Shown here in pieces: positions 1 to 64,000 of a stretch of DNA of 64,000 nucleotides. The notes beneath the pieces are model-generated. The model was not told where the DNA came from and searched no databases. It saw only the letters and a list, made by a program, of their open reading frames with translations. The stretch comes from an uncultured Gammaproteobacteria bacterium (lineage in GTDB: Bacteria; Patescibacteriota; Patescibacteriia; UBA9934; GWF2-40-263). The stretch lies in NCBI GenBank assembly GCA_964399675.1, contig CAYNRK010000002.1, positions 46,982 through 110,981 on the forward strand, in the 5' to 3' direction. Each line of letters starts with the position of its first letter. The first letter of the stretch is position 1. The position numbers and the translations under genes are program-made.

Positions 1-411
1 CCAAAACCGTTTGCTCTTGAAAAAGGCTTTACATTAAAATTCAATGACTTAATTATAAAAGGTCGAATCGATAGAATTGACACGTTTGAAGATGGCTTTG
101 AGATTATTGATTATAAAACAGGAAAATCAAAACTGGATAAAGATTTAAAAAAAACCGACAAAGAACAGTTGTTTCTTTATCAACTGGCTGCAAAGGAAAT
201 CCTGGGGCTTAAGCCGAAAAAATTAACGTTTCATTACCTTGAAAACAATTCAACTGTTTCGTTTCTTGCAACTGATGAGGAACTTTCTGAATTAAAAGCT
301 AGTGTTACAAAAAGGGTAGAGGGGATTCGTTCAAGCGAGTTTCATCCAACCCCTGGCTTTCATTGTAAATTTTGTGACTTTAAAGATATTTGTGAATTCG
401 CTCAGTCGTAG
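1..411 (+). CDS. 3'-terminal part of a PD-(D/E)XK nuclease-domain protein with a Cas4/AddB-type CxxCx5C cysteine cluster; 5' end lies outside the window
   Basis: Frame 1 is open from position 1. The motifs GRIDRID and IIDYKTGK and the C-terminal C-KF-C-DFKDI-C cluster are visible. Confidence 0.5.
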   Translation, partial: PKPFALEKGFTLKFNDLIIKGRIDRIDTFEDGFEIIDYKTGKSKLDKDLKKTDKEQLFLYQLAAKEILGLKPKKLTFHYLENNSTVSFLATDEELSELKASVTKRVEGIRSSEFHPTPGFHCKFCDFKDICEFAQS

Positions 412-417
412 TAAACT

Positions 418-741
418 ATGGATGATCTTTCTCCAATGAAAAATTTGCTGGGTGGCGCAATGGACAGAGCTGGAATTAAATCACAGCTTCATTCAACCAG
501 AGTTGTGCAAGCAGCTAATGATGTTATTGTTAAACTATTACCTGAATCTTGCGAAAACGATGCTCGCGCGATTTCTTTTCGAAAAGGCATCTTGTCTATT
601 GAAACACTGACATCTTCTGCAAGTCACTTTCTTGGCTCAAAACAAGAAGACTTAATTAGAAAAATTTCCGATCAGGTTCCACAAACCAACATTGCAAAAA
701 TTCGATTTCGAGTTGTCAAAAATTTTCCATCTGACTTATGA
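418..741 (+). CDS. small DUF721/DciA-like protein (tentative)
   Basis: About 107 aa. The pattern resembles the small proteins found next to recF/gyrB. This is recalled from memory and weak. Confidence 0.3.
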   Translation: MDDLSPMKNLLGGAMDRAGIKSQLHSTRVVQAANDVIVKLLPESCENDARAISFRKGILSIETLTSSASHFLGSKQEDLIRKISDQVPQTNIAKIRFRVVKNFPSDL

Positions 742-1118
742 CATTTCGTTTCTATCTATTCATAATGACTCTTGCAACAGTTGCGGCATGGATTGCCTGG
801 GTCATTGTCATAAACGCAATCGATCCAGTGCGAGCCGGTGTTCTAGGATTCATTCTTTTCTTTGTCACACTTGCCATTGCTCTTATTGGTTCACTTTCAA
901 TTCTTGGAATAGGTATACGAGTTTGGCTAAGACCTGAGGGGTCAATTGCGCGACAAACCAGCCGCTCTGTAAGACATGCGGTCTTATTAACTCTGTTGTT
1001 TTCCTTGTCGCTTTTATTGGCTTCAAACGGACTTCTAAGATGGTGGATCGTGCTTTTGACTGTATTTACTATTACTCTTGCTGAACTCGCCTTTATCACA
1101 CATGAGAAGGTTCGTTGA
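738..1118 (+). CDS. hypothetical multi-pass membrane protein
   Basis: Strongly hydrophobic 126-aa ORF, start overlapping the previous stop. Confidence 0.35.
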   Translation: MTFRFYLFIMTLATVAAWIAWVIVINAIDPVRAGVLGFILFFVTLAIALIGSLSILGIGIRVWLRPEGSIARQTSRSVRHAVLLTLLFSLSLLLASNGLLRWWIVLLTVFTITLAELAFITHEKVR

Positions 1119-1210
1119 ACACTAAATATATTCACAAAAACCCTTGCCGCAAATGGTAAGTTCGATTAAGATTGGGAGGCGCTAGCGTCCTGTTTTTTTT
1201 AGGACAATCT

Positions 1211-2263
1211 ATGATCAACAAATTTTTAGGAAAATTTTCAAAGGATCTGGGTATTGACCTGGGGACATCAAACACGCTCGTCTATTCAAAAGAGGGGGGC
1301 ATTGTTATCAATGAACCATCAATTGTGGCAATTAACACTCGGACGGATCAAATTTTGGCTGTTGGGAAAAATGCCAAAGACATGCTTGGAAAAACTCCGC
1401 CACACATTAAAATTTCAAAGCCTTTAAAACAAGCAATCATTTCAGATTTTGAAGTAACAGAAAAAATGTTGAAATACTTTATTGATAAAGTGCACACAGA
1501 ATCATTCACAATTATTCCCAGACCGCGCATTGTTATTGGCGCACCACTTGAGACAACAGAAGTTGAACGCAAAGCTATTGAAGACGCAGCTTTGTCTGCT
1601 GGGGCCAGACAAGTTTTTCTTGTAGAGAATCCAATGCTGGCCGCACTTGGTGCGCGTCTTCCACTTTCTGAATCAATTGGGACAATGATTGTTGATATGG
1701 GGGGTGGAACAACTGAAATCGCTGTTATGTCGCTTGCCGGTGTTGTTACATGGAAGTCATTGCCAATAGCAGGAAACGAACTGAACAAAAATATTATTCA
1801 TTACGCGCGCGACATCTTTAATCTTCTTCTTGGTGAGCGTGTTGCAGAACGGATTAAAATGCGAATCGGAAGCGTTACTGAACAAGAAGAACCTCTTGAG
1901 ATTGAAATGCGTGGTCGCGATCTTCTTACAGGACTTCCAAAAGAAATTATTATCAATGACTCACAAATAAGGGAAGCCATGCATCATTCAGTTAGAACAA
2001 TAGTTGATAATATTAAAGCAACACTTGAACGCACCCCGCCTGAACTTGTGGCTGATATCTATGAAAGAGGTATTGTGCTTACAGGAGGTGGCGCACTTCT
2101 CCGTGGAATGGATAAACTAATCAGTAAACAAGCAGCTATTCCAGTTCGTATTTCCGATGACCCATTAACTGCTGTTGTGCGAGGAGCTGGTATTTTACTT
2201 GATAATGAAGAACTGCTTTCAGACATAAGCCTTCCATCAGCAAGTGAAGGAGGAATTATTTAA
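1211..2263 (+). CDS. mreB: rod shape-determining protein MreB
   Basis: The N-terminus reads DLGIDLGTSNTLVY, and the protein has an actin-fold ATPase pattern throughout. The start was chosen at MINKF; an in-frame ATG at 1172 is also possible. Confidence 0.9.
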   Translation: MINKFLGKFSKDLGIDLGTSNTLVYSKEGGIVINEPSIVAINTRTDQILAVGKNAKDMLGKTPPHIKISKPLKQAIISDFEVTEKMLKYFIDKVHTESFTIIPRPRIVIGAPLETTEVERKAIEDAALSAGARQVFLVENPMLAALGARLPLSESIGTMIVDMGGGTTEIAVMSLAGVVTWKSLPIAGNELNKNIIHYARDIFNLLLGERVAERIKMRIGSVTEQEEPLEIEMRGRDLLTGLPKEIIINDSQIREAMHHSVRTIVDNIKATLERTPPELVADIYERGIVLTGGGALLRGMDKLISKQAAIPVRISDDPLTAVVRGAGILLDNEELLSDISLPSASEGGII

Positions 2264-2363
2264 TAATGGAACTTTATGTCATCCCGAGCGAAGGCCCGTC
2301 CGACGGGCCGAAGCCGAGGGATCTCGAATATTGAAAACGTAATTCGAGATTTCTCCACTCGCT

Positions 2364-3170
2364 GTGCTCGGTCGAAATGACAAAAAAAATATGAAAACGA
2401 AACGAATACCCGTGCTCATTGTCGTTTCAATTCTCTTGGTTGTTTTTATTATTTTTAGAGGGGCAGTCGGTTCTCTTTTTGGAATTTTTCAATCACCACT
2501 AGCATCTTTTGGAACGGTTATAAACTCCACTCTTTCAAATTTTTTCGCATCAAAAACAATCACAGAAGACGAACTCGCATCTCTTTTTGAAGAACGAAAG
2601 TCTCTTGCGGTTGATAAAGTGGTCTTTGAAAAACTTGTTAAGGAAAACAAGGAGTTAAAAGAACTTTTGCAGTACAAAGGTCGCGAATCAGGTTCAATAA
2701 TCACAGCATCTATTCTTGCCCGATCGCTCTCTGACACTTCTTCAACTTTCATAATCAACAGAGGAGAAAAAGACGGTTTAATAGGAGGTGAACCGATTAT
2801 TGTTGGAAATGGATTCTTTGTTGGAAAAATCACAAATGTTGGAGAAGCGTCCTCTGTTGTAACCGCGGTCACTGATCCAAACATTGCAACATCAATATCA
2901 CTTTTAAATGAAACTCGAACTATTGGTATTGCAGAAGGTGTAACTGGAAATTTGATTAAGGTTAAATTCATTCCAGACGAGGAGAACGTTAATGTGAATG
3001 ATTTGGTTGTAACCTCAGGTCTTGAGTCCAGGGTGCCTGCAGGTCTTATTGTAGGAATTGTAAATATTGTTAGACCAGATCCAAATGCACCGTTTCAGGA
3101 AGCCGTACTTGAACCACTGGTTGACATGAAACAATTCTCAAACGTGATTATAAGACTACATGAGCTATGA
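2364..3170 (+). CDS. mreC: rod shape-determining protein MreC
   Basis: N-terminal transmembrane segment, a coiled-coil segment, then a beta-rich C-terminal region. It lies directly downstream of mreB. Confidence 0.7.
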   Translation: MLGRNDKKNMKTKRIPVLIVVSILLVVFIIFRGAVGSLFGIFQSPLASFGTVINSTLSNFFASKTITEDELASLFEERKSLAVDKVVFEKLVKENKELKELLQYKGRESGSIITASILARSLSDTSSTFIINRGEKDGLIGGEPIIVGNGFFVGKITNVGEASSVVTAVTDPNIATSISLLNETRTIGIAEGVTGNLIKVKFIPDEENVNVNDLVVTSGLESRVPAGLIVGIVNIVRPDPNAPFQEAVLEPLVDMKQFSNVIIRLHEL

Positions 3171-3700
3171 CGCGTCATATCATCAGTTTTCTTCTTTTTC
3201 TTATACTCTTCATAATTGAGATTAGTTTTTTTTCTTCTTTACCATATCCGATTTCGTTAACACCACTTGTCTTTGCAAGCTCGGTTTATTTACTTCAGCA
3301 TCAAGATGTAAATAGTACAGTGCTCTGGCTTTTTTTCTATGGAATAGGGCTTTCAATATTTCATTTGAATATTGCACCTTTTGAACCCGTGAGCTATTCC
3401 ATTGCAGCGCTTGTGGCCTTTTTTAGTGCTAAACATATTTTCTCCAATCGATCATTTTATGGAGTCTGTGCCTGTCTTCTTAGCAGTTATGTAGCGCTCT
3501 TTATTATGCAAACCTTGTTCGTTTTCATCCAAACCGGAACATCACACAAAATAATTCATTGGGGTACTTTTTTTCAATTTCAGTCTGTCAGATTGCTCAT
3601 GATGCTTATTTTAATCTTCATATTTTTCCCCCTTGCCGGACGCATTAAAAAAATACTTATAAAAACATTCTTGCTTTCAGAACAACAACGGACTTATTAA
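3167..3700 (+). CDS. mreD: MreD-like membrane protein
   Basis: A 177-aa polytopic membrane protein with a start overlapping the mreC stop, in the canonical mreBCD order. Confidence 0.5.
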   Translation: MTRHIISFLLFLILFIIEISFFSSLPYPISLTPLVFASSVYLLQHQDVNSTVLWLFFYGIGLSIFHLNIAPFEPVSYSIAALVAFFSAKHIFSNRSFYGVCACLLSSYVALFIMQTLFVFIQTGTSHKIIHWGTFFQFQSVRLLMMLILIFIFFPLAGRIKKILIKTFLLSEQQRTY

Positions 3701-3708
3701 TTGATCAA

Positions 3709-5664
3709 ATGAAAGATTTCTTCAGACGTAAAAAACGCTCGCAAGTATTCATCGTTCAGGACGATGGTTATTTGGGTAGATTGCATTCTGAAAAGAAAAT
3801 AAACGCTCTAGAGGAAGCCTTTGGGAACTATTCAAGAGACAAGACCGTGCATGGACGACATTTTCTTGGATCAACAGTTCCTCAAAAACGTTTGTATGTT
3901 GGTCTTTTTATTTTTAGTGCCATGTGTCTGGCTTTTGTTGGAAGATCTGCTCAGTTACAAATTGTCCGTGGTGAGCATTACAGCGCTTTGGCTGAAGAAA
4001 ATCGTTATCACACAGAATTTATCATTTCTCCTCGAGGCATGATTTCAGATCGAACCGGAAAAATGTTAGCTCACAATATCCCTTCGTTTCTTCTTGCAAT
4101 GAACGTTTCCGAGATTCCAGATAATGAAAACAAGCGTAATGAAATTTTTGAAAAAATTGTTGAACTGACCGGATTACAAAGAACAGATATTGATCTTGCA
4201 ATTACCCAGTACTCTAAAACACCCTACTCATATGTTCCTATTACAAAAGACCTTTCATATGATGTGGCAATGAGGCTTGCGGTTGAAACAGCGGCTCTTC
4301 CAGGTTTTGAACTCCAATCTTCAGCACAGCGTGAATACGAAAGTTCGTCACGCTCTCTATCACATGTTTTGGGTTACACAGGAAAAATGAATGCACAGGA
4401 TCTTGAAGAACACAAGGATGAATATTATCGACCGGTTGATGAGATAGGGAAGTCAGGTTTAGAGTATTCAGCAGAAAAATTGCTAAGAGGACAACCAGGC
4501 AGGCTGGTTGCAGAAGTTAATGCAAAAGGAAAGCGTCTAAGTGTTGTTGAAAAAGTAGATCCAATTCCTGGAGCACATCTTACACTCAGTATTGACTTGT
4601 CTTTTCAAAAATTTATTGAGACTCGTTTAGCTAAGATGCTAAAAATGCGTGGAGTATCACGAGGATCTGTTGTTGCCATTGATCCACAAACTGGCGGTGT
4701 AAGAGCTCTTGTTAGTTTGCCTGCCTATGACAATAATGATTTCGCAAAGGGAATTGATTCTGAAACCTATCAAAAATTATTAGACAATGAGAATAAACCA
4801 CTTTTTTCCCGAGCTGTTTCCGGTGAATTTCCATCTGGGTCAACGTTTAAACCTTTTGTTGCATACGCAGCCCTTGCTGAAGGAATTGTGAATGAAAACA
4901 CCTCCTTTCTTTCAACAGGAGGGCTTAGAATTAACCAGTGGTATTTCCCTGACTGGAAGGCTGGAGGTCATGGAATAACAAATGTGCGAAAAGCAATTTC
5001 TGAATCAGTGAATACATACTTTTATATTATAAGCGGAGGATTCGATAATATCACAGGACTTGGTGTGGACCGAATAACAGAATACGCAAGTCGGTTTGGT
5101 TTTGGTCAGCCAACAGGAATTAGCTTGCCATCAGAAGCAGATGGTTTTTTACCTTCAAAAGAATGGAAGCAAGAAGTTAAGAGCGAACAATGGTATGTTG
5201 GAGATACGTATCATTTGGGAATCGGTCAAGGAGACTTTTTAACATCGCCTCTTCAAATGGCTGTTGCAACATCAATTATTGCAAACGGTGGAAAAACGTT
5301 TGTGCCGCATATAATTGAAGGGGTTGATGGGACAACTCAGACTGAAGAAATCCAAACTGATTTTACTCCAATGAATCAACTGGATGAACGCTCTCTTAAC
5401 ATTGTGCGTCAAGCCATGCGCGCCACAGTTACAGAAGGAAGCGCAAGATCTCTTTCGTTATTGCCATATGCTGTTGCCGGAAAAACCGGAACCGCCCAAA
5501 CGCCCGGCAACCGACCTTACCATTCCTGGTTCACTGGTTTTGGCCCTTACAATAATCCAGACATCACGCTTGTTGTTCTTATTGAAGAAGGCGGTGAAAG
5601 CAATGATGCCGCTGTCCCTCTTGCACGCGAAATTTTCTCCTGGTGGTTTTTGTATGGGAATTGA
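3709..5664 (+). CDS. mrdA: penicillin-binding protein 2 (peptidoglycan D,D-transpeptidase)
   Basis: N-terminal transmembrane segment and the SGSTFKP (SxxK), SxN and KTGTAQ motifs. It follows mreBCD. Confidence 0.85.
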   Translation: MKDFFRRKKRSQVFIVQDDGYLGRLHSEKKINALEEAFGNYSRDKTVHGRHFLGSTVPQKRLYVGLFIFSAMCLAFVGRSAQLQIVRGEHYSALAEENRYHTEFIISPRGMISDRTGKMLAHNIPSFLLAMNVSEIPDNENKRNEIFEKIVELTGLQRTDIDLAITQYSKTPYSYVPITKDLSYDVAMRLAVETAALPGFELQSSAQREYESSSRSLSHVLGYTGKMNAQDLEEHKDEYYRPVDEIGKSGLEYSAEKLLRGQPGRLVAEVNAKGKRLSVVEKVDPIPGAHLTLSIDLSFQKFIETRLAKMLKMRGVSRGSVVAIDPQTGGVRALVSLPAYDNNDFAKGIDSETYQKLLDNENKPLFSRAVSGEFPSGSTFKPFVAYAALAEGIVNENTSFLSTGGLRINQWYFPDWKAGGHGITNVRKAISESVNTYFYIISGGFDNITGLGVDRITEYASRFGFGQPTGISLPSEADGFLPSKEWKQEVKSEQWYVGDTYHLGIGQGDFLTSPLQMAVATSIIANGGKTFVPHIIEGVDGTTQTEEIQTDFTPMNQLDERSLNIVRQAMRATVTEGSARSLSLLPYAVAGKTGTAQTPGNRPYHSWFTGFGPYNNPDITLVVLIEEGGESNDAAVPLAREIFSWWFLYGN

Positions 5665-5723
5665 GGATACTATAACTTGACAAGGGTAATTTTGAACGGT
5701 AGTCTCAAAAGATCACTATAACT

Positions 5724-6179
5724 ATGCCAACATACATTTCAAAAGAAGGTCTTGAAGACTTGAAAAAGGAATTCGAGAAACGAAAAACAACTGAACGTAA
5801 AAAAATCACGGAACAAATTGCTGCAGCAAAAGAGCTTGGTGATTTGTCTGAAAATTTTGAATACCATGAAGCAAAAGAACAGCAAGGCTTAAACGAGTCC
5901 AGGATTCTTCAGCTTGAGGCAATGATTTTGGATTCAGTAATTGTTGAAGAAACGCGCGGCAGTGAAGCTGTCACTTTAGGGGTTACATTTAAGGTAGAAA
6001 TAAATGGAGCAGAAAAAACATACTCAATGGTTGGATCAAGTGAAGCAGATCCATTGAAAGGAAAAATCAGTAATGAATCACCAATTGGAAAAGCCTTTAT
6101 GGGCGCAAAGGTGGGGGATATGATTGAAGTCGAGGTTCCATCCGGGACTATGACATACAAGATCGTTGGTATTGAGTGA
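5724..6179 (+). CDS. greA: transcription elongation factor GreA
   Basis: 151 aa with an N-terminal coiled coil and a C-terminal FKBP-like domain pattern (ENFEYHEAKEQQ). Confidence 0.85.
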   Translation: MPTYISKEGLEDLKKEFEKRKTTERKKITEQIAAAKELGDLSENFEYHEAKEQQGLNESRILQLEAMILDSVIVEETRGSEAVTLGVTFKVEINGAEKTYSMVGSSEADPLKGKISNESPIGKAFMGAKVGDMIEVEVPSGTMTYKIVGIE

Positions 6180-6244
6180 CGTTGACATTAGAGAGAAAAA
6201 TTAGGTAAAATACGGCATATTTTTGACTGTATTTTTTTTATTTT

Positions 6245-7723
6245 ATGATAGAAGAAGAATCAGCACGGCTTTCGCGATTGGAGAAATTACGAGCCAGCGG
6301 AGTTAATCCTTATCCAAACAGCGCAAGCCGAACACACACAATTACTGAATATTTGAAGGCTTTTGATAAACTTGAAAATAAAAAGAAAGAAGTGACTTTG
6401 GTTGGTCGACTTCGACTTATCCGAAAGCACGGAGGGCTTACTTTTGCACAGCTTCAAGATCAATCAGGAGTCGTACAGTTGGTGCTTAGAAAAGATAATC
6501 TTAACGAGGAGGTTTACTCCTTTTTTCACGACACAATTGACATTGGTGATTTTGTTGAAGTAGCAGGCAAGGCTTTTATAACAAAAAAAGGCGAGCAGTC
6601 GCTTGATGTTGATTCTTACAAATTAGTTAGTAAAACCGTTTTACCGCTTCCTGAAAAATGGCACGGACTGACTGACACAGAAGCACGCTTTAGAAAACGA
6701 TACCTGGATCTCATCATGAATGAGGATGTAAAAAATCGAATGCTTGTTCGTTCGAAAATTATTTCTTCAATTCGAAAACTGCTTGATGACAGAGGATTCC
6801 TCGAAATTGAAACACCAACGCTCCAACCTGTTTACGGTGGGGGATATGCTCGTCCATTTACAACTCATCACAATGCACTGGACGCAGATTTCTTTTTACG
6901 TATTTCAGATGAGATGTATTTGAAACGTTGTTTGGTTGGGGGAATGGAAAAAGTTTATGAGATCACAAAAGTTTTCCGAAACGAAGGTGTTGATAAAGAT
7001 CACAACCCAGAATTCACAATGTTTGAAGCTCAAATTTCTTTTGAAGACTATAACTATGGCATGGATCTTTTTGAGGAGATCTTTGAGCATGCTGCAAAAG
7101 AAGCTGTTGGCAGCACCAGTATTAAACATGAAAAGGTAACACTTGAATTTAAACGACCGTGGAAACGAATTCGCTTAATGGACTCTGTTAAAGAACTGGG
7201 TGGTATTGACGAAAGTGTTTGGGATGATCTTAAAAAAGCCAAAACCGCTGTTAAAGAAAAACTTGGTCCAAAATCAAAAGAAGATTTGGATACAATGAAT
7301 TCCATTGGTGAAGTAATGGCGTACGCTTTTGAAGAGCTTGTTGAGGAACAATTAATCCAACCAACAATCGTTTACGATTATCCAGTTGAAGTTTCTCCGC
7401 TTGCAAAAAAAAGTGAGGATGAACGTTTTACAGAGCGGTTTGAGGCGTTTGCAATGGGTATGGAATTAGGAAATAACTACTCAGAACTCAATGATCCAGT
7501 TGATCTGGAAAAACGTTTTATTGAAGAAAAAAAGCGAGAAGCTGCTGGATTTGATGAAGCTCACCAAACTGACCATGATTATCTTGATGCAATAAAGCAT
7601 GGCATGCCGCCAGCATGTGGTCTGGGAATTGGAGTTGATCGAATGATCATGATGCTCACAGGAGCTAAAAATATCAAAGAGGTAATTTTGTTCCCAACAC
7701 TTAGACCGAAAGTAGAGGTATAA
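6245..7723 (+). CDS. lysS: lysyl-tRNA synthetase, class II
   Basis: OB-fold anticodon-binding N-terminus plus class II motifs (FRNEG, GLGIGVDR). Confidence 0.9.
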   Translation: MIEEESARLSRLEKLRASGVNPYPNSASRTHTITEYLKAFDKLENKKKEVTLVGRLRLIRKHGGLTFAQLQDQSGVVQLVLRKDNLNEEVYSFFHDTIDIGDFVEVAGKAFITKKGEQSLDVDSYKLVSKTVLPLPEKWHGLTDTEARFRKRYLDLIMNEDVKNRMLVRSKIISSIRKLLDDRGFLEIETPTLQPVYGGGYARPFTTHHNALDADFFLRISDEMYLKRCLVGGMEKVYEITKVFRNEGVDKDHNPEFTMFEAQISFEDYNYGMDLFEEIFEHAAKEAVGSTSIKHEKVTLEFKRPWKRIRLMDSVKELGGIDESVWDDLKKAKTAVKEKLGPKSKEDLDTMNSIGEVMAYAFEELVEEQLIQPTIVYDYPVEVSPLAKKSEDERFTERFEAFAMGMELGNNYSELNDPVDLEKRFIEEKKREAAGFDEAHQTDHDYLDAIKHGMPPACGLGIGVDRMIMMLTGAKNIKEVILFPTLRPKVEV

Positions 7724-7810
7724 AAATTGATAGAAACAAAGTTGAAATATGTGGAAATAAAGTTGTGTTCAACTTATTTCAATCTATTTCTACATATTTC
7801 TACAAAAATT

Positions 7811-8185
7811 ATGAACCAAAAGCGCATTCTTGTCTTTGGAACATTTGATAAACTACACGCAGGCCATTTGTTTTTTCTAAAACAAGCAAAAGCTTGTGGA
7901 ACTCAACTTATAGTTGGTGTTGCGCGCGACTCACAAACCAAACTCTTAAAAGGCACAGTTACGGAAAATTCAGAAAAAGTTAGAAAGGAAAAGATTGACG
8001 CACTCAAGTTTGTTTATGAATCATTTTTGTGTGATAAAGAACTTGGTGGTTATCAAATTCTTCAAAAGGCAAGGCCGGACATGGTCGTTGTTGGACATGA
8101 TCAAAAAGATCTGGCTGTTAGTCTAATGGCGTGGATGAAAAAAAATGATTCTTATCTACCTATTCAACAAATTAAAAAATTATGA
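7811..8185 (+). CDS. cytidylyltransferase-like (HxGH) nucleotidyltransferase, possibly RibL/TagD-type
   Basis: The HIGH-type motif FGTFDKLHAGH is present. The start was chosen at MNQKRIL. Confidence 0.55.
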   Translation: MNQKRILVFGTFDKLHAGHLFFLKQAKACGTQLIVGVARDSQTKLLKGTVTENSEKVRKEKIDALKFVYESFLCDKELGGYQILQKARPDMVVVGHDQKDLAVSLMAWMKKNDSYLPIQQIKKL

Positions 8186-8625
8186 AACCAGTTGAAGAGG
8201 TTCCTATTGTCATTGGAATCGTTGAGCGTGGTGATAAAATTCTTTTATTACAGAGAATGGACAAAAATCCAATTTGGGATAAAAAATGGGAATTTCCTGG
8301 AGGTAAAATCGATGATGGGGAAGAGGCACAGGTTGCAGCCAAACGAGAAATAGAGGAAGAGACTGGACTTAGTATTTCTAATTTAAACTTTGTTGGAAAG
8401 CATGTTCACGACTGGGATCTGGAAGAGAAAACTTTGCGCGTTCACATTCACTGCTTTCATTGTAAGGCTCATGATGGGGAAGTGGTTATTGAAACAGACA
8501 AGGCTTATCAATACAAATGGGATACAGTTGAGAACGCGACAAAATATGACACACTAGAAGCCAATGCATTTCTTTTAAAAACACTTTTTGCGGCTTATCA
8601 TGAAAAATGTCAGAACTTGGGTTGA
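8182..8625 (+). CDS. NUDIX hydrolase
   Basis: Nudix box GGKIDDGEEAQVAAKREIEEETGL. Confidence 0.75.
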   Translation: MKPVEEVPIVIGIVERGDKILLLQRMDKNPIWDKKWEFPGGKIDDGEEAQVAAKREIEEETGLSISNLNFVGKHVHDWDLEEKTLRVHIHCFHCKAHDGEVVIETDKAYQYKWDTVENATKYDTLEANAFLLKTLFAAYHEKCQNLG

Positions 8626-9739
8626 GGTGGATAAAAAGGCCCTAAAACAAAATATCGATCTGTTGCGTTCCATGTTAAGAGATGGGGCGCGTTTTTGTGC
8701 GGTAGTAAAGGCAAACGCTTACGGTCATGGCCTTAAAGAAGTAAGTCAGATTTGTCACAACAATGGAGTTGATGCGTTTGCTGTTGACGACGTAGATGAC
8801 GCGCTTTTTTTAAAAGAAAAATATCCATCAAGCTTGATCATGGTCCTTGGTTACACAATGCTGGATAGGCTTGAAGAGGCTGTTGTAGCAGGTTTAGTGC
8901 TTACTGTTTACGACAAAGAGCATATTCAAAAATTACAAGCCATAGGAACAAAGTGTGCTAAAACAGCGCTTATTAACCTAAAAATTGAAACCGGCACATC
9001 CAGACAAGGTATACTCGAAGATGAGTTAAAAGACATTCTGGATCTTGTTTCTAAATCGCAACATGTCAAACTTGTAGGTGTTTCCACACACTTTGCTAAT
9101 ATAGAAGACACAACATCTCCTCAGTACGCAACTTTGCAATTTGGAAAATTTCAGCAAGCTTGCACGCGCATAACAGAGGCTGGATTTACTCCAGAGCTTA
9201 TTCACTGCACATGTTCTGCTGCCATTCTTCTTTATCCACAAACACACGGAACGCTTGTTCGTGCAGGCATATCGCTTTATGGAATTTGGCCATCAGAAAT
9301 TATTGAGCAAACTTTACGAAAACAATATGTTACCTGTAATCTAAAACCGGTTCTAACCTGGAAATCAAGAATCGCTCAGATTAAAACACTGCCAATGGGA
9401 ACACCGATAAGTTATGGTCTTACAGAAATATTAAAAAAGAGAAGTCGCATTGCAATTGTGCCGGTTGGATATTGGGATGGTTATGACAGAGGGCTTTCGT
9501 CAACCGGAGAAGTTTTAGTAAGTGGTTATCGATGCAAAGTTCTGGGTCGCGTTTGCATGAATATGATCGTGGTTGATGTATCAGATGTACCTGAACCAAC
9601 TATTGAGCAAGAAGTTATACTAATTGGGCAATCTGGACGTCAACGCATTACAGCTTATGATATTGCTTTAAAAACACAAACCATCGCATACGAAGTTACC
9701 ACAAAAATAAACCCATCTCTACCAAGAGTCGTTGTATGA
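8588..9739 (+). CDS. alr: alanine racemase
   Basis: PLP-lysine motif AVVKANAYGHG. The C-terminal beta domain is present. The true start may be the internal ATG at 8600. Confidence 0.8.
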   Translation: MRLIMKNVRTWVEVDKKALKQNIDLLRSMLRDGARFCAVVKANAYGHGLKEVSQICHNNGVDAFAVDDVDDALFLKEKYPSSLIMVLGYTMLDRLEEAVVAGLVLTVYDKEHIQKLQAIGTKCAKTALINLKIETGTSRQGILEDELKDILDLVSKSQHVKLVGVSTHFANIEDTTSPQYATLQFGKFQQACTRITEAGFTPELIHCTCSAAILLYPQTHGTLVRAGISLYGIWPSEIIEQTLRKQYVTCNLKPVLTWKSRIAQIKTLPMGTPISYGLTEILKKRSRIAIVPVGYWDGYDRGLSSTGEVLVSGYRCKVLGRVCMNMIVVDVSDVPEPTIEQEVILIGQSGRQRITAYDIALKTQTIAYEVTTKINPSLPRVVV

Positions 9740-10614
9740 GGCGAAGAGATTTTTTCAAACGCACACAAAGAAAACGATATGTAAGAGGGGATTATCAAAA
9801 TCCTTATTTTCAAGATAAGCAACAAATTTCCTGGAAACATCTTTTCGCAATTGGCGCAGGTGTTGTTGGAGTAATAGTTATCACTGTTCTGTTTCTATCT
9901 CACCCTCGATTTGTAATTCGTTCGGTTGCTGTAAAAGGCATTGTGCATATTGATGAAAATGAATTTGAATCAATTATCCGCGAATACCTTGGATCAAGAA
10001 AGGTTCTTTTTTTCAAAAAAACAAATCGTTTTATTTTTACCCCAGACCCACTTCAAGAATTACTTGAGGAATCTTTTGCTTTTGAAAATATTTTGGTTAA
10101 CCAAAAAGGAACTGAGATCGTAATTAATTTAAAAGAACGAACATCTCATTTGATTTGGAAAACCTACAATACTTTTTATCTTGTTGATTTGAACGGTGTT
10201 GTGAGTCGTGAGCTTACAAATGAAGAATTAAACCTTTTAAAGGAGGATATTGAAGATAAGGCGCTTACAACCTTGCCGTTTATTCGGTCACTTCCTGTTA
10301 TTGTTGATCGAAACAACATTGAAATAACCATTGGTTCAGAAGTTCTTACACCAGTTGAAATCGAAAATGCTTTTCGTTTCCATAAACATTTGAGTGCGCA
10401 AAACATTTCTTTTATTTCAACAGAAATTGATCGATTAGCAGGGAAGTGGAGTGGGGTTGTAACAAAGGAGGGGTATCGAATTCTGTTTGATCTAAGCGCT
10501 GATATTGATGAACAAGCAGAACGACTTGAAACCATTCTTAAAGAACGTGAAGAAGATAAAGTGATAGAGGAGTATGTTGATCTGCGGTTCGGTGATCATG
10601 TGTACATCAAATAA
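9736..10614 (+). CDS. ftsQ: cell division protein FtsQ/DivIB-like (N-terminal transmembrane segment plus POTRA domain)
   Basis: Basic N-terminus, one transmembrane segment, a POTRA-like segment (RSVAVKGIVHIDENEF). There is a 4-nt overlap with alr. Confidence 0.5.
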   Translation: MRRRDFFKRTQRKRYVRGDYQNPYFQDKQQISWKHLFAIGAGVVGVIVITVLFLSHPRFVIRSVAVKGIVHIDENEFESIIREYLGSRKVLFFKKTNRFIFTPDPLQELLEESFAFENILVNQKGTEIVINLKERTSHLIWKTYNTFYLVDLNGVVSRELTNEELNLLKEDIEDKALTTLPFIRSLPVIVDRNNIEITIGSEVLTPVEIENAFRFHKHLSAQNISFISTEIDRLAGKWSGVVTKEGYRILFDLSADIDEQAERLETILKEREEDKVIEEYVDLRFGDHVYIK

Positions 10615-10619
10615 CTTGT

Positions 10620-10870
10620 GTCTTCGCTCTCCTCCCCTGCGTCGTTGCGAGCCCCCTTTCGTGAAACGGGGCGAAGCAATCTCCGTAAAGAATTCCCTCG
10701 TGTCCTGCACCTTGTGTCATTCCGAGCGAAGCGAAGCAATCTTCGTAAAGAATTATGGGGGGCAGTCACGTTGTATATAATTTCGGCAGTACTCGCTTTG
10801 CTCCGTGCTGGCGAAATTATATACAACGTACCTGTTGATGGTGGCCTGAGGGTTTGTCGGAGGATTGTGG
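10620..10870. repeat. about 250-bp composite intergenic repeat, copy A of two near-identical copies
   Basis: Nearly identical to 35765-36010. It contains GC-rich hairpins and a roughly 20-bp-stem hairpin (cacgttgtatataatttcggcag...ctggcgaaattatatacaacgt). Confidence 0.85.
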
Positions 10871-11112
10871 AAAAGCCATGCTTTTGGGGTCAAGTCTAAA
10901 ATCGAAACTTTTAAAATGACTACAGAGTTTAGATTTTAGACTTGACCCCCGTGTTTTAAATAACTTGTGTCGTAAAATGAGAAGACTAGGGGAGAGATGA
11001 GAGGGGGAAGGAGAGAGGGCTTGTGTTGATTTCAAGGGTACTAGGACACCTGCAAAATCTTACAGAGGCTTACATGGATTCTGGAACTAGTCAGATTTGG
11101 CTTGTAGAAAAT

Positions 11113-11230
11113 TTTGGATGACAGTCACGTTGTATAATTTCGGCAGACTCGCTTCGCTCGTGCTGGCGAAATTATACAACGTACCTGTTGTGGAGATACT
11201 GGGGTTCGTCGGAGGATTGTGGGAAAAAGA
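11113..11230. repeat. about 110-bp hairpin repeat (sub-element iii of the composite repeat)
   Basis: Matches the 3' part of the repeats at 10620-10870 and 35765-36010, and the reverse-strand copy at 47700-47790. Confidence 0.8.
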
Positions 11231-11282
11231 TGGTATGCGTCGTATAAGGTTTATTGTGCGACGCAAGAAATAAAGAAAAAAA

Positions 11283-11495
11283 TTATACAAAAGAGAGGAG
11301 GTTTGTTAGATATACAAGCACTAAAAGAATCGCTCCAATAAAGAAGATAACTACCCCAAGCAATACAAGAGCTTTAATTAGATCATCGTCCCCTGCTGCA
11401 CCCATGATGACGTAAAAACTTATAACCAAGAAAACAACAAGCGGAGTTGCTGTAAGTGCCCATCCAATAACTTTTAGTGCAAGGTCAAGAGTCAT
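11283..11495 (-). CDS. small hypothetical membrane protein
   Basis: 70 aa with two hydrophobic helices. Confidence 0.3.
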   Translation of the reverse strand: MTLDLALKVIGWALTATPLVVFLVISFYVIMGAAGDDDLIKALVLLGVVIFFIGAILLVLVYLTNLLSFV

Positions 11496-11560
11496 ATTCC
11501 CCTTGCGTCATTGCGAGGAGGCCAAAGGCCGACGTGGCAATCCTCGTTTTGTGACGCGAA

Positions 11561-12793
11561 TTAGTACGAAATTAAATAATCAAGCGGATTCGTTGGAATC
11601 CCGTTTTTTCTTACTTCAAAGTGAAGGTGCGGTCCTGTTGAAAAACCAGTGTTCCCTATTGCACCAATTTGCTCAGACCGTGAAACAAATTGATCAGGCA
11701 CAACATCAGTTCGTGAAAGATGCGCGTATAGCGTTGCTGTGCCATTTGTATGAATAATCATAACATAATTTCCATATAGTCTCCCCTTTCGAGTCCATGC
11801 AACATATCCCGGTGCTGCTGACAGAACAGGTGTTCCTGTTGGCGCCCCAATATCAAGCCCGGAATGTTCAAAAAGGTGTCTAAATGGATATGTTGGGTCA
11901 TGGAACACTGCTGTTATTCTTCTATTTGATGGACTTGTTGGCCATGACAAAACACTACTATCGCCCAGAGCGTCTGTTTCTGAAAGCTTGCCTTCCAAAC
12001 GCTGCTGCAAACCGAAAATCTGTTGGTTAATAAATGTTTGTTCTTGTTCAAGTTCTCGAAGAAGAGATTGAAATTCGATTTCGGATTCTCTTGTTACAAG
12101 AATCAAATGCTCCTTTGCGTCTGATTCCTGGGATAACAAATCTTTCTTTTTCTCAAGCGCTAAAGAAAGGTCTTCTAACTGCCCTCTTTTCGCTTGCTCT
12201 TTTTCTTTTGAACCCTGGACCTTATCTTTGGATGCTTTTAAACCATCAATCGCATCTTTCAGATCTGAACTGATCGTTTCTAAATACTTTAGATCATCAA
12301 AAAGTTGCGCAAGAGACTCTGAGCTAAATAATGCTTTAAGAGGAAAACTGTTGTCCTGAACCTGAATAACACGCAACACATCTGCCACAACTCCTTTTTG
12401 GTATTCGATTTTTTTCTCAAAGGCCCCCAGCTCTTTCTCAAGTGTACGAATCTCAATATTAACAAGATCAATCTCTTCTTCAGCAACCTCAATGCTTAGC
12501 TCTGTTTTAGTCATCCGATTTTCCAAAATACTTATTTCAACAGAAAGTGATTTTGCTTGACCTTGTTTATCCAAAATTTTCTGTTCAAACTTTTGGATTT
12601 GTTTATTGAGCTGATCAATGCCACTTCTTTTTTCTTGAATCTCTTTATTTAAAAGATTGATTTCCTCACTAGCGCCAGAGTCCCCTTCTTGCGCGTTTGC
12701 AATTCCAAAAAATACTTGGCTGGTTGCAAGTAAAACAAGAACAAACAAAGTGACACTCAATCGAATAGACATCATCTTACGATAGTTTTTCAA
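11561..12793 (-). CDS. M23 family metallopeptidase with N-terminal coiled coil (EnvC-like murein hydrolase/activator)
   Basis: Signal/transmembrane segment, long coiled coil, then M23 motifs (HSGLDIGAPTGTPV, GPHLHFEV). Confidence 0.8.
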   Translation of the reverse strand: MKNYRKMMSIRLSVTLFVLVLLATSQVFFGIANAQEGDSGASEEINLLNKEIQEKRSGIDQLNKQIQKFEQKILDKQGQAKSLSVEISILENRMTKTELSIEVAEEEIDLVNIEIRTLEKELGAFEKKIEYQKGVVADVLRVIQVQDNSFPLKALFSSESLAQLFDDLKYLETISSDLKDAIDGLKASKDKVQGSKEKEQAKRGQLEDLSLALEKKKDLLSQESDAKEHLILVTRESEIEFQSLLRELEQEQTFINQQIFGLQQRLEGKLSETDALGDSSVLSWPTSPSNRRITAVFHDPTYPFRHLFEHSGLDIGAPTGTPVLSAAPGYVAWTRKGRLYGNYVMIIHTNGTATLYAHLSRTDVVPDQFVSRSEQIGAIGNTGFSTGPHLHFEVRKNGIPTNPLDYLISY

Positions 12794-14189
12794 TTGAAGT
12801 TTTAATTCTATTTAACCCCTCTCCCCTACCAAGAACCCAAAGAAGCTCAAACGGGCTTGGGGATTTTTCTTTTCCTGAAAGCGCAACTCGCAAAGGCCAC
12901 AAAACATTTCCATTTTGCAAGTCGTTATCTATAATATACTTCTTTATTGCACTTTCAATCAAATCTGCTGAATCAAAATCTGAATCTTTTAGCCCTTGTA
13001 AAAACGCAGCAATCTTTTCTAATTGAGCTTTTGCATCCTCTTTATCAGCCTTTTTCCAAATTAAAACTGAAGCATCAAAGTCTGGTAAAGAAACATATTG
13101 TTCAATTATTTCTGAAAGTTCTGAAAGTGTATCTAATCTGGTTTTTTCAACTTTAAGAATCTTTTTAAGCATTTCACCATCAACCTTAGATTGTACAAAA
13201 GGCTTTGCCAGTTCAAGTAATTCCTCAATGGTTTTTGATTGCAAATACTGACCATTCATCCATGCAAGTTTTGTTTGATCAAAAACAGCACCGCCTTTAT
13301 TTATTTTTTTAAGATCAAAGGCTTTGATCAGCTCTTCCACTGAATAAACTTCCCTGTCCCCTGTTGGATTAAAACCAAGTAGGGCAACAAAGTTAATAAG
13401 CGCCTCAGAAAGAAAACCTTTTTTAAGATAATCCTCAACAGCAACATCCCCTTGTCGTTTTGAAAGTTTTGATTTGTCCGGATTAAGTATAAGTGGAAGA
13501 TGGGCAAACTTTGGCAAAGGAAATCCAAAAGCATTATAAAGAATCACGTGCTTTGGAACAGATGAAATCCATTCTTCACCTCTTATCACATGCGTAACAT
13601 CCATTAAATGATCGTCCACAACCACGGCCAAATGGTAAGTTGGAAATCCATCTGCTTTTACAAGAACCTGATCATCGATTTCTGAATTCTTAATTGTAAT
13701 GCTTCCGCGAATTTCATCTTCAAATGTTGTTTCACCTTCTGGAACTTTAAGGCGGATTACATGCTCTTCTCCCCTTTCTACCCTTTCTGCCCTCTCTGCC
13801 TTTGACAACTTCAAACACTCGCGATCATATTTTGTTTGAAGTTTTGCAATCTGTTGTTGTTTTCGCAAATCATCAAGTCGTTCTTTAGAACAAAAACAAT
13901 AATACGCACTTTCCTGATCAATAAGTTTTTGCGCATGCTCTTTATAAATATCAAGCCGCTCAGATTGAACAAAAGGACCTTCATCAAAATCCAAACCAAC
14001 TTCCTTCAACGTTTTGATCAACGCGTCTGTTGCACCTTTAACAAGCCGCTCCTTATCTGTGTCTTCGATTCTAAGCAAAAAAGTGCCTTTATGTTTTTTT
14101 GCAAACAAATAATTGTAAAGCGCGGTTCTTAGCGAACCAACATGCAAATACCCGGTTGGTGATGGTGGAAAACGTGTTTTTACATTCAT
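12777..14189 (-). CDS. gltX: glutamyl-tRNA synthetase
   Basis: HIGH motif (PSPTGYLHVGS) and KMSKS-like KLSKRQG. Confidence 0.9.
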   Translation of the reverse strand: MNVKTRFPPSPTGYLHVGSLRTALYNYLFAKKHKGTFLLRIEDTDKERLVKGATDALIKTLKEVGLDFDEGPFVQSERLDIYKEHAQKLIDQESAYYCFCSKERLDDLRKQQQIAKLQTKYDRECLKLSKAERAERVERGEEHVIRLKVPEGETTFEDEIRGSITIKNSEIDDQVLVKADGFPTYHLAVVVDDHLMDVTHVIRGEEWISSVPKHVILYNAFGFPLPKFAHLPLILNPDKSKLSKRQGDVAVEDYLKKGFLSEALINFVALLGFNPTGDREVYSVEELIKAFDLKKINKGGAVFDQTKLAWMNGQYLQSKTIEELLELAKPFVQSKVDGEMLKKILKVEKTRLDTLSELSEIIEQYVSLPDFDASVLIWKKADKEDAKAQLEKIAAFLQGLKDSDFDSADLIESAIKKYIIDNDLQNGNVLWPLRVALSGKEKSPSPFELLWVLGRGEGLNRIKTSIEKLS

Positions 14190-15025
14190 AATCCTCTGAG
14201 TTGCCTGAATATTTCAGGAATAGTTTTTTTACAAGCTTTTAGGAACCTACGAGACTTAAGTGTACTCCAAACAACCACAATCGGAAAGACAAAAGCTGCG
14301 TTTATTATACGTTTAATTCGCCTTGGTTCAATAAACAACCTCCAAAGCCATTCCATTCCAATTTTACGCAAGAGCTTTGGTGCTCTGTGCTTTTTACCGG
14401 AAATCGATTCAAAAGACCCCCCTACCCCAACCGCGATCTTTACTGTTTTAAGATGTGGAAGAACAGCCTGAATAAATTGCTCCTGCTTTCCATGACCCAA
14501 TGCCACCAGCAAAACATCCGGTTTTATTTGTTGCACTATTTTTACATGTACATTATTTTCGTATATGAGAATTTTATGTCCGTTTTTTATCACCTCAACT
14601 TTTCCAGGATCAACTGCACTCACATCAAGATTTAAATAACGTTCTTTTAATTTTTCTGCTGCGTTTTTTGCACTCTCACTTTCTCCTCCAAAAAGTACTA
14701 AGTGTTTTTTCAAATCTCGACAAACCATTGCCAAATCATCAACAAGATCAACACCTGTGTGACGGTACGTAAGTGTTGCATTAGTTAGAGCAGAAATAGC
14801 AAACCGTAACCCAACTCCATCTGCTATTAATAAATCACTTTTGTTGAGTGTTTTTTTGAACTCATGATTTTTTTGTGCTTCCAAAATCATCTCAGGGTTT
14901 GGTGTTGCAATTACCTTTTGTTCATCATGATCTAACCAAAAAGAAATCATTCTAACGACTTCTTTATGACTAATATCATGAATTTTGATTCCAAATATTT
15001 CATGATGTTCTGTGCGATTTTCCAT
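14186..15025 (-). CDS. WecB/TagA/CpsF family glycosyltransferase
   Basis: Family-typical pattern (VIATPNPEMI..., ADGVG). There is a 4-nt overlap with gltX. Confidence 0.65.
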   Translation of the reverse strand: MENRTEHHEIFGIKIHDISHKEVVRMISFWLDHDEQKVIATPNPEMILEAQKNHEFKKTLNKSDLLIADGVGLRFAISALTNATLTYRHTGVDLVDDLAMVCRDLKKHLVLFGGESESAKNAAEKLKERYLNLDVSAVDPGKVEVIKNGHKILIYENNVHVKIVQQIKPDVLLVALGHGKQEQFIQAVLPHLKTVKIAVGVGGSFESISGKKHRAPKLLRKIGMEWLWRLFIEPRRIKRIINAAFVFPIVVVWSTLKSRRFLKACKKTIPEIFRQLRGL

Positions 15026-15055
15026 ATCAATGTTATCATATCATAAAGAATCTAT

Positions 15056-15209
15056 GAGTGATAAAAAACAAAAAATCGGTGAAATATACCTTAAAGGAAC
15101 TGAAAAAGTTCTTGAGTTAAAAAGAAAGCAACTTTCTATTATAGAAAAGGTTGCGCGCAAACGTGACAGTCGATTAATTGACGCGCTTAAAAAGAAGTTT
15201 GGATTATGA
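15056..15209 (+). CDS. small hypothetical basic protein, translationally coupled to the downstream ORF
   Basis: ATGA overlap with the 15206 ORF. Not recognisable. Confidence 0.3.
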
Positions 15210-16504
15210 GTGAAGAACAACCCATTGTGCAACCAATTGAAAGCACGCCATCTGAACCAGTTGTTGAGGCTGTTGAAAAAGTTGAACAACCAGATCGTTC
15301 AACAACGGTTCCAGAGCTTCCTGCTTTTACTTTTGTTGAAGATGCTTCTTTTGCTTTAGTGGAAGATGCTAATCTGAAAGTACAGGTGGAGCAATCCGCC
15401 GCATCAGGAGAATCAATACTTAAACTTGTTGAACTTGATGATGATTTAGAAGCGGAAGCCAGAGCTGAACTGGCTGAAAATACACAAGCAATGGAAGCAA
15501 CACAGGCTGAAACGCAGGCAGACGCAGCAAAAGAGCTTGGTGCTGAAGGTACGGATATTAACACCGGTCTTCGAGCCGATGGCGTGTACGATATTGAGCA
15601 TCCTAATACACCAAAGGAAATTAAGGAACAGGCATTTGAACACGGAATAAAACTAATGCGCGAAGCACTTAATGACATTGATGGATATTCAGTATTTGCA
15701 AGCACTGCAATGTATCTACAAGGCAGACGAGCAGGAATTGATGAGTTTCAGGTTTTGCCTGGAGATTTTGATGCTGTGGCACATTCACTTCAAGATCTAA
15801 GGCGCATCCAGGAACGAATGAATAATGTTCCAGGGTTTCAAGAAACAAAATCAGAACTTGTATTGGCCGGGGACGCAGAAGCGTTCAATGGCGAGATAAT
15901 AATGCAAGTCGAAACAAAAGACGGTCCGGTTAAAGCAAATTATCCTCTTGAATTTTTCTTTGGTTCTTTCATTGTTGATAAGGATGTTTTTAAACACACT
16001 GAAAAGGCTGCTGGTTTAAATGTTTTGTCAATGGAAGGGCTGCAGAGCCAATATGCAAACAACCTTGAATTTGAAAAACGAGTTGGAAAAGGCGTTCAAG
16101 ATGTGGCTCGTTTTCTTTTACAAGACGGTGGAACAAATCCAGACGGAGAACAAATTCCAGAGGTTGCAAGTCTTATGAAAGAACAACTTTCTCAAGAAAA
16201 TATTACAAGCCCACTTGCTGTTGAGATCATGAAACGCTTTGGCCTGACAAAAGAGAAGCTGGCCCATTTCTACAAAATAGTTGATGAAGTAGGGGGAGAT
16301 GAGGAGGGATCAGTCGCTGTTCTTGAAGAACAAATTGGTGAAATCTCAAAAACTCTTTCAGGTTTTAAAACAAAGATTCCAAAGCGAGCTAAAAATCTTC
16401 GGGAAATTAGAGAGGCAAGTAAACTAGAAATACCAGAAAAATCCAGCACTAAAGCAGCTCAGAACATTGATGATGCAGACGATGGAATGCCAATTGCTGC
16501 ATAA
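15206..16504 (+). CDS. hypothetical protein with acidic, low-complexity N-terminus
   Basis: 432-aa ORF with no family recognised by eye. Confidence 0.4.
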   Translation: MSEEQPIVQPIESTPSEPVVEAVEKVEQPDRSTTVPELPAFTFVEDASFALVEDANLKVQVEQSAASGESILKLVELDDDLEAEARAELAENTQAMEATQAETQADAAKELGAEGTDINTGLRADGVYDIEHPNTPKEIKEQAFEHGIKLMREALNDIDGYSVFASTAMYLQGRRAGIDEFQVLPGDFDAVAHSLQDLRRIQERMNNVPGFQETKSELVLAGDAEAFNGEIIMQVETKDGPVKANYPLEFFFGSFIVDKDVFKHTEKAAGLNVLSMEGLQSQYANNLEFEKRVGKGVQDVARFLLQDGGTNPDGEQIPEVASLMKEQLSQENITSPLAVEIMKRFGLTKEKLAHFYKIVDEVGGDEEGSVAVLEEQIGEISKTLSGFKTKIPKRAKNLREIREASKLEIPEKSSTKAAQNIDDADDGMPIAA

Positions 16505-16627
16505 CATTGACCCCGCCTCTTGCGAGAGGCGGGATTGACAATCATGAATTAGCACTCTATACTTTAGAGTGCTAATTTTAATTCGAGATCCCTCGGCTTC
16601 GGCCCGTCGGACGGGCCTTCGCTCGGG

Positions 16628-19303
16628 ATGACAAAAGCAGTTATGATTCCAAACAATTTCACACATAAATCTCAGGAAGCATTACAGCTTGCAAACAACA
16701 TTGCGCTTGATAACGGCCAACAAGCGCTTGAACCAATCCATTTACTTGCTTCCCTTTTACAACAAGACGAAGGAGTTGTAATCGCGATTATTGAAAAAAT
16801 TGCGTCAAAACATTCAGAACTTAGAAGCGAGATAGATCGAATTTTAACTGAGCTGCCAAACATGCAGGTTCCTGCTGGTGGAGGTGGTCTGGGTCAGGTT
16901 TATTTGAGTCAGCAAATGGCAACCGTACTTGCCAATGCTCACAAAAAATCAAAACAGTTTAAAGACGATTACATCTCCACAGAACACTTGTTGCTCGGAC
17001 TTTTATCAAACAAACCAATTGCAAAACTGTTAGGCTCTTTTGGAATTGAAGAAGAGGCTGTGCTAATAGCGCTCAAAGACATTCGTGGCAACCAACGCGT
17101 TGACTCGCCAGAACCTGAGGCACGTTATCAAGCACTTGAAAAATACGGCTTTGATTTAACTGAAATGGCAAACAAAGGCGAGCTGGATCCGATCATTGGG
17201 CGCGATTCTGAAATACGTCGAGTTATGCAAGTTTTGTCGCGTCGTACAAAAAACAATCCTGTGCTTATTGGTGAGGCTGGTGTTGGAAAAACAGCTATTG
17301 TAGAAGGTCTGGCTCAACGCATTGTTGATGGAGACGTTCCTGAAATGTTGCAAAACAAAACTTTGGTTGGACTGGATATTGGATCAATGGTTGCTGGAAC
17401 AAAATATCGCGGTGAGTTTGAAGATCGTCTCAAAGCTGTAATTAAAGAAATTGAAGAAAGTAATGGTGACATTATTTTGTTTATTGATGAGCTTCACACA
17501 CTGGTTGGAACAGGAACAACTGAAGGTGGTTCATTAGACGCAGCTAATTTACTAAAACCGGCTTTAGCGCGCGGAAAGCTTCGGGCAATTGGAGCAACAA
17601 CTCTCAAAGAATATCAAAAATATATTGAAAAAGATCCAGCGCTTGAACGACGCTTCCAGCCTGTAATGGTTGAGGAGCCAAGTGTTGACGATACAATTGC
17701 AATTTTGCGCGGCATTAAAGAAAAGTACGAAGTTCATCATGGAGTAAGAATCTCTGATCCTGGAATTGTTTCAGCAGCCCAACTTTCACATCGATATATT
17801 ACTGATCGAAATCTACCTGACAAGGCAGTTGATTTGATTGATGAGGCTGGATCAGCGCTTCGTATGCAAATTGACTCAATGCCGGAAGAGCTGGATTTAC
17901 TAAAGCGTGATGTTATGAGATTGGAAATTGAAGAAAAAGCGCTTGCAAAAGAAGAGGATAAAGATTCAAAAGAAAGACTCAAAGAAATTGAAAAGCAGGT
18001 TGCTGACCTTAAAGAGCAACGTGATGCAATCGAAGGTAAATGGAAAAATGAAAAAGAAAAAATCACAATAATTCGTGAAATCAAAAGTGAGGTTGAGAAA
18101 CTTCGCGCCAATGCTGAAATAGAAGAAAGACGCGGTGATCTTGAAAAGGTGGCAGAGATTCGTTATTCAACTATTCCAAAAAAAGAAGAGAAGTTAAAAT
18201 CCGCTGAAAAAGATTTGGTTGATTTACAAAAAGAACGAGGATTGCTTAAGGAAGTTGTTGGTGAAGAAGATGTTGCAACAGTTGTTTCTCGTTGGACTAA
18301 TATTCCGGTTTCAAAAATGCTTGAGTCTGAAATGGAAAAACTAGCTCGAATGGAAGAGGTGCTTAGTAAACGCGTTGTTGGTCAGGAAGAAGCAATTGTT
18401 GCTGTCTCAAATGCACTGCGACGTTCTCGAGCTGGAATTGGTGAGGAGAATCGTCCGATTGGATCTTTTATTTTCTTAGGACCAACCGGAGTTGGAAAAA
18501 CAGAACTTGCACGCGCACTTGCTGAGTTTATGTTTGATGAAGAGTCTGCGTTGGTTCGATTGGATATGTCTGAGTACATGGAAAAGCACACGGTTTCAAA
18601 AATCATTGGTTCCCCACCAGGATATGTTGGATATGATGAAGGTGGTCAGCTTACTGAAATTGTTCGAAGAAAACCTTACTCAGTACTTTTGTTTGACGAG
18701 ATTGAAAAGGCTCATCCGGATACATTTAACATTCTCCTTCAGATTCTTGATGATGGACATCTTACTGATGCTAAGGGTCGGAAAGTAAATTTCAAAAACA
18801 CGATTATTATCATGACCAGCAACATTGGATCTGATGTTATTTTGAGCTCTGGTCAGAAATTGTCATCAATGGGTTTTGCAGACAACGAAGGAGTGTCAGA
18901 GGATGATGAGATAAGAGAACAAATTATGGAGCGGATGAAGGACCACTTCCGTCCTGAGTTTTTAAATAGAGTTGACGATACAATCGTGTTCCACTCGCTT
19001 CAGAAATCAGATATAGAAAAGATTGTTGAGTTGCAACTTGCCATAATTTCTAATCGTTTAAAATCAATACGTGGAATTGTTTTGGATGTAAAAGACAAGG
19101 CAAAGAAACTTCTTGCTGAAAAAGGATATGATCCAGATTATGGAGCGCGTCCGTTAAAGCGAGTTATACAATCTGAAATTCTGGATCCGCTTTCAATGAA
19201 AATCGTCTCTGGTGAAGTGACTGAGGGGCAAAAGATTCCAATAACTGCTGATAATGAGTCGGTTCTCATTGGGAAACGTAAAAAGGAAAAAGTGGCAGCA
19301 TAA
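16628..19303 (+). CDS. clpB: ATP-dependent chaperone ClpB
   Basis: Two AAA+ modules ([18 protein letters not shown] and [15 protein letters not shown]) with a long coiled-coil middle domain between them. 891 aa. The start may instead be the in-frame ATG at 16643. Confidence 0.9.
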
Positions 19304-19321
19304 TCAAAAAAAGCAGGTAAA

Positions 19322-19362
19322 ATTAGCCTGCTTGCCCGCCGTAGCTTTAGCGAAGGCGGGTT
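19322..19362 (+). terminator. rho-independent terminator after clpB
   Basis: A cccgcc...ggcggg hairpin followed by a T-run. Confidence 0.6.
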
Positions 19363-19543
19363 TTTTGTTGGAAAATTACTTATTATAGTTGACAAAAGCA
19401 CTAAAATGTGGTATAAATTGGCGTCTGTTTGCGAGTTCAGTTCTCAACTTTGGTGTTGAAAACGGGCTCTTAACAGGAGTTCGTTAACATCATCATCACA
19501 ACCCATCCGCACCAAAATGCGGATACATAGAAGAGGAGTCAAG

Positions 19544-20212
19544 ATGCACAGGACCTACGCGCTCCTGGCCATCAGCCTGATGGTCACCGGATGCTTCCGC
19601 CCGGATCTCCGGCCGGATGTCCGACCGACCCCGCCACCGACCGCACCGGTCGCGGACACCACCACGCCCGAGCCCACCGCATCCAACCCCGGCGAGAAGC
19701 CCTGCATCACCGGGCTCATCATCCTGGCCGATGACGGTCGCATGGAGCTCGAGGGCTGTCCCAAGGAGTGGGAGGTCTTCAGTCCGTTCAAGAAGGGCAA
19801 CACCGATACCGAAGACTCGGACGTCTCGGTAGGACGTTCGATCTACAAGATCCCCAACCCGAGCAAGTCCGAACTGTTCAACGGACCCGACATGCAGGGG
19901 ATCTACTACTTCCCTGGGGAGGATGCCAACGAGCGATACATCGAAGTCGATCAAGAAGACCAGCTCTGGTACCACGCAAAGGTGGACGGAGAATGGACAC
20001 AGAAGGAGCTCTTCAGCGCTCTGAAGGTGAATCGCTGGGTGAGTGAAAAGCGCAAGCTCACCCCGTTCCTGACACCCGGCATCATGGGACCGCCCGTGGT
20101 CCCGAGGGAGCAAGCCTGCGGCCAGATCTTGTGCGGAGACGCATGGCACATGCTACACCCGCTCAAGCAGACGCGGCTACTGCTCCACCTCCCGTCCAAG
20201 GGCAAGTCGTAG
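19544..20212 (+). CDS. lipoprotein, paralog family A member 1 (GC-rich island 1)
   Basis: Lipobox LMVTGC and a conserved C-ITGLIIL...EGCP motif. AAGAGGAG ribosome-binding site. The final motif is CGDAWHML. Confidence 0.6.
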   Translation: MHRTYALLAISLMVTGCFRPDLRPDVRPTPPPTAPVADTTTPEPTASNPGEKPCITGLIILADDGRMELEGCPKEWEVFSPFKKGNTDTEDSDVSVGRSIYKIPNPSKSELFNGPDMQGIYYFPGEDANERYIEVDQEDQLWYHAKVDGEWTQKELFSALKVNRWVSEKRKLTPFLTPGIMGPPVVPREQACGQILCGDAWHMLHPLKQTRLLLHLPSKGKS

Positions 20213-20239
20213 GGTTGTGATGATGCGCCGCTGACAAGG

Positions 20240-20392
20240 CGGCTCTCTCACTCAGGGCGTTGGTCTTCACCGACCTTCGCCCTACCCTTTCTTGTGTACA
20301 TCAGATTCTGGTGTTTACAAGAAAGCGTTCTCAACCGAGTTCGCTAAGTATCGTAACGTCTGCGTTGGAACGTGGGCATGCTCAGGAGTTAG
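20240..20392 (+). promoter_or_regulatory. conserved inter-cassette module, copy 1: terminator-like hairpin, palindromic operator overlapping a -35/-10 promoter, and a conserved leader
   Basis: Sequence reads ctcactcagggcg...cgccc, then ttgtgNacat...18 nt...t(a/t)tacaag, then aaagcg, then leader type A. Confidence 0.55.
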
Positions 20393-20998
20393 ATGCAGAG
20401 AATCTGTACGATCCTGGTCGCCATCTTGGTGGCCTCGGCGTGTGCAAGCACGCCAGTCAAGCCGTCGCAATCCACGTGCTACACAGGCATGTACATCGTA
20501 GGCGAAGACGGCCGTATCGAGATGCAGGGCTGTCCGCGTGTGAACAAGGTCGTCATGGCTTTCGGAGAAAGAAAGCCGGCCGGCATGACGCGTGATGCAA
20601 CATGGGTGCGTCGTCTGTCTCCGAACTCTACGCCGAGCCACATGCTCGAAGGTCCGGATTCGCAGGGACGATACTTCTACAAGATGACCGAGGGTGAGCT
20701 TCCCCCGAAGTACCTCTCGCTCATCAACGGAGTTCCGCACCTTCACATTCTACGCGAAGGAAGTTCCGCATACAGAGTGGAGAAGTTGCATCCAGCCTAC
20801 ACGGTTCGCGAATGGGTCACGAAGCCAGGAGCTTCCAAGCTACTCGCAGAAGGAACCAAGGAGCCCCTTACCATGCTGATCGACCTCCAAGGTCAGATCA
20901 TCAGCGGTCGCCCGTTCCATGTGCTCAGCAAGGCCAATCAGAAAGAGCGTCTGATCGATCTCTCGCAGATGCCGACTGACAAGCCTTCCGGGTCGTGA
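20393..20998 (+). CDS. lipoprotein, paralog family A member 2
   Basis: Lipobox LVASAC and the CYTGMYIV...QGCP motif. Confidence 0.6.
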   Translation: MQRICTILVAILVASACASTPVKPSQSTCYTGMYIVGEDGRIEMQGCPRVNKVVMAFGERKPAGMTRDATWVRRLSPNSTPSHMLEGPDSQGRYFYKMTEGELPPKYLSLINGVPHLHILREGSSAYRVEKLHPAYTVREWVTKPGASKLLAEGTKEPLTMLIDLQGQIISGRPFHVLSKANQKERLIDLSQMPTDKPSGS

Positions 20999-21012
20999 AG
21001 ACAGGCCGCTGA

Positions 21013-21153
21013 AAGGCGGCACTCTCACTCAGGGCGTGGTCCCAAAACCCACGCCCCGTTTCCTTGTGAACATGAGTAAATCTCGTGTATACAAGAAAGC
21101 GTTCTCAACCGAGTTCGCTAGAAATGACCACAGGGCTCAAGGAGGGTCAGAAC
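21013..21153 (+). promoter_or_regulatory. conserved inter-cassette module, copy 2
   Basis: Same module with leader type A. Confidence 0.55.
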
Positions 21154-22299
21154 ATGAGGATCATCGCCAACCTGTGCCTGCTGCTTGCCATCATGGCACC
21201 CAGCATCACCGCAGCGGAGACGCTGTCCGAAGCACTCGATCGCATGGAAGCCCAGGCCGAGATCGACCGAGAGCAGGTTCCGCTCTTTGCCATCACTGCC
21301 GAACGACTCAAGACGAACAGTGACGAGCTGTTCGGCATGCCAACGGACGTGATCAAAGCTGCCCGTCGTGTGGGTGGCTCGATGACGTTCGTCCGTGTGG
21401 GCGAATCATCGCTCAAGATCGAAGGCAAGAACGGCATTGTGACGTTTACCATGTATCTCTCGGTACAGAGCGCTCCGGACGCAAGAGGTAGTGTCCTTGC
21501 CTCAAACCGGGACAACCCGATCGAAAAGCTGATCGGCTGGGTGCACGGCATGCACACGAGCGGCATTGTCTTCGAGAAGAAGAAGGAAGGAACGGTCAAG
21601 GTCGTTCCCAACTTCATGACATGCAATGGCATCACCTTCGGCGGAAGGCTTCCCTACAACACAGAAGAGGCGTGCGAGCGTTTCGGGTTCGGAAGCCCCA
21701 GCAGGCTGCGGATCTGGAAGACGCCAGAAGATCGAAAAAGCGAGGACCAGTTCCTCATGTACCTGATGGCGCACTACGGAGAAAAAGGGGTGCTCACCCG
21801 GGCATCGCTCACCCAAGCGCTCGAAGCGCACAACGACCGCGTAAGCGCTGTCATCAAGGCCTCCGAGGAAAAGACCGGGTACGTCAGGTACAACCACTAC
21901 GCAGGCGACTACTCCACAGTGAAGGGGCACTTGCTCCGAGCCAATGTGCTCAGCAGGGCATACAGCATCCGGCCTGACGGACGTGTGGAGATCGCGGTTC
22001 ACGTGTACTCCGAACGCGTAGCAGGAGTCGAGGTGGAGCTGCAGTACGAAGACGGCAGCCCAGTTGCACCGACTACGATCGGCAACTTGGCCAAGGCAAC
22101 CATCGCACGTTCCAACCTGGTTCCCTCAGAGACAGGTCTGAGCGGCTTCGAAATCATCAAGGTTCAGCTTCCGTCAGGGCTCAAACCCGGAAAGCTCCGC
22201 ATCATGGCAAATGCCGTGGGCAACGATGGCAGAAGGCTCGTCCGAGACGAAGAGATCGGAACGTTCGAGTACGCAGTCAAGAGCCCCGACAAGAAGTAA
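21154..22299 (+). CDS. secreted hypothetical protein (signal peptide)
   Basis: N-terminus reads MRIIANLCLLLAIMAPSITAAE. It lies in GC-rich island 1. Confidence 0.5.
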   Translation: MRIIANLCLLLAIMAPSITAAETLSEALDRMEAQAEIDREQVPLFAITAERLKTNSDELFGMPTDVIKAARRVGGSMTFVRVGESSLKIEGKNGIVTFTMYLSVQSAPDARGSVLASNRDNPIEKLIGWVHGMHTSGIVFEKKKEGTVKVVPNFMTCNGITFGGRLPYNTEEACERFGFGSPSRLRIWKTPEDRKSEDQFLMYLMAHYGEKGVLTRASLTQALEAHNDRVSAVIKASEEKTGYVRYNHYAGDYSTVKGHLLRANVLSRAYSIRPDGRVEIAVHVYSERVAGVEVELQYEDGSPVAPTTIGNLAKATIARSNLVPSETGLSGFEIIKVQLPSGLKPGKLRIMANAVGNDGRRLVRDEEIGTFEYAVKSPDKK

Positions 22300-22319
22300 C
22301 CGACCACCGCATTCGTGCA

Positions 22320-22465
22320 ACACTCTCACTCAGGGCGTGGTCCCAAAACCCACGCCCCGTTTCCTTGTGAACATGAGCAAGTCTCGTGTACACAAGAAAG
22401 CGTGCAAACGCTTACCTAATCTCAACCAGCTCGTGATCCGTTGCGAGCAGTTCTAAGAGGACAAG
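22320..22465 (+). promoter_or_regulatory. conserved inter-cassette module, copy 3 (leader type B)
   Basis: Same hairpin and operator/promoter. The leader carries a gctcgtgatccgttgcgagc hairpin. Confidence 0.55.
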
Positions 22466-23119
22466 ATGACAAGAACACTCGCGTTCCTGTTGCTTGCAAC
22501 AATCGTTCTGCAAGGATGTGCCTGGCAGCTCTTTCCAAGGTCAGACTCGATCCCCAAGATCGTGACCGAAGAAGAAAACGATGAAGCACCCAAGCAGTGC
22601 TACACTGGCCTGATCATCATCACAAAAGACAAGTCTGCAGTCGAGGTTAGAGGCTGTCCTGACGAGTGGGCAATCTTCCGCCCAGTCAACAATCTTGGAC
22701 TGATCAATCATCCGGTGAACATCTCCTATTCCAAGGAAAGACACCCAACACCGAACATGATCATCGCAAGTGCGGATGATTACGGACGGTTTCATCTGCC
22801 AGCCCAAGAGGGGCAGCCCGCAAGATACATCAAGTTCGTGAACAGCTACCCAAGGCTTCACTGGACTGACCCAAAGTTGGGTGAGCAGCAAAGTGACCTC
22901 TACCCTGTCTACATTCTCAAGCGAGCCATTGCAAGACATCTGGATCCGGCGATCTTTGTCGATCCGGTCAATGGATGGCCACCTCTCGAAGAGCTGACCC
23001 ACGACTGTGGTGAATTCTTCTGCGGTCGTGCGTATCACCTGCTGCCTCCAGAAGAGCAAGCAAAGCGCTGGCTGGACATTCCGGACATGTTCAAGAGCGA
23101 CTATGGACGACTGTGGTAG
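22466..23119 (+). CDS. lipoprotein, paralog family A member 3
   Basis: Lipobox LQGCAW, the CYTGLIII...RGCP motif, and a C-terminal CGRAYHLL. Confidence 0.6.
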   Translation: MTRTLAFLLLATIVLQGCAWQLFPRSDSIPKIVTEEENDEAPKQCYTGLIIITKDKSAVEVRGCPDEWAIFRPVNNLGLINHPVNISYSKERHPTPNMIIASADDYGRFHLPAQEGQPARYIKFVNSYPRLHWTDPKLGEQQSDLYPVYILKRAIARHLDPAIFVDPVNGWPPLEELTHDCGEFFCGRAYHLLPPEEQAKRWLDIPDMFKSDYGRLW

Positions 23120-23139
23120 TATTCACAAATCGTTCGCCT

Positions 23140-23284
23140 CAGGGCGTTGGTTCTCACGAACCTTCGCCCTCCGTTTCCTTGTGAACATGCGCAAGTCTCG
23201 TGTTCAAAAGAAAGCGTCTTCATTACGAAGTTCGCTACATCTCGTAACGTCTGCGTTGGAACGTGGGCAAAAACCAGGAGCAGC
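23140..23284 (+). promoter_or_regulatory. conserved inter-cassette module, copy 4 (leader type A)
   Basis: Same module. Confidence 0.55.
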
Positions 23285-23890
23285 ATGAATAGGATCTGTA
23301 CGCTCTTGATCGTCTTGATGGCAATCGTGGCATGTGAAGCATGTGCCAGTACCAATGCCGAGCCAAAGCCGAGTGGCAGCGCAACCGCCACCGCCGAGAA
23401 GCCGTTCGATTACGCCACGCTGCCGGACCAAGCCGAGTGGACCTACTCGCTGGCAGCCGGCCTTCTCTGGACCGAACGGCAGAGAATCCAGTCTACGAAC
23501 ATGCCGGAGCCGGTCTGGAAAGCCTTTCCGCTTCCGGAGTTCGCAGGACAACAATCGCGCTTCGTACCCATGGTCAGGCCAAGCTACGGCGGCTCCTACG
23601 GCTATGGCATGGACTCGTCCAGGTGCGTGGTAGACGCCCTGATCAAGACCAACTCGATCAACGCTCGCGGTCTGGGTATCTCGGGCGGACAGTACGCCTA
23701 CTACCAGATCGTCAAGAAGATCGAGGATCCACTCCTCTACGATCCGCGCAACTTCGCCTTCCTGATCCGCTACCAGGAAGCCTACCTCAAGGTCACCTTC
23801 CCGAACCTTCACCAGATGAAGGTACAACGGTTGAAGGCTCCGACAGAGTTCAGCACAGGTCCATGCTCTCCCCCCATCAGCCAGTACTGA
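23285..23890 (+). CDS. lipoprotein (different family)
   Basis: Lipobox LMAIVAC. Confidence 0.5.
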   Translation: MNRICTLLIVLMAIVACEACASTNAEPKPSGSATATAEKPFDYATLPDQAEWTYSLAAGLLWTERQRIQSTNMPEPVWKAFPLPEFAGQQSRFVPMVRPSYGGSYGYGMDSSRCVVDALIKTNSINARGLGISGGQYAYYQIVKKIEDPLLYDPRNFAFLIRYQEAYLKVTFPNLHQMKVQRLKAPTEFSTGPCSPPISQY

Positions 23891-23914
23891 GCTGAACAAC
23901 GACACCCTCACTCA

Positions 23915-24050
23915 GGGCGCTCGTCCTCACAAACTAGCGCCCACGTTTCCTTGTGAACATGAGTAAGCTCGTGTTTAAAAGAAAGCGTGAAAACGCTTAC
24001 CACATCAACCAGCTCGTGATCCGTTGCGAGCAGTTCCAAAAAGGAAAACC
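23915..24050 (+). promoter_or_regulatory. conserved inter-cassette module, copy 5 (leader type B)
   Basis: Same module. Confidence 0.55.
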
Positions 24051-24416
24051 ATGAAGAACCAAACACTCTTCGTTGTCCTGCTGGGGATCCTGACACTTTC
24101 GCTTGCGATTTGCTGCGGAATCCTCGGTTACAAAAGCGTAACAATCGAGAGTCAGCAGGAAGAAATCACTGCTTGGCAAGAGGCAGTAGCACCGATCTTC
24201 ACGTACCGCAAGGGTGGAGACAAAAACACGGCTCGTTTCACACCAGCAATGGTCAAGAACGCGCTCAACCCTTGCCACTTCCGCCAGGATCTCGACGATG
24301 GAAGGCGTGTTCGTCTACGTGGATGCAACGAATTCCACAAACCAATCGGAAGAGTCCGGATCTCTGTGGAGTTCACCAATCCGGAGTTCAGAGAACTCAT
24401 CGAACACGGACCGTGA
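24051..24416 (+). CDS. small lipoprotein-like protein
   Basis: N-terminus LTLSLAICC and an LRGC motif. Confidence 0.45.
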   Translation: MKNQTLFVVLLGILTLSLAICCGILGYKSVTIESQQEEITAWQEAVAPIFTYRKGGDKNTARFTPAMVKNALNPCHFRQDLDDGRRVRLRGCNEFHKPIGRVRISVEFTNPEFRELIEHGP

Positions 24417-24427
24417 TCAACCAGGCC

Positions 24428-24462
24428 GAATTCACACTCTGGTGAATCTCGGCTTTTTCTTT
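24428..24462 (+). terminator. hairpin terminator at the 3' edge of island 1
   Basis: ccgaattcac...gtgaatctcgg followed by a T-run. Confidence 0.5.
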
Positions 24463-24595
24463 TTGGCAGAAAATTTGGAACCTAAAAAATAGGTACTCGC
24501 CTGCTTTTTACACAATCAAATTGATGTAAACTTCCCATATGGAAACTTTACATCAATCCTATAAAAGAAATCTTCAGAAGTTTAAGACAAAATTA

Positions 24596-25012
24596 CTAAC
24601 TTGTTTCAACTTCTTCTTTGATTTCTTTAATTGGACTTTTAACTTTTTTCATCCAATAAAAACCTGAAATTAAAATAAACTCAGCAAAACCAATCAGCAT
24701 TGGAATTGCAAAAAAGAATTCTGCATGTCCCACACCTTGAGGTTGTGTGAAAAACGGAACAGTGATAATTGCATCAAGAATAAGTCCCACTATCAACATC
24801 ACAATTCCAAGAAGAAACCCGTTGACTTTATTATTACTTTTATAGTAATAAGACGCACCAAATATCACTATTGGAATCAAAACTATGTAGTGAATTAGAT
24901 ACTGCCAGTCCCCAAGATCTTTGAGAACAGGTGCGAATATAATAATGGACCACTCTACAAAAATAAATGCCCACAGTAATGCACCGACCGAAATCGCTCT
25001 TAAAAGCTTCAT
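24596..25012 (-). CDS. hypothetical membrane protein
   Basis: 138 aa with four hydrophobic helices. Confidence 0.4.
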   Translation of the reverse strand: MKLLRAISVGALLWAFIFVEWSIIIFAPVLKDLGDWQYLIHYIVLIPIVIFGASYYYKSNNKVNGFLLGIVMLIVGLILDAIITVPFFTQPQGVGHAEFFFAIPMLIGFAEFILISGFYWMKKVKSPIKEIKEEVETS

Positions 25013-25033
25013 AAATGTTTTGTTAATTTCTAA

Positions 25034-25225
25034 TTATAAAATATGTTGGACTCGACCGACTTCGCCAGTATCCAGTCTAACTTTAATACCTCGAGGATGC
25101 TCAGCCTTGCTTGTTAAAATGTCTTCAACAAAACCCTGAGTCAACTTCCCTGTTGGCTGATCTTTCTTTAAAACAATAGCAACGTACACCCCCTTTTGAA
25201 TATTTTTTCTAACTGTTCCTAGCAT
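25034..25225 (-). CDS. YwbE/DUF2196-like small protein
   Basis: The sequence KLTQGFVEDILTS..HPRGIKVRL.TGEVGRVQHI matches my memory of the YwbE family. Confidence 0.5.
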   Translation of the reverse strand: MLGTVRKNIQKGVYVAIVLKKDQPTGKLTQGFVEDILTSKAEHPRGIKVRLDTGEVGRVQHIL

Positions 25226-25234
25226 AGATAAACA

Positions 25235-26200
25235 CTATACCAAATTTTTCGCATTAAAAATCTTTTTGTCAATCAAGTTTGAAATATCCTGATGATCCTC
25301 ATTAAGAACCGTAAGCATTAGTGGTTCTTCAACCCCAATTGCATAAGCAACGCTTAGCAAACACTCGCGAGCATTGCCAGACTTAATAATCTCAACAGCA
25401 ACTTTGCGAGCAGCCATTGCAGCTGAATGATCCACTTTGGTTAAATCTTTGCCATGGCTAGATCCTCCACCATGCGGAATTAAACCTCCATACGTATCAC
25501 AGGAAAGTTTGCGACCGGTAAGTCCGGTGTCAGCGACAAATCCACCAATACTCCATAAGCCTGCAGGATTAATAAGTATACGAGGATTGTTACCGTCTTC
25601 AGCAAGTTCAGGCAATATTATATTTTTATGTACAAACTTGCGTACTGTTTGAAGTGACATGCCTTCCTCATGTTGTGTGCTCAAAAGAACAGTGTCTACA
25701 TTTCCGTTACGAATCGTAACTTGAACTTTGCCATCAGGAAGAAGCCATGGAATCTCTCCTGACTCGCGCGCATTTTCAAGTCTGGCAATAATGCGACGCG
25801 TTAGAGCAATGCCAAGCGGAAAAAACTCAGGCGTTTCATCACATGCAAAACCATACATAATCCCCTGATCTCCTGCACCACCTTTATCAACCGCGCCTGC
25901 AATCTCTGTTGACTGAGTATTGATTCGCACATCAATCTTTACATGATTGTGATAATCAAGATCCTGGAGAATTGAGTGAGCAATGTTACGAATGTCACAA
26001 GAACTTAAACTCAGCTTTGCAGTCACTTCTCCGCCAATAATCATGTATCCGGAAGTTGCAAACACCTCAATTGCAACTCGGGCCAATGGGTCTGTTTGTT
26101 GGTAAGCATAAAGAATTGCGTCAGCAATGCGATCGCAAACGCGATCAGGATGTCCTTTTGTAACGTCTTCGACAGTGTATGTGTTTGGAATATACGACAT
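25235..26200 (-). CDS. metK: S-adenosylmethionine synthetase
   Basis: VTKGHPDRVCDRIADAIL and GAGDQG motifs. The start was chosen at MSYIP. Confidence 0.85.
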   Translation of the reverse strand: MSYIPNTYTVEDVTKGHPDRVCDRIADAILYAYQQTDPLARVAIEVFATSGYMIIGGEVTAKLSLSSCDIRNIAHSILQDLDYHNHVKIDVRINTQSTEIAGAVDKGGAGDQGIMYGFACDETPEFFPLGIALTRRIIARLENARESGEIPWLLPDGKVQVTIRNGNVDTVLLSTQHEEGMSLQTVRKFVHKNIILPELAEDGNNPRILINPAGLWSIGGFVADTGLTGRKLSCDTYGGLIPHGGGSSHGKDLTKVDHSAAMAARKVAVEIIKSGNARECLLSVAYAIGVEEPLMLTVLNEDHQDISNLIDKKIFNAKNLV

Positions 26201-26495
26201 AAAAAAACACTTCTTCCAAATGGAAAGAAGTTTCTTAATAATTATCTTTCCCTTCTTGGGGTGAACTTGGCACCTTCTTCGCAAGACAGGCCTGTCCTGA
26301 GCTTGCCGAGCTCAGCTCGGTTAGTCGAGCTGAGCTCGATCGAAGGGTTGCCGGTGGGTCATCGGGTCACATCCCCGGTTCTCGCAAAATGCTTTGAACC
26401 GTCCCCCCGTAGCTTTACGCGAAGGGGGATCACCACACTCTTGATAAATATTCAATTGTAAAATGACTGTATCACCAATTAATCAAAAATACCAA

Positions 26496-27476
26496 CTACA
26501 ACCTTATCTCTTTTTCCAACCAAGGAATATGTTCATTCTTTCTTTTCCACCACAAATCTTCCCAAATATAATGAACTGCAAGTTGTTTATATTCTCCAAA
26601 TCGTTCAAAGTGTTTCAAAATCTTTTCAACCGGCACTGGATTGTCAGTGCTTTTGTTGAAAAATAATTTTGAGTAAATCTTTTGTTCCCATGGAGACACA
26701 TGATTAAAAAAATCAAAGTGATGAAAAACATCAAACAGAATGTACCAAACAGTTGCAGGGCCTACGCCATAGAGTTTTAGCAAAGTACCCATTTGTGTTT
26801 CTCTATCTTGTTTATGCAATTCCCTTTCGTTAATGAGCTTATCTGCAAACTGTTCATCTAACTTTTTGATTGACTTTGCACGATAACCAACTTTTAATGC
26901 ACGCAAATCGTCCTCGCTAACTTTATTCAAACCGCCTTCATTCCAAAAACACAACAACTTTTTTCCGTCAAATTCCAAAACTGAACCGTAATTCTCAAGC
27001 AAAGTTTGAAACATTTGCACACTTCTACGCACTGTTGCGTTTTGCAAAACAATTCCAATAATTAAATATTCATACAAAGAACTTGGATGACCCGGACGCA
27101 TCCCTTGCCACTTTTTAATTATCGGACCAAGAATTTTGTCGTTTTTAAATTTTTTATAAAAAGGTTTGAGATCCAAATCAAAGTTATATAGATACCTAAT
27201 TTCATCAACCAGCGAATTGACGAATTCTTTTGAAAGCTTCTTTTTTGCGTAAATTTTCATCTCAACAAGTGGATTTGAAACAGTTCCACGATTTCTAAAT
27301 TTAATTCCCAACTTTTCTTTTTGCCAATTCCAAGTCTGCCAACGAATTCCCGGCTCCCACAAATTATCACCGGATGTAAAGTGATCTGGTTTGTGAAAAG
27401 TGGAATCAAAATCAAAAGGCTTAGCTGGTTTAACAGAAGTCGTCTTTTGCAATTTTAATTTTATAGATTTTTTCAT
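26496..27476 (-). CDS. HhH-GPD superfamily DNA glycosylase-like protein (AlkA/Ogg-like), tentative
   Basis: A helix-hairpin-helix-like LYGVGPATVWYILF segment near the C-terminus. Confidence 0.4.
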   Translation of the reverse strand: MKKSIKLKLQKTTSVKPAKPFDFDSTFHKPDHFTSGDNLWEPGIRWQTWNWQKEKLGIKFRNRGTVSNPLVEMKIYAKKKLSKEFVNSLVDEIRYLYNFDLDLKPFYKKFKNDKILGPIIKKWQGMRPGHPSSLYEYLIIGIVLQNATVRRSVQMFQTLLENYGSVLEFDGKKLLCFWNEGGLNKVSEDDLRALKVGYRAKSIKKLDEQFADKLINERELHKQDRETQMGTLLKLYGVGPATVWYILFDVFHHFDFFNHVSPWEQKIYSKLFFNKSTDNPVPVEKILKHFERFGEYKQLAVHYIWEDLWWKRKNEHIPWLEKEIRL

Positions 27477-27497
27477 TTTGAATAGTTGTCTAAAAAT

Positions 27498-27974
27498 TTA
27501 CCCAGCGATCATCTCCTGTTTAATTAGCTCGATTTTTTTCTGATCTTGCGCGCCTTTTTTTTGCGCGCGAGAACTGTCTTCACTCATCTTTTCATAAAAC
27601 GAAAGATATTGACGCAATGTTAAAACACGAAACCTTGCACCTTGTTCAGTCTGGACTTTTAATTCCTTAGCACTTGCGTTAATAAGATTTTCCAAAACAT
27701 CTTCACTTTCAAAACTAACCTTATGTTCGCCGTTTGAAAATTCATGCTTTAACTCGTTTGTTAATTTAAATCCCTGTTCTTCCATAAACTTTTGAAAATT
27801 CCCCCACTGCTCAGAAAACAGAGACAAAGGAACAAGCATGTCAATGTCATCAACCTCTTTGTCCAAACCAATGAGTGTGTAAAGACCAAACGAACCGTAA
27901 AGAGTCGGTTCCACAGAAAACCGCTCATTCAACCCTTTGGCAATTGTGAGAAAAAGTTTGTATTTATTTTGCAC
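27498..27974 (-). CDS. nucleotidyltransferase-fold protein
   Basis: GS...D.D motif (LYGSFGLYTLIGLDKEVDDIDMLV). Confidence 0.5.
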   Translation of the reverse strand: MQNKYKLFLTIAKGLNERFSVEPTLYGSFGLYTLIGLDKEVDDIDMLVPLSLFSEQWGNFQKFMEEQGFKLTNELKHEFSNGEHKVSFESEDVLENLINASAKELKVQTEQGARFRVLTLRQYLSFYEKMSEDSSRAQKKGAQDQKKIELIKQEMIAG

Positions 27975-27980
27975 AACTCT

Positions 27981-28628
27981 TTAATCTTTGAATTTCTCAC
28001 GCATTTTATTAATTAACTCAGCGTGGAACTCCTTAAAGAAAACACTCCATTGCATGTATGGAGATTTGAACTTTTCAATTATACCAACTATTTCATAAGC
28101 CTCCATGTTGGCAAAGTGCTTGAGACGAACAATGGTGGCGTTTTTGTCAGTTAAGAGGTCGTAGATATCCGGACCAATCTTATCAATGCTTTTGGCGAAT
28201 TTCGCTTCATTGGTTTTCTGCGCCTTAAATTCCTGATATGCGGCATGGTGTTTTTCGTTTAATAACTTTAATGCTTCTTGTTCTTCAAGCTTCTCTTTTT
28301 CACTATTTTTTAAAAATGTAATTTCGTCGCCGATCGCAATTTCTCCAATATCATGAACAGCAAGCATCTCAAGTGCTTTACCAAGATTCACTGGTTCGGT
28401 TATGTATCCATGAAAAAAGACGGCAAGGATCGGTAGCGTGCCAACATGCTCGATAAGACTTTCCCTGATTATTATATTTTCGGGATCAAATTTAAAATTC
28501 GGATTGATCTGCTTTTGAATGTCATAACGAAAAGGCTGTGTGCTTGCCCGAAATTCGTTTGTATAATTTTTCAACAGTGACTCGATTTCTGAAAAAATTT
28601 CATCAAATGATTTTTGCATACTTATCAT
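27981..28628 (-). CDS. HD-domain phosphohydrolase (YfbR-like)
   Basis: H...HD...D motifs (HVGTLP..., AVHDIGEIAIGD). Confidence 0.65.
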   Translation of the reverse strand: MISMQKSFDEIFSEIESLLKNYTNEFRASTQPFRYDIQKQINPNFKFDPENIIIRESLIEHVGTLPILAVFFHGYITEPVNLGKALEMLAVHDIGEIAIGDEITFLKNSEKEKLEEQEALKLLNEKHHAAYQEFKAQKTNEAKFAKSIDKIGPDIYDLLTDKNATIVRLKHFANMEAYEIVGIIEKFKSPYMQWSVFFKEFHAELINKMREKFKD

Positions 28629-28630
28629 TC

Positions 28631-28664
28631 AGACTATTTTCCGCCGATCGGCGTAAAATAGTCT
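28631..28664. promoter_or_regulatory. 34-bp CGATCG-centred palindrome, putative operator, 3 nt upstream of the HD gene start
   Basis: agactattttccgccgatcggcgtaaaatagtct, the same palindrome family as at 40504 and 41061. Confidence 0.5.
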
Positions 28665-28815
28665 GAGGTTCTATTCATTCACCTTAAACATTCAATTAAA
28701 ATCTTTTTACTACATAGCTCTTGATAAAAAACCGCTAACATAGTAAGCTTGCCTGCCCTGTATTTAGGGGTACGTTCACAACATTCATCTCTCCCTTGGA
28801 GAGAAAGGGTAAGCC

Positions 28816-29160
28816 GTGAGCAAACATCGGTACACCGGTTTGGTGCTCAGCACAGAAGGTAACGATACTGAGGACACCTTCTTTGACATGATGATCGCTG
28901 GCGAGACTTTCCGTTTCGTACCAACGATCGACGAAGAGATGGTGGAGGACGAGCAGGTGCTGGCGCGCATCATCAGCGTGCAGGCTCACGCGTCGAAGAT
29001 AGCACTCCTCGTCACACTCAAGACCGTGGAGGTCGATGGGGAACGGATGCCTGCTGGTATATGGATTCTTGTCTTCGAGGGCGGGCTCGTTTGCGACAGG
29101 ATTCCGGAACGACCGACCGACCCAGACGACATTCGGTTGTGGATCGGGAAGATCGACTAG
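28816..29160 (+). CDS. hypothetical acidic protein (GC-rich island 2), GTG start
   Basis: GC-rich ORF. It is followed by a partial copy of the island-1 module hairpin at 29165-29215. Confidence 0.4.
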   Translation: MSKHRYTGLVLSTEGNDTEDTFFDMMIAGETFRFVPTIDEEMVEDEQVLARIISVQAHASKIALLVTLKTVEVDGERMPAGIWILVFEGGLVCDRIPERPTDPDDIRLWIGKID

Positions 29161-29164
29161 TAGC

Positions 29165-29215
29165 GCGCCGAACGACTCACTCAGGGTGTTGGTTCTCTTG
29201 AACCGCGCCCTGCTT
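29165..29215 (+). repeat. orphan partial copy of the island-1 inter-cassette module (hairpin part)
   Basis: ctcactcagggtgttggttctcttgaaccgcgccct, compared with cagggcgttggttctcacgaaccttcgccct at 23140. Confidence 0.6.
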
Positions 29216-29246
29216 TCTTTTACATACTATTACAACATTGAACATT

Positions 29247-30089
29247 TTATTCTAATTTCTTTTTTTCTTCCCCTCCGTCTAAATAATTCTCATCGCTCAC
29301 AACACTCTCCCCCGTAGCTTCTTCAAGCTGCTGCCTGGCACTCTTTGCAATACCGCCACCTTTTTTAGCAGATTGTGCATTTTCATTATAACCATGAGAC
29401 TCATCTTTCTTAGCAATCTTTGTAGTTGACAATTCCGCTAGTGCTGTAAAAATCAATTCAGCTTCTGTCATGGCATCGCGCAAATTTTCTTTATCAAGAT
29501 CTTTCAAATCCTTATGCTGGCCAGTAGTCAAACCGCTCCATTCTTTATGAATGATATTTGTTAACTTTGCATATTCCAAACCTTTTTGAACTCCACTCTC
29601 CTGCCAATAATCAGTCAGCTTATTTCTAATTTCCTGCCCACGCATTCTTTGCTCAATCCATTTTTCAGGCGCACCCATTTTCTTCCAATTCTCCCTAGCT
29701 CTATTTACTGCTATTTCAGGATTAACTATTTCTTGCAATCTCTCATGCCCAACCTTAGCCAACCAAAGTTTAAATGGCTCTGCCTTCTTTGATGGAATTG
29801 ACTGTACTAGACGAAAAATGTCTTCTACATTACCCACATCAAATTCCCTCATTTTTCCATCTTTTGCCTTCATTTTCAAAGTGTGACAATTTGTCACGGT
29901 TTGATTTCCTTCTTTAATTAATCTTTCTTTTAACTTCCGCCAGTAAGCTCCCGGCGAACTGCTTTGTGTTAATACAGCAACAATATCAACAATGGCAAAA
30001 TACCATTTTTCTTCTTTTTCTATCCATTTCCTACGTACAGGAAAATCTTCGAATAGAATGATCGTCTTATTCGAATTTTGATCTGACAT
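29247..30089 (-). CDS. Bro-N domain protein (phage antirepressor/DinD-like)
   Basis: N-terminal ...LFEDFPVRRKWIEKEEKWYFAIVDIVAVL... fits the Bro-N pattern. AT-rich composition. Confidence 0.55.
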   Translation of the reverse strand: MSDQNSNKTIILFEDFPVRRKWIEKEEKWYFAIVDIVAVLTQSSSPGAYWRKLKERLIKEGNQTVTNCHTLKMKAKDGKMREFDVGNVEDIFRLVQSIPSKKAEPFKLWLAKVGHERLQEIVNPEIAVNRARENWKKMGAPEKWIEQRMRGQEIRNKLTDYWQESGVQKGLEYAKLTNIIHKEWSGLTTGQHKDLKDLDKENLRDAMTEAELIFTALAELSTTKIAKKDESHGYNENAQSAKKGGGIAKSARQQLEEATGESVVSDENYLDGGEEKKKLE

Positions 30090-30254
30090 AAATCTTAATT
30101 TTTTCTAACAAAACCCAGCCTTAAGAGCTGGGATCGTGATAAAAGTTTATCGATTTTCTGGTGCATGGTCAAGCAAAAATTACTTTACAAAAAAACACCA
30201 ATAATTTGATGCTCTTTTGGAAACAAGCGAATGGGAAGGGAGAACTACCATTCG

Positions 30255-48217: not shown

Positions 48218-48970
48218 TTATTCTGAATCTTCTTCGTTAATGCTTTCTTCATTGGTCTCATTGGACATATCAGACCTATTGTCGTCTTCGGAATCTGAAA
48301 GAAGTGAGAAATAATCAATTAAAATTTTTGCAGATTGTTTAACCGCTTCTTCTGGAGTAATCGTTCCATCTGTTTCAATGGTCATTATAAGCTTGTCGTA
48401 GTTTGTTATTTCACCAACACGTGTATCTTCAACTCGATACCCAACGTTTCGAATTGGTGAAAACAAAGCATCAATTGAAATCGTTCCAATTGGATGATCT
48501 TCATTTGTGCGCTCTTCTGTTGGAGAATAACCTCTTCCTTTTTGAACTGTAATTTCCATTTCAAAATCCACGTCTGCTGTTTGTGTTGCAATCACTAAAT
48601 CCGGATTCACAATTTCCACATCAGCATTTGGAGCAATGTCCGCAGCTGTAATCGCCTTTACGCCTTTTGAACTCAGGTTAAGCACCACTGGCTCGTCTGT
48701 GTGCACCTTCATTCGAAGCGACTTAAGATTTAAAATGATTTCAAGAGCATCCTCTTTTACATTATCAACAGCCTGAAATTCATGCGTCACCCCCTTAAGT
48801 TTGACAGCTGTTACAGCTGCACCAGAAAGGGACGAAAGAAGAGCCCGGCGAAATGCATTGCCGAGTGTTGTTCCGTATCCATGAAAGCAAGGCTCCACTG
48901 TTAAAATACCAACAGTGGGCTTATCGCCTTCTTGAAAATGAATCTTTGATGGCAGAAGAATGTTATCCAT
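48218..48970 (-). CDS. rpoA: DNA-directed RNA polymerase alpha subunit, N-terminal domain only with acidic tail (no alpha C-terminal domain)
   Basis: The alpha N-terminal-domain pattern is present. The gene is only 250 aa and ends in DSEDDNRSDMSNETNEESINEEDSE. Confidence 0.8.
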   Translation of the reverse strand: MDNILLPSKIHFQEGDKPTVGILTVEPCFHGYGTTLGNAFRRALLSSLSGAAVTAVKLKGVTHEFQAVDNVKEDALEIILNLKSLRMKVHTDEPVVLNLSSKGVKAITAADIAPNADVEIVNPDLVIATQTADVDFEMEITVQKGRGYSPTEERTNEDHPIGTISIDALFSPIRNVGYRVEDTRVGEITNYDKLIMTIETDGTITPEEAVKQSAKILIDYFSLLSDSEDDNRSDMSNETNEESINEEDSE

Positions 48971-48986
48971 ACAATCTTCAAAAATA

Positions 48987-49601
48987 TTATTGAGAGTAAA
49001 ATTCTACGATGAATGTTGGATCAAAAACTTGATCCAAGTCTTCGTTTTTGGGAATTGATGTAACCTTTCCAACCAATGCTTTCTGATCAAGTGCCAACCA
49101 TTTTGGCAATTGACTATCTTTTAGTGTTTCAGGAATCTGCTTAACTATTCGCTTCTCTTGCTTTGATTCCTTAATACTAATTTCATCACCGATCTTGACT
49201 GTGAATGATGGGATGTCTACATGCTTACCATTTACCAAAATAAAACCGTGACTTACAAGCTGTCGAGCTTGACGTCGAGTCTTGGCAAATCCAAGTCTGA
49301 AAACTGTGTTATCTAAACGCATCTCAAGCAATTGAACCAAAACTGTGCTGGTATTGCCTTCTTTGCGAGCAGCTTTTTCAAAATAATTTCGAAACTGTCG
49401 CTCCATTACACCGTAAATTGCTTTTGCTTTTTGCTTTTCAATCAACTGCTCTCCATAAGATGACAAACGCTTTCTTCTGCGGGCATTCTTTGGACCATGA
49501 ATTCCAGGTGGATATGGCCGACGTCGAACATACTTCTCTTTTCCAAGAGTGATACCAAGTCGCCGTGAGAGCTTTACAATTGGAGTTTGATTCTTTCCCA
49601 T
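48987..49601 (-). CDS. rpsD: 30S ribosomal protein S4
   Basis: S4 pattern. Confidence 0.9.
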   Translation of the reverse strand: MGKNQTPIVKLSRRLGITLGKEKYVRRRPYPPGIHGPKNARRRKRLSSYGEQLIEKQKAKAIYGVMERQFRNYFEKAARKEGNTSTVLVQLLEMRLDNTVFRLGFAKTRRQARQLVSHGFILVNGKHVDIPSFTVKIGDEISIKESKQEKRIVKQIPETLKDSQLPKWLALDQKALVGKVTSIPKNEDLDQVFDPTFIVEFYSQ

Positions 49602-49604
49602 ATA

Positions 49605-50000
49605 TTAAACGCGTCGTACTTTCTTAGGTCGACAACCATTGTGCGGAAGTGGAGTAACATCTTTAATCGAGAGCACATGAAATCCATTTGCATTCAAAGC
49701 TCGAACAGCAGAATCTCGTCCTGATCCAACTCCCTTTACAAAAACATTAAGTTCTTTTAATCCACTTTCTTTTACACGCTCGGTTGCAGTTCTAACAATA
49801 ATACTTGCTGCATACGGCGTTGCTTTTTTTGGGCCTTTAAATCCACAGTTCCCAGCGCTAGACCATGCAAGTGCGTTTCCATTAAGATCAGTAAATGTAA
49901 CAATCGTATTGTTGTACGTTGCTTGTATATATGCGCAGCCTTGTGAAACCTGACGCATTGCTTTTTTCTTCTTTTTGGATTTGGATTTCTGAACAGCCAT
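49605..50000 (-). CDS. rpsK: 30S ribosomal protein S11
   Basis: S11 pattern. Confidence 0.9.
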   Translation of the reverse strand: MAVQKSKSKKKKKAMRQVSQGCAYIQATYNNTIVTFTDLNGNALAWSSAGNCGFKGPKKATPYAASIIVRTATERVKESGLKELNVFVKGVGSGRDSAVRALNANGFHVLSIKDVTPLPHNGCRPKKVRRV

Positions 50001-50001
50001 A

Positions 50002-50388
50002 TTATGTCTTGGTCAAAGCCCTTCGACCACTACCTGTTGTTCTACGAACATTTCCTCGAACAGTTCTTGAATTTGTTTTAGTTCTCTGACCCCTAACTGG
50101 TAATCGTTTTTTGTGTCGATTGCCTCGATGAGAAGAAACTTCTTTCAATCGCTTAATGTTTGAGAGAACATCTCGTCTAAGATCACCTTCCATTCGATTT
50201 TCCTTTTCTAAAATTTCACGGATCTTTTTCACCTGATCTTCATTCAGATCCTTTGTACGAATATTCTCATCGACTCCTGCATCTTTAAGCGTTCTCTTTG
50301 AAACCTTTAATCCAACACCATAAATATACGTGAGTGCAATCACTATTCTTTTATCTGATGGAATTGTAACTCCAGCGATTCTTGCCAT
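50002..50388 (-). CDS. rpsM: 30S ribosomal protein S13
   Basis: [10 protein letters not shown]... Confidence 0.9.
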
Positions 50389-50398
50389 AGTTTTAAAC

Positions 50399-50512
50399 CT
50401 ACCCTTGCCTCTGTTTATGACGTGGATTCTTACAAATAACAACGACTCGACCTTTACGCCGAATCACTTTGCAGTCACGACAAATTTTTTTTGCAGATGC
50501 ACGCACTTTCAT
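50399..50512 (-). CDS. rpmJ: 50S ribosomal protein L36
   Basis: Not in the ORF track. The reverse strand encodes [37 protein letters not shown]. Confidence 0.85.
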
Positions 50513-50544
50513 AACTCATAAAGACACCGAGCTAAGCTCGGTGA

Positions 50545-50769
50545 CTAAAACCGATAAACAACTCTACCTTTGGTTAAATCGTATGGACTGATTTCTAACT
50601 TGACATCATCACCCGGGAGAATTCGAATTCTGAATTTTCTCATGCGGCCGGACAAATGTCCTGTTATAATCTGACCATTTTCAAGTTTGATTTTGAAGTT
50701 AGCGGCAGGCAGAAGTTCTTCTACCGTGCCCCTCATCTCAATAAAATCCTTCGTTGACTTGTTACTCAT
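50545..50769 (-). CDS. infA: translation initiation factor IF-1
   Basis: S1-like OB fold, 74 aa. Confidence 0.9.
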
Positions 50770-50948
50770 AGTCGAATGATGACGGAATTCTAGCAGAGTT
50801 CAGCTAAAAAAGCAATAAAACGACGAATTTTGAGGCGCCGCCATTTTATGTTTTTTGTCAACTTCTGTCAAGAACACGTACGTGGATAAGATTTGATCAT
50901 CTTTTTAGCTAACATGAGCCAATTTAGATAATCTAAGTTTTATGTGAG

Positions 50949-52799
50949 TTATTTAAGTGTTGCTTTGATTCGTCGAATACCCGCCCCAACAGACTCTTCT
51001 TTCTTGATTTTAAAGTGTCCTAATTCCCCAGTTTTTTGCACATGCGGGCCACCACAAACTTCTTTGCTGTAATACTCCCCTGTTGCTTCATCGCCAATAA
51101 AATAAACTTTTATTTTGCCTCCAAGTTGTGCGTACTTATCATCAAACACTCCTACAGCATTGCGTTTTTTTGCTTGTTCAATATCTAGAATCTCTTGATG
51201 AACTGAAAAATCTTTTTTAATATTTTCGTTTACAATTTCTTCAACTTGCTTTTTTTGTTCATCAGTCATTTTTTCCGGATGAGAAAAATCAAACCGCAAA
51301 CGTTTTGGTGTAATGTTTGATCCTTTTTGAAACACATGATCACCGAGAACTGTTCGCAAAGCTTGAAGCAACATGTGTGTTGCTGTGTGCAACTTAACAG
51401 TATCTTCAGAATGATCAGCCAATCCGCCGGTAAACTTTTCAGTTGCACTTGCACGAGATAAGTCGCGGTGTTTTTTGAATTCAGTTTCAAATACTTTTCT
51501 ATCAACATCTTGACCTTTTTCTTTTGCCATTTCCTCAGTAAGTTCCAATGGGAATCCGTACGTTGAATACAACACAAAAGCATCTTCACCGGAAATCTTA
51601 TTATTTTTTTCAAACATCTTTTCAAACTCACGTTCACCTTTTGAAAGAGTTTTTTGAAATCTTTTTTCTTCACGATCCAGCTCTTCCAAAATACCGTCTT
51701 GTTTTTGAACAAGTTCTGGATAGGCGTTTTTGTAAGTCTTAATTACACATACTGCCAATGCATTACAAAACGATTCTGTTACACCAAGACCTTTTGCAAA
51801 ACGGATTGACCGACGTATAAGTCGACGAGAAAAATAACCCTGATCCTTATTTGAAGGCATTGCTCCATCTGCCATTAGAAATGTTGCAGCGCGCAAGTGG
51901 TCCAAAATAACTCGATAAGCTTTTGTTTGATCTGACTTTTGCCCATAACCTGTTCCGGATTTTTTTTCAAGAGTTTCACGCATCTCTTCAAACACATCAA
52001 TCTTAAAAATATCTGGATTGTCATTTACTGCTGCAAGCATTCGTTCAAGCCCTCCACCAAAATCAACATTCTTGTTTGGGAGTGGAGCGAATCCATCCTC
52101 AGTCTTTTGATACTCCATGAACACATTGTTCCCTATCTCCAAATAACGCCCACAATCGCAATTTACGTGGCACTCTTCATTTTTAAATTCAGAATTCTCG
52201 TGAAATAAATGTTGTTCGCCAAAGTCCCAAAAGATCTCTGAATCAGGTCCACCTGGCTCACCTACTGGCATATTCTCTGGAACTCCCGAACGCGACCACC
52301 AGTTTTTAGTTTCATCGTAGTAAAAGATTCGATCTTTTTCCGCATCAACTCCTACGTTTTGAAATTCTTTTTTCCAAAGCTCGGCCGACTCTTCATCGCG
52401 CGGGATTCCGAGTTTATCATTACCCTCAAAAACTGTGACGTATAGTCGATTGGGATCAAGCCCGAGTTCCTTTGTAACAAACTCAAAAATCCATGAAATT
52501 TGTTCTTGTTTGAAATAATCACCAAGAGACCAGTTTCCAAGCATTTCGAAAAACGTTGTGTGACGGTTGTCACCAACCTCATCAATATCTTGTGTACGAA
52601 AACACTTTTGAGAATTTGCTATTCGCTTTCCTTCTGAGTGCGGCTCACCAAGCAGATACGGAACAATTGGTTGCATTCCAGACCCGGTAAACAAAGTTGT
52701 TGGATCATTTTCCGGCAACAAAGAAGCCGAAGGAATAATCGCATGTCCTTTATCTTTGAAAAAATCTAAGTACTTTTGTCTAAGTTCATCAATGGTCAT
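50949..52799 (-). CDS. alaS: alanyl-tRNA synthetase lacking the C-terminal domain
   Basis: N-terminal catalytic region (FTGSGMQP), the editing-domain HTATH and CGGPHV motifs. About 616 aa. Confidence 0.8.
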   Translation of the reverse strand: MTIDELRQKYLDFFKDKGHAIIPSASLLPENDPTTLFTGSGMQPIVPYLLGEPHSEGKRIANSQKCFRTQDIDEVGDNRHTTFFEMLGNWSLGDYFKQEQISWIFEFVTKELGLDPNRLYVTVFEGNDKLGIPRDEESAELWKKEFQNVGVDAEKDRIFYYDETKNWWSRSGVPENMPVGEPGGPDSEIFWDFGEQHLFHENSEFKNEECHVNCDCGRYLEIGNNVFMEYQKTEDGFAPLPNKNVDFGGGLERMLAAVNDNPDIFKIDVFEEMRETLEKKSGTGYGQKSDQTKAYRVILDHLRAATFLMADGAMPSNKDQGYFSRRLIRRSIRFAKGLGVTESFCNALAVCVIKTYKNAYPELVQKQDGILEELDREEKRFQKTLSKGEREFEKMFEKNNKISGEDAFVLYSTYGFPLELTEEMAKEKGQDVDRKVFETEFKKHRDLSRASATEKFTGGLADHSEDTVKLHTATHMLLQALRTVLGDHVFQKGSNITPKRLRFDFSHPEKMTDEQKKQVEEIVNENIKKDFSVHQEILDIEQAKKRNAVGVFDDKYAQLGGKIKVYFIGDEATGEYYSKEVCGGPHVQKTGELGHFKIKKEESVGAGIRRIKATLK

Positions 52800-52800
52800 A

Positions 52801-54420
52801 TTAAACAGGCCCATCCCCTTTTGAAATAACTTCATCAGGAGTTACCTTTCTTAGTATTTTACGTTGAATGGATTTAAGAAAAACATTTAGTTCTTCAGTT
52901 TTTAAACTATAAGCGATGATAACATACACAGCAAGTCCAAGTCCTCCTGCTATAAAACCCTGACTTAAAACCCCAAAAAAAGTTTCAAGAGAGATTACTG
53001 ATACAACAAATGGTTTTACTGTTTGCATTACAACACCTGCAGCAAGTCCAGCAACTGTCATTTTAAATAAAGATTGAGTGATCCTAAGTTCGTCAAGAGT
53101 TCCAATGCGCTGTCTGAGCAATACCCACAAAAGCAATGCATTTACAATTGCTGCAAGAGAGTATGCCATACCCAAACCTATTACACCAAAATAATCAGTA
53201 AATAAAAACGCACTAACAATCCCAACCAGTGTTGCAACCAAGCCGGCGATAAGCGGTGTGACTGTGTCGTGTAGTGCAAAGAACGCACGTGCAATCACAA
53301 ACACAAGCGCTTGCGGAACAAAAGTAAGTGCAAAAAATGCAAGTGTGTCTGCGGTTAGAACAGTAGCAGTCCAATCAAACGCACCAGCCCCAACAACAAC
53401 TCGTACAATCTGTGCGCGTAAAATTAAAAATAAAATCATCATTGGAATCATGAAAAAAAGTATTTGTCGAATTGTTGCTGAAAATGAAGTGACAAATTTT
53501 TTGATTTCATTTTTTTCCAAGTGCTCTGAAAATGAAGGAAACGCCGCAATGGCATAAGAAACTCCGATAATACCAACCGGGAAAAACTGAATGTTGTAAG
53601 CGAATTGAAAAACCGTAACACTTCCTACTGCCAACAAACTTGCCATAACAGTCAAAATCACAAACATGATTTGGTTTATGGCAATCCCAAGCATGCGCGG
53701 CCCTGTTAATTTCAATAGTTCTCGTGTGTCTTTATCTTTCCATTTAAAAGAAAACTCGTAATCATATCCAACTTTATAACAACCAAGATACTGAACAAAA
53801 AGATGCAAAAAGGCGCCAAAAACAACACCCCAGGCAAGACCTATTGGACCCATAATATCAACAAACCATAAAGCACCGATAATGATTCCAATGTTATAAA
53901 GAACCGGAGCAAGCGCATAAAGCGCAAAACGTTTCAGGCTTTGAAGAACAGATCCAAAAATCATTGAGCCAGCAAGCAGTATCTGAGCCAAAAGCATAAC
54001 CCGCGTAAAACTTGCTACACTTGCTTGTTTGATTGGATGAAAACCAGGAGCAATCAATTGTGAAAGAGGATTTGCAAACACAAAAAGAATAACAGAGATT
54101 ACAATCATGCTAATGCCGATAATATGCAAAGTATTGTTTGCAAACTTCCACGCTCTTTTTCTGGACTCTTTGTGAATGTAACTTTTTGTAAATAACGGAA
54201 TAAAGCTTGCCGAGAGCGCACCTACAACCAGAAGCGCAAATAAAAGATCCGGGATTTTAAAAGCCGCATAATAAATATCAAGTGTGTCCCCTGCTCCAAA
54301 TTCTCCGGCAAGGATTCTGTCTCTAACTAAACCAACAATCCGGCTGGCAAACGAAAGAACGCCGACCACAACGGCAGCGCCCACAATCGTTTTTGATTCT
54401 GCGTTTATAAACCTGAGCAT
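52801..54420 (-). CDS. murJ: lipid II flippase MurJ
   Basis: 539 aa with about 14 transmembrane segments. Confidence 0.8.
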   Translation of the reverse strand: MLRFINAESKTIVGAAVVVGVLSFASRIVGLVRDRILAGEFGAGDTLDIYYAAFKIPDLLFALLVVGALSASFIPLFTKSYIHKESRKRAWKFANNTLHIIGISMIVISVILFVFANPLSQLIAPGFHPIKQASVASFTRVMLLAQILLAGSMIFGSVLQSLKRFALYALAPVLYNIGIIIGALWFVDIMGPIGLAWGVVFGAFLHLFVQYLGCYKVGYDYEFSFKWKDKDTRELLKLTGPRMLGIAINQIMFVILTVMASLLAVGSVTVFQFAYNIQFFPVGIIGVSYAIAAFPSFSEHLEKNEIKKFVTSFSATIRQILFFMIPMMILFLILRAQIVRVVVGAGAFDWTATVLTADTLAFFALTFVPQALVFVIARAFFALHDTVTPLIAGLVATLVGIVSAFLFTDYFGVIGLGMAYSLAAIVNALLLWVLLRQRIGTLDELRITQSLFKMTVAGLAAGVVMQTVKPFVVSVISLETFFGVLSQGFIAGGLGLAVYVIIAYSLKTEELNVFLKSIQRKILRKVTPDEVISKGDGPV

Positions 54421-54426
54421 GCAATC

Positions 54427-55677
54427 TTATTCCTCTTTTACACGAACCTTTGTTGTTGGTTTTTTAGCAACTCGTTTTTTTGGCGCAGATTTTTTTTGAC
54501 TTGAAAAACTGATCTGGCTTTGTTGTTTTTTGCCAAGTGAGAAAATTATGTAAAAACCTATTAGCAAAAGAAACGCCAAAAGAACAATGGCTGAAACAAC
54601 GAGTTTATTTTGCAAAGAAAACAAAGGTATAAAAATCGTTGTTGAGTCTGTTGAGATATTTCCCTCATGATCGCGGATGGTTAAAAAGACCTTGTACGCA
54701 CCACTTTTTTCAAATGTGTGTGTCACGCTTGTTTGTCCGGATGTAACACCATCACCAAAATCCCATTCATAAACATACCCATCAACACGCTGGCCAATCA
54801 GATTAAATGTAAACGTGGTGTACCTGTCTTTTGAATAACTGAAAATTGCATTTGGAGAAAAAGAAATTCCAGCATCTTCGACCTCTTCGCCCAGGCTAAA
54901 GCCTGGGGCTACCTCTTCTTCCGTCTCTCCAACCTCTTGTACATCTTTTTTCAATTTCTGTGCAACTTCGTTTACGAGATCACTCAGAAGCGATTTAACA
55001 ACCTCTTTCTCAGATTTCTTTTCTGACTGCTTTTCTGGTTCTGGTTCTGGTTCGTGTTCAAACTTTAATGGATCAGTTGGATAAACATCATTTTTATCAT
55101 TTACCCCATCTCCGTCTGTGTCTTTTGATTTTGGATTTGTTCCAAGCTCTCTTTCAACATCATTAGTAAGACCATCATTGTCTGCATCATCATCACAAAC
55201 ATCACCCAAACCATCTGAGTCAAAATCTCCTTGATTTGCATTGGCATTTACCGGACAGTTATCAAGATCATTAACAATACCATCTCGGTCATCGTCAATA
55301 AGCGGAGTAAAGATTCCGGTAATAGCAACGTTGTTTTCAAAGTTCATGTCTTCTGGATCAGTGCCACGAATTTCTGCACGAATATTAAAATCACCTGATG
55401 GCACAACAAAATCAACATAGACTTCTTCCGGATTACCACCTGCAACAACTGAAATCACTTGCGAGTCTCCAATTGGTACTGTGCCTTGAAAAAAAGTTAC
55501 ATATCCAGCAACATCCAAATCGCCAATATTTTTCACAGCTCCATAAATACGAACTGTCTCGCCTGCAACTAAATCAGATTTAAAACGTATGTCACTTGCA
55601 TTAATCATCAAATCTGCATCTACTGCTAAGGCAGACAACGGAGTTATAATTAAAATTAGTGCGACAAGATATTTCAT
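54427..55677 (-). CDS. cell-surface protein with thrombospondin type 3-like Ca-binding repeats and a PKD domain, C-terminal transmembrane anchor
   Basis: DxDxDGxxD repeats, a PKD-like WDFGDG segment, then a C-terminal transmembrane segment and basic tail. Confidence 0.6.
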   Translation of the reverse strand: MKYLVALILIITPLSALAVDADLMINASDIRFKSDLVAGETVRIYGAVKNIGDLDVAGYVTFFQGTVPIGDSQVISVVAGGNPEEVYVDFVVPSGDFNIRAEIRGTDPEDMNFENNVAITGIFTPLIDDDRDGIVNDLDNCPVNANANQGDFDSDGLGDVCDDDADNDGLTNDVERELGTNPKSKDTDGDGVNDKNDVYPTDPLKFEHEPEPEPEKQSEKKSEKEVVKSLLSDLVNEVAQKLKKDVQEVGETEEEVAPGFSLGEEVEDAGISFSPNAIFSYSKDRYTTFTFNLIGQRVDGYVYEWDFGDGVTSGQTSVTHTFEKSGAYKVFLTIRDHEGNISTDSTTIFIPLFSLQNKLVVSAIVLLAFLLLIGFYIIFSLGKKQQSQISFSSQKKSAPKKRVAKKPTTKVRVKEE

Positions 55678-56234
55678 AAAATAAGCGAGACTGTGTCTCC
55701 TGTGTGAACCCAACTCTCTGCTGCCTCATCTGAGGTTAAATCTAGTTGAAGAGAATAACTTGGATGAACTCTAACTGTTACATGATCAATTTTTGTGTCT
55801 GAAGGTTCGTGAACAAGTCCAACAACTTGATGATGCTTAAGACCAAAATGTTTAGCATGCTGAGGATTGCAGTGTAGATGTCTTATTGGAATTATTACTG
55901 CTGAAGTTGCTTTTAATTCACCTTTTGGACCTTTAAGTTTGCAAGAGCCTGATCTAGTCAAATCACCGGACAATCTTACAGGCACATCTATTCCCAAAGC
56001 ATATGCATCTGTTGCTGAAAGTTCAACTTGAGTTTTTTCTCTACACGAACCAACTACGCGCACTGATTCAAATTCACCTTCTGGTCCCTGAACAGTTAAG
56101 GTTTCTTCATAAACCACATGACCTTTGTGATTTGCATTTTGCTTTGTAACAAGTTCTGTTGTGTTGAAAAGTTTTTTACAGTCTTTTTCGGACAAGTGAA
56201 CATGTCGATTTTGCACGCAAACAGGAATCTTCAT
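55674..56234 (-). CDS. PduL/EutD-like phosphate acyltransferase
   Basis: Duplicated motif pair characteristic of PduL: NRHVHL...GSCREKTQVELSATDA, then RHLHCNP. Confidence 0.55.
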   Translation of the reverse strand: MKIPVCVQNRHVHLSEKDCKKLFNTTELVTKQNANHKGHVVYEETLTVQGPEGEFESVRVVGSCREKTQVELSATDAYALGIDVPVRLSGDLTRSGSCKLKGPKGELKATSAVIIPIRHLHCNPQHAKHFGLKHHQVVGLVHEPSDTKIDHVTVRVHPSYSLQLDLTSDEAAESWVHTGDTVSLIL

Positions 56235-56335
56235 AATTTTGAAAGCTGATGCATAGAAATCAGTGGAAATATATAGAAATAAAGTTGTAGTCAACCTATT
56301 TCTACTTATTTCAATTAGTTTCCATTTATTTCAAT

Positions 56336-57253
56336 CTAGAATTTTGAACGCTTGACAATAGCCACTACAATCGCAATCATCCCAACAAATCCAATAAAGT
56401 ATAAAAAGCTGATAATCCTTGGGTCGTCGTAGTACGGAAGCCATGGCACGTTCATTCCGTAAAATCCAGCAAGAAGAGTTGGAACCATGAGCGACGCTGA
56501 GATAATGGTCAGCAAGGTGATTATGTCATTGGTTTTGTGAGACAACAAAGCTTCATTAACATCAAACATTCCGTCGATTAAAAGCTTAAGGTTGTCAGCT
56601 GTAAGCCAGATAGTATCAAGCACATCGTGCAAGTCATCCAAATATAAATGATTTTCTTCAGTTAAAAACGGACGTTTCAAATTGGCAAGACTGGCTAACA
56701 TACTACGTTGTGGATCGATCAGATGACGTGCATACAAAACATTGCGACGAACATGTCCAAGATCAACAGTAATTCGTCTTTGATGCTTGTGTTGAATCGC
56801 ATCTTCAAGTCTTGCAACTTCTTGAGTAAGATCTCCAACAATTGCCATTGATCCACGAAAAGCATCGTGCAAAATTTTGTACATCAGATATGAGGTTCCT
56901 TTTGCAAAAACAGAAGAGCGCGACTTATTTCCTTTTTTCAAACGGCCAAAATATTTTTGAACTGAATCAATAGGCGTGTTTGTAAGTGTGACAAGTTTGT
57001 CCTGGCTTAAAAACACATAAAGCTCCTCACCGTGAACATGACCGCTGTCTTTGTGCATTGTTGGAATGTGGAAAACAAAAAAAATGTAATGCTTGTACGG
57101 GTCCATTTTTGAAATCGGAGTTTCTGATTGAATGTCATCGTAATCAAGGTGATGGAAACGAAAATTGTCTTGAAGGTATTCAAGATCTTTGTCTTTTGCG
57201 CGTTGAATGTGAATCCATTCAATACCTTTTGCACTAATGATTGATTGGCTCAT
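56336..57253 (-). CDS. corA: CorA family Mg2+/Co2+ transporter
   Basis: GMN motif (YGMNVPWLPY) and two C-terminal transmembrane segments. Confidence 0.8.
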   Translation of the reverse strand: MSQSIISAKGIEWIHIQRAKDKDLEYLQDNFRFHHLDYDDIQSETPISKMDPYKHYIFFVFHIPTMHKDSGHVHGEELYVFLSQDKLVTLTNTPIDSVQKYFGRLKKGNKSRSSVFAKGTSYLMYKILHDAFRGSMAIVGDLTQEVARLEDAIQHKHQRRITVDLGHVRRNVLYARHLIDPQRSMLASLANLKRPFLTEENHLYLDDLHDVLDTIWLTADNLKLLIDGMFDVNEALLSHKTNDIITLLTIISASLMVPTLLAGFYGMNVPWLPYYDDPRIISFLYFIGFVGMIAIVVAIVKRSKF

Positions 57254-57975
57254 GAGACGTCACTTTTTTCTTTTTGTTTTTTATAGCCAAATGTGTAACA
57301 AAACTTGTTGTGTCGTATTGGTCCGATAAAAGCAAGATGCAATTCTGCCATCATGTATTTCATTGCGATTTTCATTCGTCCGTCTCGATCAAGACGACGA
57401 ATAGAAACCGGTATTCTGGTTGATTTCAAAAAACCAAACTTTCCAACCTTTTTAAATCTTTGAGCATAATCATGGTCTTCACAAAATAAAACCGTCTCAT
57501 CAAATCCTCCAATTTTTTCATGCAATTCTCTTCGTACAAACATGCAAAAACCCGGAGCGTGCGGAAAAAGCGATCCCCAAGCGCGTGCATATTTATTATA
57601 CGCTTTATGCATGAAATGATCGACCATGTCATCAGATAGTGGGAACACATCACATGTTGCCAAGCCAAGTCCGCGCTCGTTCATTTCCTGAATTGATTTT
57701 TCCAAAAACTCCGGATCGCGCAATTCAACATCTGCATCCAAAAATAAAATAAGTTCTGTGTTTGCCGCTTTTGCTCCATTGTTTCTACCAACAGATGGCA
57801 TACCTCCCTCCACTACTTTCACACCAAATGTTTTTGCGATTTTTTTGGTTTGATCGGTTGAGTCGGCATCAGCAACAATTATCTCTTCTGGTTGGCAGGT
57901 TTGTTTTTTAATTGAGGTAAGAAGCTTTGGTAAATATTCTTCTTCGTTTTTTGTTGGGATAATAATCGTGAGCAT
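57250..57975 (-). CDS. glycosyltransferase family 2
   Basis: LTIIIPTKNEE... Confidence 0.7.
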   Translation of the reverse strand: MLTIIIPTKNEEEYLPKLLTSIKKQTCQPEEIIVADADSTDQTKKIAKTFGVKVVEGGMPSVGRNNGAKAANTELILFLDADVELRDPEFLEKSIQEMNERGLGLATCDVFPLSDDMVDHFMHKAYNKYARAWGSLFPHAPGFCMFVRRELHEKIGGFDETVLFCEDHDYAQRFKKVGKFGFLKSTRIPVSIRRLDRDGRMKIAMKYMMAELHLAFIGPIRHNKFCYTFGYKKQKEKSDVS

Positions 57976-57976
57976 A

Positions 57977-58108
57977 ATGTAGATTTCCCCTCCTTTTCAA
58001 GGAGGGGTTAGGGGTGGTTATGATTTTGAAACAAGAACTTCTGTTTTTTCAAAATTCTAACCCCCTGTAAGTCCCCCTTAAAAAGGGGGACATTCGTGTC
58101 TACATTTT
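57977..58108. repeat. about 130-bp nested palindromic element (outer stem atgtagat/atctacat; inner hairpins cccctccttttcaaggagggg, aggggttag...ctaacccct, gtcccccttaaaaagggggac)
   Basis: Architecturally similar to the long nested hairpin of island 4 at 37278-37356 and 39838-39955. Confidence 0.6.
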
Positions 58109-58558
58109 ACCTGATTTTCCGCTCAGAGCAAACAGAGCAATTCCGGTTGCAACAGAAACATTGAGCGATTGTTTTTTACCGATCATGGGAATTTCTATTA
58201 TTTGATCACACACATCAAGAACTGTTTTTTCAATACCTTCAACTTCATTTCCAACAATCAACGCAATTGGCTCTGTTGTATTAACTGATTCAATTGATTC
58301 CCCGCCTGTTTCTAATCCAAAAATACTAATATTGCTTTTCTTTAATTCGTCTACAAGATCAAAAATATTTTCTTTATATTCCCAATCAACTCTGTGTTCT
58401 GATCCAAGAGCTACTTTTGCAATTTCTTTTCTAGGGGGTTGACCGGTATATCCAGTTAAATAAATCTTTTTGATCCCAAAAACATCAGCTGATCTAAAAA
58501 TCGAACCAACGTTATGAAGGGATCTAATGTTATGAGCAATGAGAATAATGTTTGACAT
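58100..58558 (-). CDS. SpoU/TrmH family RNA 2'-O-methyltransferase (TrmL-like)
   Basis: 152 aa with SPOUT-fold motifs. Confidence 0.7.
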   Translation of the reverse strand: MSNIILIAHNIRSLHNVGSIFRSADVFGIKKIYLTGYTGQPPRKEIAKVALGSEHRVDWEYKENIFDLVDELKKSNISIFGLETGGESIESVNTTEPIALIVGNEVEGIEKTVLDVCDQIIEIPMIGKKQSLNVSVATGIALFALSGKSGKM

Positions 58559-58614
58559 ATTGTATTACATGCTATTAGATACAGGCGTCCACATCAAGCA
58601 AGAGGAATCGGACA

Positions 58615-64000: not shown

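Follow-up and report, generated by a model that had tools for sequence, protein, structure and literature searches.

The 64,000-nt stretch of DNA analyzed here, hereafter the window, contains between clpB and metK an island of six genes located on the plus strand. This site belongs to a cellular chromosome rather than to a prophage, and the best hits of the ClpB encoded in the window, taken alone (60-64% identity), indicate that the chromosome is probably that of a member of the Patescibacteria. The first gene, G1 (19544-20212), encodes a putative lipoprotein of 222 aa, and G2 (20393-20998, 201 aa) and G4 (22466-23119, 217 aa) encode lipoprotein-like paralogs of it; G1 is the member of this family nearest to the relatives found elsewhere. 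G3 (21154-22299) encodes a secreted protein of 381 aa that is not related to G1, G5 (23285-23890) a putative 201-aa lipoprotein of a separate family, and G6 (24051-24416) a small protein (121 aa) that bears a membrane anchor or signal at its N-terminus. In a 1-kb profile, the GC content rises from 0.40 to 0.54-0.58 over 20-24 kb, and it returns to the host level at the terminator that ends the array (24426-24465). The per-gene GC content of G1-G6 is 0.52-0.62; an earlier note on this DNA had rightly described six GC-rich genes on the same strand, and its estimate of about 60% slightly exceeds the average of the island. Within the window, the base composition of these genes departs from that of the surrounding genome, with a GC3 of 0.58-0.82 in G1-G6 and 0.26-0.33 in clpB, metK, priA and other host genes. 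GC-rich inserted DNA makes up ~18% of the 64-kb chromosomal window, and much of it lies in one stereotyped non-coding frame.

G1, G2 and G4 share 25-29% identity, the motif C[IY]TG..I...GCP and a C-terminal motif G(D/R)..H.L, in agreement with the three paralogs proposed earlier; the CG that had been placed at the start of the C-terminal motif does not hold for G2, which reads SGRPFHVL. The lipobox said to be common to the three paralogs is strict in G1 only. Searching by pattern match for the strict form [LVI][ASTVI][GAS]C, we found it in G1 (VTGC) and G5 (IVAC), and relaxed near-matches in G2 (ASAC), G4 (LQGC) and G6 (AICC); G3 has an ordinary signal-peptide-like N-terminus without a cysteine box. 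All six proteins have hydrophobic N-termini, and the earlier view of them as secreted or lipoprotein-like products is supported. They are presumably exported proteins or lipoproteins with accessory functions at the cell surface. The island proteins gave no family or fold match, and the AlphaFold2 model of G5 (pLDDT 69.9) had no match in the PDB.

The sharp GC shift at both edges is what an assembly chimera of a GC-rich and an AT-rich organism would produce. However, the island and its AT-rich flanks are present, with 99.9-100% identity, in contigs of four separate ENA and JGI assemblies (L001-L004). Since at least four independent assemblies, from differing samples and pipelines, hold the island with its flanks and identical junctions, an assembly join is excluded and the contiguity that the earlier note had left to be checked is established. 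Five shorter contigs (L005-L009) each span parts of the island only, and the sampled populations are nearly invariant. Moreover, a promoter and leader that look functional occupy the 5′ junction and a terminator the 3′ junction, and the same architecture recurs in other genomes; a chimera is thus practically out of the question.

Five gaps between the genes carry a conserved module on the plus strand, located at 20213-20337 (M1), 20991-21111 (M2), 22292-22412 (M3), 23115-23226 (M4) and 23880-23997 (M5). In line with the conservation described earlier, these modules are homologous, as their alignment demonstrates; the core module pattern has five matches in the window against 0 expected, and CTCACTCAGGGCG has five against 0.68 expected. 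M1, at the 3′ side of G1, is more complete than the other copies and has the inverted-repeat arm IR-R followed by three hairpins, hp0, hp1 and hp2 (102 bits with the R1 model). M2 contains hp0, hp1 and hp2 (86 bits), and M3, M4 and M5 contain hp1 and hp2 (75.6, 79.8 and 69.1 bits, respectively). The distinction of two leader types is also real, with type A in M1, M2 and M4, and type B in M3, where it extends up to 22465, and in M5. The type A leader remnant that follows M1 and includes the Shine-Dalgarno sequence of G2 (20338-20392, plus strand) can be aligned to the distal portion of the canonical leader described below (..GAGTTCGCTA against ..GTGTTCGTTGACA) and was not detected in a search with the R2 model. 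The type A leader of M4 is common to M1 and extends into the signal-peptide codons (78% match between 20251-20420 and 23138-23312); G2 and G5 have a leader and signal-peptide codons in common. Additionally, M3 of assembly L004 contains a patch of ~50 nt with the M5 sequence, which points to gene conversion.

Among the six genes, G1 alone keeps the family promoter, a leader and a closing helix. The near-consensus promoter and the canonical leader, absent from the earlier list of features, lie immediately upstream of G1. The array promoter (19389-19417, plus strand) consists of a -35 box TTGACA (19389-19394), a 17-nt spacer with TGg at 19409-11, and a -10 box TATAAA (19412-19417); its position and form recur in 13 related units, and it was skipped by our scan tool only through the T that the tool requires at position 6 of the -10 box. 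The structured 5′ leader (19422-19505, plus strand) is the sole match in the window of R2 (53.2 bits, E = 6e-10), a covariance model built without any window sequence. Its hairpin of ~16 bp covaries, with departures from pairing that are G.U in 53 cases and A.C in 2, and the 3′ arm of this hairpin continues into the 5′ arm of the closing helix. That helix is a 14-bp inverted repeat, likewise not listed earlier, that brackets the G1 coding region: the inner arm of IR-L, CATCATCACAACCC (19491-19504, plus strand), is the perfect complement of IR-R, GGGTTGTGATGATG (20212-20225, plus strand), which overlaps the G1 stop codon. The closing helix shows covariation, from C.G to T.A in loci L010 and L018 and from A.T to C.G in canonical units, and its duplex energy in 12 loci is -24 to -41 kcal/mol, in comparison with shuffled means of -13 to -21. 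It is present in the minimum free energy and centroid folds of whole mRNAs (z = -6.0 and -5.8). In the island, the duplex z is -2.6 for G1 and -0.4 or weaker for G2-G6.

The frame around G1 corresponds to a stereotyped single-gene unit that we identified in ~20 other metagenome loci, between unrelated AT-rich flanks. This canonical unit starts with an extended -10 sigma-70 promoter, TTGACA-N17-TGnTAnAAT, followed by a structured leader of ~85 nt and by a 5′ segment of ~26 nt that is paired with the sequence just past the stop codon. The loop of the resulting long-range helix is the coding region, which has a Shine-Dalgarno sequence of its own, and the 3′ end of the unit consists of hp0, hp1 and hp2. 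The frame is conserved between units (identities of 65-89% on the 5′ side and 66-94% on the 3′ side), and the identity of the cargo is that of the random baseline, except between true homologs. The cargo ORFs at the apex of the closing helix are unrelated and GC-rich; they also include non-lipoprotein genes, e.g., one for a macro-domain protein. The contrast in GC content with the surroundings was likewise found in L010, L012, L013, L015 and L134. The families of G1, G3 and G5 each occur elsewhere as solitary canonical units: the single homolog of G3 among 5.8e9 protein clusters (48% identity) is housed in the canonical frame in L018, and, of the seven homologs of G5 (38-54% identity), one lies in the canonical frame inside an integron (L134). 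The same non-coding frame therefore surrounds non-homologous genes, and the earlier description of a cassette-like array is borne out.

These observations bear on whether the island is an ordinary horizontal acquisition, in which one GC-rich donor block arrived and then underwent local tandem duplication, the repeats being donor UTRs copied along. The paralogy of G1, G2 and G4, the sequence that M1 and M4 share into the signal peptide and the strong compositional contrast would all fit such an origin. Nevertheless, G3, G5 and G6 have the same modules without being homologs of G1, the frame occurs with unrelated cargo in ~20 loci with unrelated AT-rich flanks, and a set of 1.84e9 representative proteins revealed no GC-rich genome with the cargo families. 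All family members whose context was looked up lie in an AT-rich or mosaic context. We therefore regard this explanation as very improbable.

Over their length, the modules M1-M5 align to the 3′ ends of 11 units found in other metagenomes, M1 itself aligning with all 11 external modules. The R1 model also detects copies that were not used in its training, in L123 (57 bits), in L134 (74 bits) and after two solitary units of the window, S1 and S2. In hp1 and hp2, 93.9% of the cells are paired, against 46-59% with slid partners, and 25 cells have double changes, against 1-8 in the slid controls; the covariation score was reached by 0 of 500 shuffles. Compensatory changes are also seen in hp2 individually, whose stem comprises 18 pairs. 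The departures from pairing in hp1 and hp2 are G.T in 43 cases and A.C in 5, and because of this excess we read hp2 as a sense-strand structure, most simply of RNA. The alignments and the pairing patterns demonstrate that M1-M5 are homologous to the canonical 3′ module and that their hairpins fold on the sense strand. However, G.T-rich hairpins would fold equally well in top-strand single-stranded DNA. In 7 of the 12 full units (L101, L104, L105, L114, L115, L010 and L134), a U-run directly follows hp2, which identifies this hairpin as an intrinsic terminator. In the window, hp2 of M1-M5 lacks a U-run, the sequence after it being TTCTCAACC, TGCAAACG or TCTTCATT. Neither the window, at the gathering score of Rfam 15, nor the leaders and 3′ modules of 13 related loci, at E ≤1, matched a family of that library; in the related loci, only tRNAs were found.

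In the earlier note, each gene had been assigned its own terminator/operator/promoter module. Under such an organization, the genes would be independent units in which hp1 terminates the upstream gene and a 14-bp operator for a dimeric regulator overlaps a TTGTGA/TATACA promoter, and the array would constitute a surface-lipoprotein regulon. Hexamers of the type TTGTGA-N18-TATACA do occur in hp2, 62-77 nt before the start codons and conserved in the five copies, each hexamer matching 3-4 of 6 positions. The paired changes keep the symmetry of the palindrome, as a symmetric operator also would, and some genuine family promoters have imperfect -10 boxes. However, the 14-bp palindrome is the inner part of hp2, whose stem of 18 pairs reaches past any hexamer logic; a duplex operator would show no strand bias in its departures from pairing; and the homologous hairpin ends solitary units with no family member or cassette gene downstream. 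Additionally, the -10 position varies among the modules (TATACA, TACACA, TTCAAA, TTTAAA and TTTACA), and a promoter consensus scan of the plus strand of M1-M5 found no sigma-70-like site. The real family promoter is a distinct element, missing from M1-M5 and located in the island only before G1. Based on these results, the proposed operator and promoter are not supported, hp2 being a 3′ element, and we consider this explanation unlikely: the arms of a terminator hairpin mimic -35 and -10 boxes, a tempting misreading that is hereby corrected. A weak promoter within hp2 is nevertheless possible, given its hexamers and given that several genuine family -10 boxes also lack the T demanded by the scan at position 6.

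We favor, with moderate confidence, an interpretation of the island as a head-to-tail fusion of six self-contained GC-rich single-gene units, in which the inter-gene repeat is a 3′ RNA hairpin/terminator module. The array may have originated when adjacent units recombined through their similar hp2 and leader sequences. G2-G6 retain only hp1 and hp2 (with hp0 present in M1 and M2) and short remnants of the leader, most of which is lost, as are the promoter, the closing helix and the U-run. Because only G1 keeps the promoter, leader and helix, and G2-G6 have hp1 and hp2 without a U-run, a single polycistronic transcript is the likeliest reading: G1-G6 would be transcribed mainly as one mRNA, from the promoter at 19389-19417 to the terminator at 24426-24465. 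The latter, a host-type intrinsic terminator on the plus strand, read from the sequence, consists of a hairpin followed by CTTTTTCTTTTT, and gives G6 the only classic terminator (stem and U-run) among the six genes. Between the cistrons, hp1 and hp2 would act as RNA elements, possibly as 3′-end protection, as processing sites or as leaky terminators that grade expression.

Several relatives of these units occur in bona fide integron cassettes, namely L105/L124, where the unit lies between attC3 and attC4, and L101, L104, L114 and L134. In L115 and L134, intI-like genes (Phage_int_SAM_4 plus Phage_integrase) are located nearby. A different role could thus be proposed for the modules, in which single-stranded hp2 DNA, perhaps together with hp1, folds into an attC- or dif-like site at which a recombinase inserts and excises cassettes, the array being built by successive insertions. 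Consistent with this proposal, the same structured element separates non-homologous genes, with a partial copy at the 5′ edge of the array, relatives are found in integron arrays beside intI-like genes, folded single-stranded DNA tolerates G.T pairs, and M3 and M5 show a modular exchange in one population. Nevertheless, that exchange is equally explained by homologous gene conversion, and the integron-borne relatives have separate attC sites, with AAC...GTT cores, outside the unit, hp1 and hp2 being inside the cassette. A scan for the RYYYAAC/GTTRRRY structure and cores, which found four to five attC sites each in L105 and L124 and also recovered sites in L101, L104 and L114, found none in the window, and family-specific attC core patterns gave no paired site in the window either. 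M1-M5 contain no AAC/GTT cores and hp2 no RYYYAAC/GTTRRRY cores; the modules are not attC sites, a possibility raised in the earlier note. The absence of an integrase, also reported there, was confirmed: tblastn with the L115 integrase, a tyrosine recombinase, had no match in the window at E ≤ 1e-3, and no Phage_integrase is annotated by Pfam in 12.5-33 kb or 35-57 kb (for 1-12.5 kb, 33-35 kb and 57-64 kb, the search consisted of tblastn alone). We accordingly consider a recombination site quite improbable. The units of L105 and L134 run against the direction of the ordinary cassette ORFs, and this would account for their having a promoter and terminator of their own.

Returning to the fusion of single-gene units, its components can be compared with several known systems. 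As in integron cassettes, single-gene units form a same-strand array in which a conserved structured element follows each gene, and the relatives L101, L104, L105/L124, L114 and L134 lie between attC-like sites; in contrast, the window has neither intI nor attC, and hp1 and hp2 lack AAC/GTT cores and lie within the cassette rather than at its boundary. The nearest integron kind is the promoter-bearing, reverse-orientation cassettes of sedentary chromosomal integrons. To our knowledge, a frame of leader, closing helix and hp0-hp2 is not a described feature of integron cassettes, and our literature search found no description of such cassettes in Patescibacteria; the single-gene cassette type is apparently undescribed. 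Phage morons, a concept of Juhala, Hendrix and colleagues, are reportedly autonomous promoter-gene-terminator units of deviant base composition. The canonical unit resembles them in comprising a promoter, one gene and a terminator, in a composition sharply unlike that of its neighbors, and in a cargo that often consists of lipoproteins or membrane proteins. However, the island lies in a cellular chromosome, only its first unit keeps a promoter by the consensus test, and its genes do not each have their own terminator; we know of no single conserved UTR scaffold across unrelated genes in morons.

Variable surface-lipoprotein loci with conserved upstream regions include vsp/vlp of Mycoplasma and erp/mlp of Borrelia. 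The island shares with these loci the tandem lipoprotein genes with conserved non-coding sequence between them, a likeness also drawn in the earlier note. The resemblance is superficial: in the island, most of the conserved element belongs to the upstream gene as its 3′ module, the frame holds non-lipoprotein cargo as well, and no invertase, invertible promoter, or homopolymer or short-repeat phase switch was seen. The sense-strand hairpins between cistrons resemble REP/BIME-type mRNA stabilizers and the RNase III stems of rRNAs and phage T7 early mRNAs, and the latter also resemble the canonical unit in having a long-range helix that encloses a functional RNA; there is no sequence relation with any of them.

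It is conceivable, and we propose it only tentatively, that the frame is a new portable expression scaffold for unrelated GC-rich orphan ORFs, each placed with a ribosome-binding site of its own precisely at the apex of the long-range helix. Such a scaffold would move as an integron cassette in reverse orientation or settle on its own. The frame recurs in ~20 unrelated metagenome loci, is linked to integrons and is in no RNA or protein family library. The two covariance models and a 22-nt pattern provide a sequence handle for finding accessory secreted and surface proteins of ultra-small bacteria. The frame also allows testing whether 5′/3′ UTR pairing controls mRNA fate, and it raises the questions of how cassettes acquire their cargo and how they fuse into operons. 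Active capture of ORFs into the scaffold, as opposed to swapping by homologous recombination, would, if true, bear on the creation of gene cassettes and also explain the GC-rich mosaic of these genomes.

Two further units, whose 3′ modules are absent from the earlier note, lie downstream in the window. S1 (28816-29250, plus strand) is a degenerate solitary unit with a GC-rich ORF of 114 aa; its 3′ module, which comprises hp1 and the hp2 left arm, is matched by R1 at 29146-29250 on the plus strand (E = 1e-5). S2 (30171-30800, minus strand) is a solitary unit in which a GC-rich ORF for a membrane protein (30255-30800) precedes a diverged 3′ module, which R1 matches at 30171-30300 on the minus strand (E = 3e-4). 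The only phage-type gene near the island is a Bro-N gene at 29247-30089.

The window has a mean GC content of ~38-40%, and its GC profile shows three clear GC-rich blocks, at 19.5-24.4 kb, 37.0-40.4 kb and 58.6-60.2 kb; two small GC-rich stretches within 28.8-31.3 kb were found by reading the sequence and its ORFs. Summed over island 1 (the first block), island 2 (the second), an MFS transporter insert (the third), the two solitary units S1 and S2 and the small unit S3, GC-rich insert DNA makes up ~18% of the window. Island 1 holds six forward-strand ORFs (G1-G6, 19544-24416) with a GC3 of 0.58-0.82, compared with 0.26-0.33 in the host genes. Its neighbours are clpB (16628-19303) on one side and, on the other, a group of DUF5367, DUF2196 and metK genes encoded on the opposite strand. 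Farther along are rpoA, alaS and genes for ribosomal proteins, and the window is a cellular chromosome. The closest ClpB relatives in species-representative genomes are 60-64% identical and mostly from Patescibacteria. ClpB was also used to look for a close relative or an unoccupied site; with a top identity of only 64%, a synteny comparison was not possible.

The earlier note described a GC-rich island with six genes and repeated modules, which our analysis confirms, and considered that its junctions with the flanks might be assembly joins. Four independent assemblies, each from a separate sample (L001-L004), contain island 1 with both AT-rich flanks at 99.9-100% identity, and parts of the island are covered by further, shorter contigs; the island is therefore not an assembly join. 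An inversion of G1 between flanking inverted repeats was rejected, because its orientation is identical in all four long assemblies. Some records have antisense gene calls, which are artefacts that gene callers produce on GC-rich DNA. Public gene calls on the GC-rich inserts in L001, L003 and L019 often choose an antisense shadow ORF, e.g., a 217-aa reverse-strand ORF over G1, a 233-aa one over G5, and two of 272 and 251 aa opposite the ORF of island 2; the true proteins are consequently absent in part from protein databases.

A homologous module (M1-M5) is present in each of the five gaps between G1 and G6, with five occurrences of its core pattern against zero expected. M1-M5 align over their full length with eleven external 3′ modules, and the consensus fold consists of two hairpins, hp1 with 8-11 pairs and hp2 with 16-18 pairs. 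In these two hairpins, 93.9% of the cells are paired, compared with 46-59% when the partners are slid, and 25 cells carry double changes, compared with 1-8 after sliding; the observed covariation score was not reached in any of 500 shuffles. Departures from Watson-Crick pairing are strongly strand-biased, with 43 G.T and 5 A.C in hp1 and hp2, and 53 G.T and 2 A.C in the leader hairpin of the family described below. Such a bias is expected of a folded sense strand and not of a duplex palindrome bound by a protein. The hairpins are under selection on the sense strand. The 14-bp inverted repeat previously proposed as an operator is the inner part of hp2, and the bias speaks against a duplex binding site, while the TTGTGA and TATACA sequences previously read as a promoter are the two arms of hp2. 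Weak promoters inside hp2 may exist, as several genuine -10 boxes of the unit family are also imperfect.

The frame to which these modules belong is much better preserved in other genomes than in the window. A search of metagenome_contigs with a 22-nt leader pattern returned 33 matches, of which ~15 are genuine. Each of these units begins with a promoter of consensus C-TTGACA-N17-TGnTAnAAT and a leader that starts with UCCUGU and contains a ~16-bp hairpin; the segment GTTCGTTGACAGCATCATCACACCCC follows, then a short hairpin, and then GGAGG and the ATG of a single cargo ORF. 3′ of the stop codon, GGGGTGTGATGATGC, the hairpin hp0 and GACAACGAA are together complementary to the 5′ segment, and they are followed by hp1 and by hp2, CCCCTTCTTTTGCACATCA...TGATGTTCAGAAGAAGGGG, with TTTTT directly 3′ of hp2 in 7 of the 12 full units. 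M1-M5 are homologous to a 3′ UTR and terminator module. A closing helix around the coding region is predicted for twelve loci, with energies of -24 to -41 kcal/mol versus shuffled means of -13 to -21; it is recovered when whole mRNAs are folded, in the MFE as well as the centroid structure (z ~ -6), and shows compensatory differences among loci. Unrelated ORFs are positioned exactly at its apex. Between units, identity is 65-89% in the 5′ frame and 66-94% in the 3′ frame, and the cargo is at the random baseline. The cargo ORFs (72-208 aa) are unrelated and uniformly GC-rich, with one macro domain and several lipoproteins or membrane proteins among them, and no GC-rich donor is in sight; the host flanks are likewise unrelated and mostly AT-rich.

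The closest relative of G1 (P0004) illustrates this arrangement. It stands alone, with a GC content of 55%, on a contig of 33% GC, and its neighbours are a Trp-repressor-like gene and a tRNA gene. The non-coding sequences on either side of it are homologous to those around G1 and comprise a TTGACA promoter, a G1-type leader, an inverted repeat around the coding region and both module hairpins on the 3′ side, with no cassette gene downstream; the same layout was found in L012. The sole homolog of the unrelated G3 (in L018) and a homolog of G5 (in L134) occur in this frame as well. A terminal overlap in L018 marks a flanking direct repeat and does not denote a circle, as the known M3/M5 repeat gives rise to the same kind of artefact in L007. 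In L013 and L015, a solitary GC-rich family gene follows a TTGACA promoter, and an ordinary terminator takes the place of the hairpin module at its end. At 1446-2330 of L013, the GC-rich genes for a G1-family lipoprotein and for an Aminotran_5 enzyme are adjacent, and a copy of one AT-rich promoter repeat, 'acttgacaaatatcaaaaaaatgtta', precedes each of them, which is a different way to give GC-rich inserts a host-type promoter.

Neither the leader nor the 3′ module matches an Rfam 15 family, even at E <= 1. The hp2 core pattern had no match in genome_contigs, viral_contigs or metagenome_contigs, the window modules being too diverged to serve as bait. A viral reservoir is unsupported, as IMG/VR gave only a chance AT-rich match. 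In the literature, we found no relevant account of integrons in Patescibacteria, of GC-rich islands in the Candidate Phyla Radiation (the older name of Patescibacteria), or of units of this kind.

Within island 1, G1 alone carries the family promoter, leader and closing helix. Exactly one match in the window, upstream of G1 (E = 6e-10), was obtained with a model of the leader that contains no window sequence, and the closing helix is absent from G2-G6. In M1-M5, hp2 lacks a U-run; its right arm leads directly into a short leader remnant of one of two types (A and B) and then into a Shine-Dalgarno sequence, and a classic terminator is located 3′ of G6. Island 1 is a derived, fused array of such units. 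The fusion would have occurred by recombination between the similar sequences of the hp2 right arm and the leader, the six genes would form one operon driven from 19389-19417, and hp1 and hp2 would act as inter-cistronic RNA structures, possibly in protection, processing or partial termination. The modules still recombine with one another, as M3 contains an M5-type patch of ~50 nt in one assembly.

The earlier note also considered that the modules might be attC sites of an integron with an intI gene nearby. The unit family is indeed integron-associated elsewhere. Integron-like arrays in AT-rich genomes were found in L105 (1-2812), L124, L134 (2830-4463) and L115. In L105 and L124, the unit lies between attC-like sites of the pattern xxTAAC-G-N3-arm ... 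arm-T-GTTAxxx, in an array of at least four such sites; attC-like sites also adjoin the unit in L101, L104, L114 and L134. In L105-type loci, the unit is additionally bracketed by a ~75-nt inverted repeat abutting the attC cores. An intI-like gene (Phage_int_SAM_4 plus Phage_integrase) is present nearby in L134, where it adjoins rpoB and rpoC, and in L115, where it carries an in-frame stop codon. The ordinary cassette ORFs of L105 and L134 are on the strand opposite to the unit, which makes the unit a reverse-oriented cassette and would explain why it has its own promoter and terminator. We file the canonical unit as a variant of promoter-bearing gene cassettes or morons. In the integron-borne loci, the attC sites are distinct from hp1 and hp2; in the window, a site scan found no attC-like site and a search with the L115 integrase found no tyrosine recombinase, so the modules of island 1 are not attC sites.

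All six proteins of island 1 have a hydrophobic N-terminus, with a strict lipobox in two and a relaxed one in three. G1, G2 and G4 are paralogs with 25-29% identity that share the motifs first noticed by eye. No Pfam or NCBIfam family matched any of the six, and a match to a Cor lipoprotein signal peptide was discounted (E = 0.076). In a word-indexed homolog search, G4 found only itself, G3 one homolog and G5 seven. A full HMM search of 1.84e9 representative proteins with a G1/G2/G4 profile returned 15 proteins at E <= 0.001, including G1, G2 and G4 themselves. The structure model of G5 is of moderate confidence (pLDDT 69.9) and had no Foldseek match in the PDB (best E 0.16). The products of G1-G6 remain exported or surface proteins with no role assigned by family or fold.

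Using the 3′-module covariance model, we identified two diverged modules, each after a GC-rich gene, in S1 (29146-29250, forward strand) and S2 (30171-30300, reverse strand). A Bro-N gene of host composition is located directly between S1 and S2 (29247-30089, reverse strand); the Bro-N domain is usually phage-associated. The MFS transporter insert (58615-60162, forward strand, GC3 0.80) and the two-ORF unit S3 (30808-31279, forward strand) each directly follow a TTGACA-type promoter, and the canonical leader and 3′ module are absent from both.

Island 2 (37060-40390) contains a 571-aa forward-strand ORF (37590-39305) that has no Pfam or PDB sequence match. Two NCBIfam models match it below threshold, 'TIGR-Tas system RNA-guided endonuclease' with 62.9 bits vs a cut-off of 100 (E = 3.9e-17), and 'IS110 family RNA-guided transposase' (E = 1.2e-6). 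Repeated structured modules fill ~0.5 kb upstream and ~1.1 kb downstream of the ORF, comprising about nine GGGCGAGCG-N40-GCTCGCCCCTTTC hairpins together with several further families of repeats. Judged from its sequence, island 2 may combine a guide-RNA array with a gene for an RNA-guided recombinase or nuclease. Guidance of insertion into island 1 by island 2 is unsupported, as the 10-mers shared between the modules and the island 2 non-coding repeats are at chance level.

Other repeats were observed in the window. A ~58-bp sequence just upstream of clpB (16581-16637) recurs inverted 14 kb away at 2272-2329 with 98% identity (blastn self-match). A 246-nt direct repeat with 93% identity occurs at 10629-10874 and 35767-36012, 25 kb apart, with a third partial copy at 11104-11232. 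AT-rich palindromes between host genes, of the forms ..ACTATTTTCCGxCGATCGxCGxAAAATAGT.. and ..AAAATACTTCTCGATCGAGAAGTATTTT.., each centred on CGATCG, are located at 28621-28663, 40494-40536 and 41051-41093, and at 60298-60344 and 60856-60902; they may represent terminators of the host or form a small family of repeats.

Follow-up and report, generated by a model that had tools for sequence, protein, structure and literature searches.

The window analysed here, a 64-kb stretch of DNA (64,000 nt in full), contains at 57976-58106 a nested palindrome of 131 bp, which lies within the 124-nt spacer between two minus-strand genes encoding a SpoU/TrmH methyltransferase and a family-2 glycosyltransferase (GT2). 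The parts of this element, together with the two copies of the same unit in island 4 of the window, are as follows (Y, pyrimidine; R, purine).

57250-57975, minus strand: family-2 glycosyltransferase gene (GT2), downstream of the putative insertion (Pfam PF00535, E = 5e-27)
57976-57983, no strand: left outer arm AATGTAGA, pairing 8/8 with 58099-58106
57987-58020, plus strand: left predicted triplex motif, type 1; 9-bp hairpin with a box that mirrors the R arm 9/9 by the triplex code
57987-58007, plus strand: type 1 hairpin, 9 bp, perfect; CCCCTCCTT (Y arm, 57987-57995), TTC loop, AAGGAGGGG (R arm, 57999-58007)
58011-58019, plus strand: predicted reverse-Hoogsteen box of type 1, GGGGTGGTT, reached from the R arm through the loop TTA and followed by A
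58021-58057, no strand: spacer between the motifs, with an extra AT-rich palindrome, GATTTTGAAA...TTTCAAAATT (spacer fold z = -3.1)
58058-58091, minus strand: right predicted triplex motif, type 2; 9-bp hairpin, mirror box 8/8 over purine positions; minus-strand reading GTCCCCCTT (Y arm), TTT loop, AAGGGGGAC (R arm), TTA loop, CAGGGGGTT (box) and a final A
58099-58106, no strand: right outer arm TCTACATT, pairing 8/8 with 57976-57983
58100-58558, minus strand: SpoU/TrmH methyltransferase gene, upstream of the putative insertion (Pfam PF00588, E = 1.5e-37)
37304-37337, plus strand: island-4 copy a, TCCCCCCTT-TTC-AAGGGGGGA-TCC-AGGGGGGTT-A, mirror rule 9/9, within the 50-nt loop insertion of module D
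39864-39936, plus strand: island-4 copy b, the same motif with its R arm interrupted by a 39-nt GC-rich palindrome (39879-39917)

The outer stem, inner hairpin, middle stem and further hairpin that the first-pass annotation had reported are all found in 57976-58106. The outer stem is perfect at 57976-57983/58099-58106, while the register originally given for it, atgtagat against gtctacat, pairs at 7 of 8 positions. The middle stem joins GGGGTTAG (58004-58011) to CTAACCCC (58057-58064) and continues through the central AT-rich palindrome, and the further hairpin, GTCCCCCTT-AAA-AAGGGGGAC at 58071-58091, is a perfect stem of 9 bp. The entire element can also be read as a single long palindrome, imperfect in that its arms of 46 nt have a complementarity of 76%. 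Either strand folds into a three-hairpin junction (RNA fold z = -8.5 for the minus and -6.4 for the plus strand; ssDNA fold z = -7.0 and -6.7), and none of 200 shuffles folded as well. The element abuts both genes closely. On the minus strand, the left outer arm becomes the terminal ...TCTACATT immediately 5' of the GT2 start codon, and the complement of 57987-57995 reads AAGGAGGGG, a Shine-Dalgarno-like sequence that ends 11 nt before the GT2 ATG. At the other end, the right outer arm TCTACATT overlaps the SpoU stop codon (cta at 58100-58102; TAG on the minus strand).

The first-pass annotation had compared this element with the long hairpins of island 4, at 37278-37356 and 39838-39955. Local alignment of the element with these two segments gave a score of 43, compared with 15.2 +/- 2.2 and a maximum of 26 in 1000 shuffles, and the resemblance is therefore real. 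Both halves of the element matched the island-4 copy, the better match being the minus strand (right motif, type 2). As a single copy from the island matches either half, the element consists of two inverted copies of a unit of ~34-45 nt, which is present once in each long island-4 hairpin. The order of parts is also common to the two contexts, so that the similarity goes beyond generic G-run hairpins, and it reflects common descent of the sequence unit. The outer stems do not take part in this likeness, as cacatttgattct in one context is unrelated to aatgtaga in the other. Across the 64-kb window, the pattern of a hairpin followed by a G-run and GGTTA occurs only in the element and in island 4 (0 matches expected), and a dedicated scan found three intact motifs and one interrupted motif, against 0-3 (mean 0.4) in shuffled windows.

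The shared unit is 34 nt long and has three segments: a pyrimidine arm, then a purine arm, and lastly a G/T box in which the purine arm is mirrored (G for G, T or A for A). Public metagenomes and the genomes of species representatives were searched with a pattern comprising the 3' half of the hairpin and the following G-run ending in GGTTA, leaving the 5' arm unconstrained. Across 263 distinct copies, the stem formed by the 5' and 3' arms is exactly 9 bp long, and compensatory pairs occur at position 5 (T:A in 222, C:G in 35) and position 2 (C:G in 230, T:A in 21). Conservation is lost immediately outside the stem, where the flanking positions pair in no more than 32% and 23% of copies.

The box that follows the hairpin is complementary to nothing within the unit and is the mirror of the purine arm: AAGGAGGGG is followed by GGGGTGGTT, rarely by GGGGAGGTT; AAGGGGGAG by GAGGGGGTT or GTGGGGGTT; and AAGGGGGGG by GGGGGGGTT. 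Position 5 of the box was the one position that the scan pattern left free to break the mirror rule, and there we found the arm and box nucleotides to be (A,T) in 116, (A,A) in 12 and (G,G) in 36 cases, with no exception among 164 distinct copies. All nine positions obey the rule in 140 of these 164, and the G-run lengths co-vary. A pattern-independent scan of all fetched loci detected a mirror box 1-9 nt downstream of 382 out of 822 homopurine-arm hairpins, compared with 52 in the direct orientation and 33 when displaced by 40 nt. As many as 122 of the 382 lie outside the scan pattern and have quite different sequences, e.g. CCCTCTCC..GGAGAGGG..GGGTGAGG. The mirror rule is also kept by all four window copies (9/9, 8/8 and 9/9 for the motifs at 57987, 58058 and 37304). 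This three-way covariation, seen in hundreds of natural variants, suggests that the third strand is under selection. In a doublet, the box can alternatively form Watson-Crick pairs with the box of its partner.

A purine-motif DNA triple helix follows this same code, G for G and T or A for A, with the third strand running antiparallel to the purine one, and the unit is by its predicted fold a class-II purine-motif intrastrand triplex motif, known in E. coli as BoxC, PIT element or TMECO (Holder et al. 2015, PMC4666352). Intrastrand triplex motifs of E. coli are also the subject of Hoyne, Maher et al. 2000 (as cited in PMC4666352). The class-II definition asks for stems of 6-15 nt, loops of 1-6 nt and a third segment antiparallel to the purine arm with at most one mismatch. 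Stems are perfect over 9 bp at 57987-58007, 58071-58091 and 37304-37324, loop 1 has 3 nt and loop 2 has 3-5 nt, and the third segment of the window copies is antiparallel to the purine arm with no more than one mismatch. The unit is, moreover, repeated and intergenic, has no strand bias and forms inverted pairs of two subtypes, as the definition also has it.

The likeness to the E. coli motifs extends to detail. BoxC/PIT/TM motifs have 9-nt stems and a 3-nt second loop, often TTA, are strictly intergenic without strand bias, occur as inverted pairs of two subtypes, form triplexes in vitro and are associated with rearranged loci (PMC4666352). Our family has the same succession of pyrimidine arm, loop, purine arm, 3-nt loop (often TTA) and G/T(A) mirror with 9-nt stems, and it is likewise multi-copy, intergenic, free of strand bias, arranged in inverted two-subtype pairs and found at variable loci. 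The sequences differ, however: the TMECO consensus CCCTCNCCC N3-6 GGGNGAGGG N3 GGGNGAGGG does not describe the window units (CCCCTCCTT.., GTCCCCCTT.. and TCCCCCCTT..), and our family reads CCCCTCCTT/AAGGAGGGG/GGGGTGGTT, with G-only variants, in place of CCCTCNCCC/GGGNGAGGG/GGGNGAGGG. The host is here an AT-rich bacterium of the candidate phyla radiation (CPR), and the form found here is nearly identical across phyla. Evidence of insertion, common outer termini and a DUF559 gene between paired motifs set our family apart as well, being unreported for BoxC/TMECO in the searchable literature. Based on these comparisons, we assign the element to the known BoxC/PIT/TM class as a member with a sequence family of its own, from a CPR host and in the form of an inserted inverted doublet. 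We infer triplex formation by the unit from the way its sequences co-vary and from studies of another sequence family, the in vitro triplex having been shown only for TMECO (Holder et al., PMC4666352). Antiparallel triplexes of the mixed G*GC/T*AT type are exceeded in stability by other kinds (PMC4807104).

We found the unit in at least 230 public contigs from many phyla, including Patescibacteria, Bacteroidota, Proteobacteria, Nitrospinota, cyanobacteria and others. The matches listed comprise at least 120 metagenome contigs and at least 118 genome contigs, with a G+C content of 27-66%. The 34-nt unit is near-identical across these phyla, and its commonest form in metagenomes and genomes is identical to the left motif of the element. 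The BoxC/PIT/TM class would thereby be extended to CPR bacteria and many other phyla in one nearly invariant 34-nt form. According to crude ORF calls, 226 of 282 copies lie outside ORFs, and relative to the flanking transcription 65 copies are in the opposite and 51 in the same orientation, which amounts to no strand bias; convergent and divergent spacers also harbour the unit. At least seven motifs lie in the ~68.5 kb of readable genome. The lineage-specific pattern AAGGGGGN{4,8}GGGGGTTAGAAWTTWGAA had no match in GTDB genomes, and full-text literature searches for the sequence of the unit returned nothing useful. We also considered a phage element and rejected it, there being one match in 2.9 million viral contigs.

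Sixteen distinct short doublets were found, few of them with structured spacers. Spacer length varies from 15 to ~450 nt while the motifs stay constant; for example, the spacer measures 15 nt in doublet L109 and 110-122 nt in L073 and L036, where it holds another palindrome. We rejected a palindromic spacer as a general feature of doublets, since the spacers of the other doublets (15-122 nt) are not generally palindromic.

How the element came to lie between SpoU and GT2 can be judged from related genomes. The SpoU homologues with the best matches are from Candidatus Uhrbacteria (64-72% identity), and three Uhrbacteria relatives, with SpoU proteins 67-72% identical to ours, keep the gene order Era..SpoU-GT2-CorA-PTAC-PKD. 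Their SpoU-GT2 spacer measures 10-11 nt, compared with 124 nt here, and in the relative GCA_002793515 the motif lies on another contig and not at the SpoU-GT2 site. Based on these two observations, and on a comparison with relatives as distant as 67-72% protein identity, we conclude that 57976-58106 has most likely been inserted into the SpoU-GT2 spacer. The C-terminus of SpoU is altered as well (..SGKSGKM* here, ..TQNKR* or ..TRKAR* in the relatives). At the junction, compared with these same distant relatives (67-72% identity), we recognised no clear target-site duplication.

The genome holds a second doublet. Public contigs of the same strain, 100% identical to the window, gave 4.5 kb beyond its end (L001), and a search of this extension for further copies, as the first-pass annotation had proposed, found a doublet at L001 1375-1460, ~3 kb beyond the window and collinear with the first (type 2, spacer, type 1). 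Its right half is identical to that of the element at 35/35 nt, and its homologous spacer falls 23 nt short of that of the element. Both doublets have the outer flanks ATGT..CGAA and AA.TCTACA (the latter at L001 1459-1468) in common, as is the minus-strand left terminus ATGT..CGAA.GTCCCCC. Since the outer flanks are common to the two doublets, the 'outer stem' belongs to the repeat, and the presence of a second doublet in the same genome indicates that the repeat is dispersed there.

We clustered the ORFs near motifs, and the largest cluster was a protein of ~120 aa (14 loci in the first set, 23 in the full set) that matches Pfam PF04480 (DUF559; E = 1e-33) and PDB 3HRL, an uncharacterised 'endonuclease-like' structure. 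By crude ORF calls, no neighbour family other than DUF559 is enriched; the remaining clusters consist of housekeeping genes, and there was no transposase cluster among the motif neighbours, Y1 (IS200-like) included. The DUF559 gene lies between two inverted motifs whose boxes point inward, 23 motif copies facing it with the box side and one with the hairpin side. The box often encodes the C-terminus NHP* of the protein, as TAACCACCCC-TAG (AAC CAC CCC TAG). Only ~8% of motif copies adjoin a DUF559 gene.

An independent sample pointed in the same direction. Eight DUF559 genes were picked from annotated replicons by tblastn and not by motif, and lineage-specific triplex motifs lie beside seven of them (Picosynechococcus, Pseudanabaena, Photobacterium, Deinococcus, Synechocystis, Neisseria gonorrhoeae and E. 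coli ycjD), Sinorhizobium being the exception. In E. coli, the stop codon of ycjD lies inside a TMECO, and the ycjD-fabI spacer contains an inverted TMECO pair; the supplementary table of Holder et al. lists TMECO 9 between fabI and ycjD without comment (PMC4666352). An E. coli allele that lacks ycjD has a different gene island at the site and not an empty doublet. Holder et al. saw no link between TMECO and mobile elements (PMC4666352). What may be new here is the association with DUF559, as we found no paper linking DUF559 or ycjD with triplex motifs in a search that had most subscription journals outside its reach. The inverted termini common to the two genomic doublets are also common to the DUF559 cassettes. 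The element itself is not a cassette of two motifs around a DUF559 gene, since its spacer is 37 nt and the window holds no DUF559 similarity; it corresponds to the ORF-less form. Nor did the 68.5 kb of readable genome show a DUF559 gene.

Considering all the above results, we regard it as likely that the element is a non-coding dispersed DNA repeat of ~131 bp, made of two inverted triplex motifs, inserted in the SpoU-GT2 spacer and representing the ORF-less form of a repeat family that has ORF-bearing members as well. Each copy would fold on one DNA strand, with the 9-bp hairpin forming on single-stranded DNA and the G/T segment 3' of it folding back onto the purine arm through G*G-C and T(A)*A-T triplets. 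The doublet would have entered a spacer that was originally 10-11 nt long, in an Uhrbacteria-like genome where it is one of several copies. In the ORF-bearing family members, the gene between the two inverted motifs encodes the DUF559 (Vsr-like, PD-(D/E)xK) endonuclease. Spread would occur at the DNA level, probably via the folded single-stranded form, and the signal for it may be the hairpin with its third strand or the cruciform or long-hairpin alternatives of the doublet. The SpoU-GT2 transcript would be expected to form the hairpins alone; purine-motif triplexes do not form in RNA (Holder et al., PMC4666352). One hairpin arm would incidentally serve as the GT2 Shine-Dalgarno; with the element in place, AAGGAGGGG stands 11 nt ahead of the GT2 start, and GT2 probably stays translatable.

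The origin of the BoxC/PIT/TM motifs has, to our knowledge, been unexplained since the 1990s. As a tentative proposal, which we find conceivable but short of probable, these motifs could be the ends and the non-autonomous derivatives of minimal mobile DUF559 cassettes, with DUF559 acting as a structure-specific nuclease that recognises either the hairpin plus third strand or the duplex and drives copying or homing across phyla. We know of no activity or target for DUF559, nor of a lone PD-(D/E)xK nuclease acting as a transposase, and the only DUF559 relative with a solved structure is the uncharacterised 3HRL. The DUF559-driven mobility of doublets would follow by analogy: a DUF559 nuclease encoded elsewhere may supply cleavage or homing, as RAYT transposases do for REPINs (Bertels and Rainey 2011, PMC3116915), and the element would in this case be a non-autonomous copy. 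REPINs, like our family, combine two inverted copies of a short palindromic unit around a spacer of varying length, occur as singlets, doublets and clusters, have alternative hairpin and clover folds, and include one small gene flanked by units beside many ORF-less copies. The flanked gene encodes a DUF559 PD-(D/E)xK nuclease here and a Y1 HUH transposase in REPIN/RAYT, and the unit is common across phyla here and species-specific there. If the proposal is true, it would set a parallel to RAYT/REPIN that uses a Vsr-like nuclease and a triplex DNA signal and crosses phylum boundaries. The association ties together two long-standing orphans, the triplex repeats and the large DUF559 family (E. 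coli YcjD, structure 3HRL), and if the link is functional both would be directly testable by simple biochemistry.

The association equally fits DUF559 genes homing into pre-existing motifs, and on this reading the doublets are not moved by DUF559 at all. They would be structural or recombinogenic DNA sites, whose origin and persistence have other causes and into the centre of which free-standing, homing-type DUF559 genes preferentially insert. Vsr-like (PD-(D/E)xK) homing endonucleases are either free-standing or intron-borne, e.g. I-Bth0305I, and have in common with the DUF559 cassettes a small Vsr-like nuclease gene amid a symmetric DNA site. The centres of doublets behave as a hot spot for other nested insertions too, as judged from the spacers of L109, L073 and L036 and from the wide range of spacer lengths between constant motifs. 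In E. coli, TM loci are hot spots of rearrangement (PMC4666352), the ycjD site with its different gene island among them. Homing into existing sites fits most of the data and is the main alternative for the mechanism; we nonetheless consider it unlikely, since it leaves unexplained both the dispersal within one genome of ORF-less doublets with common outer termini and the near-identity of the 34-nt unit across phyla.

A cis-regulatory RNA would place the function of the element in the transcript, where the three-hairpin structure would control GT2 by sequestering its Shine-Dalgarno sequence or act as an attenuator, terminator or mRNA stabiliser. The Shine-Dalgarno-like AAGGAGGGG before the GT2 ATG is indeed buried in a 9-bp hairpin, and the RNA fold of the minus strand is strong (z = -8.5). 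Elsewhere, an ORF start follows within 30 nt of 27 of 125 type-1 copies, 19 of them ATG, but the control direction gives 17 of 125; we rejected a general 5'-UTR/Shine-Dalgarno-hairpin regulator, suggested by a 'CAT' often left of the hairpin, on account of this weak enrichment. The structure is absent from the SpoU-GT2 junction of the three relatives, and the unit, with no strand bias, also occupies convergent and divergent spacers. Between 57700 and 58700 there were no terminator-like sites (GC-rich hairpin with T-tract), and promoter-like matches were at chance level. Rfam gave no match at gathering thresholds in the window, and permissive searches of the element and island 4 returned chance-level matches only. 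PIT elements had no promoter or terminator activity in E. coli, according to the summary in PMC4666352. We therefore hold an RNA regulator to be improbable.

The first-pass annotation had considered that the element may be a degenerate or ancestral copy of the island-4 module, or a recognition structure of the island system, which would now mean a structure recognised by the IS110-like protein of island 4. IS110-family elements target palindromic repeats. The motif occurs in the window only here and in island 4, and 18 nt (GGGGGTTAGAA.TT.GAA) are common to the island copy and the right half of the element. Aligning the five module-D hairpins of island 4, however, we found that three are short (loop ~4 nt) and two carry a 50-nt loop insertion that holds the motif. 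Only this inserted segment is common to 57976-58106, where the module-D stem CACATTTGATT../..AATCACATGTG and the junction motifs CCCCTTTC and AAGGGTT are absent, so descent from the module is not supported. The island-4 ORF (37662-39305) encodes a divergent IS110-like protein with no Pfam match itself; word-indexed search matched only the protein itself, while exhaustive search found 378 relatives (best 37% identical), several of which weakly match DEDD_Tnp_IS110 and Transposase_20. This family is small (378 clusters), whereas the motif is ubiquitous, and neither an IS110-like nor any other transposase family is enriched among the motif neighbours. Nor does the second genomic doublet adjoin any island. 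With the unit in at least 230 contigs from many phyla and only DUF559 enriched nearby, recognition particular to the island-4 system finds no support either, and both island-4 readings are highly improbable. As far as the alignments go, the repeat has entered the island hairpins as well as the SpoU-GT2 spacer, and the resemblance, although real, is not specific to island 4. This removes a false lead, in that the palindrome does not point to a recognition structure shared within the GC-rich island system, and the island hairpins would merely host an inserted copy of a common repeat.

Scarcely credible, finally, is a REP doublet mobilised by a RAYT (IS200-like Y1 transposase), since despite the inverted doublet of short palindromes with a spacer, the possible long-hairpin or 'clover' fold described for REPINs (PMC3116915) and the GTAG in both outer arms here, the sequence outside the 9-bp stem is unconserved, the family has no GTAG/CGTC tag, no Y1 transposase cluster occurs among the neighbours, and the conserved, mirror-symmetric third segment has no counterpart in REPs. 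Taken together, an RNA regulator, a REPIN/RAYT system and a structure specific to island 4 are each contradicted by the tests presented here.

The preferred reading, a dispersed and inserted DNA repeat, brings the element close to other tiny structured repeats. The small dispersed repeats of Nostoc, reportedly described by Elhai et al. in 2008 as cited in PMC3116915, and MITEs likewise insert into each other and into hairpin loops, giving rise to nested palindromes. Nesting of this kind is seen here in the motif within the module-D loop, in the 39-nt palindrome within the motif and in the palindromes within doublet spacers. The difference is that we identified neither a classical transposase nor a target-site duplication in our family. 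The cyanobacterial relatives encountered in this work have GGGGGGC- or GATC-type boxes. As a separate observation, some Microviridae carry single type-2 copies.

The repeat that makes up the inverted doublet of triplex motifs in the SpoU-GT2 spacer (window 57976-58106) is not confined to that site in this genome. A contig from the same strain (L001), which reaches 4.5 kb past the window end, carries a second copy and one more triplex motif:

L001 1375-1460, some 3.1 kb past window position 64000: another inverted doublet of this repeat
L001 1911-1942, minus strand: additional triplex motif, CCCCCCCT-gcccg-AGGGGGGG-tta-GGGGGGGT

The second doublet is collinear with the SpoU-GT2 element and has a spacer of 14 nt; it directly follows a terminator-like hairpin, with a 289-aa ORF on one side and an HD-domain gene on the other. 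The additional motif appears to lie within the called HD-domain ORF (L001 1519-2868). Two short-read Logan contigs of the same strain (L004 and L005) both terminate within the palindromic element, approximately 139 nt into the 200-nt stretch compared, and the element therefore breaks assemblies.

Palindromic sequences, or sequences resembling them, also stand out at two other places in the window:

37060-40400: island 4, with ORF 37662-39305 (63% G+C) and hairpin-module arrays on either side of it
39879-39917: 39-nt GC-rich imperfect palindrome (CCGTTCGAGGCTCTGAGGAGCCCTCAGGCTCTCGAAGAG) in the second triplex motif of island 4, within its purine arm
36755-36800: gcgtcgttgcgaggaggccgtccgacggccgacgaagcaatctcc, inside ORF 36016-36954

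At least five types of hairpin module make up the island-4 arrays; their stems are conserved, and their loops, about 30 nt long, vary. Since the 39-nt palindrome is inserted in a triplex motif, three levels of nesting can be distinguished here, namely the module-D loop, the triplex motif within it and the palindrome within the motif. The island-4 ORF had no Pfam match and no homologue by word-indexed search; an exhaustive search returned 378 relatives, the best at 37% identity, some of which weakly match the IS110 DEDD and Transposase_20 domains. Island 4 may represent an IS110-like system that is guided by RNA and has multi-hairpin arrays. As for gcgtcgttgcgaggaggccgtccgacggccgacgaagcaatctcc, it is similar to the "GTCATTGCGAGG..." palindromic sequences nested in the triplex-doublet spacers of two other loci (L073 and L036), and may likewise be a small palindromic insert of wide distribution, in this case inside coding sequence.

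Triplex units were also found well outside this lineage:

L259 1890-2145, E. coli 042: ycjD-fabI spacer, occupied by an inverted TMECO pair
L249 590-640, Microviridae sp. MG945463.1, plus five other microvirus records: single type-2 unit

In E. coli 042, the stop codon of ycjD, a DUF559 gene, falls inside the loop of a TMECO/BoxC motif. This gene is absent from about 2080 of 5426 complete E. coli genomes, and the single ycjD-less genome inspected (L260) has a TetR/RND efflux island in its place. In these ssDNA phages, single type-2 units (AACCCCCTGTAATCCCCCTTAAATAGGGGGA), TGTAA loop included, occur in non-coding DNA; when the full triplex-unit pattern was run against IMG/VR, one of 2.9 million contigs matched.

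Three additional features of the window deserve mention:

60337-60849, minus strand: ORF with a PaaX central / Cas2-like domain (PF20803, E = 4e-15)
19389-24420: GC-rich island, about 57% G+C versus 38% for the genome
58615-60162: MFS transporter gene, 57% G+C, adjoining the AT-rich SpoU gene

No CRISPR array was noticed near the PaaX central / Cas2-like ORF. The GC-rich island opens with a promoter-like TTGACA-17-TATAAA site (19389-19417) and contains about six small ORFs whose N-termini resemble signal peptides or those of lipoproteins; the five ORFs scanned against Pfam gave no match. Between the ORFs lie conserved spacers, about 130 nt long and rich in hairpins (CTCACTCAGGGCG..CGCCCT and CTTTCTTGTGxACA..TGTxTACAAGAAAG). 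Finally, the Era-SpoU interval of three related Uhrbacteria contains a tRNA U5-methyltransferase gene rather than the MFS transporter gene, so that the latter looks like a replacement or acquisition.
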